63,634 nt of DNA from Eubacterium sp. CAG:841 (lineage in GTDB: Bacteria; Bacillota; Clostridia; Oscillospirales; CAG-272). The position numbers and the translations under genes are program-made. The notes under the pieces were generated by a model. It ran no database searches and was not told the origin of the DNA. It saw only the letters and a list, made by a program, of their open reading frames with translations. Of the stretch, positions 1 through 63,634 are shown piece by piece (the stretch's first letter is position 1; every line of letters begins with the position of its first letter). Where the stretch lies: assembly GCA_000437375.1 (NCBI GenBank), contig FR898229.1:45697-109330 (forward strand), in the 5' to 3' direction.

Positions 1-22
1 CCGCTTTTGTTTTGTCATGAAA

Positions 23-253
23 TTATTCTACAATATAATCTTTAAGTTCTTCAAAAAGCTTTTCGCAATCATCGCCATAAGCCGTAAGCGTGATAGGACT
101 GAGAAGGTCAAGGCTGAATATACCCATTATCGACTTTGCGTCAACAACATATCTTCCGCTTGAGAGGTCAACCTCAGAATCGTATTTACGAACTATTTCA
201 ACGAAATCTCTTACCGCTTCAATTGAAGAAAGACGGATTTTAACTGTTTTCAT
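23..253 (-). CDS. HPr-fold (Crh-like) protein lacking the active-site His
   Basis: 76-aa ORF with ATG and an AAGGAG RBS. The 'VDAKSIMGIFSL' motif matches the HPr Ser46 region. There is no histidine anywhere in the protein. Confidence 0.6.
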   Translation of the reverse strand: MKTVKIRLSSIEAVRDFVEIVRKYDSEVDLSSGRYVVDAKSIMGIFSLDLLSPITLTAYGDDCEKLFEELKDYIVE

Positions 254-345
254 TTATAATCTCCTTTCGATACCGTTTTGATTGTTTTATGCTTATATAA
301 TATCAAAAAGCTGTTTACTTGTCAATATTTTAGATATAATAAAAT

Positions 346-867
346 TCAATTAACCACGAAAAGAGCAAAGGAAAAGCACAGCAAATATCCCTGCCACGCC
401 GAAAACAGCAAAAGACACAAGGACGGAAGCTTTCCAACACGCCTGACAAGCGGATAAAGCACAGATAAAAGCACAAGACATACGGCGCACGTCAATGCTG
501 ACGCAAAAAACGCCGTCGCCTTATATGTAAGCGGGATCCATATGTAAGTCAAAGCATAAACGCACGCATAAAGTATATATGCCGTCTGCATCGGCTTTCC
601 GCACAGGTGAAGCGGCGAGAAGAACGTGATCGAAAGCGATATCGCAAGCAAGCACAGCGCCAAAGCAAAAAATATGACAAGAATAACGGGGTGCAACGCC
701 CATACGGGAGTACATATCTCCTCCCAGGCTTCGCCGTCAATTCCGCCTATGGCAAAAAACACTCCTGTCACGACCGAAAGCACCATAGCGATTATCGTAA
801 CAGTCATATTTACGCAGGCAAGCTCTTTTTTTATATTTCGGCTTATCTCTTTTGAGGCAGTTTTCAT
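346..867 (-). CDS. Polytopic membrane protein (possibly TspO/MBR-like, tentative)
   Basis: Start chosen at the internal ATG at 867, preceded by GGAGGAAC. It has about 5 hydrophobic helices. The C-terminus 'FSAWQGYLLCFSFALFVVN' is weakly reminiscent of TspO. Confidence 0.5.
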   Translation of the reverse strand: MKTASKEISRNIKKELACVNMTVTIIAMVLSVVTGVFFAIGGIDGEAWEEICTPVWALHPVILVIFFALALCLLAISLSITFFSPLHLCGKPMQTAYILYACVYALTYIWIPLTYKATAFFASALTCAVCLVLLSVLYPLVRRVGKLPSLCLLLFSAWQGYLLCFSFALFVVN

Positions 868-982
868 AATGTTCCTCCACAAAGTAATATTGAAAACAAA
901 TTTTTGAAAATCCGCGCCGAGCGCACACCTTTTCATTCCTCTTTTTCTCTCTTTCACCCCATTCTATTCTTTTTTCAAACAA

Positions 983-1012
983 AATATGCCTTCGCAAAAG
1001 CGAAGGCATATT
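983..1012 (-). terminator. Rho-independent terminator downstream of the DUF378 gene
   Basis: Perfect 13-bp stem AATATGCCTTCGC/GCGAAGGCATATT with a 4-nt loop. On the minus strand it is followed by TTTTGTTTG. Confidence 0.7.
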
Positions 1013-1031
1013 AAGCGGGTAGAACAAAAAC

Positions 1032-1256
1032 TTATCTTCTTTCATCGCGGACAACTTCCGTCTCTTCTCTCGGACGGAAAAGAAGTGAAATGCACCATAT
1101 TCCGGCAAGTGCCACAAGCGTGTAGATAACGCGCGACACCGAAGCGTCCTGACCGCCGAATATCCATGCAACTATGTCAAACTTGAAAAGGCCTATACTT
1201 CCCCAATTGAGCGCGCCGATAATTGAAATTATAAGCGCAATTCTGTCGATTATCAT
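1032..1256 (-). CDS. DUF378-family small membrane protein
   Basis: 74 aa. The N-terminus 'IALIISIIGALNWGSIGLFKFDIVAWIFGG' is typical of DUF378/YuzA. AAGGAG RBS. Confidence 0.75.
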   Translation of the reverse strand: MIIDRIALIISIIGALNWGSIGLFKFDIVAWIFGGQDASVSRVIYTLVALAGIWCISLLFRPREETEVVRDERR

Positions 1257-1401
1257 AAATGATCAACTCCTTGTTTTTTACTTGACATTCCGTATTCTCT
1301 CCGTTTTTCGCCGCGATTATACATTATTTTTCATTTTATTGTTGCAATTATCGTCTCATAAGGTTAAAATATAAAAGTAATTTTGTTTTTAAGGATTTTT
1401 T

Positions 1402-2052
1402 ATGAGAGCAAGAAAACTGAAACATCGCGATGAGCGCCTGCTCGCCTGCGACAATATAATAACGGATGAATTCTCCTCCGATCCTCCCAAGCTTACCCTC
1501 ACGGAGCTTTTTCCCGACTATTCACGCTTCCGTCTTGAAATAGGTTGCGGAAAAGGAGGCTTTGTTCGCGGAGAAGCGAAAAATCATCCCGATACGGCTT
1601 ACATAGCCGTTGAACTGATAACCGACGTCATCGTTCAGGCGGCGGAAAGAACGCCTGAAAACGAATACAAAAATGTCGTTTTTCTCAATACCAATGCTTC
1701 AAGACTCGACAAGATCTTCCCTGCGGGAAGCTTTGAAAGAATTCACATAAACTTCTGCGATCCGTGGCCGAAAAAGCGCAATGCAAAACGACGCCTGACC
1801 TGCAGGACGTTCCTTTCGCTTTTCAAGCCCTTGCTCGCCGAAGGCGGATGCATAGCATTCAAAACCGACAACGCCGATCTTTTTGAATATTCCCTGCCCG
1901 AATTTGAAGCTGCGGGATACCGCACGGAAAAGGTCACGCATGACCTTCACGCCAGCGAATATTTCGGTTGCGATACCGAAACCGAATACGAAAAAGCCTT
2001 TTCGGAAAAAGGCACTCCCATATGCCGCCTTGAAGCATATCCGACAAAATAA
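1402..2052 (+). CDS. trmB: tRNA (guanine46-N7)-methyltransferase
   Basis: The SAM-binding 'LEIGCGKGGF' and 'INFCDPWPKKR' motifs are characteristic of TrmB. Confidence 0.9.
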   Translation: MRARKLKHRDERLLACDNIITDEFSSDPPKLTLTELFPDYSRFRLEIGCGKGGFVRGEAKNHPDTAYIAVELITDVIVQAAERTPENEYKNVVFLNTNASRLDKIFPAGSFERIHINFCDPWPKKRNAKRRLTCRTFLSLFKPLLAEGGCIAFKTDNADLFEYSLPEFEAAGYRTEKVTHDLHASEYFGCDTETEYEKAFSEKGTPICRLEAYPTK

Positions 2053-2096
2053 AGCGATATTTGATAAAACTTTTTTCAAAAAAAGAAAATTTACTA

Positions 2097-2125
2097 TTGA
2101 TTTTTCAAAAAACCCGTGATATAAT
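2097..2125 (+). promoter_or_regulatory. Sigma-A type promoter for rpmB
   Basis: TTGATT, a 17-nt spacer, then TATAAT with an extended-10 TG (TGATATAAT), about 90 nt upstream of rpmB. Confidence 0.55.
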
Positions 2126-2212
2126 AAACATCGCTGTATCTCTGTTAAACCGTAAGATGTGCTTTGCGCCTCTTACTTTACAGATATAAAAATAATAACA
2201 GGAGGTGTAAAT

Positions 2213-2398
2213 ATGGCAAAATGTGTATGTTGCGGTAAGGCGCTCGTTTTCGGAAACAACGTTTCCCACTCCAACCGCAAAACAAGCAGAACTTGGAAGC
2301 CCAATCTCAGAAAGGTAAGCGCAAATATCAACGGCACTCACAAGACAGTTACCGTTTGCTCTCGTTGCCTTCGCTCCGGCAAGGTAGAAAGAGCGTAA
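2213..2398 (+). CDS. rpmB: 50S ribosomal protein L28
   Basis: 'MAKCVCCGK...GNNVSHSNRKTSRTWKPNL' is canonical L28. The GGAGG RBS lies 7 nt upstream of the ATG at 2213. Confidence 0.95.
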   Translation: MAKCVCCGKALVFGNNVSHSNRKTSRTWKPNLRKVSANINGTHKTVTVCSRCLRSGKVERA

Positions 2399-2470
2399 CA
2401 CCTCGGATAAAAGCTTTACAGGACCCCTTCCGCAAGGAAGGGGATTTTGCGTAAAAAGGGAGGTTTGCCC

Positions 2471-3166
2471 GTGAATTTCATATTGGTATCCTCAGCACTT
2501 GAAAAAAACATGGCGAAAAAACTTTCGGATTTCGGCACCGTTGTGCCGCTTCCGCCGCTTCCGGCATTGCCTTCGCCCATCGCTTCGCATGCGGACACAC
2601 TGATAGCTTCCGTGGGCGATGAATTCTTTGTTTACGCAAATTATCCCGAAAGCGACAAGCTGTTTGCCGCACTCGATTTTCCCTGCACCGTAATAAAGCA
2701 AAATGCCGGAAACAAATATCCGCTCGACGCGGCGCTCAATTGCTTCACGGTCGGAGACAGACTCGTTTGCCGTGAAAAAAGCGTAGCGCCCGAAATACTT
2801 GATTTCGCAAAAAAACGCGGATACAAAACTATAAACGTAAAGCAGGGCTATGCACACTGCTCCTGTGCCGTAATAGGCGACGGAATCCTGACCTCAGATC
2901 GCGGCATTTTCCGCGTCGCCGAAAAAGAAGGCATAGATTCCGCGTTTGTCTCTTCAACCGGAATTGTCCTTCCGGGATATAAAGAGGGATTTATCGGCGG
3001 CGCGTGCGGATGCATAGGCAGAACCGTGATATTCTTCGGAGACGTCCGGCTTTTGCCAGACGGCGAAAAAGCCGAAGACTTTATAAAAAGCAAAGGCTAT
3101 GACCCATATTATCTTTCGGATAAACCTCCCGTCGATTTCGGTGGGATGGTCACGGCGGAAGTATAA
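2471..3166 (+). CDS. Conserved hypothetical protein (amidinotransferase/GME-fold-like, DUF6873-like by recollection)
   Basis: Long ORF. GTG start at 2471 with a GGGAGG RBS 7 nt upstream. The function call is only an impression from motifs (HADT, GYAHCS, FIGGACG). Confidence 0.5.
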   Translation: MNFILVSSALEKNMAKKLSDFGTVVPLPPLPALPSPIASHADTLIASVGDEFFVYANYPESDKLFAALDFPCTVIKQNAGNKYPLDAALNCFTVGDRLVCREKSVAPEILDFAKKRGYKTINVKQGYAHCSCAVIGDGILTSDRGIFRVAEKEGIDSAFVSSTGIVLPGYKEGFIGGACGCIGRTVIFFGDVRLLPDGEKAEDFIKSKGYDPYYLSDKPPVDFGGMVTAEV

Positions 3167-3178
3167 AGGAGACTATTT

Positions 3179-3979
3179 ATGATAATAGAAAAATTCAGTC
3201 TTTCGGAAACAAATCCGGCAGTGACGCTGACAGCGTACATCTCCGGTGAAATCAATAACGCATCGCGCCCCTCCGTGCTTATCTGTCCCGGCGGCGGATA
3301 CAGAATATGCGCCTTTCTCGAAGGCGAGCCGTATGCGCTCGAATTCTGTGCGCGCGGATATAACTGCTTTGTGCTTGAATATTCCGTTATGGGTGCGGCA
3401 CGATTCCCCACCCAGCTTATCGAAGCTTCGCTTGCTATGAAATTCATACGCGACAATGCCGAAAAATACGGAACGAATAAAGATGAAATATTCGTTATCG
3501 GCTCGTCGGCGGGCGGTCATCTTGCCGCAATGCTCGGAACCATGTGGCACAAGAACTTTATCTATGACGCGACAGATATGCCCTACGGCTACAACAAACC
3601 GACGGGTATGATCCTTTGCTACCCCGTTATTACATCGGACAAAAAATATGCGCATGAAGATTCATTCCGCAAGCTTCTCGGCAGCGACAGACTTTCGGAT
3701 GATTCCGCAAGAAAGAGCGTTTCCATAGAGCGCAACGTAACGAAAAAGACCGTTCCGGCGTTCATCTGGCACACAAGACCGGACAGCGGAGTAAACGTTA
3801 TGAATTCGCTTCTGCTTGCCGACGCGCTTTCAAAGAAAAACATTCCGTATGAGCTTCACATATATCCCGAAGGCGGACACGGAATGGGACTTTGCCAAAA
3901 AAATTTCGGCTCAGATAATGCGTACAATCATGATTGGATACGATGCGCCGAACATTGGATGCGCTCGTTTGACAAATAA
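3179..3979 (+). CDS. Alpha/beta-hydrolase (esterase/lipase family), paralog 1
   Basis: Oxyanion-type 'PGGGY' and nucleophile elbow 'GSSAGGH'. A C-terminal 'GGHG' His region is present. AAGGAG RBS. Confidence 0.8.
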   Translation: MIIEKFSLSETNPAVTLTAYISGEINNASRPSVLICPGGGYRICAFLEGEPYALEFCARGYNCFVLEYSVMGAARFPTQLIEASLAMKFIRDNAEKYGTNKDEIFVIGSSAGGHLAAMLGTMWHKNFIYDATDMPYGYNKPTGMILCYPVITSDKKYAHEDSFRKLLGSDRLSDDSARKSVSIERNVTKKTVPAFIWHTRPDSGVNVMNSLLLADALSKKNIPYELHIYPEGGHGMGLCQKNFGSDNAYNHDWIRCAEHWMRSFDK

Positions 3980-4018
3980 AATTTACATTAAAATATTTAT
4001 AAAGGCAGGAAAACATTT

Positions 4019-4822
4019 ATGGAAACAGAAGTTTTTCATCTTTCCGAAACAAATCCCGACGTCAGGATAACGGCTTACCTTGCAGGAACATATGAGCGTA
4101 TTCCCCACAACGAAAAACGTCCGGCAATACTTATTTTCCCCGGCGGCGGATATGCGTACTGCTCATCAAGAGAGGCAGAACCCATCGCACACGAGTTCAT
4201 CGCTCACGGCTACAATGCGTTCGTTTTCGACTATTCGGTAAACGGTGCTGCCGTATATCCCACTCAGCTTATCGAAGCTTCACTTGCTATGAAATTCCTC
4301 CGCGATAATGCGGAAAAGCTCCGCATCGATCCCGAAAGAATATTCACCATAGGCTTTTCGGCAGGCGGCCATCTTGCCGCAATGCTCGGAACCATGTGGC
4401 ACAAAAACTTTATCTATGACGCGATAGATATGCCCTACGGCTACAACAAACCGACAGGCATGATTCTCTGCTATCCCGTTATCACAAGCGGGAAATACGC
4501 ACACAGAGGTTCGTTCGACACGCTTCTCGGCGACGGCAAAAACGATAAAAAACTCCTGCGCGAAGTGTCTCTTGAATATGCGGTAACAAAAAAGACCGTC
4601 CCGACGTTCATCTGGCACACGCGTGCGGACAAAACCGTTCCCGTAATAAATTCCATTCTCTTTGCGGAGGCTCTCTCAAAGAAAAATATTCCGTACGAAC
4701 TTCACATATATCCCGATGGCTGGCACGGTATGACTCTCTGCCGCGAGTTTCTCGACGCCGAAAACGAATACATCGGCGATTGGGTTCGCTGCGCCGAACA
4801 TTGGATGAAAAACACAAAATAA
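4019..4822 (+). CDS. Alpha/beta-hydrolase (esterase/lipase family), paralog 2
   Basis: Same architecture as 3179-3979 ('PGGGY', 'GFSAGGH'). It is a tandem duplicate. Confidence 0.8.
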   Translation: METEVFHLSETNPDVRITAYLAGTYERIPHNEKRPAILIFPGGGYAYCSSREAEPIAHEFIAHGYNAFVFDYSVNGAAVYPTQLIEASLAMKFLRDNAEKLRIDPERIFTIGFSAGGHLAAMLGTMWHKNFIYDAIDMPYGYNKPTGMILCYPVITSGKYAHRGSFDTLLGDGKNDKKLLREVSLEYAVTKKTVPTFIWHTRADKTVPVINSILFAEALSKKNIPYELHIYPDGWHGMTLCREFLDAENEYIGDWVRCAEHWMKNTK

Positions 4823-4852
4823 AAAAACAGGGCACGCGCCCTGTTTTTTTTA
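4823..4852. terminator. Bidirectional rho-independent terminator
   Basis: A-run, then stem CAGGGC/GCCCTG with a 4-nt loop, then a T-run. It lies between convergent genes. Confidence 0.7.
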
Positions 4853-5311
4853 TTTTAATATTGAATGGAAGTTGTTTATTATTTTTTCGTCCGTACCCTT
4901 TGGAAGCCCTGTCATCTCGTCCATGTCCAGCATTGCAAAAAGAACGACGTCTCCTTCGTTTTCACATATTATCGTATCTGCCGATGTGCATATGTTCCAT
5001 ACAAGGTCACAGTTCTCGCGGAGAGTGTTTTTGAATTCTTCAACCTCAACGCTTCCGTCAAGCTTGAAAACATAAACTATAAACGGCAAAGCGTTTATTT
5101 TCGGTGCGGCAAACGCACCGGAGGCAATACCGTCAATCCGGCGGATATTGAAGCCAGCCATGTCGTTCCCGTTTGCCGAGCCGTAATAAAGACTGATCTC
5201 CGTCGTTCCGGAAACGGTTTTTTTCACTATTCCTCTGGCAGACGGAATTCCTCCGCACGAAACAAGAAATATGCTTGCGGCAACAAGCAAAACTGCGATA
5301 ATTCTTTTCAT
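4850..5311 (-). CDS. Putative lipoprotein
   Basis: The N-terminus 'MKRIIAVLLVAASIFLVSCGG' is a lipobox-type signal. The start overlaps the upstream stop (ATGA). Confidence 0.7.
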   Translation of the reverse strand: MKRIIAVLLVAASIFLVSCGGIPSARGIVKKTVSGTTEISLYYGSANGNDMAGFNIRRIDGIASGAFAAPKINALPFIVYVFKLDGSVEVEEFKNTLRENCDLVWNICTSADTIICENEGDVVLFAMLDMDEMTGLPKGTDEKIINNFHSILK

Positions 5312-6228
5312 CTCTCTTTACCTCTCTTTTTAATTTCTTTTGGTTTGAAAGTGCTGTCGCTTATATCCGCTTTGAAGCCCTCGCCTATAGTTTCCGTCGA
5401 ATCTCCGAGAACTATGAACGCATGCGGATCTATAGATTTTGCTATGGATTTGAGTAAAAATATTTCGTTTTTCTTCACCACGCAAAATACTATTTTCTTT
5501 TTTTCCTTTGTGTACCAACCCTCGCCGTCTATAAGCGTAACGCCTCTGCCCGCTTTTTCTGATATGGCAGAAGCTATCCTGTCGTATTCCGATGAGAATA
5601 TAAACGCCATTTTGGATTTTTCAAATCCGCCCGTGACTATTTCTATCGTAAGCGATGAAACGAGCACAGAAACAAGCGAATAAAATACCGAAAGGAAATT
5701 TTTCATAACTATCGCCGCACCGATGATAACAACGGCGTCAACTGCGGCAATAAGCTTTGCCGTCGATATATTTTTGGCTTTCAGCTTTATAAGCAGCGCG
5801 ACAAAGTCGGAGCCGCCGGTAGTAAATCCCCTGTAAAGCATAATTCCTATCGCCGCACCGAGCGTAAGTCCGCCGAATATCGCACACAGAAAAGCGTTTT
5901 CCTTAGGTTGCGGAAAAGCTGCCGGCAGAAATTTTATAAAATCTATGGCAAGCGATGTCACCGTTATCCCTATAAAGCTTTTTATTCCCGATCCGTAACC
6001 GTAAAACACACAAAAAAGAAGTGCCAGCGGAACGTTTATTGCTATTATCATAAGACCTGTGGGAAGTCCGAACAAAATGTTCAGCATTTCGGCAACGCCT
6101 CCGGCACCACCTATGAATATCTCTCCCGGTAAAAAGAACATATTGTAAGATACGGCAAAAAGAAATCCGCTCAGTATAAGTGCCCCCGCGTCAAGAAGAA
6201 GTTCCTGTAGCTTTTTGCTTTTTTTCAT
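5308..6228 (-). CDS. YitT-family membrane protein (DUF2179 C-terminal domain)
   Basis: 'SYNMFFLPGEIFIGGAGGVAEML' and the overall 5-TM + soluble C-domain layout fit the family. Start taken at the ATG at 6228 (MKKSKK), 9 nt after GGGAGGA. Confidence 0.75.
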   Translation of the reverse strand: MKKSKKLQELLLDAGALILSGFLFAVSYNMFFLPGEIFIGGAGGVAEMLNILFGLPTGLMIIAINVPLALLFCVFYGYGSGIKSFIGITVTSLAIDFIKFLPAAFPQPKENAFLCAIFGGLTLGAAIGIMLYRGFTTGGSDFVALLIKLKAKNISTAKLIAAVDAVVIIGAAIVMKNFLSVFYSLVSVLVSSLTIEIVTGGFEKSKMAFIFSSEYDRIASAISEKAGRGVTLIDGEGWYTKEKKKIVFCVVKKNEIFLLKSIAKSIDPHAFIVLGDSTETIGEGFKADISDSTFKPKEIKKRGKER

Positions 6229-6328
6229 CCATACGTTTCCTCCCATAAGTATTTTTTCTTATTTCACCGAATAGATTATATTGTCCGCATATTATTATAC
6301 ACGTAGTTTGGGAGAAAAACAACACTTT

Positions 6329-7876
6329 ATGTCCAGATTAAGCAAATTCGTAAAAAACGCACTGCTTTTAGGCGCAGTTTCTGTATTTATGAGAACAGTA
6401 AGCGTTGTATTCAACGCTTACATCGCCTCTCGCATAGGCGCGGGCGGAATGGGATTGTTCTCGCTTATAATGAGCGTTTATGTCTTCTCCGTAACGCTTG
6501 CAGGTTCGGGAATAAATCTTGCCGTAACGCGCCTTGTAGCCGAATCCATTGCAAAAAACTGCGACAGCGGAATAATCGGCGCGGTTAAAAAGTGTGTGCT
6601 TTATGCGCTGTGCTTCGGCGGAGGAGCGGCAATTCTTCTTTTTGCTTTTTCGGGAATACTCGCCGAAAAAGCAGTAGGCGAAGAAAACGTCGCAATGTGT
6701 TTTCGTGCGCTCGCGGCAGCGCTGCCGTTCATAGCCGTATCAAACGTTTTTTCGGGATATTTTTATGCCGTAAGGCGCTCGGCAAAGAGCGCCCTTTCGG
6801 GAGTTTTCGAGCAGTTTATAAAAATAGCCGTAACTGTGCTTTTCCTGAAAAAGCTTTGCCCGCTCGGCACAGAATACGCCTGTCTTGCGCTCGTTCTCGG
6901 AATGAGCATTTCGGAGGGACTTTCGTTTACCTATCTGCTTGCTTTTTACCTTGCCGACAGGAAAAAACATCTCCGCCCGTCCGCGCTCGAATGTGTTCCG
7001 CACGACACGACCCGCAAAATGATATCGATCGCCCTGCCGATAATGCTTTCCTCGTGTCTGCGTTCGGGGCTTGTGACGGTGGAACATATGCTTATCCCAA
7101 GAGGACTTGAAAGATACGGCGCCGACAGAACCGCCTCGCTTTCGGCATACGGAACGGTTTCCGGAATGGCGATGCCCGTTCTGCTGTTTCCGTCGGCTTT
7201 GTGCGCCGTGTTTTCCTCGCTTATAATTCCGGAACTTTCGGAGCTTTCCGCCAGATCGGAAAAGATAAAAAACGATACCGAGATATGCTATATGGTGCGC
7301 CGCGCATGCGGAGCCGCACTTCTCTTCGGAATAGGCACGGCAGGAATATTCGTCTGCTTTTCACAACCGCTCGGTCAGCTTGTTTATAAAAGCTCCGACG
7401 CCGCAAAATATATAGGAATTCTTGCTCCGCTCGTACCGCTGATGTATTTCGATATGACTGTGGACGGCATGCTGAAAGGACTCGGGCAACAGCTTTACTG
7501 CATGCGCGTAAATATTCTTGATGCCGCCGTAAGCATACTTTTAATATCCGTTCTCCTGCCCAAATACGGAATAACGGGATATATCACCTGTATATACATA
7601 ACCGAAACCATGAACGTCGCCCTTTCGTCGGGCAGACTTTTTTACATAACGGGTGCAAAATTTATGATCTTCAAAAGAATCTTTATGCCGCTCTTTTGTA
7701 TAGCCGGTGCCTGCTCGGTTTCAACTCTGCTTTTGCTTCCGGAAAAAGCTCCCGGAAAGACCTCCGTCGCCGGTATGATAATATCCGCTGCTCTTTATAT
7801 GTTTTTTCTGCTTGCCACATCCACCCTTTCCGGCGAAGACGCCGCATGGATAAAGAAACTTACCCGTATGCGATAA
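6329..7876 (+). CDS. spoVB: MOP-superfamily flippase, stage V sporulation protein B-like
   Basis: Polytopic protein of about 515 aa. The N-terminal 'RIGAGGMGLFSLIMSVY...GINLAVTRLVAE' resembles SpoVB/MurJ-type flippases. Confidence 0.65.
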   Translation: MSRLSKFVKNALLLGAVSVFMRTVSVVFNAYIASRIGAGGMGLFSLIMSVYVFSVTLAGSGINLAVTRLVAESIAKNCDSGIIGAVKKCVLYALCFGGGAAILLFAFSGILAEKAVGEENVAMCFRALAAALPFIAVSNVFSGYFYAVRRSAKSALSGVFEQFIKIAVTVLFLKKLCPLGTEYACLALVLGMSISEGLSFTYLLAFYLADRKKHLRPSALECVPHDTTRKMISIALPIMLSSCLRSGLVTVEHMLIPRGLERYGADRTASLSAYGTVSGMAMPVLLFPSALCAVFSSLIIPELSELSARSEKIKNDTEICYMVRRACGAALLFGIGTAGIFVCFSQPLGQLVYKSSDAAKYIGILAPLVPLMYFDMTVDGMLKGLGQQLYCMRVNILDAAVSILLISVLLPKYGITGYITCIYITETMNVALSSGRLFYITGAKFMIFKRIFMPLFCIAGACSVSTLLLLPEKAPGKTSVAGMIISAALYMFFLLATSTLSGEDAAWIKKLTRMR

Positions 7877-7949
7877 ATTCACAAAAAAATATTGATTTGC
7901 TTTTCTGTTTTGTGGTAAAATAATACATACTACCACAGCGGAGGCGTAT

Positions 7950-8402
7950 ATGAACAAAACAGATAAAATATTCGGCGTGATTTCAAAAATAATAAGCAGA
8001 ACGGGAACTTACTTTATGTTTCTCTTCCTGTTCGTATCGTTTATGGCAAAGCTGATAATTCCGGATCAGACGATATCCTATAACCTTTCTCTTTTTGCTT
8101 ATGTGCTGCTCTTTTCGTTTATAATGTCGCTTATAGATTTCATCCTGTCATTTAAGCAGCTCGGAATTTTCTTCGTCCGCGTAACGGTACATTATGTTCT
8201 TTCGATTACGGACTTTATCGTCGTGCTTTGCTGTCTTTCCAAAATCACGTCCGGAGGAAAACAGGTGCTTGCGCTTTCGCTATTCTTTACGCTTGTGTAC
8301 GCAATAGTTATGACGGTATACTGCTTATGCCGTTCGGCGAAGCTAAAACGCGAAAACAAGAATAAAGAATACAAAAACGAATTCACACCCGACCAACCTT
8401 GA
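7950..8402 (+). CDS. Hypothetical membrane protein
   Basis: 150 aa with 4 hydrophobic segments and a GGAGG RBS. Confidence 0.6.
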   Translation: MNKTDKIFGVISKIISRTGTYFMFLFLFVSFMAKLIIPDQTISYNLSLFAYVLLFSFIMSLIDFILSFKQLGIFFVRVTVHYVLSITDFIVVLCCLSKITSGGKQVLALSLFFTLVYAIVMTVYCLCRSAKLKRENKNKEYKNEFTPDQP

Positions 8403-8416
8403 TATTTGGAGGTAAT

Positions 8417-9205
8417 ATGAACAAAATACAGGATTTTGAGTGCGAAAGCTGCTCAAACGAACCAACCGACAGAATAAATATACAGCGCTTTTTTGCAAAG
8501 CTCGACGAGCTTTTCTCCCGCAACGACCTTCCCGCCGCAGGCAGACTTATGGACTATTGGGAACACGATGCAAGAGCATTGGGCGATGAGCGCGGTCTGC
8601 TTGAAGTGTTGAATGAGGAAACGGGATATTTCCGCCGCACGGGCGAAAAGGAAAAAGCCGAAAAAGCAATAAGCGAAGCGCTCGCTCTCACCGAAAAGCT
8701 CGGACTTTCCGAAACCGTTTCCGGTGCTACGATATATGTAAATTGCGCCACTACCATGAAAGCCTTCGGAGAAGCGGAAAAAGCGCTTCCCTATTATGAA
8801 AAAGCCCGCCTTGTATATGAGAAAAATCTTGAAAAAGGAGATTTTATGCTCGCAGCGCTGTATAACAATACCGCGCTCGCTCTGGCTGATCTCGGCAGAA
8901 CGGCTGAAGCCGAAGAACATTTTCTGCTCGCGATAGAAACGCTCAAAGCGGGCGGATCTCATAACGGCGAGATCGCCGTGAGCTATGTAAATCTCGCTCA
9001 GCTTTATTACGGCGCCGGCATAAATGAAAAAATACCCTCCGCACTTGAAAGCGGATGGGAATATCTTTCCTCCGAAAATAATCCGCACGACGGAAACTTT
9101 GCGTTTATCTGCTCAAAATGCGCGCCGGCATACAGAGATTTCGGTCAGATACAGCGCGCCGATATTCTTTTTAATACAGCAAAGGAGATCTATGAAAGGG
9201 CTTGA
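8417..9205 (+). CDS. Tetratricopeptide-repeat protein
   Basis: Repeated A/L/Y-rich 34-aa helical units (e.g. 'ALYNNTALALADLGRTAEAEEHFLLAIE'). GGAGG RBS before the ATG at 8417. Confidence 0.65.
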   Translation: MNKIQDFECESCSNEPTDRINIQRFFAKLDELFSRNDLPAAGRLMDYWEHDARALGDERGLLEVLNEETGYFRRTGEKEKAEKAISEALALTEKLGLSETVSGATIYVNCATTMKAFGEAEKALPYYEKARLVYEKNLEKGDFMLAALYNNTALALADLGRTAEAEEHFLLAIETLKAGGSHNGEIAVSYVNLAQLYYGAGINEKIPSALESGWEYLSSENNPHDGNFAFICSKCAPAYRDFGQIQRADILFNTAKEIYERA

Positions 9206-10118
9206 ACTGTCTCGCAGTTTTTTTGAAGAATACGGACGACAAATGATAGAGGACGAATTCAAAGACCAAAAGGACAGGATTGCCGCAGGACTTGTCGGTC
9301 ACGGCTCGGAATGCTTCGGCTTTGACGACGATATATCGCGCGATCACGATTTTTCGCCGTCTTTCTGCCTTTGGATAACGGATGAAGACGAACGGCGCTT
9401 CGGCTTTCATCTTTTCCGCGCATATGAAAAGCTTCCCAAAGAATACGGCGGGATATCGCCTTCAAAGAAAAGCTTTTTCGGCAGCGACGGCAAGGGCGTA
9501 TGCACAATAGAAACATTTTATAAAAATTATACGGGAAAGCCCGGAGCGCCGGAAACGCTTTACGATTGGCTCTACACTCCGTCGTTTTATCTTGCCGAAG
9601 CCACAAACGGCGAAGTCTTCTGCGATCCGCTCGGCAAATTTACGGAAATAAGAAACAAAATACTTTTCGGCATGCCCGAAGATATCCGACTGAAAAAGCT
9701 CGCCTCGTGCTGTTTTATCGCCGCTCAGGCAGGACAGTATAATTTTTCACGCTGTCTTGCTCACGGTGAAAAAGGTGCGGCGGCGCTTGCGCTTTCACGC
9801 TTCGCCGAAAAATATATCGAAGCCGCATTTCTCATAAACCGTCGCCATTGTCCTTACTATAAATGGGCTCTTCGCGCGATGAAATCGCTTGAAAAGCTCG
9901 GCGACTGCGCGGACACGCTTGACGCTTTGCTTTCGAACGGCATATCAGATGGCAAAGCTTCGGCTGAAACAGCAGAACGGCTTTGCGCCCGTATGATAAA
10001 AGAGCTTGTCTCGGAGGGACTTTGCCCGCCGTGCGGCGATTATCTTGAGCCTTACGCATATAAGCTGCGCGACAGAATATCGAGCGGCGAGCTTCGCAAT
10101 ATGCCCATAGTTATATGA
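9192..10118 (+). CDS. Nucleotidyltransferase-like protein (DUF4037-type)
   Basis: 'GLVGHGSECFGFDDDISRDHDF' resembles the GS...DxD pol-beta-type NTase signature. AAAGGAG RBS. The gene overlaps the TPR gene by 14 nt. Confidence 0.55.
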   Translation: MKGLELSRSFFEEYGRQMIEDEFKDQKDRIAAGLVGHGSECFGFDDDISRDHDFSPSFCLWITDEDERRFGFHLFRAYEKLPKEYGGISPSKKSFFGSDGKGVCTIETFYKNYTGKPGAPETLYDWLYTPSFYLAEATNGEVFCDPLGKFTEIRNKILFGMPEDIRLKKLASCCFIAAQAGQYNFSRCLAHGEKGAAALALSRFAEKYIEAAFLINRRHCPYYKWALRAMKSLEKLGDCADTLDALLSNGISDGKASAETAERLCARMIKELVSEGLCPPCGDYLEPYAYKLRDRISSGELRNMPIVI

Positions 10119-10120
10119 AT

Positions 10121-11080
10121 TCAATCCGGCAGGGAGAAATCCTCTGTCGGATTTTTCGCTTTATATTCGCCGTTCTCTCCTTTGCAGACATAACTGCGAT
10201 ATTTTGAAAGGAAATTCGTTATCGCATACATATCTATCCATATCTGATTTACGCCGTCTTTCTGGCACGGATCGAATATAAGCTGCATTCCTACATGCAG
10301 ATGCGGAACATTTATATTGTTTACATTCTTTTTTGTACTGTATCCCGTCATACCGAGATAACCTATTACCTGCCCCGCATATACGGTTTCACCTTCTTTT
10401 ATATCGCCGCAATACGGATGATCCTTACGCAGGTGAGCATAGTAATAATACCTAAGTCCGTCAAAGGAACGTATGCCTATTCTCCATCCTCCGTACATAT
10501 TCCAACCTACGGCTTCCACATAACCTGATTCCATCGCTATTATAGGCGTACCGACGCTGCCAAGCATATCGTGACCTAAATGCTGACGCCTGTATCCGTA
10601 TGAACGCGACACACCGAAATCGTCATAATCGCTGTAATAATATCCTCCGGCAATCGGTGAAAAAGCTTTTATGCCGTATTTTTTTATAAGACTGCCGTCC
10701 CCGCCGTGAACATAATATTCGCCGAGCCATCCGGAAAGCACCGCTCCATACGCCTGCCTGTAATAAGAATAATATTTTTCTTCGTCAAAAACGGAAGGAT
10801 CTGCCGAAAGTTTTGCAAATGCGTCCGAAAGATCGCTTTTTTTATACCGTGAAAAGTCGCCTCCGTATTTTGCCCCCAAATGAGCCAAAGCGTCTATCCA
10901 GCCGACGTGGCCGTCTTTTCCGTAACCGCCGATATCAAGCGCAGCCGCATCCGAAAGCGCCTGTGCCGTCACCTTGAAATCCACCCATTTTATATAGCTT
11001 TTATTCTCTGCCCCGACATAACTTGTAAACATACAAGCCGCGACTGTAAACATCACCGCCGCCTTAAACACTTTTCCCAC
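10121..11080 (-). CDS. M23-family metallopeptidase (peptidoglycan endopeptidase)
   Basis: 'HLGHDM', 'GYLGMTGYST' and 'PHLHVGMQ' are M23 zinc-site motifs. The GTG at 11080 follows a GGAGA RBS and yields a signal peptide. The ORF could extend to 11155 (TTG). Confidence 0.8.
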   Translation of the reverse strand: MGKVFKAAVMFTVAACMFTSYVGAENKSYIKWVDFKVTAQALSDAAALDIGGYGKDGHVGWIDALAHLGAKYGGDFSRYKKSDLSDAFAKLSADPSVFDEEKYYSYYRQAYGAVLSGWLGEYYVHGGDGSLIKKYGIKAFSPIAGGYYYSDYDDFGVSRSYGYRRQHLGHDMLGSVGTPIIAMESGYVEAVGWNMYGGWRIGIRSFDGLRYYYYAHLRKDHPYCGDIKEGETVYAGQVIGYLGMTGYSTKKNVNNINVPHLHVGMQLIFDPCQKDGVNQIWIDMYAITNFLSKYRSYVCKGENGEYKAKNPTEDFSLPD

Positions 11081-11209
11081 AATATTTTCTCCGTGCGATT
11101 TTTTATTTATTTTTCCTCTTAATTTGCCGCATATACGCACAATAAACACTTTCAAAAGGCATTTTTAAGCAAAGTTTTTTCACTTTGCCGACATTTTGAA
11201 AAAAATATA

Positions 11210-11238
11210 TTGACAAATTTGTTTTTGTGTGATAATAT
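11210..11238 (+). promoter_or_regulatory. Sigma-A type promoter for tRNA-Lys
   Basis: TTGACA, a 17-nt spacer, then TAATAT preceded by TGn. The tRNA 5' end lies about 20 nt downstream. Confidence 0.6.
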
Positions 11239-11257
11239 ACTTAGGCATGAAAAAATC

Positions 11258-11330
11258 GCCCCATTAGCTCAGAAGGTAGAGCACATGACTTTTAATCATG
11301 GTGTCCGGAGTTCGACTCTCCGATGGAGAC
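11258..11330 (+). tRNA. tRNA-Lys (anticodon UUU), 3' part supplied by the integrated element (attL)
   Basis: Hand-folded cloverleaf. D arm is GCTC/GAGC. Anticodon arm is CATGA-CTTTTAA-TCATG. T arm is CGGAG-TTCGACT-CTCCG. The acceptor GCCCCAT/ATGGAGA has 2 mismatches, and no CCA is encoded at this copy. Confidence 0.85.
11289..11328 (+). repeat. attL core: 40-bp direct repeat (tRNA-Lys positions 32-71)
   Basis: CTTTTAATCATGGTGTCCGGAGTTCGACTCTCCGATGGAG is identical to 19215-19254. Confidence 0.95.
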
Positions 11331-11355
11331 GGGCATTTTTACAGCGCAGAAAAAA

Positions 11356-12246
11356 TCATGGTGTCCGCTTTTTGCCTATCGAATTATCAAGCGGACTGTA
11401 TTCATCGAAGTTACGAAGGACATAAGCCGGCGCGAAATGAACGTAATGCTCAACCATCTGCAAAGATGTATGACCGAGTATGGTCTTCAGTGTGAGCATA
11501 TCGCCGGAATTGACGAGATAGCCGGTAGCAAACGTGTGCCGGAGCAGATGAGCGTGCAGACGTTCGATTCCGGTGATCTTCTTGAGCTTGCGGAACATAT
11601 TCTTGAGAGTATCGACAGTGACGGCGGATCCGTCAGCCTTGAGGAACACCTGCGGCAGATCTGACTGCGGTCTGATCTGCAGGTAAGCCTGCAGCCGTTC
11701 GGCTGCCAGAGCGCCGATAGGAACATAGCGCTGCTTGTTACCCTTGCCGGTTACGAGAGCATAGCCTTCGGCAAGGTGCAGGCAGCTTGTCCGGAGCGTT
11801 ATGACCTCTTCTCTGCGAAGTCCGCTTCCGAGCATAAGCGATAGCATGGCAGCGTTGCGCTTGCCTTCAAAGCTGTCGGGAAGCGCGGCAAACAGCTTTT
11901 CTATCTCTGCCGGAGTGAGAACGTCCTTTACGGTCGCTCTCGCTTTCGGCAGTCTGAGCTGCGTCGGAATACATTCCTTAACGCAGCCGTTATTATAAAG
12001 CCAATTCAGAAAGGCACGGAGTGCGCGGACATGATCCTGAACGGTCACGCTGTTCTTGCTTTCGTCCTCAGTCAGAGCGATGACATATTCACGACAGAGC
12101 CGAAGCGTTATCTTCCCGCACTCTATATTGCCGACAAAGGCTATAAAGCCGTCTATCGTCTGTCGGTAGTAGGTTATAGTGTGCGGCGAGGATCCTCGAC
12201 ACTTATGGTCAAGGATATAATCATCAAATGCGTTCTTTATCGTCAT
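11356..12246 (-). CDS. int: Tyrosine recombinase / phage integrase
   Basis: C-terminal catalytic motifs 'HLLRHTFAT' and 'LGHTSLQMVEHY' are present, plus an N-terminal SAM-like domain. The gene is adjacent to attL. Confidence 0.9.
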   Translation of the reverse strand: MTIKNAFDDYILDHKCRGSSPHTITYYRQTIDGFIAFVGNIECGKITLRLCREYVIALTEDESKNSVTVQDHVRALRAFLNWLYNNGCVKECIPTQLRLPKARATVKDVLTPAEIEKLFAALPDSFEGKRNAAMLSLMLGSGLRREEVITLRTSCLHLAEGYALVTGKGNKQRYVPIGALAAERLQAYLQIRPQSDLPQVFLKADGSAVTVDTLKNMFRKLKKITGIERLHAHLLRHTFATGYLVNSGDMLTLKTILGHTSLQMVEHYVHFAPAYVLRNFDEYSPLDNSIGKKRTP

Positions 12247-13106
12247 CTTCCAACCTCTGCGACTGCGTATCGCCGGAACATAAGATCCTGCTTAAGATCC
12301 GAAACATTGCCGGTGTACTCTGTCAGATCGAATACCTGCAGAGCTTCATCGAGCGAACGATATCGCTTGACGGCGAGATAGTCGTTTTCATAGTCCGGAA
12401 AAAATGCGTCTCTTATGCGTTCCTCGCGAATAATGAATTCGGCGCGCTTCAGACCTTTTGAGCAGTAATATAAATGCGCTCCAAGCTCTTTTATACTCTT
12501 TGCAAGATTTTTGCTTATGTATTTCATTACATAATTTGAAGCGGCTTCTTTGCTTCTTACAGGCTCGAGGATCGTATAGCCGAACTTGTCCGCAAACTGG
12601 ATCCAATTGAATACTTCTTGTCCCTCTCTGAGCTTATCGACTATATACTTCGGCAATTTATTCGGAAACTGAATTCTGAACGCTTCATATTCTCTCTCTG
12701 AAAGTCCTTTGATAAAGCCGTGCATGTGCCAGGCTCCGTCCTGATGTTGCTCCGGCACTAACATGTACTTGATCTGTAAGCCGTGATTATGATTGTAGTC
12801 CTTTATGAACCTTGCAAGATCCTTGCGGAATTTTTCAAGATTGTATCTGTCATACTTCTTTGGTGAAAGCGTGAGCGTTACGAAGAACTGCCAATCGTTA
12901 CACATTGCAAGCTCGAAGATCGTGCTTCTTGCCCTTGAAATGTTGTTTTCAAGCTTTTCGTCGTTTACGTTTTCCTCTTGTTTTTCCCTGTCCGGAAACT
13001 CAAAAACTTTGTCAGTTTTATACACAACGAGGCGGTAATATCCGTCCGTATATTTCTTGATTTCTGCGAAATTACTGTAAAAGTGCCGATTATCCTTGCG
13101 GTACAT
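12243..13106 (-). CDS. HUH-superfamily rolling-circle replication initiator (Rep)
   Basis: Motif I is 'FFVTLTL', motif II (HUH) is 'WHMHGFI' and motif III is 'NYVMKYISK' with the catalytic Tyr. The stop overlaps the int start (ATGA). Confidence 0.75.
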   Translation of the reverse strand: MYRKDNRHFYSNFAEIKKYTDGYYRLVVYKTDKVFEFPDREKQEENVNDEKLENNISRARSTIFELAMCNDWQFFVTLTLSPKKYDRYNLEKFRKDLARFIKDYNHNHGLQIKYMLVPEQHQDGAWHMHGFIKGLSEREYEAFRIQFPNKLPKYIVDKLREGQEVFNWIQFADKFGYTILEPVRSKEAASNYVMKYISKNLAKSIKELGAHLYYCSKGLKRAEFIIREERIRDAFFPDYENDYLAVKRYRSLDEALQVFDLTEYTGNVSDLKQDLMFRRYAVAEVGR

Positions 13107-13192
13107 AGGTTTTTGCCCCCTTGAAAGTGTTGAATAACGCGAAAAATGATACTAAGTCAAGTTTAGTCTTTATATATTATTAGATCTAATTT

Positions 13193-13291
13193 CGCGTGCG
13201 CACACGCGCACACGCACGCGAGGAGCTTTTATTGCAATTCTGTCGGCACTGCCGGGAGTGCCGGAGAGGGGGCTGCGCTCCCCCTCTCCGG
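13193..13291. promoter_or_regulatory. Candidate replication origin / packaging-signal region of the element
   Basis: There is a 28-nt perfectly alternating pyrimidine-purine tract (13193-13220). Two GC-rich hairpins follow: CGGCACT/AGTGCCG at 13244-13263 and a 12-bp stem CCGGAGAGGGGG/CCCCCTCTCCGG at 13261-13291. Confidence 0.4.
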
Positions 13292-14140
13292 ACTCTCCCA
13301 GGAAGCTTGCCCGAACATGTCCCGTTTGCACTCTTTGCGGACATCGAGAATGTATCTCGTCTTAAGCTTGTCCCACTTCCACCGGTCAGGTACGTCATGA
13401 GTGAAGCCAAGATCATATGCTTCGCTGTAAACCTTACTGTCGTAACGTTTTGTATATGGCATCCAAAAGAAGTAGGTGTTGAAGTCGTCCTTGCCTACGT
13501 CCTTTATGTTGACTATGTCGTTTGTGACGGAGATCTCTCTCCATTTCACCTTGCCAAAAGGCAGGAACAGACAGCGGTGAAGTCCGCGAAGCTCTATCAG
13601 AGCGTTGAAACGGCCTCTGATAGGCTTTGCTATGAAGTCTGAAGCCTGTTCGGTGAAATAGCAGTGTCCCGGTATCTCTGTGTCCATCCACTGCCTGTCA
13701 AAACGTATACTGACCTGCACGTTGTTTTTTACAGCAGGGATATCGAACTTATACTGATCACAGATCTGACCTACCTCGTCGATAAAGGTAATCGAATTTC
13801 TGTCTTTGAGCTTCTCGGCGAAAAGATGTTCCGTTGTCAGCACGTCTGACATTCTTTTGTTTCTGCGGTTGCCGAGCCTGATCGGTATGTTACTGTAAAC
13901 GTGCGGCTTGCTCTTTCTTTTGTCCTTTCGGAAAGGATGAAAGAAGCAGCTTCGGCGGTACACCGCATAGGCTTTCTTATACCATTTCACGACATGCATA
14001 ACTGCCATATAGGTCTTGCCGGATCCGAGTCCGCCGATAAAACAGGTGAGGTACTCCTGCGGTATCGGCTTGCTCAGGATGATCGAAACGACAAGCCAGA
14101 CTATGAACACGCCGGCGATTATTATCAATGCGGCTTTCAT
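13229..14140 (-). CDS. Zot/pI-like P-loop ATPase (filamentous-phage assembly protein)
   Basis: Walker A is 'GGLGSGKTY' and Walker B is 'ITFIDEVGQ'. The size and position downstream of the coat genes match inovirus gene I. It has an N-terminal TM helix. Confidence 0.65.
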   Translation of the reverse strand: MKAALIIIAGVFIVWLVVSIILSKPIPQEYLTCFIGGLGSGKTYMAVMHVVKWYKKAYAVYRRSCFFHPFRKDKRKSKPHVYSNIPIRLGNRRNKRMSDVLTTEHLFAEKLKDRNSITFIDEVGQICDQYKFDIPAVKNNVQVSIRFDRQWMDTEIPGHCYFTEQASDFIAKPIRGRFNALIELRGLHRCLFLPFGKVKWREISVTNDIVNIKDVGKDDFNTYFFWMPYTKRYDSKVYSEAYDLGFTHDVPDRWKWDKLKTRYILDVRKECKRDMFGQASWESPERGSAAPSPALPAVPTELQ

Positions 14141-14694
14141 CAGTAGCTGTACACCTCGCCTTCATAGATGTGGCGGATCTTCAAACGCTCGAAATAGTTG
14201 TGCAGAAACAACTTGTTTTCGTCAGATATACCGTAAGACTCGGCAGCGTCCTCAAGATTGTACATAAGGAACGACAGGTGCTGATAGCTCCAAGCAGAGT
14301 TCGGATCGTCCAAGAAGGCTTTGAAGCTCTTAAGGTTGAACTTTGTCCAAGTCTTCTTGAGGAAACTGTAATTTGCATTTATGTAGGCAAGCGAACTATC
14401 GTAAATCGCTTGGATCTTGGTAAGGTCATCTTCCGTTTGCTGTTCCGTTGAGAACGGCGAAAAAAGATTGTAAACGCTTGCAACGACTTTGTTTAACACA
14501 TTGGTAACATTGCCGCCGAACTTTATCACGCGGGCAAAGCTCATGCTGAGAAGCCCGGCATTTATATCACGGCATTCCGTAAGGTCAAGCTGCGGAGAAG
14601 TGGCATCGAACGTGTAATCATAGGAGGAAGCAAAGCCGAACAATACGGCAAGAATCACGCAACCTATAAGGAAAAAACAAAGCGCTTTATTCAT
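14140..14694 (-). CDS. Element-encoded membrane-anchored protein (pVI-position, unknown function)
   Basis: Start at the ATG at 14694 (MNKALCFFLIGCVILAVLFGF). One N-terminal TM segment. The stop overlaps the Zot start (TGATG). Confidence 0.55.
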   Translation of the reverse strand: MNKALCFFLIGCVILAVLFGFASSYDYTFDATSPQLDLTECRDINAGLLSMSFARVIKFGGNVTNVLNKVVASVYNLFSPFSTEQQTEDDLTKIQAIYDSSLAYINANYSFLKKTWTKFNLKSFKAFLDDPNSAWSYQHLSFLMYNLEDAAESYGISDENKLFLHNYFERLKIRHIYEGEVYSY

Positions 14695-14699
14695 AAAGA

Positions 14700-17024
14700 T
14701 CAACCGCCTTTCGAAACTTTCAGTATAATGATCACCGCACCGCCGATAGCTATAATGCCGATTATCGTAAGCAGCGTAACGCCGCCTACGGAAATGTTGG
14801 ATCCTACATAAAGCGCCGAGCCGGTGAACGCGCCGAGTATTTTTGTAACAAAATCGGCAACGCCGGAATCTGACGATTTATTTTTCTGATAATTTATGCC
14901 GGCTTGCTTGCCGGCTGTAAAACTTACGTCGTCATATGTATCGTTATCATTATCCACGACGTGGATCAGGCTGCAGGCTCCGGATCCGTTGCCTGCGGTA
15001 TAGCCGGCTGAATATGCCGAATCGTCATAGCCGTCGTTATTCTTATCCACGACGTGCGTGTCAAGGCAGACATCTATCTGTATTGTGTTACTGTATTTAT
15101 CGCCACTGTCGGTCGTTTCTACAAGTCTGAACTGTACCCACTTGCTGTTATGGGCTTTCTCGTAATTCCAATCATAACTGTCTATTTCCCAAAAGCCGTC
15201 CGTATAATCAGTAGAATTTGGAAGAGGCGTCCAACCGTCGTCTGTCAGATAGTCCTGATACGTCATATACTCTATATACACGGAGTTGCTGTCTTTTATT
15301 TTTCTCCAAGAAAGCTGTCCTTGCGAGTACGAAAGCAACGGCGATGCTGTGGAAGCTGTTGCAGCTCCACTGTTATACCCTGCTGTATAACTTGAGTCGT
15401 CATAGCCGTCGTTATTTGTGTCCGTAACGTGTGTTTTGTCACAAGCTCCGGCGGCAAGCGCAGCCTGATATTCAGCTTCGGTGTAATAGCGTATTGTCGG
15501 CATTGTATAGCCTGTCAATACTTGTTTGCTTTTAGAGCATATTATATCGTCGCAAGAATATATAAAATCCCCCCATGTATCAGGAGCATAAGGCGAAATT
15601 ACAGAAAGCGTACCGTTGCCATCGGTTGTATCATACAGACACAAAAAACTCTGTGATCCGGATGAAGTCGAACCGGATGAATCGGTCGTATACGAAAAGC
15701 AAACGCGAACAGTGACAAAAAACTTTTCGGGAGTATAAAAAGACCAACCAGTAACTGTATCAATGCTTGAACCAACCGGCGTAGTATTATCATAATTCTT
15801 TTTATCTGTTATATTAAAGAACGGCGCCAAGTCGGTAATCCTATTCGGTTGAATATCTTCAACAGGCGAAGTGTGCGAAAGCGAATAAACATCATAAACG
15901 CCGACACCGTTATTCTCATCAACATAAAACCGCCCGTAGCTTTTTGCAGAAGTGGATTTTACACTAAAATACGGAAAAGCGTTTTGCGTTATTTGTTGCA
16001 GTCCACTTGACTTCTCTATTTTGCAATAATCGAAATATGTAGCATCGCTATTTACCAAGAGCAGATGATAATAAGTATCATCGATAAAAATGCGAGAAGT
16101 TTTATAGATATAATAATCGTCAAAGTATTCATAACAAGGCAGATTAGAAACTTTGGTATATGAATTCAAATAGATTGTGGAAGTAGTGGACGAAGTGTTG
16201 GAAGAAAACGCATTGATAATAGCCGACATAGGCACCGAATAAGTATAAAGAGAGCTGGTTTTATGATAAGAAGTTGAATAACCATACTTTGAAGAGCTGT
16301 AATCAACTCCGTAAAAATACAAGCAAGAGTTATAATAAACAACGTCATTTACACCGAAATAGTATGATTTACCGGAAGTATGCTTCACATATATAATGTC
16401 ACGAGCCAAAGTAGTATCACCGACATGATAACGACCTATATAAAGAGTATCTTCGTCATAATCAAAATCCATTGAGACAAAGTAATAATAATCACCGTAT
16501 TTGAAAGAATAGTTTAAGTCGTTATACCAAGCGCCAGGGAAAAAGCTTGAAGTTCTTGTATATAAATTCAAGTTGGAAAGATTTTCGGGAGTTTCGGCAA
16601 GAGTAAGACGACCGCCAAGCACATATGAAGAAGACATCGAAGTAAAATAATATTTTGTTGTGGATGAAGAAGGGTATGAAGAACCAGCAGAATTAACTTG
16701 TGTAATCCCTATTGTGTGTTCTCCTGTGGTAAGCTTGTCGCAATACGCAAGTGTTCCTACGTATTCGGAAACAGGACCGACAATATCAACTTTGAAATTG
16801 TTTCCGACAATCTCGCCGTCAACTGTAAAATACAAACCAATACAAGAGCTATCCCAAGCCGTAACCTTTGCGGTAAGCTGTCCGTTTTGAGGAATAAATT
16901 CATATGAAACAGCCGTAGAAATAGGCTCTGATACCGCCGAAACCGTCAGACTGCCGGCTACGGTCAGAGCGAGGACAAGCACGGCGGTGATAAGCGCCGC
17001 AACCCTTTTATTTTTCTTTGACAT
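14700..17024 (-). CDS. Large secreted, C-terminally anchored protein (pIII-like adsorption/minor coat candidate)
   Basis: The ATG at 17024 sits 8 nt after GGAGG. It has a signal peptide 'VAALITAVLVLALTVAGSLTVSA' and a C-terminal TM 'VTLLTIIGIIAIGGAVIIIL' followed by KVSKGG. Three 'HV.D.NNDGYDD' repeats are present. Confidence 0.65.
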   Translation of the reverse strand: MSKKNKRVAALITAVLVLALTVAGSLTVSAVSEPISTAVSYEFIPQNGQLTAKVTAWDSSCIGLYFTVDGEIVGNNFKVDIVGPVSEYVGTLAYCDKLTTGEHTIGITQVNSAGSSYPSSSTTKYYFTSMSSSYVLGGRLTLAETPENLSNLNLYTRTSSFFPGAWYNDLNYSFKYGDYYYFVSMDFDYDEDTLYIGRYHVGDTTLARDIIYVKHTSGKSYYFGVNDVVYYNSCLYFYGVDYSSSKYGYSTSYHKTSSLYTYSVPMSAIINAFSSNTSSTTSTIYLNSYTKVSNLPCYEYFDDYYIYKTSRIFIDDTYYHLLLVNSDATYFDYCKIEKSSGLQQITQNAFPYFSVKSTSAKSYGRFYVDENNGVGVYDVYSLSHTSPVEDIQPNRITDLAPFFNITDKKNYDNTTPVGSSIDTVTGWSFYTPEKFFVTVRVCFSYTTDSSGSTSSGSQSFLCLYDTTDGNGTLSVISPYAPDTWGDFIYSCDDIICSKSKQVLTGYTMPTIRYYTEAEYQAALAAGACDKTHVTDTNNDGYDDSSYTAGYNSGAATASTASPLLSYSQGQLSWRKIKDSNSVYIEYMTYQDYLTDDGWTPLPNSTDYTDGFWEIDSYDWNYEKAHNSKWVQFRLVETTDSGDKYSNTIQIDVCLDTHVVDKNNDGYDDSAYSAGYTAGNGSGACSLIHVVDNDNDTYDDVSFTAGKQAGINYQKNKSSDSGVADFVTKILGAFTGSALYVGSNISVGGVTLLTIIGIIAIGGAVIIILKVSKGG

Positions 17025-17184
17025 GCAAAACACCTCCAAGCATTGATATAAGGAGCAGGATTATCGCAAGCGACATCCCATAGGTAAGAAGCTCCACTAC
17101 ATTTATACGCGCCATTACCTTTACGGCTGACGTCGCAATGTGCAGCGGAAGATCTACAAACAAAATTTTAAGCACGTTCATCAT
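17008..17184 (-). CDS. Small hydrophobic protein (minor coat candidate)
   Basis: 58 aa counted from the ATG at 17184, which overlaps the upstream stop (ATGA). It has one clear TM segment, 'GMSLAIILLLISMLGGV'. Confidence 0.45.
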   Translation of the reverse strand: MMNVLKILFVDLPLHIATSAVKVMARINVVELLTYGMSLAIILLLISMLGGVLHVKEK

Positions 17185-17486
17185 CGCCTTTTTGTCACCA
17201 CCCATACCACAAGGAATATAGGCAGGAACACCACAAGCGATGTTGTTGCCATTGTAAACAGCACGATAAGACTTGAATTGTCCCTGATAACGTCTGCCGG
17301 GAAGATATACGCCCAGCAGTCATAGATTATGCTGTATATATTGCTCGTCAGATCTGTCTCTGTCTCCGTCGCTTCGGCTGCCGTTTCTATCGGTTCGGAC
17401 ACATCCGTTCCACCGTCTGCGGCATATGCCGGAACACACATCAGAGCGAGGATCAGAACTGCGACAAGCGCCGTTTTTATTTTCAT
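17181..17486 (-). CDS. Coat-like protein: signal peptide, acidic N-terminus, TM, basic C-terminus (major coat candidate)
   Basis: Signal peptide 'MKIKTALVAVLILALMCVPAYA|ADGG'. The mature N-terminus is acidic and the C-terminus is 'VVFLPIFLVVWVVTKRR'. AGGAGG RBS. Confidence 0.6.
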   Translation of the reverse strand: MKIKTALVAVLILALMCVPAYAADGGTDVSEPIETAAEATETETDLTSNIYSIIYDCWAYIFPADVIRDNSSLIVLFTMATTSLVVFLPIFLVVWVVTKRR

Positions 17487-17506
17487 AATTACCTCCTGTT
17501 AGAACA

Positions 17507-17528
17507 AAAGCCCCGTTTCCGGGGCTTT
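17507..17528 (-). terminator. Intra-operon rho-independent terminator after the 183-aa coat-like gene
   Basis: On the minus strand: AAAGCCCCGGAAACGGGGCTTTTGTTCT. Confidence 0.65.
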
Positions 17529-17545
17529 ATTTGTTTTGATTTTTA

Positions 17546-18094
17546 TCAGCCTACTCTTGCACGTGACTTGATCCACTTCCATATGCCGAAGCCGGCACCG
17601 AGTATGATCGCAGTTATGATGAGTACGCCGAGTATTGAAAGCTCACCGGTATCCTTGTTGATAAAGATTACGTCGAATGTGCTTACTGCCGCGCCTGCTA
17701 CGGACGGAACGAACGATCCTACTCCGTCGCCGACTTCCGTCAGAATCTGCTTTATGAAGCCGTCTCCGGCTACCTGAAGCGAGATCATTGTGGAAGGTGC
17801 GCTCTTTGTGTAAGATGTAGCATTGCTTGCCGGCTTTGCTACTACCGTGACAAAGTATGTTCCGGATTTTACAAGATATCCGGAAAGGTCGACCGACGTG
17901 CCGGTTACCGTTGCTATAAGCGTATCGCCGGAATAAACGTCGTATGAAGCCGCATTTTCTACGGTCGTCCATGAAAGCGTTTTATCCGTAAGCGTTACGG
18001 TGGGTGCGGTAAGTGCAGACGCTGCGCTTACGCCGAGTATGGCAAAGCTGCAGATAACGAATGCGCAAAGGATAATTGCGAAAATCTTTTTCAT
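17546..18094 (-). CDS. Secreted Fn3/Ig-like domain protein with a pVIII-like C-terminal TM + basic tail
   Basis: The ATG at 18094 follows AAAGGAGG. Signal peptide 'MKKIFAIILCAFVICSFAILGVSAASA'. An 'LSWTTVENAASYDVY' Fn3-like module is present. The C-terminus is 'ILGVLIITAIILGAGFGIWKWIKSRARVG'. Confidence 0.65.
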   Translation of the reverse strand: MKKIFAIILCAFVICSFAILGVSAASALTAPTVTLTDKTLSWTTVENAASYDVYSGDTLIATVTGTSVDLSGYLVKSGTYFVTVVAKPASNATSYTKSAPSTMISLQVAGDGFIKQILTEVGDGVGSFVPSVAGAAVSTFDVIFINKDTGELSILGVLIITAIILGAGFGIWKWIKSRARVG

Positions 18095-18146
18095 TGAATT
18101 AACCTCCTTTCCTCGTTTGTTTATGTTAATTTCACGTGAAATCATA

Positions 18147-18437
18147 TTATGCCTTCTCCTTTCCCGGAAGAAGTCTGACTGCCGTAAGCTTCGGCTCTCT
18201 TACTCCGAACACCTGATATACAAGCTCGATCTCCTGATTGAGAAGATCCGAAAAGTTTTTTGTGCCTATAAGCGATTCTTCTTTGAAAGGCACCTTGACA
18301 GTGTCACAGAAAAATCCGTTTACCTCCGGCACTTCATTTGTGAAGACGTACAACTCTACGTTATCATACGTTACCTTGCGTCCGTCCTCCGATACGAAGT
18401 CGCCTTTCTTTCTTCTCCATCCCATTACTTTTATCAT
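18147..18437 (-). CDS. First gene of the structural operon, unknown function (gV-position; ssDNA-binding protein is only a positional guess)
   Basis: 96-aa soluble ORF with ATG and an AAGGA RBS. It lies directly upstream of the coat-like genes. Confidence 0.5.
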   Translation of the reverse strand: MIKVMGWRRKKGDFVSEDGRKVTYDNVELYVFTNEVPEVNGFFCDTVKVPFKEESLIGTKNFSDLLNQEIELVYQVFGVREPKLTAVRLLPGKEKA

Positions 18438-18492
18438 TGCTTTTCCTTTCTACCCGTGCGTTATGCTTTCGGGATTTTGTGTGTTATGATTT

Positions 18493-18566
18493 ATGACCTA
18501 TCGGTCATATCTGATATAATCATATTACTAATCAGTCATAATGTCAATATAATCTATCGGTCATAT
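18493..18566. promoter_or_regulatory. Divergent promoter/operator region of the element
   Basis: The 13-bp direct repeat CTATCGGTCATAT occurs at 18498-18510 and 18554-18566. The first copy lies within the palindrome ATGACC-N4-GGTCAT. On the plus strand there is TGATATAAT (18512-18520). On the minus strand there is TTGACA (18548-18543), an 18-nt spacer, then TATGAT. Confidence 0.5.
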
Positions 18567-18607
18567 GATAAAATTATTAGAATTAACAAAAACGGAGGAC
18601 GTTTATT

Positions 18608-18835
18608 GTGTACTATTACCAAAGATTGAAAGATTTAAGAGATGATGCGCACCTCAGACAAGATCAAATAGCGGTTATATTGAAAACTTGCCAGGAGCAG
18701 TACAGCAAGTACGAAAGAGGGGTGCAAGAGCTTCCCATGCATCACTTTATTACTCTTGCCAAGTTCTACAACGTATCGCTTGACTACCTTGCCGGACTTA
18801 TAGACGAGCCGCGCAAGCTGCACGATGAGAAATAA
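18608..18835 (+). CDS. XRE-family HTH regulator (prophage repressor candidate)
   Basis: GTG start 8 nt after GGAGG. 'QDQIAVILKTCQEQYSKYERG' is a typical Cro/CI HTH. It is divergent from the structural operon. Confidence 0.8.
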   Translation: MYYYQRLKDLRDDAHLRQDQIAVILKTCQEQYSKYERGVQELPMHHFITLAKFYNVSLDYLAGLIDEPRKLHDEK

Positions 18836-18865
18836 AAAAAGCGAAACGGAAGTTCCGTTTCGTTG
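18834..18865. terminator. Stem-loop after the repressor gene
   Basis: An A-run is followed by CGAAACGGAA/TTCCGTTTCG, a 10-bp inverted repeat with a minimal loop. The downstream T-run is weak. Confidence 0.45.
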
Positions 18866-19214
18866 GCCCGTGACCGGCTCTCTCCGGCGCACGCTCTGCG
18901 GAGCTTAGCTTCTCGATTCACTACAACCGCTACGGCGGGATTCTGAACGATCTGCGGATCGGGATAGTTCAAAGCAAAGCCAATTTACTCTGTTCAACAG
19001 GTCTTATCTCCATCTTGGGCGGGCGAACCTTATCGGCGGTTCTCCCTTGCCATCCCTCTCCCTCCGAGAACGCGATAACATTTGTGCCGATTTGAAGCGA
19101 ATACACGCGCTCTAAGCGTATTTTAAGACATAATCAAGCTGATTTGACATCCGATTAAGAAAGGGAGGCTTGTGGGGCTTCTAAACCCTCTGCGCCGACG
19201 GAAGCAAATTCAGG

Positions 19215-19254
19215 CTTTTAATCATGGTGTCCGGAGTTCGACTCTCCGATGGAG
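19215..19254 (+). repeat. attR core: 40-bp direct repeat, followed by the native tRNA 3' end (C-ACCA)
   Basis: Identical to 11289-11328. It continues as ...ATGGAG-CACCA and then a terminator. There is no tRNA 5' half upstream. Confidence 0.95.
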
Positions 19255-19258
19255 CACC

Positions 19259-19296
19259 AAAAAACCTCGCCCTTGTAAGGCGAGGTTTTTTATTTT
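19259..19296 (+). terminator. Native tRNA-Lys terminator
   Basis: Stem CCTCGCC/GGCGAGG with a 7-nt loop, followed by TTTTTTATTTT. Confidence 0.75.
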
Positions 19297-19345
19297 CCCG
19301 TACGGATAAAAACCCGGACGGGATTTTTTTGTTTAAATGCTTTTA

Positions 19346-19627
19346 TTACGGGGTAAACTGTGAAACAAGCTCTTTCAGTTCGGCTATTGCCTCACGCATG
19401 ATGTCACATTGACTGCCCAATTTCAAAATTTGCCTTTTCATATCTTGCAACACTTCATCTGCAGGCCAAGCTTTTTTCTGTTCCTCGGCAAAAGTCTCCG
19501 GAAGTTCCGCTTTGTCCAATCCAAGCATAGCAAGATCGACGTTAAGTCCGATAAAAAGTCCCATTATAGTCTGATCGGTTTCGTCGATTTCTGCAAAAAG
19601 TTTTTCAATTTCTTCTTTAATCTTCAT
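19346..19627 (-). CDS. Hypothetical protein (acidic, helical)
   Basis: 93-aa ORF, divergent from the XRE gene. No recognisable motif. Confidence 0.5.
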   Translation of the reverse strand: MKIKEEIEKLFAEIDETDQTIMGLFIGLNVDLAMLGLDKAELPETFAEEQKKAWPADEVLQDMKRQILKLGSQCDIMREAIAELKELVSQFTP

Positions 19628-19768
19628 ATAAGAATGCCTGCTTTACATATTTATGGTCTTATTATAACATACATAAATACGTAAATCAAGTACATACGAA
19701 CGTATGAATGATATAATTTTTCAAAATGTACGCAATTTATGCGGGAAGCGGTGAAAAGGAGCGGCTTT

Positions 19769-19996
19769 ATGCACTGTTATCAAAGGTTGCGCGACTTAAG
19801 GGAAGACAAGGATTTAAGTCAGGGAAAAATTTCACAGCTTTTGAAAATATCTCAGCAGCACTACTCAATGTATGAAATGGGCAAGCGTGAGCTTCCGATG
19901 CATCATTTCGTTACCCTTGCAAAATTCTATAACGTATCGCTTGATTATCTTGCGGGACTTACAAACGAGCCGCGCGAGCTTTATAAAGACGAGTAA
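19769..19996 (+). CDS. XRE-family HTH regulator, paralog of the prophage repressor
   Basis: The ATG at 19769 follows AAAGGAG. By manual alignment, 47 of 75 positions are identical to the 18608-18835 product. The C-terminal halves are nearly identical. Confidence 0.8.
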   Translation: MHCYQRLRDLREDKDLSQGKISQLLKISQQHYSMYEMGKRELPMHHFVTLAKFYNVSLDYLAGLTNEPRELYKDE

Positions 19997-20023
19997 AATC
20001 GCAGCGCTTATGCATTGCGATTT

Positions 20024-21022
20024 TTATTTTATCACAAGCGAAAGCAGATCGTCAAGCGAAGCCATGGCAAGACACTCCACCGTATCCGACGCACCGTAAT
20101 ATATTTTTACTTCGCCGTCGTCCTCAAGTATCATTCCTCCGGGAAAAATAACGTTTGTGCGACAGCCGTCGTCGGTTTCCCAATATGTCTCGGGCGCAAT
20201 AAGCGGAACATCCGACATTCCGATTATTTTTGACGGATCATAAAGATCGAGCAGCATTATTCCCGCGTGATAACATTTGGTCCATTGTGTTTCCCAGCCG
20301 TTTTTGCCTCGGGAGGGATCTCTCTGCACGGCGTGGAAAGTAGTAAGCCACCCCTTTTCGGTTTTTACAGGGGGCGCGCCGGGACCGATTTTATCGTTTG
20401 CGAACGGAACGTTTTCAACACCCATAACAAGGCGTGATTTTCCCCAGAAACGCATATCTGGCGATTCGGAAAGCCATATATCGAAGCGATCCTTTCCGCC
20501 GCGCGAATAAACAGGCATCGGTCTTTCAAGACGAACATAATTTCCGCCTATTCTTTCGGGGAAAAGCACCATATTTCTGTTATCCGGCACGGAAAGCGAA
20601 AGAATTTCTATATGTTCAAGATCGTCCGTAACCGCGACTCCTCCGCGCACTCCGTGTTTTGTATCTACGGCAAAGCAGATATAAAGTCTGCCTTCGATAA
20701 CCGTAAGTCGCGGGTCGTAAACCATTGTCACGTCGGAATCGTTCATCATTTCGCACGTCATAAACGGAGCGGGCCGAACATCCCATTTCTTTCCGTCGTC
20801 GCTTGTGGCAATGCCTATCACAGTATATTTTGTTCCGCCCCACGGGGTACGCTCATATCCGTCACGAAAAACCATTATATATTTTCCGTTGAATTTTGCA
20901 ACTCCGGCGTTGAAAACAAGATCCGCCGGATAAGGTATATCTTCTTTGGAAAGCACGGGCTTTCCGCCGTTATATCTGTGAATTACGGAACTTGAAAAAA
21001 CCTCCGGCTGCATTTTAGGCAT
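20024..21022 (-). CDS. Glycoside hydrolase family 130 (beta-mannoside phosphorylase-type)
   Basis: N-terminal 'DLVFNAGVAKFNGKYIMVFR', 'DPR', 'NVIFPGG' and 'IYYGASDT' are typical of GH130. Confidence 0.8.
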   Translation of the reverse strand: MPKMQPEVFSSSVIHRYNGGKPVLSKEDIPYPADLVFNAGVAKFNGKYIMVFRDGYERTPWGGTKYTVIGIATSDDGKKWDVRPAPFMTCEMMNDSDVTMVYDPRLTVIEGRLYICFAVDTKHGVRGGVAVTDDLEHIEILSLSVPDNRNMVLFPERIGGNYVRLERPMPVYSRGGKDRFDIWLSESPDMRFWGKSRLVMGVENVPFANDKIGPGAPPVKTEKGWLTTFHAVQRDPSRGKNGWETQWTKCYHAGIMLLDLYDPSKIIGMSDVPLIAPETYWETDDGCRTNVIFPGGMILEDDGEVKIYYGASDTVECLAMASLDDLLSLVIK

Positions 21023-21169
21023 AATAATCTCTCTCCATATGTTTTTGTTCCGGCTTGATTATATCAAACGCAAAATCAAAAGTCAACATATATTCAAGCA
21101 GTAAAAATCAAGTTTTATATGCAAAATCAATGAGTAAAATAAATAAATTCGTTTTTTTCGGAAAAACTC

Positions 21170-21198
21170 TTTACAAGTCATTTCCTTTATGATATAAT
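21170..21198 (+). promoter_or_regulatory. Sigma-A type promoter for rpsO
   Basis: TTTACA, a 17-nt spacer, then TATAAT with an extended-10 TG. Confidence 0.55.
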
Positions 21199-21314
21199 TT
21201 CATTTGCGAAAATTCGGCAGCGCAGCCTGCGGATATAAGGTTTTTACAAAAACACTTCACCCACCGCCCGCTTCGATGCCCGAACGCAAAAATATTTTTT
21301 TGAGGTGAAAAACA

Positions 21315-21578
21315 ATGCTTAAGGAACAGAAACAGCAGATCATTGCCGACAACTGCACTCACGAAGGCGACACAGGCTCGCCCGAAGTACAGATTGCCAT
21401 TCTCACAGCGAGAATCAACCATCTTAATGAGCATCTCAAGCTCAACAACAATGACCATCACAGCCGCAGAGGTCTTCTTAAAATGGTAGGTCAGAGAAGA
21501 AGTCTTCTCAGCTACCTCCAGAAGAAGGATATCAACCGCTACCGTGCAATCATTGAAAAGCTCGGCATAAGAAAATAA
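21315..21578 (+). CDS. rpsO: 30S ribosomal protein S15
   Basis: '[25 protein letters not shown]...[15 protein letters not shown]' is canonical S15. Confidence 0.95.
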
Positions 21579-21587
21579 GCTATTCTC

Positions 21588-21617
21588 CGAAAGGGGCGGA
21601 AATATCCGCCCCTTTCG
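21588..21617 (+). terminator. Stem-loop after rpsO (attenuating terminator candidate)
   Basis: Stem CGAAAGGGGCGG/CCGCCCCTTTCG. There is no strong T-run. Confidence 0.45.
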
Positions 21618-21665
21618 CAAATTCCGGACGTCTTTTACGCGGCGGAAGCGGATTTTGTATAGCAG

Positions 21666-21704
21666 TTAATCAAGGCTCGGAAAAAGCTTCCGGATTTTGA
21701 TTAA
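21666..21704 (+). promoter_or_regulatory. Long imperfect hairpin in the pnp leader
   Basis: TTAATCAA...TTGATTAA outer stem with an internal TCGGA/TCCGG-type pairing, about 60 nt upstream of pnp. Confidence 0.3.
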
Positions 21705-21761
21705 ATGCTAAACAAAAACCCCCGCCGCTTGAAGAATAAATAATAATTCAGGAGGCAAAAA

Positions 21762-23858
21762 ATGTTTGAAAACTACAAGGTATTCAATTACGAATACGCA
21801 GGCAGACCTCTTAAAGTAGAGGTGGGCAAGGTTGCAGGTCTTGCAAACGGCTCATGTATGATAAGCTATGGTGAAACCGTAATACTTGCATGTGCAACGG
21901 CATCTCCCAAGCCCCGTGACGGTATTGATTTTCTTCCCCTTTCCGTCGATTATGACGAAAAGCTTTATGCAGTAGGCAGAATTCCGGGAAGCTTTACAAG
22001 AAGAGAAGGCAGACCCGGCGAAAAGGCTATCCTTACAAGCCGTGTTATCGACCGTCCTATCCGTCCCCTTTTCCCGAAGGATCTCCGCAACGATGTTGCT
22101 CTTACCCTCACGGTAATGAGCGTTGATCCCGATTGTTCGCCCGAGATTACGGCTATGATCGGCGCGTCCATCGCCCTCTCCATTTCCGATATTCCGTGGA
22201 ACGGACCTATCGGCGGCGCATTCGTAGGTATGATCGGCGACAAGTTCATCATCAACCCCACAGCAGAAGAAAGAAAAGAAAGCGTACTTGAGCTTACCGT
22301 TGCGGCTTCCGAAAAGAAAGTCGTTATGATAGAAGCAGGAGCAAAGGAAGTATCCGACGAAGATATGTACAACGCCATTATGTACGCTCACGAAGAGATA
22401 AAGAAGCTCCTCGTATTTATTAACGAGATAATAGCAACTGTCGGCAAGCCTAAGTTCGATTATCCTTCCTGCGAGCTTGATCACGATATGTTCGATAAGA
22501 TCTTCGACTATTGCGAAAAGGCAGTTATGGAAGCTCTCGATACGGATGACAAAACCGTTCGTGACGCAAAGATGCAGCCCATTCAGGACGACATCCTTGA
22601 AAAGTTCTCCGAAGAATATCCGGATCTTCCCACAATTCTTCCCGAACTCATCTACAAAATTCAGAAGAAGATCGTTCGTCGTTGGCTCCTTGTTGACAAA
22701 AAACGTGTAGACGGCAGAAGAATGGATCAGATTCGTCCTCTCGCAAGCGAGGTCGGCATTCTTCCCAGAACACACGGCTCGGGTCTCTTTACAAGAGGTC
22801 AGACTCAGGTTCTTTCCGTCGTAACTCTCGGTCCGATGAGCGACGCTCAGATGCTCGACGGTCTTGACGACGAAAAAGAAAAACGTTATATGCACCATTA
22901 CAATATGCCCGGATATTCCACAGGCGAAGCAAAAGCGCTCCGCACTCCCGGACGCAGAGAGATAGGTCACGGCGCGCTCGCAGAGAGATCGCTCGTTCCC
23001 GTACTTCCCTCAAAGGAAGAGTTCCCCTATGCTATCCGCGTGGTAAGCGAAGTTGTTTCTTCCAACGGTTCAACTTCTCAGGGCTCGGTATGCGGCTCCA
23101 CTCTTGCACTTATGGACGCAGGCGTTCCGATAAAAGCTCCCGTTGCAGGTATCTCTTGCGGACTTATCACAGCTGAAGACGGTTCTTGGGACACAATGAT
23201 AGACATTCAGGGACTTGAAGACTTCTACGGCGATATGGACTTCAAGGTTGCCGGAACTCACAAGGGTATAACATCCATTCAGATGGACCTTAAGATTGAC
23301 GGTCTTACTCCCGAAATAATCAAAAACGCTCTTGAAACAACTCACAAAGGCAGAGATTATATCATAGACGAAGTAATTCTCAAGGCAATACCCGAACCCA
23401 GAGCAGATGTAGGCAAGTACGCTCCGAAGATGATCTCAATGAAGATCAATCCCGATAAGATAAGAGAAGTTATCGGCAAGGGCGGCGAAGTAATTCAGAA
23501 GATCACCGCCGAAACAAATACAAAGATAGACATCGAAGAGGACGGCTCGATCTTCATCCTCGCAGTAAACAAAGAGGACGCTTACGTTGCAAAAGGCATT
23601 ATCGACGCCATCGTATTCGAGCCTGTTGAAGGCTGTTGCTACACAGGCACGGTAACAAGAATAATTCCTATCGGCGCGTTTGTTGAAATCGCTCCCGGAA
23701 AAGAAGGACTCGTTCACATTTCAAAGCTCGACACAAAGAGAGTTGAAAACGTTGAGGATGTTGTTTCCGTAGGCGACAAGATAACCGTTAAATTCCTCGG
23801 TATGGACGAAAAGGGCAGAATAAATCTTTCCAGAAAAGACGCTCTTAAAGAAGACTGA
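21762..23858 (+). CDS. pnp: Polyribonucleotide nucleotidyltransferase (PNPase)
   Basis: 698 aa with two RNase PH domains followed by KH and S1 domains ('GTVTRIIPIGAFVEIAPGKEGLVHIS'). Confidence 0.95.
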   Translation: MFENYKVFNYEYAGRPLKVEVGKVAGLANGSCMISYGETVILACATASPKPRDGIDFLPLSVDYDEKLYAVGRIPGSFTRREGRPGEKAILTSRVIDRPIRPLFPKDLRNDVALTLTVMSVDPDCSPEITAMIGASIALSISDIPWNGPIGGAFVGMIGDKFIINPTAEERKESVLELTVAASEKKVVMIEAGAKEVSDEDMYNAIMYAHEEIKKLLVFINEIIATVGKPKFDYPSCELDHDMFDKIFDYCEKAVMEALDTDDKTVRDAKMQPIQDDILEKFSEEYPDLPTILPELIYKIQKKIVRRWLLVDKKRVDGRRMDQIRPLASEVGILPRTHGSGLFTRGQTQVLSVVTLGPMSDAQMLDGLDDEKEKRYMHHYNMPGYSTGEAKALRTPGRREIGHGALAERSLVPVLPSKEEFPYAIRVVSEVVSSNGSTSQGSVCGSTLALMDAGVPIKAPVAGISCGLITAEDGSWDTMIDIQGLEDFYGDMDFKVAGTHKGITSIQMDLKIDGLTPEIIKNALETTHKGRDYIIDEVILKAIPEPRADVGKYAPKMISMKINPDKIREVIGKGGEVIQKITAETNTKIDIEEDGSIFILAVNKEDAYVAKGIIDAIVFEPVEGCCYTGTVTRIIPIGAFVEIAPGKEGLVHISKLDTKRVENVEDVVSVGDKITVKFLGMDEKGRINLSRKDALKED

Positions 23859-23865
23859 GTACAGT

Positions 23866-23895
23866 AAAAAGCACCCTCGCAAAGGGTGCTTTTTT
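23866..23895 (+). terminator. Rho-independent terminator after pnp
   Basis: Stem GCACCCT/AGGGTGC with a 5-nt loop, then TTTTTT. Confidence 0.8.
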
Positions 23896-24033
23896 CAGTT
23901 GAGAGACAAAAGAAAAAATGTATATAAAATATTAAATTTTCGGGTTATGTATTGCAAAAAACGGAAAATCGGTATAAAATATAAATTGCAGAAATTTGAA
24001 TTGCCGCATTTGCGGCAGGAAAGGATTTTATAA

Positions 24034-24999
24034 ATGGCACTTGTAACAACAAAGGAAATGTTCAAAAAGGCTTATGCCGGCGGATATGCCGTAGGCGCCT
24101 TCAACATCAACAATATGGAGATCATTCAGGCTATAACGGAAGCTGCGGCCGAAGAAAAATCACCCGTTATTCTTCAGGTATCTGCAGGCGCAAGAAAATA
24201 TGCAAAACCCGCATATCTTATGGCTCTTGCAAAAGCAGCAGTTGAAGATACAGGCGTTGATTTCGCTCTTCATCTCGATCACGGCGCAGATTTCGATATC
24301 TGCAAAGCCTGCATTGACAGCGGCTTTACATCCGTTATGATCGACGGTTCAAAATATTCTTTTGAAGAGAACATCGCGCTCACAAAGAAAGTTGTTGATT
24401 ATGCTCACGCTCACGGCGTAGTTGTAGAAGGTGAGATCGGCAAGCTTGCAGGAATCGAAGACGACGTTCACGTCGCAGCTGAAGATTCTTCCTACACACG
24501 CCCCGAAGAAGTTGAAGAGTTCGTTTCCCGCACAGGAGTTGACTCTCTCGCTATCGCTATCGGCACTTCTCACGGCGCATATAAGTTCACACCCGCACAG
24601 TGCACACGCAATGCGGACGGCATCCTCGTTCCGCCCCCGCTCCGTTTCGATATTCTTGAAGAAATCGAAAAGAGACTTCCCGAATTCCCGATCGTTCTTC
24701 ACGGCGCTTCCAGCGTTGCTCAGGACTGCGTAAAAGAGATCAACGCTCTCGGAGGTCATATGCCCGACGCTATCGGTATTCCCGAAGAAGAGCTTCGTCA
24801 GGCTGCAAAAATGGCTGTCTGCAAGATAAACATCGACTCCGATATCCGTCTTGCAATGACGGCGGGAATCCGCAGAGTACTTGCAAATCAGCCCGAAGTA
24901 TTCGACCCCAGAACTTACCTCTCCGTAGGCAGAGACGAAGTAAAGAAGATGGTCAAGCACAAGATTGTCGACGTTCTCGGCTCAAACGGCAAAGCGTAA
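24034..24999 (+). CDS. fba: Class II fructose-1,6-bisphosphate aldolase
   Basis: 'GGYAVGAFNINNME', 'LHLDHG' and 'LVLHGASS'-type motifs are present. Confidence 0.9.
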   Translation: MALVTTKEMFKKAYAGGYAVGAFNINNMEIIQAITEAAAEEKSPVILQVSAGARKYAKPAYLMALAKAAVEDTGVDFALHLDHGADFDICKACIDSGFTSVMIDGSKYSFEENIALTKKVVDYAHAHGVVVEGEIGKLAGIEDDVHVAAEDSSYTRPEEVEEFVSRTGVDSLAIAIGTSHGAYKFTPAQCTRNADGILVPPPLRFDILEEIEKRLPEFPIVLHGASSVAQDCVKEINALGGHMPDAIGIPEEELRQAAKMAVCKINIDSDIRLAMTAGIRRVLANQPEVFDPRTYLSVGRDEVKKMVKHKIVDVLGSNGKA

Positions 25000-25013
25000 A
25001 CAAAATGTATTAT

Positions 25014-25047
25014 GCGGCAGAAGCAAAATTTGCTTCTGCCGTTTTTT
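25014..25047 (+). terminator. Rho-independent terminator after fba
   Basis: Stem GCGGCAGAAGCA/TGCTTCTGCCG followed by TTTTTT. Confidence 0.8.
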
Positions 25048-25146
25048 CATGCTGAAAAGCACGTCAATATTTTTATTGACATAGCCGCTCAAAGATTATA
25101 TAATTATTATAAGTAAATATTTTCGGGCAAAGGAGGAATACCGATT

Positions 25147-28100
25147 ATGGGCGAAATCAACTGGACGCCGTCGCAAAGAAAAGCAATAGACGCAAGCGGT
25201 ATTTCTCTTGCAGTAAGCGCCGCCGCAGGAAGCGGAAAAACCTCCGTTCTTACAAGGCGCATAACCGAGCGCGTATGCTCGGGAACTGCTGACGTTTCGC
25301 GGCTGCTCGTTGTAACGTTCACACGCGCCGCGCTGCTCGTGGTAACGTTCACACGCGCCGCCGCAGCCGAGCTTGTAACGAGAATAGAAAAAGCACTCAG
25401 CGAAGAAAGCGTTAAAAATCCTTCGGACAAACGACTCATTCGTCAGATGCTTCTTCTTCCCTCCGCAAAAATAAGCACGATAGACGGTTTTTGTCTTGAC
25501 CTTATCCGCGAAAACTTTCAGGATACAGGTATATCGGGGTTCGGCGTGCTTGACGCAGACGCCGAAAAAATAATGAAGCTCGATATAGCGGACGAGCTTA
25601 TTTCCGATTATTATGACGGAAACGTTTCAAAAGAAAACGAAATTTCGGATTTCCCGAAATTTTCGGATACACTCGGTTCTCCGTCATCCGACAATGCCCT
25701 CGCACCCGTAACAGTAAAGCTTCACGATTTTTACTCCGGCTGCGTAAACAGAGAAAAAGCGATAAAGGATCCGCCCGAAAACGCAGAATTTCATCTTTCT
25801 TTCTGGGGAAAAGCCATATACGGCATTGCAAGCGAGCTTGCAAGACATTATATGAATTTTTTCGGTGCCGCGCTGAAAACCATCCGTGCAAGCGAAGGCG
25901 CTTCGGGTTGGGAAGCCGCATTTGAAGCCGACTATGACCTGTGCAGGGTGCTTTATAACAAACTTTTTTTGGGCGCGCCATACGAAGATATAAGAGAATA
26001 TCTTTCTGATTTTGAATCGCGCTCCGTAAAATGCGGGCAGGTAAAGTCGCAGTTCAAAACTCCGGAGCTTGAATATTTCAAAAATATCCGCGACAAAAAA
26101 TTCAAAAAAGAGCTTGCTGAGCTTCGCAAAAACTTTTTCTCCTGCACCGGCGACATGCTGAAAAAGGCACTCTCGGAAACGGAAAGCCTCCAAAATGACC
26201 TTATAAAATTTTTCAGAGAATACGACCGTCGCCTTTCCGACGAAAAAAAGCGGCGACACATGCTCGGCTTTTCGGACATTGAACGTATTGCGCTCGATTT
26301 GCTGTATGATTCAGACAACGACTGTCCCACAGCGGCAGCAAAGGAAATATCGTCGCGATTCGACGAGGTTTACATAGATGAATATCAGGACACAAACGAG
26401 CTTCAGAACAAGATATTTACGCTTATCGCAAGAGAGGACAATCTTTTCACCGTAGGAGACATAAAACAAAGCATTTACGATTTTCGCGGCGCCGAGCCTT
26501 CGATATTCACCGCACAGCTTGACAGCCGAAAAAAATACGGAGAGCAAAACGGCGACAAAGCCGCAAAGTTTTTCCTTTCGGAAAATTTCCGTTCGGCAGA
26601 TAAAGTAATCAACCTTACAAACGCCGTTTTTTCGACAATTATGAATACGGACGGAAAAATCTCATACGGCGATGACGAAAAGCTTGTCTGCGGAAAAACA
26701 GAATTGATATCTCCCCTTCCCGAAATGCACATAGTATGTAAATCCGATGAAAACCCCTCGCTTACCGAAGCCGCCGTCGCAGCCGAAAAAATATCTGCGC
26801 TTATTTCATCGGGAGAAGTGAAAGCAGGCGATATCGCCGTGCTTATGCCTACGGGAGCATACGCTTCCGACATAGCCGCCGAGCTTGAAAAACGCGGCGT
26901 GCCTTGTCGCAACGGAACGGCAAAGGAATTTTTTCAAAGCCCCGAAGTGCTTCTTGCGCTCTCGCTTCTCAATACAATAGACAATCCGTCGCGCGATGTT
27001 TATCTCGCCGCAACGCTTAAAAGTCCGCTCTACGGTGTGACGCTTGACGAGCTGATATACATAAGGCGCTGCAAAAAAACAGGCTCGCTTTACTCCGCAC
27101 TGAAAGCATTTACGGAAAAAACGGGCTTTGCAAAAGGAAAAAGATTTCTGTCCGACCACGAGCAGTTCCGCAGTCGCGCCAAAATATGCACCTGCGGAGA
27201 GCTTGTCCGCGAAGTATATTCAAAGACAAAGATAACGGCGCTGTGCGGAGGCGACAAAACAGGCGTAAATACAAACCTACGCCGCCTTTACGATTATGCG
27301 CGCAGTTTTGAGAGCGGAGGAAGTCGCGGACTTTATACATTCATCTCGTTCATCGACGAGCTTATAGACACCGACTCAAAGGTCGATATGTCGGGCTTCG
27401 GCGGAGGAGCCGACGCCGTAAGAATAATGACGGTTCACGGCTCAAAAGGTCTTGAATTCGATACTGTGTTTTTCTGCGATACATCACGTGGCTTCAACCG
27501 CGATTCCGCAAAAGACAATGCCGTAGCCGTTCGCGGAATGCCGCTCGCGCCGAGAATATATGAAAACGCCAAGCGAATCGAAACTCCGATGCGCCGCGCG
27601 GCGACGGAAATTCAGTCCTCGCGCCAAAGCGAAGAAAAATGCAGACTGCTTTACGTTGCGCTCACCCGCGCCAAGCGACGTCTTGTGATAACAGGCAGCT
27701 GCGATGAAAAAAATGCAAAAAAATACGACTTCACGGATCCTTCCTCCGAATGTAGCCTGCGCAGGAGCATTTTCTCAGCATATGCTAGAAAAAAATGCAA
27801 ATCTATGCTCGATCTTATCTGCACAGGACTTTCGGAATGTCCCGAGCTTTGTTCAATTGACTTTATGACAGAGCTTGACACAACGGAAAAACCGCAGACA
27901 AAGACAGAAGAGAAAAACTCCGGTACATATGCCGAAGGACGCTATCTCGCCGAAAAAAGACTTGATTTTGTCTATCCGCACGAGCTTCTGAGCAGAATAC
28001 CTTCAAAGCTTTCGGTTTCAAAGCTGTTTCCGGACGTGCTTGACGAGAAAGACGACTCGGCGAAGACAGATGCTTTACCTGCTCCGTCCGAGCCGATTGT

Positions 28101-28668
28101 TCCCGTGTTTATAGCGGGCGAAAGTGACAGCGGTGCTTCACGCGGAACGGCGATGCATACGTTTATGCAGTTCTTTGATTTCGGCTATGTCGATAAATTC
28201 GGCGTAAAAGCGGAAATAAAGCGACTTGCCGAAAACAAATTCCTGTTTTCCGGCGACAGCGAAAAGCTGAACGTGCGAAAGCTGGAAAGGTTCTTTGCCT
28301 CGCCTTTGGCAGCTCTTATGCGCGACGCCGAAACACTTTACAGAGAAAAACGGTTTATAATCTTCTATCCTGCCGAAAGCTTTTCGGAGGATGAAAAGAC
28401 TAAAGAGGCACTTAAAGGCGAACGTCTTATGGTTCAGGGCGTTATCGACTGCGCGGCTAAAACCAAAAACGGCGAACTGATACTTATAGACTATAAAACC
28501 GATTTCTTCCCCGATGAAACAGGCGAGGATGAAATAAAAAAAATACTCGCAGAGCGTCACAGCCGCCAACTCGGCTATTACAAATATGCCTGCCGGGAGC
28601 TTTTCGGAAAAAGTCCTGACCACACATATATATACTCTTTTGCGCTCGACGGAACGGTCGAGATATGA
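25147..28668 (+). CDS. addA: ATP-dependent helicase/nuclease AddA (UvrD-like helicase + PD-(D/E)xK nuclease)
   Basis: Walker A is 'AAAGSGKTSVL'. Motif Ia is 'VVTFTRAAA'. 'YIDEYQDTN' is present, along with a C-terminal nuclease 'QGVIDCA...LIDYKTD'. Confidence 0.85.
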   Translation: MGEINWTPSQRKAIDASGISLAVSAAAGSGKTSVLTRRITERVCSGTADVSRLLVVTFTRAALLVVTFTRAAAAELVTRIEKALSEESVKNPSDKRLIRQMLLLPSAKISTIDGFCLDLIRENFQDTGISGFGVLDADAEKIMKLDIADELISDYYDGNVSKENEISDFPKFSDTLGSPSSDNALAPVTVKLHDFYSGCVNREKAIKDPPENAEFHLSFWGKAIYGIASELARHYMNFFGAALKTIRASEGASGWEAAFEADYDLCRVLYNKLFLGAPYEDIREYLSDFESRSVKCGQVKSQFKTPELEYFKNIRDKKFKKELAELRKNFFSCTGDMLKKALSETESLQNDLIKFFREYDRRLSDEKKRRHMLGFSDIERIALDLLYDSDNDCPTAAAKEISSRFDEVYIDEYQDTNELQNKIFTLIAREDNLFTVGDIKQSIYDFRGAEPSIFTAQLDSRKKYGEQNGDKAAKFFLSENFRSADKVINLTNAVFSTIMNTDGKISYGDDEKLVCGKTELISPLPEMHIVCKSDENPSLTEAAVAAEKISALISSGEVKAGDIAVLMPTGAYASDIAAELEKRGVPCRNGTAKEFFQSPEVLLALSLLNTIDNPSRDVYLAATLKSPLYGVTLDELIYIRRCKKTGSLYSALKAFTEKTGFAKGKRFLSDHEQFRSRAKICTCGELVREVYSKTKITALCGGDKTGVNTNLRRLYDYARSFESGGSRGLYTFISFIDELIDTDSKVDMSGFGGGADAVRIMTVHGSKGLEFDTVFFCDTSRGFNRDSAKDNAVAVRGMPLAPRIYENAKRIETPMRRAATEIQSSRQSEEKCRLLYVALTRAKRRLVITGSCDEKNAKKYDFTDPSSECSLRRSIFSAYARKKCKSMLDLICTGLSECPELCSIDFMTELDTTEKPQTKTEEKNSGTYAEGRYLAEKRLDFVYPHELLSRIPSKLSVSKLFPDVLDEKDDSAKTDALPAPSEPIVPVFIAGESDSGASRGTAMHTFMQFFDFGYVDKFGVKAEIKRLAENKFLFSGDSEKLNVRKLERFFASPLAALMRDAETLYREKRFIIFYPAESFSEDEKTKEALKGERLMVQGVIDCAAKTKNGELILIDYKTDFFPDETGEDEIKKILAERHSRQLGYYKYACRELFGKSPDHTYIYSFALDGTVEI
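25302..25361 (+). repeat. 30-bp x2 in-frame tandem duplication inside addA
   Basis: GCTGCTCGT(T/G)GTAACGTTCACACGCGCCGC occurs twice with 1 mismatch. It encodes LLVVTFTRAA twice. Confidence 0.95.
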
Positions 28669-29201
28669 AAGGAAACAAAATGAAAAAAGAAAAGAAATTC
28701 AATGTTGCATATCTTACGGCGCTTGTTCCGCTGGCATCGACAGTAATCTATATTGCATTGCTTATGCTGCCGGACAAGTTCATAAAGCTCGGCTCGATAG
28801 CGATATGGAATCCGATAGGTCAGCAAAACGTAAGCGAGCTTTCCCTGCTCAGCGTCCTTATAGTTGCCGGCGCAATATATGCGTGGGGAGCATGCGGCGC
28901 ATTCGCCGCAAAACATCGCGCAGGGATGCTCAGCGCAACGCTTGTAGCCCACATAATACCTATAATATCGCTTGCAGCATATACCGTACTCAAGCTTATC
29001 GCCGCTTTCGGCGGAGGAAGCTCGGCGGGAGACACAGCCGATGTATTTGCGCTAGGCTTCGGCGTATTCAACATAGTCGGCAGTGTTATTTATCAGATAG
29101 TGGCTGTAAACGTTGTGGAAGTGCTTGTTGACACCGCCGTAATGGCAGGAACATTTGTAATAGGTTACTCAATAGGAACAGAAAAAAAGAAAAATAAATA
29201 A
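28665..29201 (+). CDS. Hypothetical membrane protein
   Basis: 178 aa with 5 hydrophobic segments. The start overlaps the addA stop (ATGA). Confidence 0.6.
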   Translation: MKGNKMKKEKKFNVAYLTALVPLASTVIYIALLMLPDKFIKLGSIAIWNPIGQQNVSELSLLSVLIVAGAIYAWGACGAFAAKHRAGMLSATLVAHIIPIISLAAYTVLKLIAAFGGGSSAGDTADVFALGFGVFNIVGSVIYQIVAVNVVEVLVDTAVMAGTFVIGYSIGTEKKKNK

Positions 29202-29321
29202 TCCGGCACGTTTCGACAATATCCTCATAGAATAATATCAGACGGGGGAAATACTTAAAGCAACCTGTCTCACAGGATTATTATTCATATTTGCCGCAAA
29301 GCGGCGAAGGGAGGATATTTT

Positions 29322-29417
29322 ATGAACAACTGTCTTTGCAATCTTTTTGATGGCAACAACACCTGTCTGTGGGTTATTGTAATAGCTTGCGTAGTTCTTT
29401 GCTGCTGCAACAGATGA
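29322..29417 (+). CDS. 31-aa Cys-rich hydrophobic peptide (MNNCLCNLFDGNNTCLWVIVIACVVLCCCNR)
   Basis: It is absent from the ORF track because it is under 60 aa. A GGGAGGA RBS lies 7 nt upstream of the ATG. A stem-loop + T-run terminator follows 13 nt after the stop. Confidence 0.55.
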   Translation: MNNCLCNLFDGNNTCLWVIVIACVVLCCCNR

Positions 29418-29429
29418 CGGGATAAATTA

Positions 29430-29457
29430 CGATCCCCGCGCAAGCGGGGGTCGTTTT
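29430..29457 (+). terminator. Rho-independent terminator after the small ORF
   Basis: Stem CGATCCCCGC/GCGGGGGTCG followed by TTTT. Confidence 0.65.
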
Positions 29458-29518
29458 GCATATCGGCTTTGCCGAAGAAAAAATAAAAAAGATGTATAAA
29501 AACAAGGAGGAATACCAC

Positions 29519-29773
29519 ATGTCAGAGCAGACTCTTGATCCTAAGATTTTAGGCGAAGTAATTTCCGAGTATCGGAAAAAGAAGAATATGTCAATGGAAG
29601 TTCTGAGCGGCTTTGCCGTAGTAGGCAGAGCGCAGATAGTCCAGATAGAACGCGGGCTGAGAACGCCCTCAAAGGCAACTTTGAGAAACATCTGCTCCGC
29701 GCTTGACGTAAAAATGAGCGTTTTGACCGAAGAGGTCGAGCGCCGTATGAACGAAAACAAATCGGAGCAATGA
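29519..29773 (+). CDS. XRE-family HTH regulator
   Basis: The ATG at 29519 follows AAGGAGG. 'MEVLSGFAVVGRAQIVQIERGLRTPS' is an HTH_3-type motif. Confidence 0.75.
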   Translation: MSEQTLDPKILGEVISEYRKKKNMSMEVLSGFAVVGRAQIVQIERGLRTPSKATLRNICSALDVKMSVLTEEVERRMNENKSEQ

Positions 29774-29783
29774 TTATTTAAAC

Positions 29784-29828
29784 AAAACGGCAAAAGCGAA
29801 AAACGCTTTTGCCGTTTTGTTTTTATTT
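29784..29828. terminator. Bidirectional rho-independent terminator
   Basis: 15-bp stem AAAACGGCAAAAGCG/CGCTTTTGCCGTTTT with T-rich flanks, between convergent genes. Confidence 0.8.
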
Positions 29829-29835
29829 TCCGTAC

Positions 29836-30162
29836 TTAAATTTTTTCAAATTCGTCCACCGAAAGCGTGAACATTACAGCACCGCCTATCGTCACTTTTT
29901 CCTCAACGGAGTGATTGAGCATACTGCGTCCGAGCGCTTCGATCGAAGGATTCATCTTTTCGCGCGTTACACAGTATTTTTTCAGTATTTCCTTAAGCTC
30001 CGGCAGGCGTTCTTTTTCCGTGCCTATGAGAAGAGTTGTGTTTCCGACCATAAGAAAGCCTCCGGTTGTTGAAAGCTGCGTTACAAAAAAGTCTCTTCCC
30101 GTCAGTGCCGTTATAACCGTTCTGCTGTCGTCGTTGTTGATCACCGCAATTACAAGTTTCAT
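29836..30162 (-). CDS. darA: PII-like cyclic-di-AMP receptor (DarA/YaaQ family)
   Basis: 'MKLVIAVINNDDS...VTQLSTTGGFLMVGNTTLLIG...GGAVMFTLSVDEFEKI' is collinear with my recollection of B. subtilis DarA. Confidence 0.8.
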   Translation of the reverse strand: MKLVIAVINNDDSRTVITALTGRDFFVTQLSTTGGFLMVGNTTLLIGTEKERLPELKEILKKYCVTREKMNPSIEALGRSMLNHSVEEKVTIGGAVMFTLSVDEFEKI

Positions 30163-30172
30163 TGTTTTCCTC

Positions 30173-30661
30173 CTACATATCAAATTTCAAAAGATTCAGG
30201 CTGTCCTTGTCAAGCTTATGCACATCCTCTATCTCATAACGGTTGTCGTTTGAGTCGCGGACAAGTATTCGCCCGTCATACAGCGTTTTTATGTCTATGC
30301 TTGTGTTGAGTATCGAAAAACTGTGCCTGCCTCTGTCAGTATCCACAGTCCACGTTATGTTGCCGTACTTTTCCACTCTGGAAAGTATCTTCTTTATCTT
30401 CGGAACGATATAATACGATTCAAGACACTTTCTTACCGCTTCTGCGGAATCGGGCATAAGATGGTCAAGATCGCGTATTATCGCAACTTCTTTTCCGTTT
30501 TCATCTGTAAGAGATATGTATTTTGTAATGCCGGACACAGGAAAAAGTCTTATAGGCTCAAGATTTTCAAAGCATCTTCCGTCATACATTTCAAGTCTGA
30601 CGGTAGTATTTGCGGTTCTTGTTATGCGGGCTTCATCGCCGCTTATAAAAAATCCTATCAT
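30173..30661 (-). CDS. DUF1854-like protein (ABC-transporter associated)
   Basis: The ATG at 30661 follows GGAGGAGG. The family assignment comes from recollection of ABC-adjacent DUF1854 proteins and is tentative. Confidence 0.5.
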   Translation of the reverse strand: MIGFFISGDEARITRTANTTVRLEMYDGRCFENLEPIRLFPVSGITKYISLTDENGKEVAIIRDLDHLMPDSAEAVRKCLESYYIVPKIKKILSRVEKYGNITWTVDTDRGRHSFSILNTSIDIKTLYDGRILVRDSNDNRYEIEDVHKLDKDSLNLLKFDM

Positions 30662-30677
30662 CTTTATCCTCCTCCCG

Positions 30678-32948
30678 TCAATCAAAATGTTCTCTTTCCT
30701 TATCCAGCTTTACGCTCTCCGCCATAGACTGGATCTTTACAAGCTTATAATACTTGCCTTTCTTCGCCATAAGCTCGTCCGGCGTGCCGAATTCAAGTAT
30801 GCGACCTTTATCTATAACAACTATCTTGTCCGCCTGTTTAAGCGTGGAAAGCCTGTGAGCTATCATAAGCGTTGTTCTGCCTTTTACAAGGTTGTTTATC
30901 GCGTCCTGAATAAGCTTTTCCGTTTCCGAGTCCACAGCACTTGTCGCCTCGTCAAAAATAAGCACGCTGGGATTGTTGAGAATCGCTCTTGCAATCGATA
31001 TTCTCTGCCTTTCGCCGCCGGAAAGTCCCACGCCGCGCTCACCGAGCACCGTATCATATGCGTCCGGATGGCGAAGTATAAACTCGTGCGCGTTTGCTAT
31101 ATCGGCAGCCTTAAGCACTTCTTCTATGCCTGCGTTCGGTTTACCATACGCTATGTTGTTGAATATAGTGTCGGAAAACATCATCGCTTCCTGCTGAACA
31201 TATCCTATCTTCGAGCGGAACCAGCTCATATCGATTGATTTTATGTCTTTTCCGTCGAGCAGTATCTGTCCGTCGTAGTTATCATAAAACCGCATGAAAA
31301 GATTTATAAGCGTTGTTTTACCCGAACCCGTTGTTCCGACAATACCGACCGCCTCTCCCGGCTCTATGGTAAGATTTATATCGGAAAGCACGTTTTTTGT
31401 TTTATCGAAAGAAAAGCTTACATGGCGGAATTCGACCTTGCCGTTTATGCGCTCCGGCATATTGCCCTTACCGTCGTCATGCTCAGGTTCGGCATCGAGA
31501 ATATCCATAACTCTCTCAGCTGACGTAAGTGCGCTCTGGTACGAATCGTTGAGTCCCGCAAAGAAGTTTACAGGCCCATAAAACATTGAAGTATACGATA
31601 TGAACGACACAAGCAAACCGAGCGATATTCCGCTTTTGCCTTCAATAACTTCAAGTCCGCCGACATTCCATATTATAAGCGAACCGCAAACAACGACAAA
31701 AGACACCGCCGATGTGAAAATGCTTGACATTTTTCCTGCGCGGACGCTGACCTTAAGCCATTCGCGGTTTTGTTTTTCAAGCCTTTTTGAAGCGCGTTTT
31801 TCTCCCGAAAACGATTTTACAACTCTGATACACGGTATTGAATCCGTGAGAACAGAGGAGACAGCCGTCCATTTACGCCATATGCGGCGATAAAACGGAC
31901 GTATCTTTCTTCCGAACTTTTTTGACGCATATACCACAAACGGCACAGGAATAAGCGAAAGAAGCGAAAGCTTCCAATTCATCGTTATCATTATTATAAT
32001 AATACCCACAAGCAAGAACAGCTGAGTAATCACTTCCTGCGTAATACGGAGTATAAACGACTGAAGATTGCTTGTATCGTTGCTTATACGGTTTATTACA
32101 GAGCCTGTTGAGGTCTTATCGTAAAACTTCATCGGAAGGTGCTGCGCCTTTTCAAAAACATCATTTCGCAGATCGGCAACTATGCTGTCGCCCGCACGGC
32201 GCAGGAGCGCCCCTCTGATGGCGCCTATCAGATATTGCATAAGATACGTTCCGAACAGGAACGCAACTATAATATACAGCATCTTTTTATTTTTATTCGG
32301 AATAATGTCGTCAACCAGCATTTTTGTTACATAAGGCGGTACAAGACTAAGCGCCGTTATAACGACAGACATTATTACCGAAAGAATTATCGGTTTTATT
32401 TCGGGCTTTACATACTTTGCGAGCTTTGATACAAGCCTTCCCTTTGACGCACAGTTAAGACAGTCCGCGCCCGGACGGACAAGCTTCCTTCCGCATTTGG
32501 GACAAACGGTACAAAAACTGCGATAAGCTGTTTCAACGCCTTCAACGGCTTCGTCTATCGGTGTGCCGGCTATAATTTTATCGGCAAAAAGCACCGCCGC
32601 ATTGAAAAGCGCCGTAACCGCATATGTAGCTCTTACAAGCTCTGCTTTTTTTCCGCTCTTCATTATCGCAAGCAGGAATGCGTTTCCGTACATGCGTTTT
32701 ATCGAAAGTCCGTCAATTTCATCATATGAAACGGACAACGATTCGACTTCACCGCTTTCGCCGTGATATACTGCCGTTATCTTTTTGTCGGTAAATTCGA
32801 CCACCGAATCCCCGTAGTTTCCGTCGGGAGAAAGATCGGTTACAATTCTGAAAAGCTCGCGTTCCCCTTCCGAAAGCTTCGCCTGAAGCGTTTTCAGAAG
32901 TTTTTCATCGCTTGGTTTTTTATTTTCCAACGGTAAGATAAAATCCAT
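30678..32948 (-). CDS. ABC exporter (fused TMD-NBD) with an ~190-aa N-terminal extension containing a Zn-ribbon
   Basis: Walker A is 'GTTGSGKTT', the signature is 'LSGGERQR' and Walker B is 'LIFDEATS'. It has 6 TM segments. The N-terminal 'CPKCGRKL...CLNC' forms the Zn-ribbon. Confidence 0.85.
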   Translation of the reverse strand: MDFILPLENKKPSDEKLLKTLQAKLSEGERELFRIVTDLSPDGNYGDSVVEFTDKKITAVYHGESGEVESLSVSYDEIDGLSIKRMYGNAFLLAIMKSGKKAELVRATYAVTALFNAAVLFADKIIAGTPIDEAVEGVETAYRSFCTVCPKCGRKLVRPGADCLNCASKGRLVSKLAKYVKPEIKPIILSVIMSVVITALSLVPPYVTKMLVDDIIPNKNKKMLYIIVAFLFGTYLMQYLIGAIRGALLRRAGDSIVADLRNDVFEKAQHLPMKFYDKTSTGSVINRISNDTSNLQSFILRITQEVITQLFLLVGIIIIMITMNWKLSLLSLIPVPFVVYASKKFGRKIRPFYRRIWRKWTAVSSVLTDSIPCIRVVKSFSGEKRASKRLEKQNREWLKVSVRAGKMSSIFTSAVSFVVVCGSLIIWNVGGLEVIEGKSGISLGLLVSFISYTSMFYGPVNFFAGLNDSYQSALTSAERVMDILDAEPEHDDGKGNMPERINGKVEFRHVSFSFDKTKNVLSDINLTIEPGEAVGIVGTTGSGKTTLINLFMRFYDNYDGQILLDGKDIKSIDMSWFRSKIGYVQQEAMMFSDTIFNNIAYGKPNAGIEEVLKAADIANAHEFILRHPDAYDTVLGERGVGLSGGERQRISIARAILNNPSVLIFDEATSAVDSETEKLIQDAINNLVKGRTTLMIAHRLSTLKQADKIVVIDKGRILEFGTPDELMAKKGKYYKLVKIQSMAESVKLDKEREHFD

Positions 32949-33045
32949 ATAAGGTTCCTCTCTTTTTTGTTTCCGTTTTTAATAAAGTCACTGTATCATA
33001 TCACGGCAAAATCGCTTTGTCAACATCAAACGGGCTATTTTTGAA

Positions 33046-33092
33046 TATAAAAATGCTCCGGCAAATAATATTGCCGGAGCATTTTTTCTTTT
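33046..33092 (-). terminator. Rho-independent terminator after PFOR
   Basis: Stem ATGCTCCGGCAA/TTGCCGGAGCAT flanked by A/T runs. Confidence 0.75.
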
Positions 33093-33101
33093 TTTAACAG
33101 A

Positions 33102-36100
33102 TTATTCTTTCACTTCTGTTTCGTACATATTTTTAAGGTCAACAAGATGACGATACTTCTCTTTTGCAAGCTCGCTTGCTTCTGCGAAGAGCTTTTCTGC
33201 TCTTTCGGGGAAGGACTGAACAAGTCTGCTGTAACGTGTTTCGCTCTTGATGAACTCAATGTAGTCGGTTGTAGGCTCTTTGGAGTCTATTGTAAGAGGA
33301 TTCTTGCCCTCTGCAACGTTTGCGGGGTTGAAACGGAACATCTGCCAATAGCCTGCGTCAACAGCCTTCTTCATTTCGGACTGGCAGTTGCTCATGCCGC
33401 CCTTAAGGCCGTGCATTTCGCAAGGAGCGTAACCGATGATAAGTGAAGGACCGTTGTAAGCTTCTGCTTCCGCAATAGCCTTTACAGTCTGATTCATATC
33501 TGCGCCCATAGCAACCTGTGCAACGTAAACATAGCCGTAGCTCATAGCTATTTCCGCAAGGTTCTTCTTCTTTATAGCCTTACCTGCCGCTGCGAACTGT
33601 GCAACCTGACCTACCTGGCTTGCCTTTGATGCCTGACCGCCGGTATTAGAGTAAACTTCGGTATCGAATACCATAACGTTTACGTTTTCGCCGGAAGCGA
33701 GAACATGGTCAAGACCGCCAAAGCCTATATCATAAGCCCAGCCGTCGCCACCGAAGATCCATACGGACTTCTTAGCGAGCATATCCGCATTTGCAACAAC
33801 CTCTCTTGCGCGTGTGCAGGCTTCACATTCACAGCCGTCCACTATTGCGTCCGTGCAAGCGGAGACGAGCTTCTTGCCTGCTTCTGCGGAAGCGTCTGTA
33901 TCCATCTTTTCAAGCCATTCTGCGCCTGCTGCCTTGATATCGGCGTCGCAGTATTCAACGGCGATAAGCGCTTTTACAACGTCTGCAAGGTGTGCGCGAC
34001 GATGTTTAACGGCTGTAAGCATACCGAGACCGTGCTCTGCGTTATCTTCAAAAAGGGAGTTTGCCCATGCCGGACCGTGACCGCTCTCATTGTTTACCGT
34101 GTAAGGCGTTGAAGGAGCTGAGCCACCCCAGATAGAAGAACAACCCGTAGCGTTGGAGATATACATCTTCTCGCCGAAGAGCTGTGTGATAAGGCGTGCA
34201 TAAGTTGTTTCCGCACAACCTGCGCAAGAGCCTGAGAACTGAAGCAGCGGTTGATTGAACTGGCTTCCCTTAACCGTTGTATCGGCAAAAGGAGTAGCTT
34301 TCTTTGTTACGTTGTTTACAGCGTAATCGAAAGCGGGCTGCTGATCGAGCTGAGTCTCTGTGAGAACCATTTCGAGTGCTCTCTTCTCGGGCTTTGTGGG
34401 ACATACGTTCACGCAGAGCGAGCAACCCATACAGTCAAGAGGAGATACTGCGATGGTGAATTTATAATCTTCGCATCCCTTACCCATCATCTTAGCCGTG
34501 AACTTTGTGCAAGCGGGAGCCTTTGCGGCTTCGTCTGCGCTCATAGCGAAGGGACGGATAGCGGCGTGAGGACATACATAAGAACACTGGTTACACTGAA
34601 TACAATTTTCAGCGTGCCATACGGGAACTTTAACCGCAACGCCGCGCTTGTCGTAAGCGGACGCACCCTGCGGATATGTGCCGTCTGCACAATCCTTGAA
34701 TGCGGAAACGGGGAGAGAGTCGCCCTTCATTGCGTTTACGGGACGCGCAATGTTGTTTACAAAGTTTACAAGGTCTGCTCTGTTTCCTTCTGCGGGAGCC
34801 TTTGCAGCTTCTTTTTCTGCTGTTTTCCAGTCAACTGGAACATTTACCTTAACTGCTGCACCTGCGCCTGCGTCGATAGCTGCATAGTTGAGGTTTACGA
34901 TAGCTTCGCCCTTCTTTGAGTAGGACTTGTATGCCATCTTCTTCATGTATTCGATAGCTTCCTCTGCGGGGAGAACCTTTGCAAGAGAGAAGAATGCGGA
35001 CTGAAGCACCGTGTTCTTAACCTTAACGTTGCCAAGCTTCATAGCCGTGCCGGTAGCATCTATAACATAGAAGTTTACGTTGTTGTTTGCGATATAGGAC
35101 TTAACGGAGCCGGGAAGCTTTTCGTCAAGTTCGGCTTCTGTCCAGGGGCAGTCAAGAAGGAATACGCCGCCCGGTTTTACGTCGGACACCATATCATACT
35201 GCTCAAGGTAAGCGTGATTGTGGCAGGCAACAAAGTCAGCCTTTGTTATATAGTAAGGACTCTTTATGGGAGTATCGCCGAAGCGGAGGTGAGAAACCGT
35301 AAAGCCGCCTGTCTTCTTTGAGTCATACTGGAAGTATGCCTGAATGTATTTGTCGGTGTGGTCGCCGATGATCTTTATCGAGTTCTTGTTTGCGCCAACC
35401 GTGCCGTCGCCGCCAAGACCCCAGAACTTGCATGCGATAGTGCCTGCGGGAGCTGTGTCGGGAGCGGGCTTTTCTTCAAGGGAAAGTCCCGTAACGTCAT
35501 CGGTGATACCGATCGTAAAGCCGTTTTTGGGAGCATCTTTGGCGAGGTTTTCATAAACCGCAAAGATAGATGCGGGAGGCGTATCCTTTGAGCCGAGTCC
35601 GTAACGTCCGCCGACAACCTTTACAGTCTTTCCTGCCTGAGCAAGGGCTGTAACAACATCAAGATAAAGCGGCTCGCCAAGAGATCCGGGTTCCTTTGTT
35701 CTGTCGAGAACGGCGATCTTCTTGCATGTTTCGGGAATAGCCGCGATGAGCTTGTCCGCACGGAAAGGACGGTAAAGACGAACCTTTACAAGACCTACCT
35801 TTTCGCCGTGAGCGTTCATATAGTCTATAACTTCTTCTGCAACGTCGCATACAGAACCCATAGCTATGATAACTCTGTCTGCATCCGGAGCGCCGTAGTA
35901 GTTGAAGAGCTGATAGTTTGTACCGAGCTTTTCGTTTACCTTGCCCATGTATTCTTCAACAATATCGGGAAGAGCATTGTAATATTCGTTGCAGGCTTCT
36001 CTGTGCTGGAAGAATATATCGCCGTTTTCTGCCGAGCCGCGAAGAACGGGATGTTCGGGGTTGAGAGCGCGTGCGCGGAATGCTGCGAGAGCATCCTTGT

Positions 36101-36686
36101 CTATCATCGATTTGAGATCGTCATAATCCCATGCTTCGATTTTCTGGATTTCGTGAGAAGTTCTGAAACCGTCGAAGAAGTTGATAAACGGTACTCTGCC
36201 CTTGATTGTTGAAAGGTGAGCGACCGCGCCGAGATCCATTATTTCCTGAGGGTTGGATTCGGCAAGCATAGCGAAACCTGTCTGACGGCAGGCATACACG
36301 TCGGAGTGATCACCGAAAATGTTGAGTGCGTGAGAAGCAACGCAACGTGCGGAAACGTGGATAACGCAGGGGAGAAGCTCTCCGGCGATTTTGTACATAT
36401 TGGGGATCATAAGGAGAAGTCCCTGTGAAGCCGTATAAGTCGTTGTAAGAGCGCCTGCAGCGAGTGAGCCGTGTACGGCGCCTGCCGCACCTGCTTCAGA
36501 CTGCATCTCGACAACTTTTACCTTGTCTCCGAAAATGTTTTTGAGTCCGCCCGCAGACCATGTGTCCGTGTTTTCAGCCATAGGACTTGAGGGCGTGATG
36601 GGATAGATTGCGGCAACTTCCGTAAACGCATACGAAACGTGTGCGGCAGCGGTGTTACCGTCCATGGAAATCATTTTTCTTGCCAT
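33102..36686 (-). CDS. nifJ: Pyruvate:ferredoxin (flavodoxin) oxidoreductase
   Basis: About 1194 aa. 'MDGNTAAAHVSYAFTEVAAIYPITPSS' is present, with two 4Fe-4S motifs (CIQCNQCSYVCPH and CMGCSLCVNVCP) and a TPP domain 'GGDGWAYDIG'. Confidence 0.95.
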   Translation of the reverse strand: MARKMISMDGNTAAAHVSYAFTEVAAIYPITPSSPMAENTDTWSAGGLKNIFGDKVKVVEMQSEAGAAGAVHGSLAAGALTTTYTASQGLLLMIPNMYKIAGELLPCVIHVSARCVASHALNIFGDHSDVYACRQTGFAMLAESNPQEIMDLGAVAHLSTIKGRVPFINFFDGFRTSHEIQKIEAWDYDDLKSMIDKDALAAFRARALNPEHPVLRGSAENGDIFFQHREACNEYYNALPDIVEEYMGKVNEKLGTNYQLFNYYGAPDADRVIIAMGSVCDVAEEVIDYMNAHGEKVGLVKVRLYRPFRADKLIAAIPETCKKIAVLDRTKEPGSLGEPLYLDVVTALAQAGKTVKVVGGRYGLGSKDTPPASIFAVYENLAKDAPKNGFTIGITDDVTGLSLEEKPAPDTAPAGTIACKFWGLGGDGTVGANKNSIKIIGDHTDKYIQAYFQYDSKKTGGFTVSHLRFGDTPIKSPYYITKADFVACHNHAYLEQYDMVSDVKPGGVFLLDCPWTEAELDEKLPGSVKSYIANNNVNFYVIDATGTAMKLGNVKVKNTVLQSAFFSLAKVLPAEEAIEYMKKMAYKSYSKKGEAIVNLNYAAIDAGAGAAVKVNVPVDWKTAEKEAAKAPAEGNRADLVNFVNNIARPVNAMKGDSLPVSAFKDCADGTYPQGASAYDKRGVAVKVPVWHAENCIQCNQCSYVCPHAAIRPFAMSADEAAKAPACTKFTAKMMGKGCEDYKFTIAVSPLDCMGCSLCVNVCPTKPEKRALEMVLTETQLDQQPAFDYAVNNVTKKATPFADTTVKGSQFNQPLLQFSGSCAGCAETTYARLITQLFGEKMYISNATGCSSIWGGSAPSTPYTVNNESGHGPAWANSLFEDNAEHGLGMLTAVKHRRAHLADVVKALIAVEYCDADIKAAGAEWLEKMDTDASAEAGKKLVSACTDAIVDGCECEACTRAREVVANADMLAKKSVWIFGGDGWAYDIGFGGLDHVLASGENVNVMVFDTEVYSNTGGQASKASQVGQVAQFAAAGKAIKKKNLAEIAMSYGYVYVAQVAMGADMNQTVKAIAEAEAYNGPSLIIGYAPCEMHGLKGGMSNCQSEMKKAVDAGYWQMFRFNPANVAEGKNPLTIDSKEPTTDYIEFIKSETRYSRLVQSFPERAEKLFAEASELAKEKYRHLVDLKNMYETEVKE

Positions 36687-36823
36687 GTTTTTTCCTCCGT
36701 TTTTTATTTGCATATAATAAAAATTATATATATTTTGCATTAACTATTATAATAGCACGTTTATTTTGAAAAGTAAACAAATTTATTGTAAAAAATATTC
36801 CGCGCTTGAAACTTTTTTGGTCG

Positions 36824-37300
36824 TCAACCGTTATTCGACGTCGCAAGGCAGGCGTCTATGACAATAAGCGCGCAAAGCGCCGTAAGTACGTCGCCGTCGT
36901 TCATTACGCGCAGACGATAAGCGTCTCCGAACGTAAACCACTCCTTCGATACCGTTGCGACTACGCCGTCTTCGTTTGTAATTTCGTATTCGTGACTCAA
37001 AAATTCGCCCTCTATCCGCCAGCCGAGTTCTTCTACCGTATAAGACGGATATATAAACGTTATTTTTTTGCTTATCGTCACGTCGCACCCGTCTGCGGAA
37101 ACATCATATTTTACGGGAAAAGAGAAAAGCCTTCGCGAGATCTCCGCGACTTCGTTTCCGGCGGCGTCGCTTATATGAAATGTTTTAGGCAGCGAAAACA
37201 CTTCGCCCTCGACATAAAATCTTTCGCTTCCGTCTTCGCCGTAAACGGTGAACCTTTCACCTATCGTAAAAACGTGCTGTTTTATATAAAGGTCTGTCAT
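36824..37300 (-). CDS. LURP-one-related / YxjI-family (tubby-like fold) protein
   Basis: 'LYIKQHVFTIGERFTVYGEDG' and the repeated beta-strand pattern are typical of DUF567/YxjI. Confidence 0.6.
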   Translation of the reverse strand: MTDLYIKQHVFTIGERFTVYGEDGSERFYVEGEVFSLPKTFHISDAAGNEVAEISRRLFSFPVKYDVSADGCDVTISKKITFIYPSYTVEELGWRIEGEFLSHEYEITNEDGVVATVSKEWFTFGDAYRLRVMNDGDVLTALCALIVIDACLATSNNG

Positions 37301-37304
37301 ATTT

Positions 37305-39044
37305 TCATCCTTTCGGTTTTGCGGGATTTACATACGCCGTATAGTAATCGGTATAAAGAACATGCCCCGGAGCCGAGCCGGACGGTTTTTTCACGAACTT
37401 CACCCTCGTATAATCCACCGCAACATTTGAAGAAGCCCTTTCGTCGGAAAAATATGCCGCCGCCTGAGCCGCTTCCGTAAAATCTCTTGCGTCGGGATCT
37501 TCGTCCGCTTCACAGCGCATTATAACGTGCGATCCCGCGCCGCCCTTGACATGAAACCACCAATCGTTTTTTTCGGCAAACTTTGTGGAAAGAAAATCAT
37601 TCTGAGTATTGTTTTTTCCGCAGATTATCTCCCTGCCGAGAGAGGTGTGAAAATACATCGGCTCCGTTTTCTTCGGCTTCTGCCCTTTCACCTGTACGGG
37701 ACGGCGCAAATAACCCGTTTTCACCAGCTCTTCTCTTATTTCGGAAACATCGGCGGCACATTCGCAAAGCGAAAGCGAAGCTTCGACGGTTTTCAGATAT
37801 TCAAGCTCTGCGCGCGCCTTTTCCGCCTGCTCTGAGGCAATCACCCTCGCCGTTTTCAGCTTGTTGTATTTTTTATAGTATCTTGCGGCGTTTTGTGACG
37901 CCGTAAGCTTTTCATCAAGCGGAATTTTTACTTTTTCCGGAGGATCGGAATAATAATTTTCGACCTCCGCAAATTTCGCCTTGCCGGAAAGTCTGTAAAG
38001 CGATCCCGTTATAAGCTCGCCCCACAGCCTGAATTTGTCCGCATCCCCGCACTCCGCAAGCTCTTCGGAAATAACGTCAAGCTTTTTTGTAAGACGTTTT
38101 TTTGCCGTCTGCAAAAGTGCTTCCGTCGCACCGATTCGGTTTTTCAGCGCTTCGGCTTCCGCTTTTTCGCCGTAAAACGCCGAAAGAAGCTCCGAAAAGC
38201 TTTCATATCTCTTACCCGCTCCGGGTAGATACGTTATCTCCGTGTACGAAAACTCCTCAGGCTCTCCGCCAAGTCCCAGTGCCATATAAGGCACAAACAC
38301 CCTGTTCCTTACGTTTTCCATAAGCGCCGAAAACGCACGGTAAAGCTTTTCCGGGTTCGTTTCGGAGGCACACCTGCCGACAGCGCCTGCTCTGCATACA
38401 AGCTCACGCGCCACAGTGGGAGAAAATCCAAGATAAGTATCAATAAAGAATCTGTCCGCATCCTTTCCGGCAGGATAGTTTTCAAATCGCGAAATAAAGC
38501 CTTCGTAAGTTTCTTTAAGCGGATCAAGCTTCTCCTGCGGAGGCGGAGCCTCATATATCATTCCCGGCAAAACCTGGCGCACGCGGCTGGTTGTGAAGTC
38601 GACCGGCTTTGTCACGCCGAGAATTTTCATTTTTCCGCCGTCGTCACCCGCAAAAATAATGTTGCTGTACTTACCCATTATCTCCGCTATGATATACCTT
38701 CTGCACTCAAAGCCGAGCTCGTCGTGACAGGAAAAGGTTATCTTTATCGCACGTTCAAAGCCGACCGTACCGATTTCTTCTATCAGCGCGCCCGAAAGAT
38801 GCTTTCGCAAAAGCATACACAGCATTGGCGGCACCGCCGGATTTTCTGCCTGAGAATCGGTAAAGCATACCCTTGCCGACGATGGGCAAGCCGAAATTAT
38901 CAGCTTTTTCGTTTCCCTGCCCACACGGCAGAAAAGCAGTATTTCTTCCTTCGACGGCTGATAGACCTTCTCTATCCTTGCTCCGCGCAAAACAGAGTCA
39001 AGCTCGTGCGCGACAGCCGTCGCAAATATAACGTCAAACGCCAT
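37305..39044 (-). CDS. rqcH: Ribosome quality-control protein RqcH (NFACT / FbpA family)
   Basis: N-terminal NFACT-N 'MAFDVIFATAVAHEL...IEKVYQP' and a C-terminal DUF814 region 'WWFHVKGGAGSHVI'. Confidence 0.85.
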   Translation of the reverse strand: MAFDVIFATAVAHELDSVLRGARIEKVYQPSKEEILLFCRVGRETKKLIISACPSSARVCFTDSQAENPAVPPMLCMLLRKHLSGALIEEIGTVGFERAIKITFSCHDELGFECRRYIIAEIMGKYSNIIFAGDDGGKMKILGVTKPVDFTTSRVRQVLPGMIYEAPPPQEKLDPLKETYEGFISRFENYPAGKDADRFFIDTYLGFSPTVARELVCRAGAVGRCASETNPEKLYRAFSALMENVRNRVFVPYMALGLGGEPEEFSYTEITYLPGAGKRYESFSELLSAFYGEKAEAEALKNRIGATEALLQTAKKRLTKKLDVISEELAECGDADKFRLWGELITGSLYRLSGKAKFAEVENYYSDPPEKVKIPLDEKLTASQNAARYYKKYNKLKTARVIASEQAEKARAELEYLKTVEASLSLCECAADVSEIREELVKTGYLRRPVQVKGQKPKKTEPMYFHTSLGREIICGKNNTQNDFLSTKFAEKNDWWFHVKGGAGSHVIMRCEADEDPDARDFTEAAQAAAYFSDERASSNVAVDYTRVKFVKKPSGSAPGHVLYTDYYTAYVNPAKPKG

Positions 39045-39104
39045 TTTGTCCTCTTTCATCAAAAACGAATCGGGAAAGTTTCCTCCCCCGATTTGCTTGC
39101 TTTT

Positions 39105-42100
39105 TTATTTGTTTTCTTCCGTATTTTCGGAATTTTCAACCGCCGTTTCTTCCGTTTCGGCAGTTGTACTTTCGGGTTCTGTCGGTTCTTCTATCATTCC
39201 GGCAAGCGGAGATATCTCCTCCGAAACATCCGGCTCGTCAGGAACGTTTTCCGTCGGGAATATCATATCGCCGGAAACTCCGTAAGGAACATATTTCTTT
39301 CCGAGCTTGGCATAAACAAAGCGTCTTACTTTTTCAACCTTTACAAATATGATAAAGCATATCATAAGCAGTGCCGAAATAACGGTAAGAATTATAGCCG
39401 CAATATAGCCTTTGGGCATATATCTGAACTCTATATCGTGATATCCGGCAGTTGACTTTACTGCAAGAAGCGAATCACATACCATAAGCGTTTCGGCTTT
39501 TTCTCCGTCGATATATACGTTCCAGCCTGCATCGTAAGGGATGGACGTAAAGATAAGCTCCTGACCTGTGGGCTGATCTATCGTGCCTTTGAGATAATCG
39601 TTTCCGTAATCCTCTATAAGCATTTCGGCGGATGAAAGCTGGTCGAACGCCTCTGTCAATGCCGTGTAGTCTATATAACAGAAGAAATATTTTGATTCTT
39701 TTGAAATATAAAGCGCGTCATCATTGAGTCTGAGCTCAACCGTTACCGTATCTCCCTTTTTGAAATCGCCGAGCTTCATTATGCAGGAGGTCTCAAGTCC
39801 GAAATAGTCGGAAACAAACTTTGCTGATTCGTTGTTCTTCTTTACATACACTTTGAAAGTCTTGCCGAAGTTTGCCGCCGTGAAGTGGAAATACACGGGA
39901 CCGTCCGCAGGCATCGTAAAGTCAAGCAGAGCTTTTCCGCCGTCCTGCTTTTTCTCAAAGCAGTAGTAGGGATTCTGAATTTCTTTTTCCTCGCCGTCAA
40001 CCGTGAATTTATGCGTCTGGTTGAAGGTCGAGCGCGTGCAGTTTTCGGAGCTCATCGAAGCGGTTATTCCTTTAAGAACTTCGCCCGAAACACCGCTTTC
40101 GGAAAGCATGGATTTAAGAAGTCTGTCCTGATAATCTATGCCAGAAATATAAGGCGGATAGGTAAGCTCGTTCATATCGCTTATAACGTTTTCGCTTACA
40201 CCGTAGGCTACGGAAAGTGCCTTTGTGTTCTGCATTGCGTAGATAATATTGTCGGACTTGACTATCTGATAGCCCTCTTCGCCCTGCGCCGCTATTTTGA
40301 AAATGTTTCCGTCGAGCGTATCATTCTTTGTTATAACGTATTTTATTCCGAGAAGTGCGTCCGAAACGGGCGTTCCGCCGAGATATTTTGTCCAATGCGA
40401 ATCTGAGGAATAGCCCATTCTCGCCATCATTCTTATAATATTTGCGTTAAGGGTTGAAGTAGAATGTGAAATTCCGTTGAAGCCGTATGCCATAGGCTCG
40501 TTTACGCCGCCGTTTTTACGGTAAACGGTGCTTTCCATACGGTAGAAGGTCTTATCGCTTTCAAGAATCTTGTCCACAACGTTCTGAATTCTCTGTACGC
40601 TTCCGTTATAGGAGCTGTAAACCTCCTGGCCGTTTGAATCAAGATAGTTATTGTACTTTGTAACGCCTACTTCGTTCTGAACGCCGACAACGCTGAGAAG
40701 CGACGCCACGAACATCTCCACACATACGACGGCAGCAAGCACGAATGCCGCAGCTTCTGTAGTCTTTTTGTCACGTATGAACTTGAGTATTACCGTATAG
40801 AGCGCTATAACTATAAGCGAAAACATAATACAGCCTGCCGAAGAGAGCGGTACGCTCTTGTCTCCCTGCTGGAAGTTGATGTGCAGCTTCTGTATTATAA
40901 GAACAAGTACGGAGAACGAAACTCCGGTAACCACAATATGAGAAAGTTTTATCTTTCCGAGTCCCTTTATGGCATCGGCAGCCATAGTAAGTATGAAGAA
41001 AGAGAAAACATAAGAATATCTGTAATTGAGCCAGTTAGGCGTTGAAAATCCGTGCCATACAAGGTCGACCGTGTTTACGGTAAAGCTTATGACAAGCGCC
41101 GCGAGCATAGCCGTTGCGGCTATCTTCTGGCGTTTGGGTATCGATTTTGAAAGATAGAACAGCGGCAGGCACATAAGCGCGAGCGCACCGCAGTATATCA
41201 TAGGCTCTCCGGCACGGTTTACCGAGTCGTAAGTGCCGGGCAAAAGCTTTATCACAAGGTCGAGATAATCAAATCTGAGCGAGAGCGAAAAGTCGGTCGA
41301 GGCAAAGCCTATCTTACCGAATCCGAGCGAATACCACGCTCCGTAAAGCATAAATGCCGATATTCCGAGCGCAAGCACCGTGCTGAGCACAAAACGCATA
41401 AACGTCTTAAAGCCGGCAGTACGGAAAAATCTTTTTTCACCCTTATATATTTCGGGACGGATCGTGTAGTAATAATAACAGAAATAAAGGAATGTAAAAA
41501 TTCCGCACATATAGCCCATATAGTAGTTTGAAATGAATATGAGCGAAAGCGAAATTATATAAAGGACTACTTTCTTTTTGCGGATGAGCGATTCCGTGCC
41601 GAGAATAAGAAGCGGCAGGAATACAAGCGCATCAAGCCACATGGGATCTATCGTCTGAACAACGGAATATGCGCAAAGTGCATACATCATGGAAAGCGCA
41701 AGCGTTCTCATCTGTCCAAGCTTACGCGTTTTGTGCAGATATATTCCGAAGTTGAGCCCCATCGTGCCTATTTTGCAAAGCTGAATGAACGTTACGGCGT
41801 CAACAATGTTCTTCTTGGGGAAGAGTGCCAGAAGCAGATTGAACGGACTGCCCATGTAATACGCCACAATTCCCATAAACTCGCCGCCAAGCGTGCGCTT
41901 CCATGAATAGAGCCAGCTTCCGCCGTGAACGAGCAGATTCCGTATCTCTTCATAGTAATAAATGTACTGCGCCTGGAAGTCCAGCGTAAGTATCGAGCTG
42001 TTGCCGAAAGGATGAAATTCCATGCAGGCAAAAACTCCTGCCATTATAACAAACGGAAGAAGAAATGCTGCGGCAAGATACGTGTACTCGCTCGTCTTTA

Positions 42101-42164
42101 TGCGGAGCCATGTCCGCAGAAAGAAATTCTTGTTTTCTTTTATGGTATTCTGTTCAATGCTCAT
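39105..42164 (-). CDS. yfhO: YfhO-family polytopic membrane glycosyltransferase-like protein
   Basis: 1019 aa with about 13 TM segments in the N-terminal half and a large extracytoplasmic C-domain. It has an acidic C-terminal tail. Confidence 0.7.
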   Translation of the reverse strand: MSIEQNTIKENKNFFLRTWLRIKTSEYTYLAAAFLLPFVIMAGVFACMEFHPFGNSSILTLDFQAQYIYYYEEIRNLLVHGGSWLYSWKRTLGGEFMGIVAYYMGSPFNLLLALFPKKNIVDAVTFIQLCKIGTMGLNFGIYLHKTRKLGQMRTLALSMMYALCAYSVVQTIDPMWLDALVFLPLLILGTESLIRKKKVVLYIISLSLIFISNYYMGYMCGIFTFLYFCYYYYTIRPEIYKGEKRFFRTAGFKTFMRFVLSTVLALGISAFMLYGAWYSLGFGKIGFASTDFSLSLRFDYLDLVIKLLPGTYDSVNRAGEPMIYCGALALMCLPLFYLSKSIPKRQKIAATAMLAALVISFTVNTVDLVWHGFSTPNWLNYRYSYVFSFFILTMAADAIKGLGKIKLSHIVVTGVSFSVLVLIIQKLHINFQQGDKSVPLSSAGCIMFSLIVIALYTVILKFIRDKKTTEAAAFVLAAVVCVEMFVASLLSVVGVQNEVGVTKYNNYLDSNGQEVYSSYNGSVQRIQNVVDKILESDKTFYRMESTVYRKNGGVNEPMAYGFNGISHSTSTLNANIIRMMARMGYSSDSHWTKYLGGTPVSDALLGIKYVITKNDTLDGNIFKIAAQGEEGYQIVKSDNIIYAMQNTKALSVAYGVSENVISDMNELTYPPYISGIDYQDRLLKSMLSESGVSGEVLKGITASMSSENCTRSTFNQTHKFTVDGEEKEIQNPYYCFEKKQDGGKALLDFTMPADGPVYFHFTAANFGKTFKVYVKKNNESAKFVSDYFGLETSCIMKLGDFKKGDTVTVELRLNDDALYISKESKYFFCYIDYTALTEAFDQLSSAEMLIEDYGNDYLKGTIDQPTGQELIFTSIPYDAGWNVYIDGEKAETLMVCDSLLAVKSTAGYHDIEFRYMPKGYIAAIILTVISALLMICFIIFVKVEKVRRFVYAKLGKKYVPYGVSGDMIFPTENVPDEPDVSEEISPLAGMIEEPTEPESTTAETEETAVENSENTEENK

Positions 42165-42356
42165 TTTTTACCTCGCAAAAATAGTTTATATGATATTAGT
42201 CGAATTCGATAATATAAAATCTCACAGATGTACTGATATTTTACCATCAGTTTCATAAATAATAAAGAGTATTTTTGAAAATCGGTCGAATTTTTGAATT
42301 TTTCTTTGTTTTTTATATAAAATTATGGTATTATAAAATAAAGAGAGGTGAAAATT

Positions 42357-42680
42357 ATGTCCCTTTTCAAACGCAAAAAACCGGAGGAGAAACTTTCCTT
42401 CAAGCTTGAAATGGCTGAAAAAATGATCCGCAACCGATTGCGTTACGCTACCGAGCGCGACGGAGATACCGATTCCGTGATAGGCAAAAACGGCGGATTC
42501 AACGTCCGTGACGGTCAGCTTATAGTTTCTGCGGATAACCGCGTTATTTTCCGCTGCAATATAGAAGAGATGTCTGTATCCGAGCTTATGTCGCTTGAAG
42601 GCGTTATAATCACCGCCCCCGACATCGAAAGCGGAGGAAAAGTACGAACGATAATATGTTATTACGTATATTACAGATAG
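42357..42680 (+). CDS. Hypothetical protein
   Basis: The ATG at 42357 follows AGAGAGGTG. 107 aa with no recognised motif. Confidence 0.45.
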   Translation: MSLFKRKKPEEKLSFKLEMAEKMIRNRLRYATERDGDTDSVIGKNGGFNVRDGQLIVSADNRVIFRCNIEEMSVSELMSLEGVIITAPDIESGGKVRTIICYYVYYR

Positions 42681-42681
42681 G

Positions 42682-43422
42682 TCAAAGAATAAATCCGCCG
42701 TCAACACAGAGCGTCTGCCCTGTGATAAATGTATTTTCAAGCGATAAAAATCTTACAGCACACGCCACATCGCAAGGCTCGCCGAGCCTTCCGAGCGGCG
42801 TTCTTTTTTTCAGCTCATCCATAGTCTGATCGTCATAGCATGAATTCATATCAGTATTTATAACGCCCGGCGCTATGCAATTTACAAGTATCTTTTCAGG
42901 AGCAAGCTCCTTTGCAAGCGATTTTGTAAGATTGATCACAGCCGCTTTCGACGCCGAATATACGGCTTCGCCCGACGCACCGCATATTCCCCACATAGAG
43001 GAAATATTGACTATCGAGCCGCCGCACCCAGAATTTATCATTTCACGAGCCGCCGCGCGGGTGCAGAAAAACGTCCCGTAAAAGTTTGTTTTCATAACTC
43101 TTTCAATCTCTTCGTCGTCCGTATCAAGCAGCGTTCCGGGACTTGAAACTCCGGCATTGTTTACAAGTATATCTATTCTGCCAAACTCCATTATCGCCTT
43201 TGAGATAAGTCGCCTTGCCTCCGAAGATTGTGAAATATCGGCACAGAAAGGTATCGCCCTGCCATAACCCTCAGCCTCTGTTTCACGACAAAGCGTTTCG
43301 GCTTTTTCCGAAGACGATCTGTAATTTGCAATAACGTCGCATCCTGCGCGGCAAAGCTCGCGCACAATCTCTGCGCCTATTCCGCGGGAACCTCCCGTAA
43401 CAACGGCATATTTCTTTTCCAT
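42682..43422 (-). CDS. Short-chain dehydrogenase/reductase (FabG-like)
   Basis: 'VVTGGSRGIG', 'NNAG' and the catalytic 'YSASK' are present. The ATG at 43422 follows GGAGG. Confidence 0.85.
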   Translation of the reverse strand: MEKKYAVVTGGSRGIGAEIVRELCRAGCDVIANYRSSSEKAETLCRETEAEGYGRAIPFCADISQSSEARRLISKAIMEFGRIDILVNNAGVSSPGTLLDTDDEEIERVMKTNFYGTFFCTRAAAREMINSGCGGSIVNISSMWGICGASGEAVYSASKAAVINLTKSLAKELAPEKILVNCIAPGVINTDMNSCYDDQTMDELKKRTPLGRLGEPCDVACAVRFLSLENTFITGQTLCVDGGFIL

Positions 43423-43550
43423 AAAAACCTCCGAAATGAAGATTGTCAGACAGTAATGTAAAACAGTTAAGCTTCGCCGAGAAGAGGGCGGCATCACGGC
43501 TTGCCGTGACGGAGAGGGCTTTATAAAGTCTGCACATCGCTGCCGATAAT

Positions 43551-43688
43551 CAAAGTTTCTTTTGCTTTTTTTAATATCTGTCTTTGCAGTTACTAAAAAA
43601 TCTGTATATCACCAATCAATAACTGAAGTTTCTTTTGCCTACTTTTCTTTTCAAAGAAAAGTAGGGTTTCTTTTCAAAGAAAAGTACG
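43551..43688 (-). repeat. Intergenic repeat element, copy A (hairpin + ~74-bp unit)
   Basis: The reverse complement matches 54308-54420. This includes an identical 28-nt palindrome CCTACTTTTCTTTGAAAAGAAAAGTAGG (43638-43665) plus a degenerate second hairpin. Confidence 0.85.
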
Positions 43689-43689
43689 G

Positions 43690-44970
43690 TCAGTCGACGA
43701 AATCGAATTCAAGGTCATAGAGGTCGACAACATCGCCGTCTGCAATGCCAAGCTCGCGCATTTTATCATAGATGCCGTTCTGACGAAGCGTCCTGTCGAA
43801 ATAATTCATCGATTCGCGGTCGTCAAGATTGATACCCTCCATAAGTCTGCGGAGCCACGCGCCCTCAACAAACCATACACCGTCCTCCTTGCGGGCGGTA
43901 ATATCCGTCGGTATAAGCTCCCCTGCGGCTTCCTCTTCATATTCCGGCTCGTAAACCGTAACGGGAGGAAGCGTCTGCAATTTGTCATAAACCTTATGCA
44001 AAAGCTCGGTTATACCCTCGCCCGTAGCGGCACTGATGTAAACTATCTCATGGCCGTGATCGGCACAGAATTTTTCGAATTTGACAACATCGACAAGCTC
44101 TCGGTCGAGAATATCGCACTTGTTTGCCGCAATTATCTGCGGACGTGAAGCAAGATCGGCGCTGTATTTTTCAAGCTCGGTGTTTATCGTTATAAGATCG
44201 TCCGTAGGATCGCGTCCTTCGGAAGCCGAGATATCGACAACGTGAACAAGTAAACGGCATCTGTCTACATGGCGAAGAAAATCAAAGCCGAGACCGAGCC
44301 CTTCGGACGCACCTTCTATAAGACCGGGAATGTCCGCCGCAACAAAACCTTTCCCTTCGCCGACGGAAACAACTCCGAGCATGGGAGAAAGCGTTGTGAA
44401 GTGATACGCCGCGATCTTCGGTCTTGCCGCGCTGATAACCGAAAGCAAAGTGGATTTTCCCACGCTCGGAAGTCCGACAAAACCGACATCGGCAAGCATT
44501 TTGAGCTCAAGCAAAACCTCGCGCTCCTCGCCCTCGCGCCCCGTTTTCGCAAAGCGCGGAGCCTGACGGGTAGACGTGGCAAAATGACGGTTCCCCCATC
44601 CGCCGCGTCCGCCTTTGCAAAGCACGAACGGCTCGCAACAGCTCATATCTTTTATTATTTTTCCGGTTTTTGCGTCTTTTACGACAGTTCCCTCCGGAAC
44701 GGGAATTATAAGATCGGGAGCGTTAGCTCCGTGAAATTTCGATTTCATACCGTCGCCGCCGTTCGCAGCGACGTATTTTTTTCTGTTACGGAAGTCAAGC
44801 AAGGTGTTCTTGCCCTTTTCTATAACAAGAACTATATTGCCGCCGTTGCCGCCGTCGCCGCCGTCGGGACCTCCGTGCGAAATATATTTTTCCCTGTGAA
44901 AAGAAATACAGCCGTTACCGCCGTTGCCGGCTTTTACGTATATCTTCACATGATCATAAAAATCTGCCAT
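43690..44970 (-). CDS. obg: GTPase Obg
   Basis: Gly-rich N-terminal Obg fold 'GGNGCISFHREKY...GGPDGGDGGNGG' and G-domain 'GLPSVGKST'. Confidence 0.95.
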   Translation of the reverse strand: MADFYDHVKIYVKAGNGGNGCISFHREKYISHGGPDGGDGGNGGNIVLVIEKGKNTLLDFRNRKKYVAANGGDGMKSKFHGANAPDLIIPVPEGTVVKDAKTGKIIKDMSCCEPFVLCKGGRGGWGNRHFATSTRQAPRFAKTGREGEEREVLLELKMLADVGFVGLPSVGKSTLLSVISAARPKIAAYHFTTLSPMLGVVSVGEGKGFVAADIPGLIEGASEGLGLGFDFLRHVDRCRLLVHVVDISASEGRDPTDDLITINTELEKYSADLASRPQIIAANKCDILDRELVDVVKFEKFCADHGHEIVYISAATGEGITELLHKVYDKLQTLPPVTVYEPEYEEEAAGELIPTDITARKEDGVWFVEGAWLRRLMEGINLDDRESMNYFDRTLRQNGIYDKMRELGIADGDVVDLYDLEFDFVD

Positions 44971-44990
44971 ATGTTCATCCTTTCTGCCGT

Positions 44991-47021
<2,031 letters not shown>

Positions 47022-47159
47022 TCACATTTTTAAGTATATCACAAAACTTTTTTATTTAACAGATTTATTTTGAAATTTATGTTGAATATTTTTTCAATAT
47101 ATAATATAATGATATTCGGCAAAATGCTTAAATGAAAGCGTTGCAGAAGGAGGTATTTT

Positions 47160-47402
47160 GTGAAAGTTACTGTTGACAGGATTGAAGAAGGCTTCTTTGT
47201 GTGCATAAACGACGGAGGGGACGTGATAAACGTGCCCGTACACGATATCCCGTTTGAAGTGAATGAATGTGACATTCTTGACATAACGATTTCGGACGGC
47301 AAGGTAACGGACGCCCGCTACCTCGCAGATGAAACAGAAGCACAGCGACTGCGCGCGAAAAGCGTTATGGACAGACTGAGAAATAAATTCCGCAAAAACT
47401 GA
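47160..47402 (+). CDS. DUF3006-family protein
   Basis: 'VTVDRIEEGFFVCINDGGDVINVP' is typical of the family. GTG start 6 nt after GAAGGAGG. Confidence 0.65.
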   Translation: MKVTVDRIEEGFFVCINDGGDVINVPVHDIPFEVNECDILDITISDGKVTDARYLADETEAQRLRAKSVMDRLRNKFRKN

Positions 47403-47474
47403 AAACCAAATTGTCCGACGCATCCGGCGGTATGCTCGGAGACAAAAATACAAACCGCCGGGAAAGAGAACGCA

Positions 47475-48737
47475 ATGATAACAAAGGCTGTAAGACTTTA
47501 CGGAGTAAACGATTTAAGGCTCGAGGAATTCGAGCTTCCCGAAATAAAGGACGACGAAATACTCGCCCACATCATATCGGACAGCATCTGTATGTCCACT
47601 CACAAAGCGGCTGAGCAAGGGACTGCGCACAAGCGCGTTCCGGATGATATCGCCGAAAATCCCGTTATAGTAGGTCATGAATTCTGCGGCGAAATAGTAG
47701 AAGTCGGCGCAAAATGGCAGGACAAATATAAAGCCGGAGACAAATTCGTTATTCAGCCGGCGCTCAACTACAAGGGCAGTCTCGCCGCGCCGGGATATTC
47801 ATATAAATATATAGGCGGAGATGCCACTTATATCGTTATCCCGCACGAGGTAATGGAGCTTGACTGTCTGCTTCCTTACAGCAGCGAGGCATATTTTTAC
47901 GGCTCTCTTTCCGAGCCGGTTTCGTGCATAGTCGGAGGATTTCACGCAAACTATCACACAAAAGCGGGAAGCTATGTTCACGAAATGGGAATAAAAGAAG
48001 GCGGAAAGACCGCCATTCTCGCCGGTGTGGGTCCCATGGGCCTCGGCGCAATAGATTATGCCATCCACTGTGACAGAAAACCGTCGCTTCTCGTTGTCAC
48101 TGATATAGACTCCGCGCGCCTTGCCCGTGCGGAAAGCATACTCACCACCGAAGAAGCCGCAAAAAACGGCGTAAAGCTCATATATCTGAACACAGCCGAC
48201 TGCGAAGATCCCGTAAAGACTCTCAGAGAGCTTTCCGGCGGTGACGGTTACGATGATGTTTTCGTTTTCGCTCCCGTAAAGCCGGTCGTCGAACAGGGCG
48301 ATGCCATTCTCGGGAGAGACGGATGTCTCAACTTCTTTGCCGGACCTACAAGCACGGCATTTTCCGCAAACTTCAATTTTTATAACGTACATTACGCGTC
48401 CACGCACATTGTCGGAACATCGGGCGGAAACGTTGACGATATGAAAGAATCCATTGCGATGATGTCCTGCGGAAAAATGAATCCCGCCGTTATGATAACG
48501 CACGTCGGAGGACTTGACAGCGTTATTGACACAACGCTTAATCTTCACAAAATTCCGGGCGGAAAGAAGCTTGTTTATACAAATATATCAATGCCAATGA
48601 CGGCGATCGCCGATTTTGCCGAGCTTGGTAAAACGGACGCAAAATTCGCCGAGCTCGCTGAAATAGTCGATCGCCACAACGGGCTGTGGTGTGCGGAAGC
48701 GGAAAAATATCTGCTTGCGCATTCAGATAAAATATAA
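47475..48737 (+). CDS. Zn-dependent medium-chain dehydrogenase/reductase (polyol/sugar dehydrogenase-like, long form)
   Basis: Zn ligand context 'SDSICMSTH' and 'GHEFCGEIVEVG', with a Rossmann 'LAGVGPMGLG'. Confidence 0.75.
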   Translation: MITKAVRLYGVNDLRLEEFELPEIKDDEILAHIISDSICMSTHKAAEQGTAHKRVPDDIAENPVIVGHEFCGEIVEVGAKWQDKYKAGDKFVIQPALNYKGSLAAPGYSYKYIGGDATYIVIPHEVMELDCLLPYSSEAYFYGSLSEPVSCIVGGFHANYHTKAGSYVHEMGIKEGGKTAILAGVGPMGLGAIDYAIHCDRKPSLLVVTDIDSARLARAESILTTEEAAKNGVKLIYLNTADCEDPVKTLRELSGGDGYDDVFVFAPVKPVVEQGDAILGRDGCLNFFAGPTSTAFSANFNFYNVHYASTHIVGTSGGNVDDMKESIAMMSCGKMNPAVMITHVGGLDSVIDTTLNLHKIPGGKKLVYTNISMPMTAIADFAELGKTDAKFAELAEIVDRHNGLWCAEAEKYLLAHSDKI

Positions 48738-48755
48738 TTACGGGGAGAACTGAAA

Positions 48756-50729
48756 ATGAGCATTGAAAAAGATATAAAATCACTTGTCGGAATGTCGAAC
48801 AAATACGGCGCAGACGCGGAATTCGTTCTCGCCGGCGGAGGAAACACCTCTTATAAAACCGATGATACGCTTTATATAAAAGGCTCCGGCACATCGCTTG
48901 CAACGATAACCGAAGAAGGATTTGTAAAGATCGACCGCGCCGAGCTTGAGAAAATCTGGAACGCGAAATTTTCGGACGTTGAAGCCGAAAGAGAAGCTCA
49001 GGTTCTCTCGATGATGATGGACTCGCGCAAAAAGGGCGAAGAAGGCAAACGTCCCAGCGTTGAAACGCTCCTGCACGACCTTCTGCCGCAGAAATTCGTG
49101 CTTCACGTTCATCCCGCACTTGTAAACGGAATTACGTGCTCTGTTAATGGCGAAAAGATTGCAGAAGAGCTTTTCCCCGACGCCGTATGGGTTCCTTCAA
49201 CAAAACCGGGATACATTCTCGCAGCGCTCTGCCGCGAGAAGCTCGGCGAATACGAAAAAGCTCACGGAAAAGCTCCGCAGATAATATTCCTTGAAAATCA
49301 CGGAATTTTCTATGCCGCAGACACAACCGAAGAAATAGACGCGCTTACAGCCGAAGTTTCCGAAAAAATAAAGAAAAAAATACTGTTCTTCCCGTGCAAA
49401 GACGAGGTTGAATGTGACAAAACGCTTGCGCAGACTCTCGCTCCCGAAATACGTATGCTTTATTCGGCAGAAGGAAGATCGGTCGTTAAATATACGGCGT
49501 ACCACGATATAATCGCTTTCGCCCGTGACAGAGCGGCGTTTGCTCCGCTCGCAGACAGCTTCTCTCCGGACCATATAGTTTACTGCAAGGCGCATCCGCT
49601 TTATGTTGAAAACAAAGGTGAAGAAACCGCTTGCGAGCTTGAAAAAGCTTTCCGTGAATATACCGGAAAGAACGGCTTTATGCCCAAGATAATTTTTGTT
49701 CAGGGCGTGGGTATGTTCGCCTGCGGAAAGACGAAAAAAGAAGCCGATACCGCCTCCGTCGTGTTCGAGGATGCAGTAAAAATAGCAACTTACGCTATGT
49801 CGTTCGGCGGAGCAAAACATATGAGCGAGGAACTGACCTCGTTCATAGCAAATTGGGAGGTTGAAAGCTATCGTGCGAAGGTAGCGCTTTCCGGCGCAAC
49901 CGAAAAACGCCTTGCCGGAAAAATTTCAATAGTCACAGGCTCGGCGCAGGGCTTCGGTGCGGGAATCGCAGAAGCTATGATACGCGAGGGCGCATATGTG
50001 GCCATCGCGGACATGAATTTTGAAGGCGCGGAAAATATGGCAAAGTCCCTCTGCGAAAAATACGGCAAAGGCACTGCGTTCCCCGTTTATGTAAACGTTA
50101 CGGACGAAGAATCCGTAAAGGAAATGATCAAAAAGACCGTGCTTGAATACGGCGGCCTTGACGTATTTGTGAACAACGCGGGAATCGTACGCGCAGGCTC
50201 GCTTGAAGAAATGACTAAACAGAATTTCGAGCTTGTAACGTCAATTGACTACACGGCGTTCTTCGTCTGTACGAAATATGCCGTCGTGCCGATGAAAATC
50301 CAGAGAAAATATTCACCGGATTATATGTCTGACGTTATCGGAATAAACTCAAAATCGGGACTTGAAGGCAGCAACAAGAACTTTGCATATGCCGGAGCAA
50401 AATTCGGCGGCATAGGTCTTACGCAGAGCTTTGCGCTCGAGCTTGCTCCATACGGCATAAAGTGCAATTCCATATGTCCCGGAAACTACCTTGACGGACC
50501 GCTGTGGTCAGACCCCGTGCGCGGACTTTTCGTCCAGTACCTCAATGCCGGAAAAGTTCCCGGCGCAAAAACGGTAGAGGACGTCCGCCGCTATTACGAA
50601 AGCAAGGTCCCGCTCGGCAGAGGCTGTCTGCCCGAAGATATTGCAAAGGCGTTGTTCTATATAGTCGAACAGAAATACGAAACAGGTCAGGCTGTTCCCG
50701 TCACCGGCGGACAGACCATGCTCAACTGA
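48756..50729 (+). CDS. Bifunctional class II aldolase/adducin-domain + SDR protein (YuxG/RhaEW-like)
   Basis: The N-terminal half is aldolase-like ('VLHVHP'). The C-terminal half is an SDR ('VTGSAQGFG', 'NNAG', 'YAGAK'). Confidence 0.75.
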   Translation: MSIEKDIKSLVGMSNKYGADAEFVLAGGGNTSYKTDDTLYIKGSGTSLATITEEGFVKIDRAELEKIWNAKFSDVEAEREAQVLSMMMDSRKKGEEGKRPSVETLLHDLLPQKFVLHVHPALVNGITCSVNGEKIAEELFPDAVWVPSTKPGYILAALCREKLGEYEKAHGKAPQIIFLENHGIFYAADTTEEIDALTAEVSEKIKKKILFFPCKDEVECDKTLAQTLAPEIRMLYSAEGRSVVKYTAYHDIIAFARDRAAFAPLADSFSPDHIVYCKAHPLYVENKGEETACELEKAFREYTGKNGFMPKIIFVQGVGMFACGKTKKEADTASVVFEDAVKIATYAMSFGGAKHMSEELTSFIANWEVESYRAKVALSGATEKRLAGKISIVTGSAQGFGAGIAEAMIREGAYVAIADMNFEGAENMAKSLCEKYGKGTAFPVYVNVTDEESVKEMIKKTVLEYGGLDVFVNNAGIVRAGSLEEMTKQNFELVTSIDYTAFFVCTKYAVVPMKIQRKYSPDYMSDVIGINSKSGLEGSNKNFAYAGAKFGGIGLTQSFALELAPYGIKCNSICPGNYLDGPLWSDPVRGLFVQYLNAGKVPGAKTVEDVRRYYESKVPLGRGCLPEDIAKALFYIVEQKYETGQAVPVTGGQTMLN

Positions 50730-50744
50730 CGGGAGGTGCGGGAA

Positions 50745-52031
50745 GTGAATACCGATAAACTGATATCCATCCTTAACGCACCGAACAGATACACACGTCT
50801 CGATGTGCTGGCGGAGCTCAAAATGCTTACCGACGGAGGACTTCTTCCGGAGCCGAAAAAAACGGGACTTGTGAATAATCACATTCATACAAATTACTCG
50901 TTTTCGCCGTATTCTCCCACCAAAGCCGTTTATATGGCATGGCAAAGCGGGCTTGCAACGGCGGGAATAATGGATCACGATTCGCTCTCGGGAGCTGAGG
51001 AATTTCTTCGTGCCGCAGCGCTTGTGGGCATGCCGGCGACAGTCGGAATGGAGTGCCGTGCCTCGATGAAGAACACCGCGCTTGACGAAAAAAGGATAAA
51101 CAACCCCGACCAGAAATCAGTAGCTTACGTAGCGCTTCACGGAATACCGAATCAGAGCATAAATCTGCTCAACGACTACTTTGCATATTATCGTTTCCGT
51201 CGCGGCGAACGCAACCGCAAAATGTGCGATAATATAAACGAGCTTGTCGGAAATTACGGCCTTTTCCTTGATTATGACAATGACGTTCTGCCAATCTCTA
51301 TGGCGCACGAAGGCGGTTCGGTAACCGAGCGTCATATACTTTTCGCCCTTGCAAAAAAAATAACGGCGCGCTTCGACGAGCCGGAAAAAGTCATCGACTT
51401 CCTTGAAAAAGAAATGAAGCTCGATATCTCTCCGAAAGTAAAAAAACAGATACTTTCCGGAAGAGAGACTCCGGATTATTATGAATACGACATTCTCGGT
51501 GCGCTGAAAAGCAATATGGTTGAAAAATTCTATATTCCCGCCACCTATGAATGTCCCGATATATTTGAACTGCAAAAGGTATGCTCGGCTTGCGGAGCGG
51601 TATTCGCATATGCATATCTCGGAGACGTGGGCGATTCCGTAACGGGCGACAAAAAAGCACAGAAATTCGAAGATGATTATCTTGAGCTTCTCTTTTACGA
51701 GCTTGACAGGATAGGATTTGACGCCGTAACCTATATGCCCAGCCGCAATACGGAAGCACAGCTCCGCCGTATAATGGAGCTTTGCGAAAAGCATCGCTTC
51801 TTCCAGATAAGCGGCGAAGATATAAACTCTCCGCGTCAGAGCTTTCTCTGCAACGCTATGGAAAACGAAATGTTCTCTCACCTTTCGGACGCCGCCTATG
51901 CGCTCATCGGGCATGAACGCCGCGCAACAAAGGGCATTGAAAGAGCGATGTTCTCCGAAAAGGCAAAGGATATGTTCCCCGACATGCACACAAGGATAGA
52001 GCATTATAAGAAAATAGTAAAAAAAGACTGA
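50745..52031 (+). CDS. PHP-domain (polymerase/histidinol-phosphatase-like) metal-dependent phosphoesterase
   Basis: 'NNHIHTNYSFSPY' and 'GIMDHDS' are PHP motifs. GTG start 8 nt after GGGAGG. Confidence 0.6.
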   Translation: MNTDKLISILNAPNRYTRLDVLAELKMLTDGGLLPEPKKTGLVNNHIHTNYSFSPYSPTKAVYMAWQSGLATAGIMDHDSLSGAEEFLRAAALVGMPATVGMECRASMKNTALDEKRINNPDQKSVAYVALHGIPNQSINLLNDYFAYYRFRRGERNRKMCDNINELVGNYGLFLDYDNDVLPISMAHEGGSVTERHILFALAKKITARFDEPEKVIDFLEKEMKLDISPKVKKQILSGRETPDYYEYDILGALKSNMVEKFYIPATYECPDIFELQKVCSACGAVFAYAYLGDVGDSVTGDKKAQKFEDDYLELLFYELDRIGFDAVTYMPSRNTEAQLRRIMELCEKHRFFQISGEDINSPRQSFLCNAMENEMFSHLSDAAYALIGHERRATKGIERAMFSEKAKDMFPDMHTRIEHYKKIVKKD

Positions 52032-52034
52032 ACA

Positions 52035-52070
52035 TAAAAAATACGGATTGCTGTTGCAATCCGTATTTTT
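52035..52070. terminator. Bidirectional rho-independent terminator
   Basis: Stem ATACGGATTGC/GCAATCCGTAT flanked by A- and T-runs, between convergent genes. Confidence 0.8.
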
Positions 52071-52073
52071 GTT

Positions 52074-52838
52074 TTAAGGCTGTACCCACAGTCCGTCACG
52101 CCGGAGAAGGTCCCAATTCGGTCTCAGCACCGAAATTTTTTTGCCTTTTTCGTCAAGCATTGTGGATTTGTAAACATATCCGTCTCTCATCATCTGGTCA
52201 AGCGCGCTTTTTATCGAACGCCTGTCCACCCTGCCCTGCTTTGAAACACGCTCCGTTATCTTCTCAGGAGAACCGCTTTTTACAAACTCCCTGTGAACCG
52301 TAAGATAGTTGAAAGTATCTACTATAAGCTTATAATAAGTTCTGTAAATTTCAGAATCGGACGGAAGCTCGCGGCACCATGACGCGCTTGCTTTAAGCTG
52401 ACTGCTTGTCGCTCCGGTTATACCGTATATACCGACTTTCTTGCGGCACTGATTAATTATAAACCGCACTACGGACGTAAAATGTCCGTCCCCTGTAAAA
52501 ATAATGAATGTGTCGATATTCTTTTTCGTCATTGCCCGCTGATAAATATAATCGAGCATAATGAAGTCCGTAAAATCTTTTTTATAATGTTCACTTTGGT
52601 TTTTTGTATCTATTATAATATTGGTAACATTGCGTATTTTCTCAAGCTCGCCGCGAAGTCCCGTATTTGAAAAATCGGCAAAGATCGCAATTTCTTCAAC
52701 ATCATAATTTTTGCGTAGCTCTTCAGCCCACGCTTTTACATCCGGCTTTACCGAATACATACGTTCAAGCGATATATACCAATGCTCAAAATCCACAAAT
52801 GCGACAGCACGCGGCAGCGAATGTTTTTTTCCGAACAT
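52074..52838 (-). CDS. NYN/LabA-like (PIN-related) domain protein
   Basis: 'AVAFVDFEHWYISL', 'IAIFADFS' and 'FIIFTGDGHFTSVV' match the NYN acidic-residue pattern. The C-terminus is winged-helix-like. Confidence 0.6.
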   Translation of the reverse strand: MFGKKHSLPRAVAFVDFEHWYISLERMYSVKPDVKAWAEELRKNYDVEEIAIFADFSNTGLRGELEKIRNVTNIIIDTKNQSEHYKKDFTDFIMLDYIYQRAMTKKNIDTFIIFTGDGHFTSVVRFIINQCRKKVGIYGITGATSSQLKASASWCRELPSDSEIYRTYYKLIVDTFNYLTVHREFVKSGSPEKITERVSKQGRVDRRSIKSALDQMMRDGYVYKSTMLDEKGKKISVLRPNWDLLRRDGLWVQP

Positions 52839-52960
52839 AGCTTTTTACTGCACCTCCTTTCCTAAAAATATATTTTACAATACGGCGGGAATAAAGTCAA
52901 TATTTTTTATACCCGCCGCATATGATTTGTTTTCTGTTTTTCGACATTTGTCCGAAAAGT

Positions 52961-52996
52961 AAAAATATCCGCCCGAATTTCGGGCGGATATTTTTT
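52961..52996. terminator. Rho-independent terminator after the aminotransferase gene
   Basis: Stem ATATCCGCCCG/CGGGCGGATAT with flanking A/T runs. Confidence 0.8.
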
Positions 52997-52997
52997 A

Positions 52998-54200
52998 TCA
53001 GACAAAATCTTCTTTAAGCAATTCATCTATTGCCTTCACCGCACCGGAAAGCTGCTCGGGCGACGGCAGAAGCACCATCCTGAAATGGTTCGGAGAATTA
53101 TAATTGAAGCCGCTTCCCGGAACAAGCAGAATATGCTTTTCACGGAGAAGCCTTGCCGCGAAATCGTGATCGTCACGGACCTTGAATCTGTTGTCGATGC
53201 GAGGAAACATATAAAGCGCGCCGTCATTTTTAAGGCACGAAAGCGAATCAACGCTCTCAAGCGCTTCCCACGCCGCGCGGCGACGTTCGTAAAGTGTGCC
53301 TCCGGGAGCAATCTCGGCTTTAGTGCTTTCGGTATCGGCAAGCGCTGCGGGAATTATAAGCTGAGGAATTGCGCCTGCGCAAAGCCGGAGCGACATCAGC
53401 TTTTCAACATTGAGCCTGAAGCTTTCGAAGCCTTTTTCCGGACCGCAGAGCGTCATCCAGCCGGAGCGGTATCCGCAAACATTGTGCGATTTTGAAAGAC
53501 CGTTATATGTTACTACAAAAACATCGGGAGCTACTGTCGCCATAGGCGTATGGATCTTGCCGTCAAAAACAAGGCGGTCATATATCTCATCGGAAAAGAT
53601 CATAAGGTTGTGCTCTCTTGCAACGTCGGCTATTCCGGAAAGAATTTCATTCGGATAAAGCGCGCCTGTGGGATTATTCGGGTTTATAACTACTATTGCT
53701 TTTGTCTTCTTCGTTACTTTTTTGCGGATATCGTCCACGTCCGGATACCACTTTGCGCTTTCGTCGCAATTGTAAAATACGGGAACTCCTCCCACCTTCA
53801 CGGTACAGTTCGACCAAAGCGGATAGCACGGTGTTGGAACAAGCACCTCGTCGCCCGGATCAAGTATGGATGTAAGAGAAATATCCGCAAGCTCGCTTAC
53901 GCCGTTTCCTACATAAATATCCGTATCGCGGACGCCGCAGACGCCTTTTTCAAGATAATAATCGCGAATCGCTTCTCTTGCCGCTTTCATACCGCGAAAA
54001 TCGCAGTACGGAACAGCTTTATCTATATTTTCTATTATGGCTTTTTTCACGCTTTCGGGACCTTTATGCCCGAATATAGCGGGATTTCCCGAGTTCAGCT
54101 TGAGTATTTTTGTGCCTTCGGCTTCCATTTTGGTGGCTTCCACATACAGCGGTCCCCTTATATCGGAATGAACCGCTTCCATCTTTTTTGCACACTTCAT
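52998..54200 (-). CDS. PLP-dependent class I/II aminotransferase (AlaA-like)
   Basis: 'DIRGPLY', 'NPNNPTG' and the PLP-Lys context 'YNGLSKSHNVCGYRSGW' are present. Confidence 0.85.
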   Translation of the reverse strand: MKCAKKMEAVHSDIRGPLYVEATKMEAEGTKILKLNSGNPAIFGHKGPESVKKAIIENIDKAVPYCDFRGMKAAREAIRDYYLEKGVCGVRDTDIYVGNGVSELADISLTSILDPGDEVLVPTPCYPLWSNCTVKVGGVPVFYNCDESAKWYPDVDDIRKKVTKKTKAIVVINPNNPTGALYPNEILSGIADVAREHNLMIFSDEIYDRLVFDGKIHTPMATVAPDVFVVTYNGLSKSHNVCGYRSGWMTLCGPEKGFESFRLNVEKLMSLRLCAGAIPQLIIPAALADTESTKAEIAPGGTLYERRRAAWEALESVDSLSCLKNDGALYMFPRIDNRFKVRDDHDFAARLLREKHILLVPGSGFNYNSPNHFRMVLLPSPEQLSGAVKAIDELLKEDFV

Positions 54201-54307
54201 TTTGCCATCCTCCGTTTTTATATGGTCTTTTACGGTATTTTCTGAATCGTGCGCGGAAAATCAAGCCGCGCAATTGTATATTGTATCACTTTTTCGACAT
54301 TTGTCAA

Positions 54308-54497
54308 CCTACTTTTCTTTGAAAAGAAAAGTAGGCAAAAGAAACTTTAGCTATTGGCAGGTGATATACAGATTTTTTATAACTGTGCAAGCAGGACTTT
54401 CCAAAAAAGCAAAAGAAACTTTAGCTATTGGCAGGTGATATACAGATTTTTTAGCAACTGCAAAGACAGGTATTGCAGAAAAGCAAAAAACTTCAGG
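54308..54497 (+). repeat. Intergenic repeat element, copy B: 28-nt palindrome + 74-bp unit in ~2.2 tandem copies
   Basis: Units start at 54335, 54409 and 54483 (GCAAAAGAAACTTTAGCTATTGGCAGGTGATATACAGATTTTTTA...). Copy B is in inverted orientation relative to 43551-43688. Confidence 0.9.
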
Positions 54498-54540
54498 TAA
54501 ATTGTTTTGTACCACCTCTTTTGCGTTGAAGCCTCAATGA

Positions 54541-54568
54541 AAAAATCCCCGCTTTCGCGGGGATTTTT
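54541..54568 (-). terminator. Rho-independent terminator after hpt
   Basis: Stem ATCCCCGC/GCGGGGAT flanked by A/T runs. Confidence 0.75.
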
Positions 54569-55110
54569 CATTTCTCATATACTTCTCTTTTCAGTATCGC
54601 AACATAAGGAAGCGCTCTGTACTTTTCATCGTAATCGAGCCCATAGCCGACAACAAATTCGTCCGGTATCTGCTTGCCCACATAATCGGGAACGAATTCA
54701 ACCTCGCGACGCGACGGCTTGTCAAGCATAGTGCAGGTCTTTACGCTTCTTGCGCCTTTATCGCGCAGATACTTTGCAAGATACGAAAGTGTTCTTCCCG
54801 AATCGATGATATCTTCAACTATAAGGATATCACAATCAGCAAGATTTTTTCTTCTTATATCAAGAATAATGTCAACGTGTCCGGACGATACTGTTCCCGT
54901 GCCGTAAGAGGAAACCTTCATAAAATCTATCTGCACGGGAATTGAAAGCCTTTTCATAAGGTCGCCCATAAAAACGACCGAACCTTTTAGAATTCCCAAA
55001 AGCACAAGATTTTTTCCTTCGTAATCTCGGCTTATCTCGTCTGCCATACGGCGTACCGTTTTATCTATTTCTTCCTCAGTCACGAGGATCTGTGAAAAAT
55101 CGTTCTGCAT
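54568..55110 (-). CDS. hpt: Hypoxanthine phosphoribosyltransferase
   Basis: PRPP-binding 'ILIVEDIIDSGRTL' and 'VVGYGLDYDEKYR'. The ATG at 55110 follows GAGGTGG. Confidence 0.95.
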   Translation of the reverse strand: MQNDFSQILVTEEEIDKTVRRMADEISRDYEGKNLVLLGILKGSVVFMGDLMKRLSIPVQIDFMKVSSYGTGTVSSGHVDIILDIRRKNLADCDILIVEDIIDSGRTLSYLAKYLRDKGARSVKTCTMLDKPSRREVEFVPDYVGKQIPDEFVVGYGLDYDEKYRALPYVAILKREVYEK

Positions 55111-55120
55111 ATTGCCCACC

Positions 55121-56428
55121 TCATTTGTTTACTTTGTAATATTTTATCTTTATCTTTCCCTCTCCTGCGATATCCTCGCTCGGAAATCCGGGAAGCCATA
55201 TAACTTTTTCATCGGCACAGATTACAGGCCTGTATTTTTTAGCATCCGGGTCAAAGCCGCCCGTCATCTTTTTAAGCTTACGGGTCATCTTCCAGAAGCG
55301 GTATTTGTCCGACGCGCGACGACTTCTCGCCGTAAGCTTCGCTTCCGGCGGTGCATATCCTTCGCCTACAAGCTCATAACCTTCGGGCATTGACCCGTTG
55401 TCGTTTCCCACCGCTATGCAAAAGCCGTACTGCGAAAAGTTAAGCCCTTCGGAAAGCACCATTTCGTATTCGGGACGAATTTCCTTTTCGCCGTCCGAAA
55501 AAAAGAAGCTACTGCCGTCGCTTTCGGCATATTTCCCTTCGGGAACGGATAGCTTTCCGCCGCATGGCGACTTTATCATCGCAAGAATGTTCTGCTGATG
55601 TTCAAAATCAAGCGTTACGGGAGAAAGCATCGAAATCGCTCTCAATGCAAGTGCGGGGTGACAGTCCGCAAGCTCTGAAACCGGCATTTTGCCTTCCTTT
55701 ACTTTTTTAAGCAGTTTCTCCGCCTCGCGCGTGATATAATCATAGTCAAGCGTAGCGGAGAAATTCATGTTTCCTATGGCTTTTTCCGCCTGCGGAAATA
55801 TTTTTTTCAGCTCCGGCACAATATTTGCGCGTATAAAATTGCGCGTATAATGCGTATCGAAATTTGTTTTGTCCGTAACGAACGAAAGTCTGTTTTCACG
55901 GACAAAGCCTTCTATATCCTCTCTTGTGCAGTCGATAAGCGGTCTGATTATCATTGCTTTTCCGCACGGACGCGAAAAAGGTATTCCTCTCATTCCCGCC
56001 GTACCGCTTCCCCTGCAAAGATTGAAAATCACGGTTTCTGTATTGTCGCTCGCCGTGTGCGCAAGCGCTATATATTTTGCGCCCGCACTTTCCGCTTCGG
56101 AGGAAAGTACTTCGTAGCGCGCGTTCCTCGCCGTTTCTTCAACGGCGCTGTCTCCGCACATTGCGCGGACATCTACCCTGCGGCAGACAAACTCCACGCC
56201 GTGAGCCTGAGCGAATTCACGGCAGAAGTTCTCGTCGGAATCCGCGTCATCGCCGCGAAGCATATGATTTATATGCACAGCTGTAAGCTTATCGGCTCCG
56301 AGCAGCTTTATAAGCACTGTCAAAAGCACTGTGGAATCCGCTCCGCCCGAAAAACCGACGACTGTTTTTCCGTCGATGGTTTTAAGTCTATCCGCCGCGC
56401 GCGCAATTACTTTTTCTGTATAATTCAT
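55121..56428 (-). CDS. tilS: tRNA(Ile)-lysidine synthetase
   Basis: PP-loop 'VVGFSGGADSTVLL' followed by 'HINHMLRG'. Confidence 0.9.
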   Translation of the reverse strand: MNYTEKVIARAADRLKTIDGKTVVGFSGGADSTVLLTVLIKLLGADKLTAVHINHMLRGDDADSDENFCREFAQAHGVEFVCRRVDVRAMCGDSAVEETARNARYEVLSSEAESAGAKYIALAHTASDNTETVIFNLCRGSGTAGMRGIPFSRPCGKAMIIRPLIDCTREDIEGFVRENRLSFVTDKTNFDTHYTRNFIRANIVPELKKIFPQAEKAIGNMNFSATLDYDYITREAEKLLKKVKEGKMPVSELADCHPALALRAISMLSPVTLDFEHQQNILAMIKSPCGGKLSVPEGKYAESDGSSFFFSDGEKEIRPEYEMVLSEGLNFSQYGFCIAVGNDNGSMPEGYELVGEGYAPPEAKLTARSRRASDKYRFWKMTRKLKKMTGGFDPDAKKYRPVICADEKVIWLPGFPSEDIAGEGKIKIKYYKVNK

Positions 56429-56430
56429 AA

Positions 56431-57771
56431 TCAGTTACCGCCGGAATCTTCCTGGGCAGCTGTTACAAATTTCGTATATTGCCCTATCCAGCCGAGTTTT
56501 ATCGTTCCTGCCGAACCGTGACGGTTTTTCGCTATGATAAGCTCCGCTTCGGTTGACGCTGAATCCGCTTTTGCATAGTCGCCGTGAAGGAACATAACTA
56601 TATCGGCATCCTGCTCTATCTGTCCCGATTCGCGAAGATCCGAAAGTCCGGGCTTTGCGTTTTCGCCCGTTCTCGATGTCGGAGCACGCGAAAGCTGAGC
56701 ACAGCATATAACCGGAATCCCGAGATCTTTTGCAAGAAGCTTGAGTCCTCTCGATATTTCACCAACCTCGTTTACTCGGTTTTCGGCTTTTTTATCGCCC
56801 TGCATAAGCTGAAGATAGTCTATTACAACAAGTCCGAGATTTTTCATTCTGCGGAGCTTGGCTTTTATCTGCGTAACCGTTATTGCGGCTGTATCGTCAA
56901 TCTGTATGTCGCACGATGAAAGATCGGCTGCCGCCTTTGCAAGATGATCGTAATCCGAGCCCGAAATCTTTCCCGAGCGGATAGCATAACTGTCAACAAA
57001 CGCTTCGCTCGAAAGCATTCTCGAAGCGAGCTGAGTCGTCGTCATCTCAAGGGAGAACACGCATACCGTCTTCTTTGTGGATTTTGCGATATTCGTCGCT
57101 ATATTCATCGCAAACGAAGTTTTACCCATACCCGGTCTTGCGCCTATGATGACCATATCTCCCGGAGTAAGTCCGACTATGCACCTGTCAAGATCGGCGT
57201 AACCGGTTTTCACGCCTGCGGCGGCTTCGGGATCTTTTCTCACCTTGTCAAGCTGGTTGAAGGCTTCAACAAGCGCTTCTTTTATAGAAACAAAGTTCTT
57301 TATATCCGATGTGCGCGAAAGATTGAATATCTTCTGCTCGGCATCGTCAAGGATATATTTCACCTCGCCTCTTGCAGCATAAGCGTTATCCGTTATCTCT
57401 TCGGAAGCGTCTATCAGCGCACGGAGAACAGCCTTGTCGTGTACTATCCGCGCGTAGTCCTTTACATTCGACGCGGAAGGAACGACGTCCGCTATAACCC
57501 CGACGTATTTCTTACATTCGTCGGCAGAATAAACGCCGCGCTCGGTAAGAATGTTTATAAGCGTTACAATATCTATATTGCGGTTCTTGTTAAAGAGCTC
57601 GCACATGGCATCGAATATCTCGCCGTGCTCGGGAATATAAAAATCCGCCGCCGAAATTATGTCTATCAGTCCCGTTATACATTCGGGATCTATAAGCACC
57701 GAGCCGAGAACCGACTGCTCCGCTTCAACCGAAAAGGGTTTTGTTTTCTGAATGTCTGCCAAAACCGGCAC
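56431..57771 (-). CDS. dnaB: Replicative DNA helicase
   Basis: 'SVEAEQSVLGSVLID', Walker A 'GARPGMGKTSF' and 'VVIDYLQLM' are present. The start is either the GTG at 57771 or the TTG at 57762, the latter 8 nt after GGAGG. Confidence 0.95.
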   Translation of the reverse strand: MPVLADIQKTKPFSVEAEQSVLGSVLIDPECITGLIDIISAADFYIPEHGEIFDAMCELFNKNRNIDIVTLINILTERGVYSADECKKYVGVIADVVPSASNVKDYARIVHDKAVLRALIDASEEITDNAYAARGEVKYILDDAEQKIFNLSRTSDIKNFVSIKEALVEAFNQLDKVRKDPEAAAGVKTGYADLDRCIVGLTPGDMVIIGARPGMGKTSFAMNIATNIAKSTKKTVCVFSLEMTTTQLASRMLSSEAFVDSYAIRSGKISGSDYDHLAKAAADLSSCDIQIDDTAAITVTQIKAKLRRMKNLGLVVIDYLQLMQGDKKAENRVNEVGEISRGLKLLAKDLGIPVICCAQLSRAPTSRTGENAKPGLSDLRESGQIEQDADIVMFLHGDYAKADSASTEAELIIAKNRHGSAGTIKLGWIGQYTKFVTAAQEDSGGN

Positions 57772-57783
57772 CTCCGTGATTTT

Positions 57784-58233
57784 TTATTTGCCCGACTGAG
57801 TAACCACTACGTTAATTTTTCCCGTTATTTCGGGGAAAAGCTTTATTTCGGGAGTATAGCTTCCGAAAGCCTTTATCGCATCCATTGAGATCTTTCTCTT
57901 GTCGACCTCTATCCCGTGCTGAGAAAGAAGCGCATCCGCTACGTCCTTTGCAGTTACCGCACCGTAAAGACGGTCGCCCTCTCCCGCCGACACCTTTATT
58001 ATTACCTGTACGCTTTCAAGCTTTGCCTTTGTTTCAAGGGCGGCTGCTTTTTCAAGTTCTATCTGGCGGAGTCTCTTTTCTTCCTTGCCTTTTATTTCGT
58101 TCATAACTTTGTTGTCCGCAACAATAGCGAGCTTCTTCGGGAAAAGGAAGTTGCGCGCATATCCTTCTGAAACGTCTATTACCTGATCTTTTTTTCCCTG
58201 ACCTCTTACGTCAGCCAAAAGAACTACTTTCAT
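57784..58233 (-). CDS. rplI: 50S ribosomal protein L9
   Basis: 'MKVVLLADVRGQGKKDQVIDVSEGYARNFLFPKKLA' is canonical L9. Confidence 0.95.
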   Translation of the reverse strand: MKVVLLADVRGQGKKDQVIDVSEGYARNFLFPKKLAIVADNKVMNEIKGKEEKRLRQIELEKAAALETKAKLESVQVIIKVSAGEGDRLYGAVTAKDVADALLSQHGIEVDKRKISMDAIKAFGSYTPEIKLFPEITGKINVVVTQSGK

Positions 58234-58504
58234 ATTTTTACCTCCTGCCGCGCTGCGGCACCGTTGATTTTTATAAGTATTCCGGTAAAATAAATGGTAT
58301 CATATAATTTACTTCAAGTCAATAATATAAAATAATTTTAGGCTGATATTTACAAACGCGAAGGAAAATATTCGTCATTCAAGTCAATTGCATTGCGCTT
58401 TGATTTATGCTATACTTTATTCTGCAAAGAAATTTTGAAATATCAGACGGAAAAGCGTCGTCTTAACAGGCGAAATACTTTTCCCCGAAAGGAATCAAAC
58501 GACG

Positions 58505-60433
58505 ATGAAAAATTTTCTGTGTCTGTTTTTGGCTTTTATAATTTGCTTTGCCGTCACAGCCTGCTCCGCAAGTAACGGAAAGGAAACAACGGCGGATACC
58601 AAAACAACCGAATCGACAACAAAACCCGACGCTCCTCCGGAGCCGTCTGACAAACCCGGAGAGAATAAAATGATAACGCAAAAAGCCGGAAAATATGCTT
58701 CGATCGTTTACAATCCGGCGTACTGCTCCGTCTCTGCAGAGATCAGAAAGGGCGTCGGCTCAAAGGAAGAAATAACTCTGCGGATAAAAATGTTCGGCGG
58801 ATATTCCTTTGACGGCTGGTCACAGATATCGGCGCTTCCGAACGAAAACGCTACGGTCTATGTCAGTGACGCCGCAGGAAAAAGAGCTGCAAAAAAGCTC
58901 GCGGAGCTTGTCGGCGGAACGCTTCTGCTTTCAAATGAAGCCGAATACACCTTCACCGCTTCAAAAGATATCAACGTATATGCAAATTACAGCGTATCGG
59001 TAATATATAATGCGAACGGAGGCACGGCAAAGGACGGCGGAGAACTGTACACGCAAAAGTATTCCGTAGTTATGTATAAATGTCCGAACACTCTTCCGGA
59101 CAAGGGATATTTCGTCCGTGACGGATACACTCTCGTCGAATACAATACAAAAGCCGACGGCAGCGGCACAGCCGTAGGACTCGGTTCAAGAATCGCCACG
59201 GGCGGCGAAAGCTCGATGGAGCTTTACTGTATATGGAAAAAACAATCGCCGTCCTCCGATTTTGAATATACTTCGGGCGACAGCGGAATAAGCATCTCCA
59301 AATATACGGGAAAAGACAAAAACATTGTAATTCCCGAAATTATAGACGGCAAAAACGTTTATAAAATAGAAAAAAGCGCGTTTGCAGGTTCGGATATCGA
59401 ATACGTCGTTATACCGAAAACAGTGACAAAAGCAGAGGACGGAGCTTTTTCCGATTGCAGCTCGCTTGAAACGCTCGTCATTTTCGATACGCTGACAAAT
59501 GTCTCCGACGAAAGCTTTGAAAACTGCGGAAAGCTCAAAAATCTCCGCATAAACGCCGCGCTCGACCATTATGCCTCCGTAACCGACGGCAATAACAAGA
59601 TCGACCGCGTCATCTGGGCTAAGACCACGGGCAAAAAGCTTATCGTCATCGTCGGAGGTTCAGGCTCGATAAACGGCTTCGACAGCGCTGCGATATCCGA
59701 AAAATACGGCGACGAATACGTTATAATAAATCTCGGCACGAATGCAAACATATCGGCAACGATATATTTTGAATATCTCTCCTCCGTTCTTGATAAGGAC
59801 GATATCATACTGTGGGCGCCCGAAGCGGGAGAATATGTTCTCGGCTACACGGCAATGCACATAAGAGCATGGGAATTTCAGTCAGGACATTACGATATTT
59901 TCAGAAGCGTCGATATTTCAAAATATACAAAGGTATTCTCGTCCTTTGCATCCTACGCCAGGGCGCACAAATCCTCCGAAGAGCCGTTTGACGCATTTAT
60001 GCTCTCCTCGTCAGACTATAAGATCCCGTATTACAACGAATACGGCGATGCGATCGAACCGAGAGCTCATCAGGAAAAGTCCTACAAAGGCGAATACAGC
60101 TATTCGTTTGAAAAATGCGGTTCGGGCTTTGAAAAAGGTGCGTACGACTATATGGCGTCCGTTATAGAAAGCATGACGTCGCGCGATATAAAAGTGTGGC
60201 TGGTATATGCTGCGATGGATAAAGAAGCCGAAAAATCATTTGACGACTTTATGGACAAATTTACAGCTGCCGTAAAGGAAAAATACAAAGGCACAGAGGT
60301 AATCTCCGATTATCACAATATCCTTATGGAGGATAAATACATGTCGGACTCGGCATGGCATTTGACACTTGAAGGCGCGGCAAAGCGCACGAAGACCGTC
60401 ATTTCGGACTTAAACAAAAAACTCGGAAAATAA
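58505..60433 (+). CDS. Surface lipoprotein: Listeria-Bacteroides-type repeat + BspA-type LRR + C-terminal domain paralogous to 62166-63605
   Basis: Lipobox 'FAVTACSAS'. 'GYTLVEYNTKADGSG...LYCIWKK' is a Flg_new-like repeat. 'VIPKTVTKAEDGAFSDCSSLETLVI' is the LRR. The C-terminal 'LIVIVGGSGSINGFDS...WAPEAG' aligns to 'IIVIGGSSVPFGVDS...IAPETD' in the 62166-63605 product. Confidence 0.6.
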   Translation: MKNFLCLFLAFIICFAVTACSASNGKETTADTKTTESTTKPDAPPEPSDKPGENKMITQKAGKYASIVYNPAYCSVSAEIRKGVGSKEEITLRIKMFGGYSFDGWSQISALPNENATVYVSDAAGKRAAKKLAELVGGTLLLSNEAEYTFTASKDINVYANYSVSVIYNANGGTAKDGGELYTQKYSVVMYKCPNTLPDKGYFVRDGYTLVEYNTKADGSGTAVGLGSRIATGGESSMELYCIWKKQSPSSDFEYTSGDSGISISKYTGKDKNIVIPEIIDGKNVYKIEKSAFAGSDIEYVVIPKTVTKAEDGAFSDCSSLETLVIFDTLTNVSDESFENCGKLKNLRINAALDHYASVTDGNNKIDRVIWAKTTGKKLIVIVGGSGSINGFDSAAISEKYGDEYVIINLGTNANISATIYFEYLSSVLDKDDIILWAPEAGEYVLGYTAMHIRAWEFQSGHYDIFRSVDISKYTKVFSSFASYARAHKSSEEPFDAFMLSSSDYKIPYYNEYGDAIEPRAHQEKSYKGEYSYSFEKCGSGFEKGAYDYMASVIESMTSRDIKVWLVYAAMDKEAEKSFDDFMDKFTAAVKEKYKGTEVISDYHNILMEDKYMSDSAWHLTLEGAAKRTKTVISDLNKKLGK

Positions 60434-60443
60434 GGGGGAAAAT

Positions 60444-60701
60444 ATGTTTCCGGAAAACGACATCATTTTTACTTCCGTCTGGCCCTGGATACTGATAGCG
60501 GTATCCGTCGGGCTTACGGTACTTGAAGCGCTTATGAAAAAACGAGCGATATTTGCGCTTGTCTCCGCCGTGTTCACGGCGGCGTCGACTGTGGTGCTGC
60601 TCATTCTCGGCGGAAGCCTTTGCGATATGCTTCTGCTTGTAATTGCAACACTCGCCGTGCGACTGCTTTTTGAAATAATAGAAAGGAGACGCGCCAAATG
60701 A
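60444..60701 (+). CDS. Small 3-TM membrane protein
   Basis: 85 aa with an AAGGGGG RBS. The stop overlaps the MBOAT start. Confidence 0.55.
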   Translation: MFPENDIIFTSVWPWILIAVSVGLTVLEALMKKRAIFALVSAVFTAASTVVLLILGGSLCDMLLLVIATLAVRLLFEIIERRRAK

Positions 60702-62149
60702 CATTCAACTCGTGGGAATTTCTCGTATTCTATCCGATAACGCTCCTTCTGTATTTTCTTCTGCCGAAAAAATGGAGCAGAATAAGCCTGCTCTTTATGA
60801 GCGCAATATTCTACCTTGCATGGAACTACAAACTTATAGTGCTTATAATGTTCACAACGGCGGTATCGTACTTCTGTGCAAGAATAATTGAAAAAACGGA
60901 GAAAAAAGCCGTCAAAAAGCTGTGTATAGTGGTCACGCTGATAGCGTGTCTCGGTGTGCTTTTCTTCTTCAAATATTATAACTTCATAGCGGAAACGCTG
61001 GGATGGGCGATAGCAGCGGCAGGCGGCGGAACATACGATTTCACGCTTAACCTCGTTCTGCCCGTAGGCATTTCGTTCTACACCTTCCAGACTCTTTCCT
61101 ACGCGATAGACGTTTACAGAGGCACCGAAAAGGCTGAAAGGGACTTTGCGCTTTACTGTCTTTTCGTCACGTTCTTCCCGCAGCTCGTTGCGGGACCTAT
61201 CGAACGTCCCGGAAACCTCATCCCTCAGCTTCGCGAAAAAAACAAGCTGACGGCTGACAACGCCCGCGCGGGACTTTGGAAAATGGGTGTCGGTTTCTTC
61301 AAAAAAATAGTCGTCGCCGACCTCATAGCCGAGTATGTAAACGCCGTATTCAACTCTCCCGAAACGGCGACCGGCTTCGGCGTGGCAATAGGCTCAATGC
61401 TTTTTGCCGCACAGATCTACTGCGATTTCTCAGGCTATACGGACATAGCCATAGGTTGCTCCCGCGTTATGGGCATACGCCTTATGAAAAACTTTGACCG
61501 TCCGTATACGTCGCAAACGATAAAGGAATTCTGGAACAGATGGCACATAAGCCTTTCAACATGGCTGCGCGACTATCTCTACTTCCCTCTCGGCGGAAGC
61601 AGATGCTCAAAACCGCGCCATATGTTCAATATATTTGTTGTGTTCCTTGCGAGCGGACTCTGGCACGGCGCCAATTGGACGTTCGTTCTCTGGGGAATAC
61701 TGCACGGAATTTACAGAATAGTCGGCGAGCTTACATATCCCACACGCGAAAAACTGTGGGCAAAGCTCGGAGTAAATACAAAATCCGCTCCGATTGTAAT
61801 ACTGCGCCGGATAAATACTTTTATTCTCGTATGTTTCTCATGGATACTTTTCCGCGCAAATTCGCTTTCCGATCTCCGTGTGCTGCTTACAAAGCTCTTC
61901 ACGTCATGGGGAAGCCTGCCTGAAACGCTTTCCGCAATGGGACTCGGAGCCGCAGCAATAATCGTAACAATACTTTCTATTATCGTGCTTGACGAATTCG
62001 ATATTCTCACAGGATATGAAAGTGACGGGCTTGCCGTATGCAAGCGCGGCAAAACAAGCGTGGTATGGTGCGTATGGGCTGTCGCCGTAGCATGGATAAT
62101 GCTTCTTTCCGTAGGCGGAGCAAGCTCATTCATCTATTTCCAATTCTGA
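60698..62149 (+). CDS. MBOAT-family membrane O-acyltransferase (DltB/AlgI-like)
   Basis: 'FYTFQTLSYAIDVYRG', 'FFPQLVAGPIERP' and the catalytic-His context 'FWNRWHISLSTWLRDYLYFPLGG...GLWHG' are present. Confidence 0.9.
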   Translation: MTFNSWEFLVFYPITLLLYFLLPKKWSRISLLFMSAIFYLAWNYKLIVLIMFTTAVSYFCARIIEKTEKKAVKKLCIVVTLIACLGVLFFFKYYNFIAETLGWAIAAAGGGTYDFTLNLVLPVGISFYTFQTLSYAIDVYRGTEKAERDFALYCLFVTFFPQLVAGPIERPGNLIPQLREKNKLTADNARAGLWKMGVGFFKKIVVADLIAEYVNAVFNSPETATGFGVAIGSMLFAAQIYCDFSGYTDIAIGCSRVMGIRLMKNFDRPYTSQTIKEFWNRWHISLSTWLRDYLYFPLGGSRCSKPRHMFNIFVVFLASGLWHGANWTFVLWGILHGIYRIVGELTYPTREKLWAKLGVNTKSAPIVILRRINTFILVCFSWILFRANSLSDLRVLLTKLFTSWGSLPETLSAMGLGAAAIIVTILSIIVLDEFDILTGYESDGLAVCKRGKTSVVWCVWAVAVAWIMLLSVGGASSFIYFQF

Positions 62150-62165
62150 TCGGAGGTAACAGTAT

Positions 62166-63605
62166 ATGAAAAAAGCATGGATATGTTTTATCTGCCTTTT
62201 GCTTTGCGTACTGATTCCGTTCGGAACAGTCGCGGCAATAGGCTTCGGCTTGCCGTCGCAATTCGGGAATACATTTCTCGGCGAGCTTGAAAACAAAGTA
62301 AATCGTCTTTATTCGATAGATAAACCGAAAATAATAGTGATCGGCGGAAGCAGCGTTCCGTTCGGCGTGGATTCAAAGCTTATGGAAAAAGCTCTCGGTA
62401 TGCCGTGTGTAAATTTCGGTCTTTACGCAACGCTCGGAACAAAGCTGATGCTCGATCTTTCAAAGGGCGCGATAAAGGAAGGCGACATTATAATCATCGC
62501 GCCGGAAACCGACGCTCAAACCTATTCCCTGTATTTCAATGCGGAATCGGCATGGCAGGCATGCGACAGCGACTTTTCGATCCTCACAAAAATGTCCCGC
62601 AAGGATTTTGCCGCAATGCTCGGCGGTTTCTGGAAATATTCCGCACAAAAGCTAAAATACTATCGCGCAGACTCACCGCTCGATCCTTCGGGAGTTTACA
62701 ACAAAAAATCCTTTGACGAATACGGGGATATCGTCTTCAAGCGCGAATACAACATCATGGCCGACGGTCACGACAGCTCCTCCGTAATAAAATTTTCAAA
62801 GGATATAATCAGCTCCGACTTTATTGATTACGTAAACGATTACACCGCTTACGCAAAGAAAAAGGGCGCGACGGTATATTTTTCGTTTGCCCCCGCCAAT
62901 GAGGACGCAATAGATCCCGATACGACGCTTGAAAGCCTTGAAGAATTCACAAAATTCATAAGCGACAATTTTGACTGTCAGGTGATAAGCGATCCCAACA
63001 ATTATCTTTATCGCAGCGGATATTTCTATGACAGCAACTTTCATATGAACGACGCCGGAATGATACTTCATACCGCGACGCTCGCAGGCGATATAGCAAA
63101 GGCTATGGGAAAAGAGCTTCTCTGCGAGATCGAAATCCCCGAAGTTCCCGTAAAGCCCGACGACGATGACGATGATTACGATGTAAGCTATGATGAGAAC
63201 TCAAAATACTTCACATACGAAGAAAGCAAAGCAGGATATATAATCACCGGAACAACGGACGAGGCAAAGGGTATGAGCTCGCTCACAACGCCAAGAGCCT
63301 ATAACGGAAAGCGCGTATTCTCAATAGCGCGCGGCGCCTTTGACGGTTGCTCCTCTCTTACGGATATATACGTTACAACAGGAATATCTCAGATAGGCGA
63401 CGGAGCGTTCTCCGGTGCGCCGAGTCTCAAAAAGATTCACATCCTGAATACCGATCCTGACAAAACGACCGTAAACAACGTAACGCAGGGACTTACCGAC
63501 GGCATGGCAAAAGGAGCAATGTTCTATGTTCCCACAGGCTGCTCGGGAGAATTCTCCGCAAACTATTTCTGGGGTCCGTATGCGGATTATATAACAGAAG
63601 AATAA
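62166..63605 (+). CDS. Membrane-anchored MBOAT partner-like protein (DltD/SGNH-like impression) with a C-terminal BspA-type LRR
   Basis: It has an N-terminal TM segment. 'IIVIGGSSVPFGVDS' and 'FHMNDAG' motifs are present. An acidic linker DDDDDDYD precedes the C-terminal LRR 'ARGAFDGCSSLTDIYV...IGDGAFSG'. Confidence 0.55.
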   Translation: MKKAWICFICLLLCVLIPFGTVAAIGFGLPSQFGNTFLGELENKVNRLYSIDKPKIIVIGGSSVPFGVDSKLMEKALGMPCVNFGLYATLGTKLMLDLSKGAIKEGDIIIIAPETDAQTYSLYFNAESAWQACDSDFSILTKMSRKDFAAMLGGFWKYSAQKLKYYRADSPLDPSGVYNKKSFDEYGDIVFKREYNIMADGHDSSSVIKFSKDIISSDFIDYVNDYTAYAKKKGATVYFSFAPANEDAIDPDTTLESLEEFTKFISDNFDCQVISDPNNYLYRSGYFYDSNFHMNDAGMILHTATLAGDIAKAMGKELLCEIEIPEVPVKPDDDDDDYDVSYDENSKYFTYEESKAGYIITGTTDEAKGMSSLTTPRAYNGKRVFSIARGAFDGCSSLTDIYVTTGISQIGDGAFSGAPSLKKIHILNTDPDKTTVNNVTQGLTDGMAKGAMFYVPTGCSGEFSANYFWGPYADYITEE

Positions 63606-63634
63606 CAAAATAAAAAATCAGCCGCACTTTTGAG

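Follow-up and report, generated by a model that had tools for sequence, protein, structure and literature searches.

An Fn3-like domain fused to a candidate major coat protein in an inovirus-like prophage

Results

We found a gene in an inovirus-like prophage whose product joins an Fn3-like domain to a coat-like C-terminal module, called A here. The gene lies in the window, which is the whole 63,634-nt stretch of DNA that was analysed, and a terminator-like hairpin stands directly behind it. In our judgement the chance is about even that this is a structural gene of a filamentous phage, with A as the major coat protein, Fn3 carried on every shaft subunit and the hairpin working as a leaky terminator.

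The prophage and its genes

The element is an integrated filamentous phage (Tubulavirales) prophage of 7.9 kb, as judged from the features expected of that order, namely the 40-nt att repeats in tRNA-Lys, an integrase (PF00589) and a G2P-like Rep (PF23343), together with a Zot/pI-like ATPase and a gene order that was kept across 15 related loci. It occupies positions 11289-19254 of the window. The integration target was the tRNA-Lys(UUU) gene (11258..11330, plus strand, detected with ARAGORN), whose 3' part (11289-11328) is the left att copy, while a displaced 40-nt fragment of the tRNA-Lys 3' end (19215..19254, plus strand) is the right att copy and marks the prophage end. These direct repeats (repeat D3) are 100% identical and lie 7926 bp apart. 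Several single-TM structural proteins of 30-90 aa, a small genome and short co-oriented genes are named as marks of such phages by Roux et al. 2019 (PMC6813254); here the size range was found for gene B (mature ~78 aa), gene C (~58 aa) and the short A forms of the relatives, with 7.9 kb between the att sites. No gene for an outer-membrane secretin (pIV) was found in the element. The host is a gut bacterium, and its genes are of Firmicutes type.

Most phage genes are on the minus strand. The tyrosine integrase (11356..12246) matched PF00589 at E=1e-34 and phrog_1 at E=3e-50, and the rolling-circle replication initiator (12243..13106) matched PF23343 REP_ORF2-G2P at E=1.6e-12 and phrog_3419 at E=2e-13. 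The pI/Zot-like morphogenesis ATPase (13229..14140) carries the Walker A motif GGLGSGKT. Its own direct match was weak (phrog_197, Zot-like, E=1e-3); its homologues P0023-25 (36-39% identity) carry PF05707 Zot, the best tblastn match to the annotated Zot of the bajarodino viruses reached E=8e-15, and the Walker A and Walker B motifs are invariant in the family (alignment A4). It is followed in window order by a 187-aa protein in the pVI position (14140..14703), which has an N-terminal TM helix and was found in all relatives by jackhmmer across loci. The large, variable pIII-like protein (14700..17024, read from the ORF and its translation, likely start MSKKNK at 17024) consists of a signal peptide, a variable body, DGYDD repeats (repeat family D1) and a C-terminal TM anchor; its length is 446 aa in L001 and ~438 aa in L003 and L004, with the anchor conserved.

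Gene C (17008..17184) encodes a single-TM protein of ~58 aa that has no signal peptide; L006 and L012 also have homologues of it, and the start codon of C overlaps with the stop codon of B in the sequence ATGA. Every lineage has gene B (17181..17486, 101 aa; alignment A5), its signal peptide being absent from some of them. In the window the product of B has a signal peptide and an acidic E/T-rich N-terminus, followed by the conserved core W-YIFP-VI-DN and a TM helix, and it ends in KRR. Weak matches of B to TrbC/VirB2 or DUF3852 were confined to the signal peptide and were discounted. The first gene of the operon (18147..18437, jackhmmer across loci) encodes a soluble 96-aa protein, for which a ssDNA-binding (gV-like) role is proposed from its position alone; a PDB profile search gave no match for it, and Foldseek gave nothing meaningful with a single-sequence model of pLDDT 55. 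A divergent XRE-type HTH repressor (18608..18835, plus strand, PF01381/PF12844) stands next to it, an arrangement likewise seen in L001, L003, L004, L006 and L016. Between them, on the minus strand (18492..18566), the promoter scan found TTGACA-17-TATGAT (18547-18519, 11/12 matches). On each side of it lies a copy of the palindrome ATGACC-GATAG-GTCAT (18492-18510 and 18548-18566, repeat D13), and these copies are probable operators.

The GenBank phages gave no match to the prophage by megablast or to the 182-aa protein by tblastn, and neither the pI-like protein nor the full-length alignment found a relative in scans of IMG/VR.

Architecture of the Fn3-fused protein

The gene is a minus-strand ORF at 17546-18094, with its ATG at 18094 and AAAGGAGG 8 nt upstream. 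Since the 183 codons include the stop, the product has 182 aa and not 183 aa as first counted. A 199-aa reading from the ATG at 18145 was rejected; that start is without a Shine-Dalgarno sequence and not conserved, and the relatives have 181-182 aa.

Three parts proposed in the first-pass annotation were recovered. A cleavable signal peptide is predicted at residues 1-24/27 (18023..18094, minus strand) from MKK, a 19-residue hydrophobic core and VSA/ASA as read from the sequence, and it is conserved in P0002-4. For the Fn3-like module of ~90 aa, a profile of five homologues matched FnIII of Bacillus circulans chitinase A1 (PDB 1K85) at E=9.5e-5 over residues 24-101, and the domain was placed at residues ~27-108 (17771..18016, minus strand). 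The C-terminal TM helix (residues 152-172, 17579-17641) and the basic tail KWIKSRARVG (17549-17578) are also present. They belong to the A module at residues 110-182 (17549..17767, minus strand), which is supported by HMM search, alignment A3 and the composition test and which also has an amphipathic acidic region and a D-G loop.

Further matches of the Fn3 part were weak ones in PHROGs to tail proteins bearing Ig/Fn3 domains, and Pfam gave nothing even at E<=10 for this part or for the N-terminal domains of the 215-aa and 240-aa relatives. An AF2 model from five sequences had an overall pLDDT of 49.6, with residues 40-90 at ~58-81 per 10-residue block and with beta strands. The best Foldseek matches of this model were FnIII domains at E>=0.08, a weakness that we attribute to the poor model. 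Donation of Fn3 by the pIII-like protein of the phage was considered and dropped, as the likeness was marginal to that of L001 (E=0.03) and absent to that of the window.

No second, short copy of A was found in the whole window by tblastn, and the Fn3-fused copy is the sole one. Production of a plain coat from an internal in-frame start, like gII/gX of Ff, was rejected: ATG103 is present only in the window and L016, has no Shine-Dalgarno sequence and does not occur in L001, L007 or L008. If A forms the shaft, the lack of a plain copy and of a conserved internal start would leave Fn3 on each of its subunits.

A bare filament could nevertheless arise if the protein were a coat precursor that loses Fn3 from most subunits after export, or if the window held a defective or helper-dependent sub-lineage. 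In Ff, pVIII displayed on all copies tolerates only ~5-8 extra residues (PMC4523942), and the relatives with a fused copy keep a short copy too, which suggests mixed coats as the workable solution. On the other hand, both halves of the protein are under purifying selection, which is as strong on Fn3 (dN/dS 0.09-0.12) as on the A module (0.08-0.10), in comparisons between lineages whose synonymous sites are saturated; only ~4 residues connect Fn3 to the A module, and they show no recognisable processing site; and the remaining phage genes are all intact in an element found in many assemblies, near-identical contigs being present in samples such as SRR25571740 and SRR25477512. We therefore regard largely bare filaments as improbable.

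The A family

By sequence comparison the A module is a protein family in its own right. The last 73 residues of the window protein are homologous to a stand-alone protein of 69-77 aa that occupies the same gene slot in most related phages. An exhaustive HMM search across 1.84 billion proteins gave 15 matches at E<=0.001; five of them are proteins of 69-77 aa that align over nearly their whole length, and the short protein fills this slot in L003, L004, L005, L009 and L010. Two copies were found in L006, in which a 72-aa A gene is followed by the hairpin and then by a paralogue of 240 aa that has a signal peptide plus ~170 aa of N-terminal domain; the A modules of the short and fused copies are 84% identical. 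The same pattern was found in L021 with a fused form of 215 aa. In bajarodino virus 71 (5.3 kb, GenBank), a 71-aa ORF after Zot matched the A profile at E=1e-6 among 591 ORFs, and no other small single-TM protein is annotated in that genome.

The first-pass annotation had taken the TM helix plus basic tail as the hallmark of a coat protein. This argument is weak, since the positive-inside rule holds for any N-out/C-in membrane protein, and the topology is shared by the neighbours B and C. Signal peptide, Fn3, TM helix and basic tail make up a generic type I surface-protein architecture, and the family is without annotated function in any source checked. Both points would suit a non-virion protein of the cell surface, with a task in superinfection exclusion, lysogen adhesion or the assembly site, and with the hairpin ending a short early or lysogenic transcript. 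Against such a role, the A module is present in every related phage genome within the co-oriented structural block, and it is kept even in minimal genomes of 5-8 kb that have no room for accessory genes. Most members of the family have ~70 aa and almost no ectodomain, unlike an adhesin or exclusion receptor, and the placement of the promoter suggests repression in the lysogen, given the operator-like palindromes and the divergent repressor next door. A non-virion role is therefore very improbable in our view.

The hairpin and the layout of the operon

An intrinsic-terminator-like hairpin (17498..17528, minus strand) lies in the 59-nt gap between the Fn3-fused gene and gene B and consists of GCCCCG-GAAA-CGGGGC and the U-tract UUUUGUUCU, read from 17528 to 17507. 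The stem has 6 GC pairs and is extendable to 9, the loop is GAAA, and the U-tract is on the coding (minus) strand. The MFE in a 71-nt context was -19.2 kcal/mol (z=-2.6). The GC hairpin and U-tract expected of a good terminator after this gene are thus there in sequence, and transcription is predicted to terminate at this site. A hairpin with a T-run after the A gene was found in 10/11 related lineages (L001/2/8, L003/9, L004, L005, L006 after its short copy, L007, L010, L012, L016 and L021), with unrelated stem sequences, a recurrence that goes beyond chance and lends indirect support to the predicted termination. In the interval from the hairpin to B, the promoter scan gave no promoter-like site on the coding strand.

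The operon had been called otherwise gapless, which is right for the genes from B through pI, as these overlap or abut, but not for the 52 nt before the Fn3-fused gene and the 122 nt between pI and Rep. The parallel drawn with gene VIII of Ff stands for function and position only, as no homology to pVIII was detectable. In Ff, gene VIII is promoter-proximal and highly expressed, and is followed by a rho-independent terminator and then by low-copy structural and assembly genes; the window shows a like order of promoter-proximal coat-like gene, terminator-like hairpin and structural and assembly genes. By this comparison the hairpin would be a leaky intrinsic terminator that divides the operon in two. 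The promoter-proximal part, with the 96-aa first gene and A, would be highly expressed, while B, C, the pIII-like and pVI-like genes, pI, Rep and Int, all distal to the hairpin, would be weakly expressed.

Evidence for A as a probable major coat protein

We compared A, B and C with five known major coats (fd, Pf1, Pf3, PH75 and B5) in residue composition and charge. In these coats AGSTV make up 47-52% and A+G 23-30%, with a net charge of -2 to -4 in the N-half and +2 to +4 in the last 12 residues. The A family gave 47-51% AGSTV, 15-25% A+G, -2 to -5 and +4 to +5, respectively. The corresponding values were 27-30%, 7-9%, -3 to -4 and +3 to +4 for the core forms of B, and 23-38%, 7-14%, -1 to +2 and +1 to +4 for C. 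The A family therefore matches the profile of known major coats, whereas B and C do not.

Searches for similarity to known major-coat families gave no homology for A in Pfam, PHROGs or PDB profiles, with hhalign probabilities of <=6%; for B and C, hhalign against known coats likewise gave <=6%, hmmsearch against PDB nothing significant, and PHROGs and Pfam no coat match. Sugimoto et al. annotated the coats of this clade by HHsearch with deep MSAs against PDB70 and Pfam. Coat families are lineage-specific (PMC6813254), so the missing similarity is a weak test. As for size, characterised coats have 44-57 aa and the range of Roux et al. is 30-90 aa; the mature window protein (~158 aa) falls outside, while the A module alone (73 aa) and its stand-alone homologues (69-77 aa) fall within 30-90 aa.

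The gene position is compatible with another assignment. A is separated from the pIII-like gene by B and C, and it is C that directly precedes the pIII-like gene in the canonical position of gVIII. C or B might then be the major coat and the A module a minor virion protein, either a tip protein like pVII/pIX or a pVI-like one, so that each filament would have only a few Fn3 domains, all at one end, where they might for instance form a cap for adhesion or for the start of assembly. C has a size like that of B5 pVIII (57 aa), and B and C are conserved as widely as A. The A profile also had a non-significant match (E=0.019) to B5 Orf7, which is in the pVI position. The stand-alone A proteins are longer than mature coats (44-57 aa), and their conserved Pro and D-G loop are atypical of coat helices and speak against one continuous helix. 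Moreover, pVII and pIX of Ff readily display folded domains (PMC3044770), unlike full-copy pVIII, which takes only short peptides (PMC4523942).

Several results oppose this assignment. In composition and charge, A lies inside the known major-coat range and B and C outside it, the N-half of C being neutral or positive and its C-end only +1 to +4. A few-copy protein needs no promoter-proximal place ahead of a conserved terminator, and bajarodino virus 71 has no annotated small single-TM ORF other than the A-like one. The canonical gVIII position is not universal, since the A-like ORF follows Zot in that virus; in Ino-03 and Ino-04, too, Zot lies between the coat and minor-coat genes. We consider a minor-protein role for A rather unlikely. 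From the A family, the hairpin position, the composition and the two-copy relatives taken together, we infer that A would be the major coat protein of this phage group; the coat reading of the first-pass annotation is thus supported in part, on comparative evidence and not on its hallmark argument.

Discussion

A proposed route to an Fn3-covered filament

If A is the major coat protein, the window protein would be inserted as a type I membrane protein, the signal peptide would be cleaved and the Fn3 domain of ~80 aa would end outside the cell. The 4-residue link would join Fn3 to the acidic amphipathic part of A, which is followed by one TM helix and a cytoplasmic tail with four positive charges. 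The pI/Zot-like ATPase would thread the ssDNA out at the membrane, where A subunits would quit the membrane and coat the DNA, with their basic tails toward the DNA and their N-termini outward. As each shaft subunit would bring its Fn3 domain along, a bottle-brush filament would result. The Fn3 layer may serve in weak adhesion to glycans on host cells or in gut mucus, by analogy with the Ig-like/Fn3 decorations of tailed phages.

The stoichiometry of the Fn3-fused protein in the virion would follow from its being the sole copy. In its fullest form, all of the few thousand shaft subunits would bear Fn3 in a dense, ordered brush, as in a natural type 8 landscape phage, and the sister lineages would make mosaic filaments of type 88; we hold this form tentatively, at somewhat less than an even chance. 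Such a shaft would be unprecedented given the ~5-8 residues that full-copy pVIII tolerates in Ff.

Comparison with known systems

The A module is like pVIII of Ff in its single N-out/C-in TM helix, its acidic outer part and its ~4 basic tail residues. Whereas pVIII is a continuous helix of 50 aa, the A module is 73 aa long and contains a Pro kink as well as a D-G loop. The window phage further differs from Ff in B and C between A and the pIII-like gene, in the 80-aa domain on the N-terminus, in the absence of a pIV secretin and in the absence of sequence homology. For Ff, the secretin has been suggested as one of the factors that restrict the size of pVIII fusions.

The Gram-positive filamentous phage B5 (Paulinoviridae) resembles the window phage in its monoderm host, the lack of a secretin and a similar small-residue composition. 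The C-terminal motifs are alike too, with KWIFRKAKS in its pVIII (Orf5, 57 aa) and WKWIKSRARVG in the window protein. However, hhalign aligned only 8 columns between A and B5 pVIII, with a probability of 6%, which is too little to support homology, and the B5 gene, which immediately precedes the pIII-like gene, encodes no additional domain.

In engineered pVIII display, type 8 has all copies fused, and type 88 has a wild-type and a fused gene in one genome (PMC4523942). The window protein shares with these constructs the order of signal peptide, displayed domain and coat module, and L006 and L021 resemble type 88 vectors in carrying plain and fused copies in tandem. The fused copy of L006 and L021 is located behind the terminator-like hairpin and should therefore be the minority species. 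Unlike the engineered systems, the arrangement is natural, and the window lineage is type 8-like with a sole copy fused to ~80 residues.

Among tailed phages, T4 Hoc, the Fn3 repeats of lambda J and Ig-tagged major tail proteins likewise have a small beta-sandwich appended to a structural protein, and in some tailed phages the domain is on only a sub-population of subunits. The window phage differs from these in being a ssDNA filament of another realm, with the domain on a membrane-inserted helical subunit and not on a soluble capsid or tail protein.

Implications

Filamentous-phage major coats are regarded as minimal helices of ~50 aa. If A is the coat, a sole copy with an 80-aa folded domain would overturn both the minimal-coat and the 5-8-residue expectations. 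Engineered display cannot put a folded domain on each coat subunit, and the filament of the window phage may do so. If true, helical inovirus capsids in monoderm hosts can bear a fused full-length domain on each subunit, and coat decoration by filamentous phages is much like the use of Ig-like domains by tailed phages. The relatives themselves have apparently evolved the two-gene hybrid, which would indicate a secretin-free assembly tolerant of bulky cargo. For biotechnology this would give a new scaffold on which whole domains could be displayed at high density. For gut ecology, decoration with Ig-like/Fn3 domains for mucus or glycan adhesion would extend to the ssDNA filamentous phages of gut Clostridia, which, to our knowledge, have almost no experimental characterisation. 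For annotation, the A family (69-77 aa), which so far has no name in any source, offers a candidate marker of the major coat in this clade.

Relation to gut Clostridiales inoviruses

The uncultivated 'Clade-1' inoviruses of gut Clostridiales (for example Ino-06, and the bajarodino viruses) share with the window prophage a stand-alone Zot domain, the order of Rep then tyrosine recombinase and integration at the 3' end of tRNA-Lys (PMC8530359). They differ in that the Zot identity to the GenBank genomes is 23-27%, and no domain-fused coat-like protein of these viruses was described in the literature searched. The L001 and L016 contigs were considered as circular episomes of the Fn3 lineage; they end inside the att repeat with an overlap of 8 nt, which is uninformative. 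The only demonstrably circular genome is that of L006, with 8.6 kb and a terminal overlap of 30 nt.

The integrated element and its genes

An exact 40-nt direct repeat at 11289-11328 and 19215-19254 (spacing 7926 bp) encloses what we read as a 7.9-kb integrated filamentous phage; on the left, the repeat forms the 3' part of tRNA-Lys(UUU). On the minus strand and in transcription order, it carries genes for a 96-aa protein that may be a gV analogue (18147-18437), the Fn3 protein (a hairpin comes after this gene), two small membrane proteins named B (101 aa, 17181-17486) and C (about 58 aa, 17008-17184), a pIII-like protein of 774 aa, a 187-aa protein, a P-loop protein of 303 aa, a G2P-type rolling-circle Rep (PF23343) and a tyrosine integrase (PF00589). 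An XRE repressor (18608-18835) is encoded divergently and faces the near-consensus promoter of the structural operon, whose -35/-10 is flanked within 18492-18566 by two copies of the palindrome (T)ATGACC-GATAG-GTCAT(A), probable operators of this repressor. The P-loop protein was assigned as pI/Zot-like because its homologues at 36-39% identity carry PF05707 and because tblastn matched it to genes annotated as Zot in 'bajarodino' inoviruses, with a best E of 8e-15.

The prophage was not found in IMG/VR and had no match among GenBank phages at the DNA level. It belongs to the group of uncultivated inoviruses from gut Clostridiales described by Sugimoto et al. (PMC8530359), in which the Zot domain stands alone, a tyrosine recombinase comes after Rep, and integration is in tRNA-Lys. 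Characterised Gram-positive filamentous phages are limited to B5, Philemon, CAK1 and a few new isolates (bioRxiv 10.64898/2026.07.11.737922).

The pIII-like gene contains three copies of H-V-(V/T)-D-x-(N/D)-N-D-(G/T)-Y-D-D-x-(S/A)-(Y/F)-(S/T)-A-G at 14906-15434 (repeat family D1), a motif resembling Ca-binding Dx[DN]xDG loops; DGYDD...AG(Y)-like repeats were also present in the pIII-like proteins of the related loci L001, L003, L004, L006 and L012.

An Fn3 domain fused to a coat-like module

The Fn3 gene is an ORF on the minus strand that begins with ATG 18094 (AAAGGAGG lies 8 nt 5' of it) and ends with the stop codon at 17546-17548. Its product has 182 residues, not the 183 stated in the first-pass annotation. 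The architecture described there could be read again from the ORF (17546-18094). Residues 1-24/27 (MKK, a 19-residue hydrophobic core and VSA|ASA) look like a signal peptide, an Fn3 signature covers residues about 27-108 (LSWTTVENAASYDVY...GTYFVTVVAKP), and in residues 110-182 an acidic amphipathic part and a D-G loop are combined with a hydrophobic helix of 21 residues (152-172) and the tail KWIKSRARVG. The Fn3 part was not recognised by Pfam; a five-homologue profile matched the solved FnIII of B. circulans chitinase A1 (1K85) over residues 24-101 with E=9.5e-5, and PHROGs gave weak matches to tail proteins bearing Ig/Fn3. Structure models were poor because fewer than six full-length homologues are available, and FnIII domains were the top Foldseek matches of the AlphaFold model (E>=0.08).

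Synonymous sites were saturated between the window and L001 or L008 (dS 1.5-2.1), with dN/dS of 0.09-0.12 for the Fn3 part and 0.08-0.09 for the C-terminal module; against the closer L007 the values were 0.10 and 0.11, respectively. Low dN/dS together with saturated dS indicates that the fusion is an old, maintained gene, neither a recent accident nor decaying. Residues 229-310 of the L001 pIII-like protein (2154-3494) share an LxW..V.NA..Y.V.VY pattern and weak similarity with the Fn3 of the fusion (29% identity, pairwise E=0.03), and may be a related Fn3 module in an adsorption protein.

The C-terminal 73 residues form a separate protein family, named A here (alignment A3). A profile of residues 100-182 searched against 1.84 billion representative proteins retrieved 15 proteins at E<=0.001. 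Among these, five are stand-alone proteins of 69-77 aa that have no signal peptide and match over almost their whole length, two (125-128 aa) join a long signal peptide to the module, and two, of 215 and 240 aa, are domain-fused. Another search, seeded by words, gave 13 more or overlapping members, all of 69-77 aa. The Fn3 fusion occurred only in the sub-lineage with pI at least 75% identical to that of the window (the window, L001, L002, L007, L008 and L016-18). In more distant relatives (pI 45-57% identical), a short A protein is encoded in exactly the place of the Fn3 gene, between the first small gene and B.

By tblastn, the A module is present once in the whole 63.6-kb window, and no in-frame start between Fn3 and module is conserved; ATG103 was rejected as an internal start, being present only in the window and L016 and lacking a Shine-Dalgarno sequence. 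Two relatives hold two A copies (L006, 1650-2645; L021, 2-1042). The L006 contig is circular, its ends overlapping by 30 nt. Its 72-aa A gene is followed by a 54-nt gap with a hairpin and then by a 240-aa gene, located only 10 nt from B. The 240-aa product combines a signal peptide and an unknown domain (about 170 aa) with an A module that shares 84% identity with the short copy. In L021, a signal-peptide form of A with no added domain precedes a hairpin (GGGCAAG-TTATA-CTTGTCC-T6) and a 215-aa fused form. The N-terminal domain of these long forms (150-170 aa) had no Pfam match and is partly common to both (43% identity over 117 aa, module included).

A conserved hairpin after the A gene

The first-pass annotation had placed an intra-operon terminator directly after the Fn3 gene, as after gene VIII of the Ff phages (f1/fd/M13). 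A terminator-like hairpin, GCCCCG-GAAA-CGGGGC followed by UUUUGUUCU, indeed lies at 17528-17498 on the coding (minus) strand, twenty nt past the stop; it ranked second among terminator-like sites over 13 kb, with a local fold of -19.2 kcal/mol (z=-2.6). In the operon around it, the genes from B to pI overlap or abut, and no promoter-like site was found on the coding strand between the hairpin and B.

A GC-rich hairpin with a T-run was found directly 3' of the A gene in most lineages, conserved in position and not in sequence. The stem is GCCCCG in the window, L007, L016, L001, L002 and L008, ATGCCCGG in L003, L009 and L004, ATAGCACCTTG in L005, AAGAGAGC in L006 (after the short A copy only), GTCCCTCGGAATT in L010, AAAGGCGGGAGA in L012 (with a weak T-run) and GGGCAAG in L021; the hairpin was absent after the A gene of L013, the most distant lineage. 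The conserved position, the packing from B to pI and the lack of a promoter before B support a leaky terminator or attenuator. It would part a high-output promoter-proximal segment (the first gene and A) from low-copy structural, assembly, replication and integration genes. A rho-independent terminator sits 3' of gene VIII in Ff. In the two-copy phages, the decorated A copy lies on the low-output side of the putative terminator, which would set the ratio of plain to fused copy.

A as a candidate major coat protein

The small membrane proteins conserved across the group are three, namely A, B and C. A is very probably a virion protein of some kind, and we somewhat favour it as the major coat protein. 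Its place upstream of the conserved hairpin counts for this, as does its composition, which matches that of known major coats, represented by the fd, Pf1, Pf3 and PH75 coats and by B5 Orf5, the pVIII of this Gram-positive phage. Small residues (AGSTV) made up 47-51% of the A family and 47-52% of these coats, against 27-30% of the core forms of B (aromatic 17-18%) and 23-38% of C; A+G was 15-25%, 23-30%, 7-9% and 7-14%, the N-half net charge -2 to -5, -2 to -4, -3 to -4 and -1 to +2, and the net charge of the last 12 residues +4 to +5, +2 to +4, +3 to +4 and +1 to +4, respectively. At the N-terminus of A, a signal peptide can be absent or present and any of three different domains can be added; such tolerance is expected of an outward-facing end and also counts for A. 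Further, in the 5.3-kb bajarodino virus 71 a 71-aa ORF after Zot matched the A profile (E=1e-6 among 591 ORFs); no other small single-TM protein is annotated in this genome, and the ORF favours the same reading. Its product, the 'hypothetical protein' XHH64046.1 (L019, PQ006122.1, 836-1051), belongs to the A family and is a candidate major coat protein of bajarodino virus 71.

Several points count against A as the major coat. No homology between A and known coat families was detectable. The gene directly before the pIII-like gene is C, a likeness to B5, where pVIII (Orf5) holds that place. The stand-alone A proteins exceed characterised coats in length and have a conserved Pro and D-G loop, and the A profile gave a weak, non-significant match to B5 Orf7, at the pVI position (E=0.019).

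A possible Fn3 brush on the virion

In the proposed mechanism, the Fn3-coat precursor would be inserted by Sec and lose its signal peptide, leaving the Fn3 domain outside the membrane, joined by a 4-residue link to the first helix of the A module, and the basic tail in the cytoplasm. The pI-like ATPase would power ssDNA extrusion while A subunits polymerise around the ssDNA. Since the sole A copy is fused, every shaft subunit would carry Fn3. The axial rise per Ff subunit is about 3.3 Å, and Ff geometry gives about 800-930 Å² of surface per subunit at a radius of 40-45 Å. The cross-section of an Fn3 that points radially is about 500-600 Å², so a dense brush about 15 nm wide is sterically conceivable.

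All-copy pVIII display in Ff is limited to about 5-8 residues, and hybrid virions take whole proteins (PMC4523942; PMC3044770). The prophage has no secretin gene and its host looks monoderm, so one proposed size filter of Ff would be missing. Judging from the Ig-like/Fn3 decorations of tailed phages, weak adhesion to cell or mucus glycans is a likely role for Fn3. We found no report in the literature of an inovirus coat-type protein with a domain naturally fused to it; new here would be a small coat-type inovirus subunit that serves as a scaffold for natural display, encoded by one gene or by two.

Host and prophage flanks

Loci related to the prophage come from MAGs labelled Clostridiales or Clostridia, and window genes of Gram-positive type include AddA (AddA_Gpos), EfbA/RqcH and a PgfM-like gene. 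Host taxonomy follows the MAG labels, among which the 'Sphaerochaetaceae' of L007 is at odds with the others. L007 (CAVKJG010000002.1, titled 'Sphaerochaetaceae bacterium') is the closest genome-collection relative, with pI 94% and host flanks 85-88% identical to the window; every other relative is a Clostridia or Clostridiales MAG, and the L007 label may be a binning or taxonomy error.

Just beyond attR, a second XRE-type HTH gene (19739-19996, plus strand), 63% identical to the prophage repressor (18608-18835), adjoins a divergent 93-aa ORF (19346-19627, minus strand). The segment 19346-19996 looks like what is left of another, related element, and might provide immunity; a similar segment was present on the L008 contig. 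An M23 peptidase gene (PF01551, 10121-11155) lies directly outside attL, past the tRNA; it is in host DNA outside the prophage and is not to be taken for a phage lysin.

Beside attL (11320-11345), the window lacks about 40 nt present in L016 (7880-7953), CACCAAAAAACCGCCTATACGGCGGTTTTTTTCTTTTCTG, which comprise the tRNA 3' end CACCA and a terminator hairpin. Through this loss the reconstituted tRNA-Lys of the window ends ...GATGGAG-AC and not ...GATGGAGCACCA. The displaced tRNA-Lys fragment at attR retains the proper end, and ARAGORN still detected the tRNA-Lys gene despite its ...GATGGAG-AC end.
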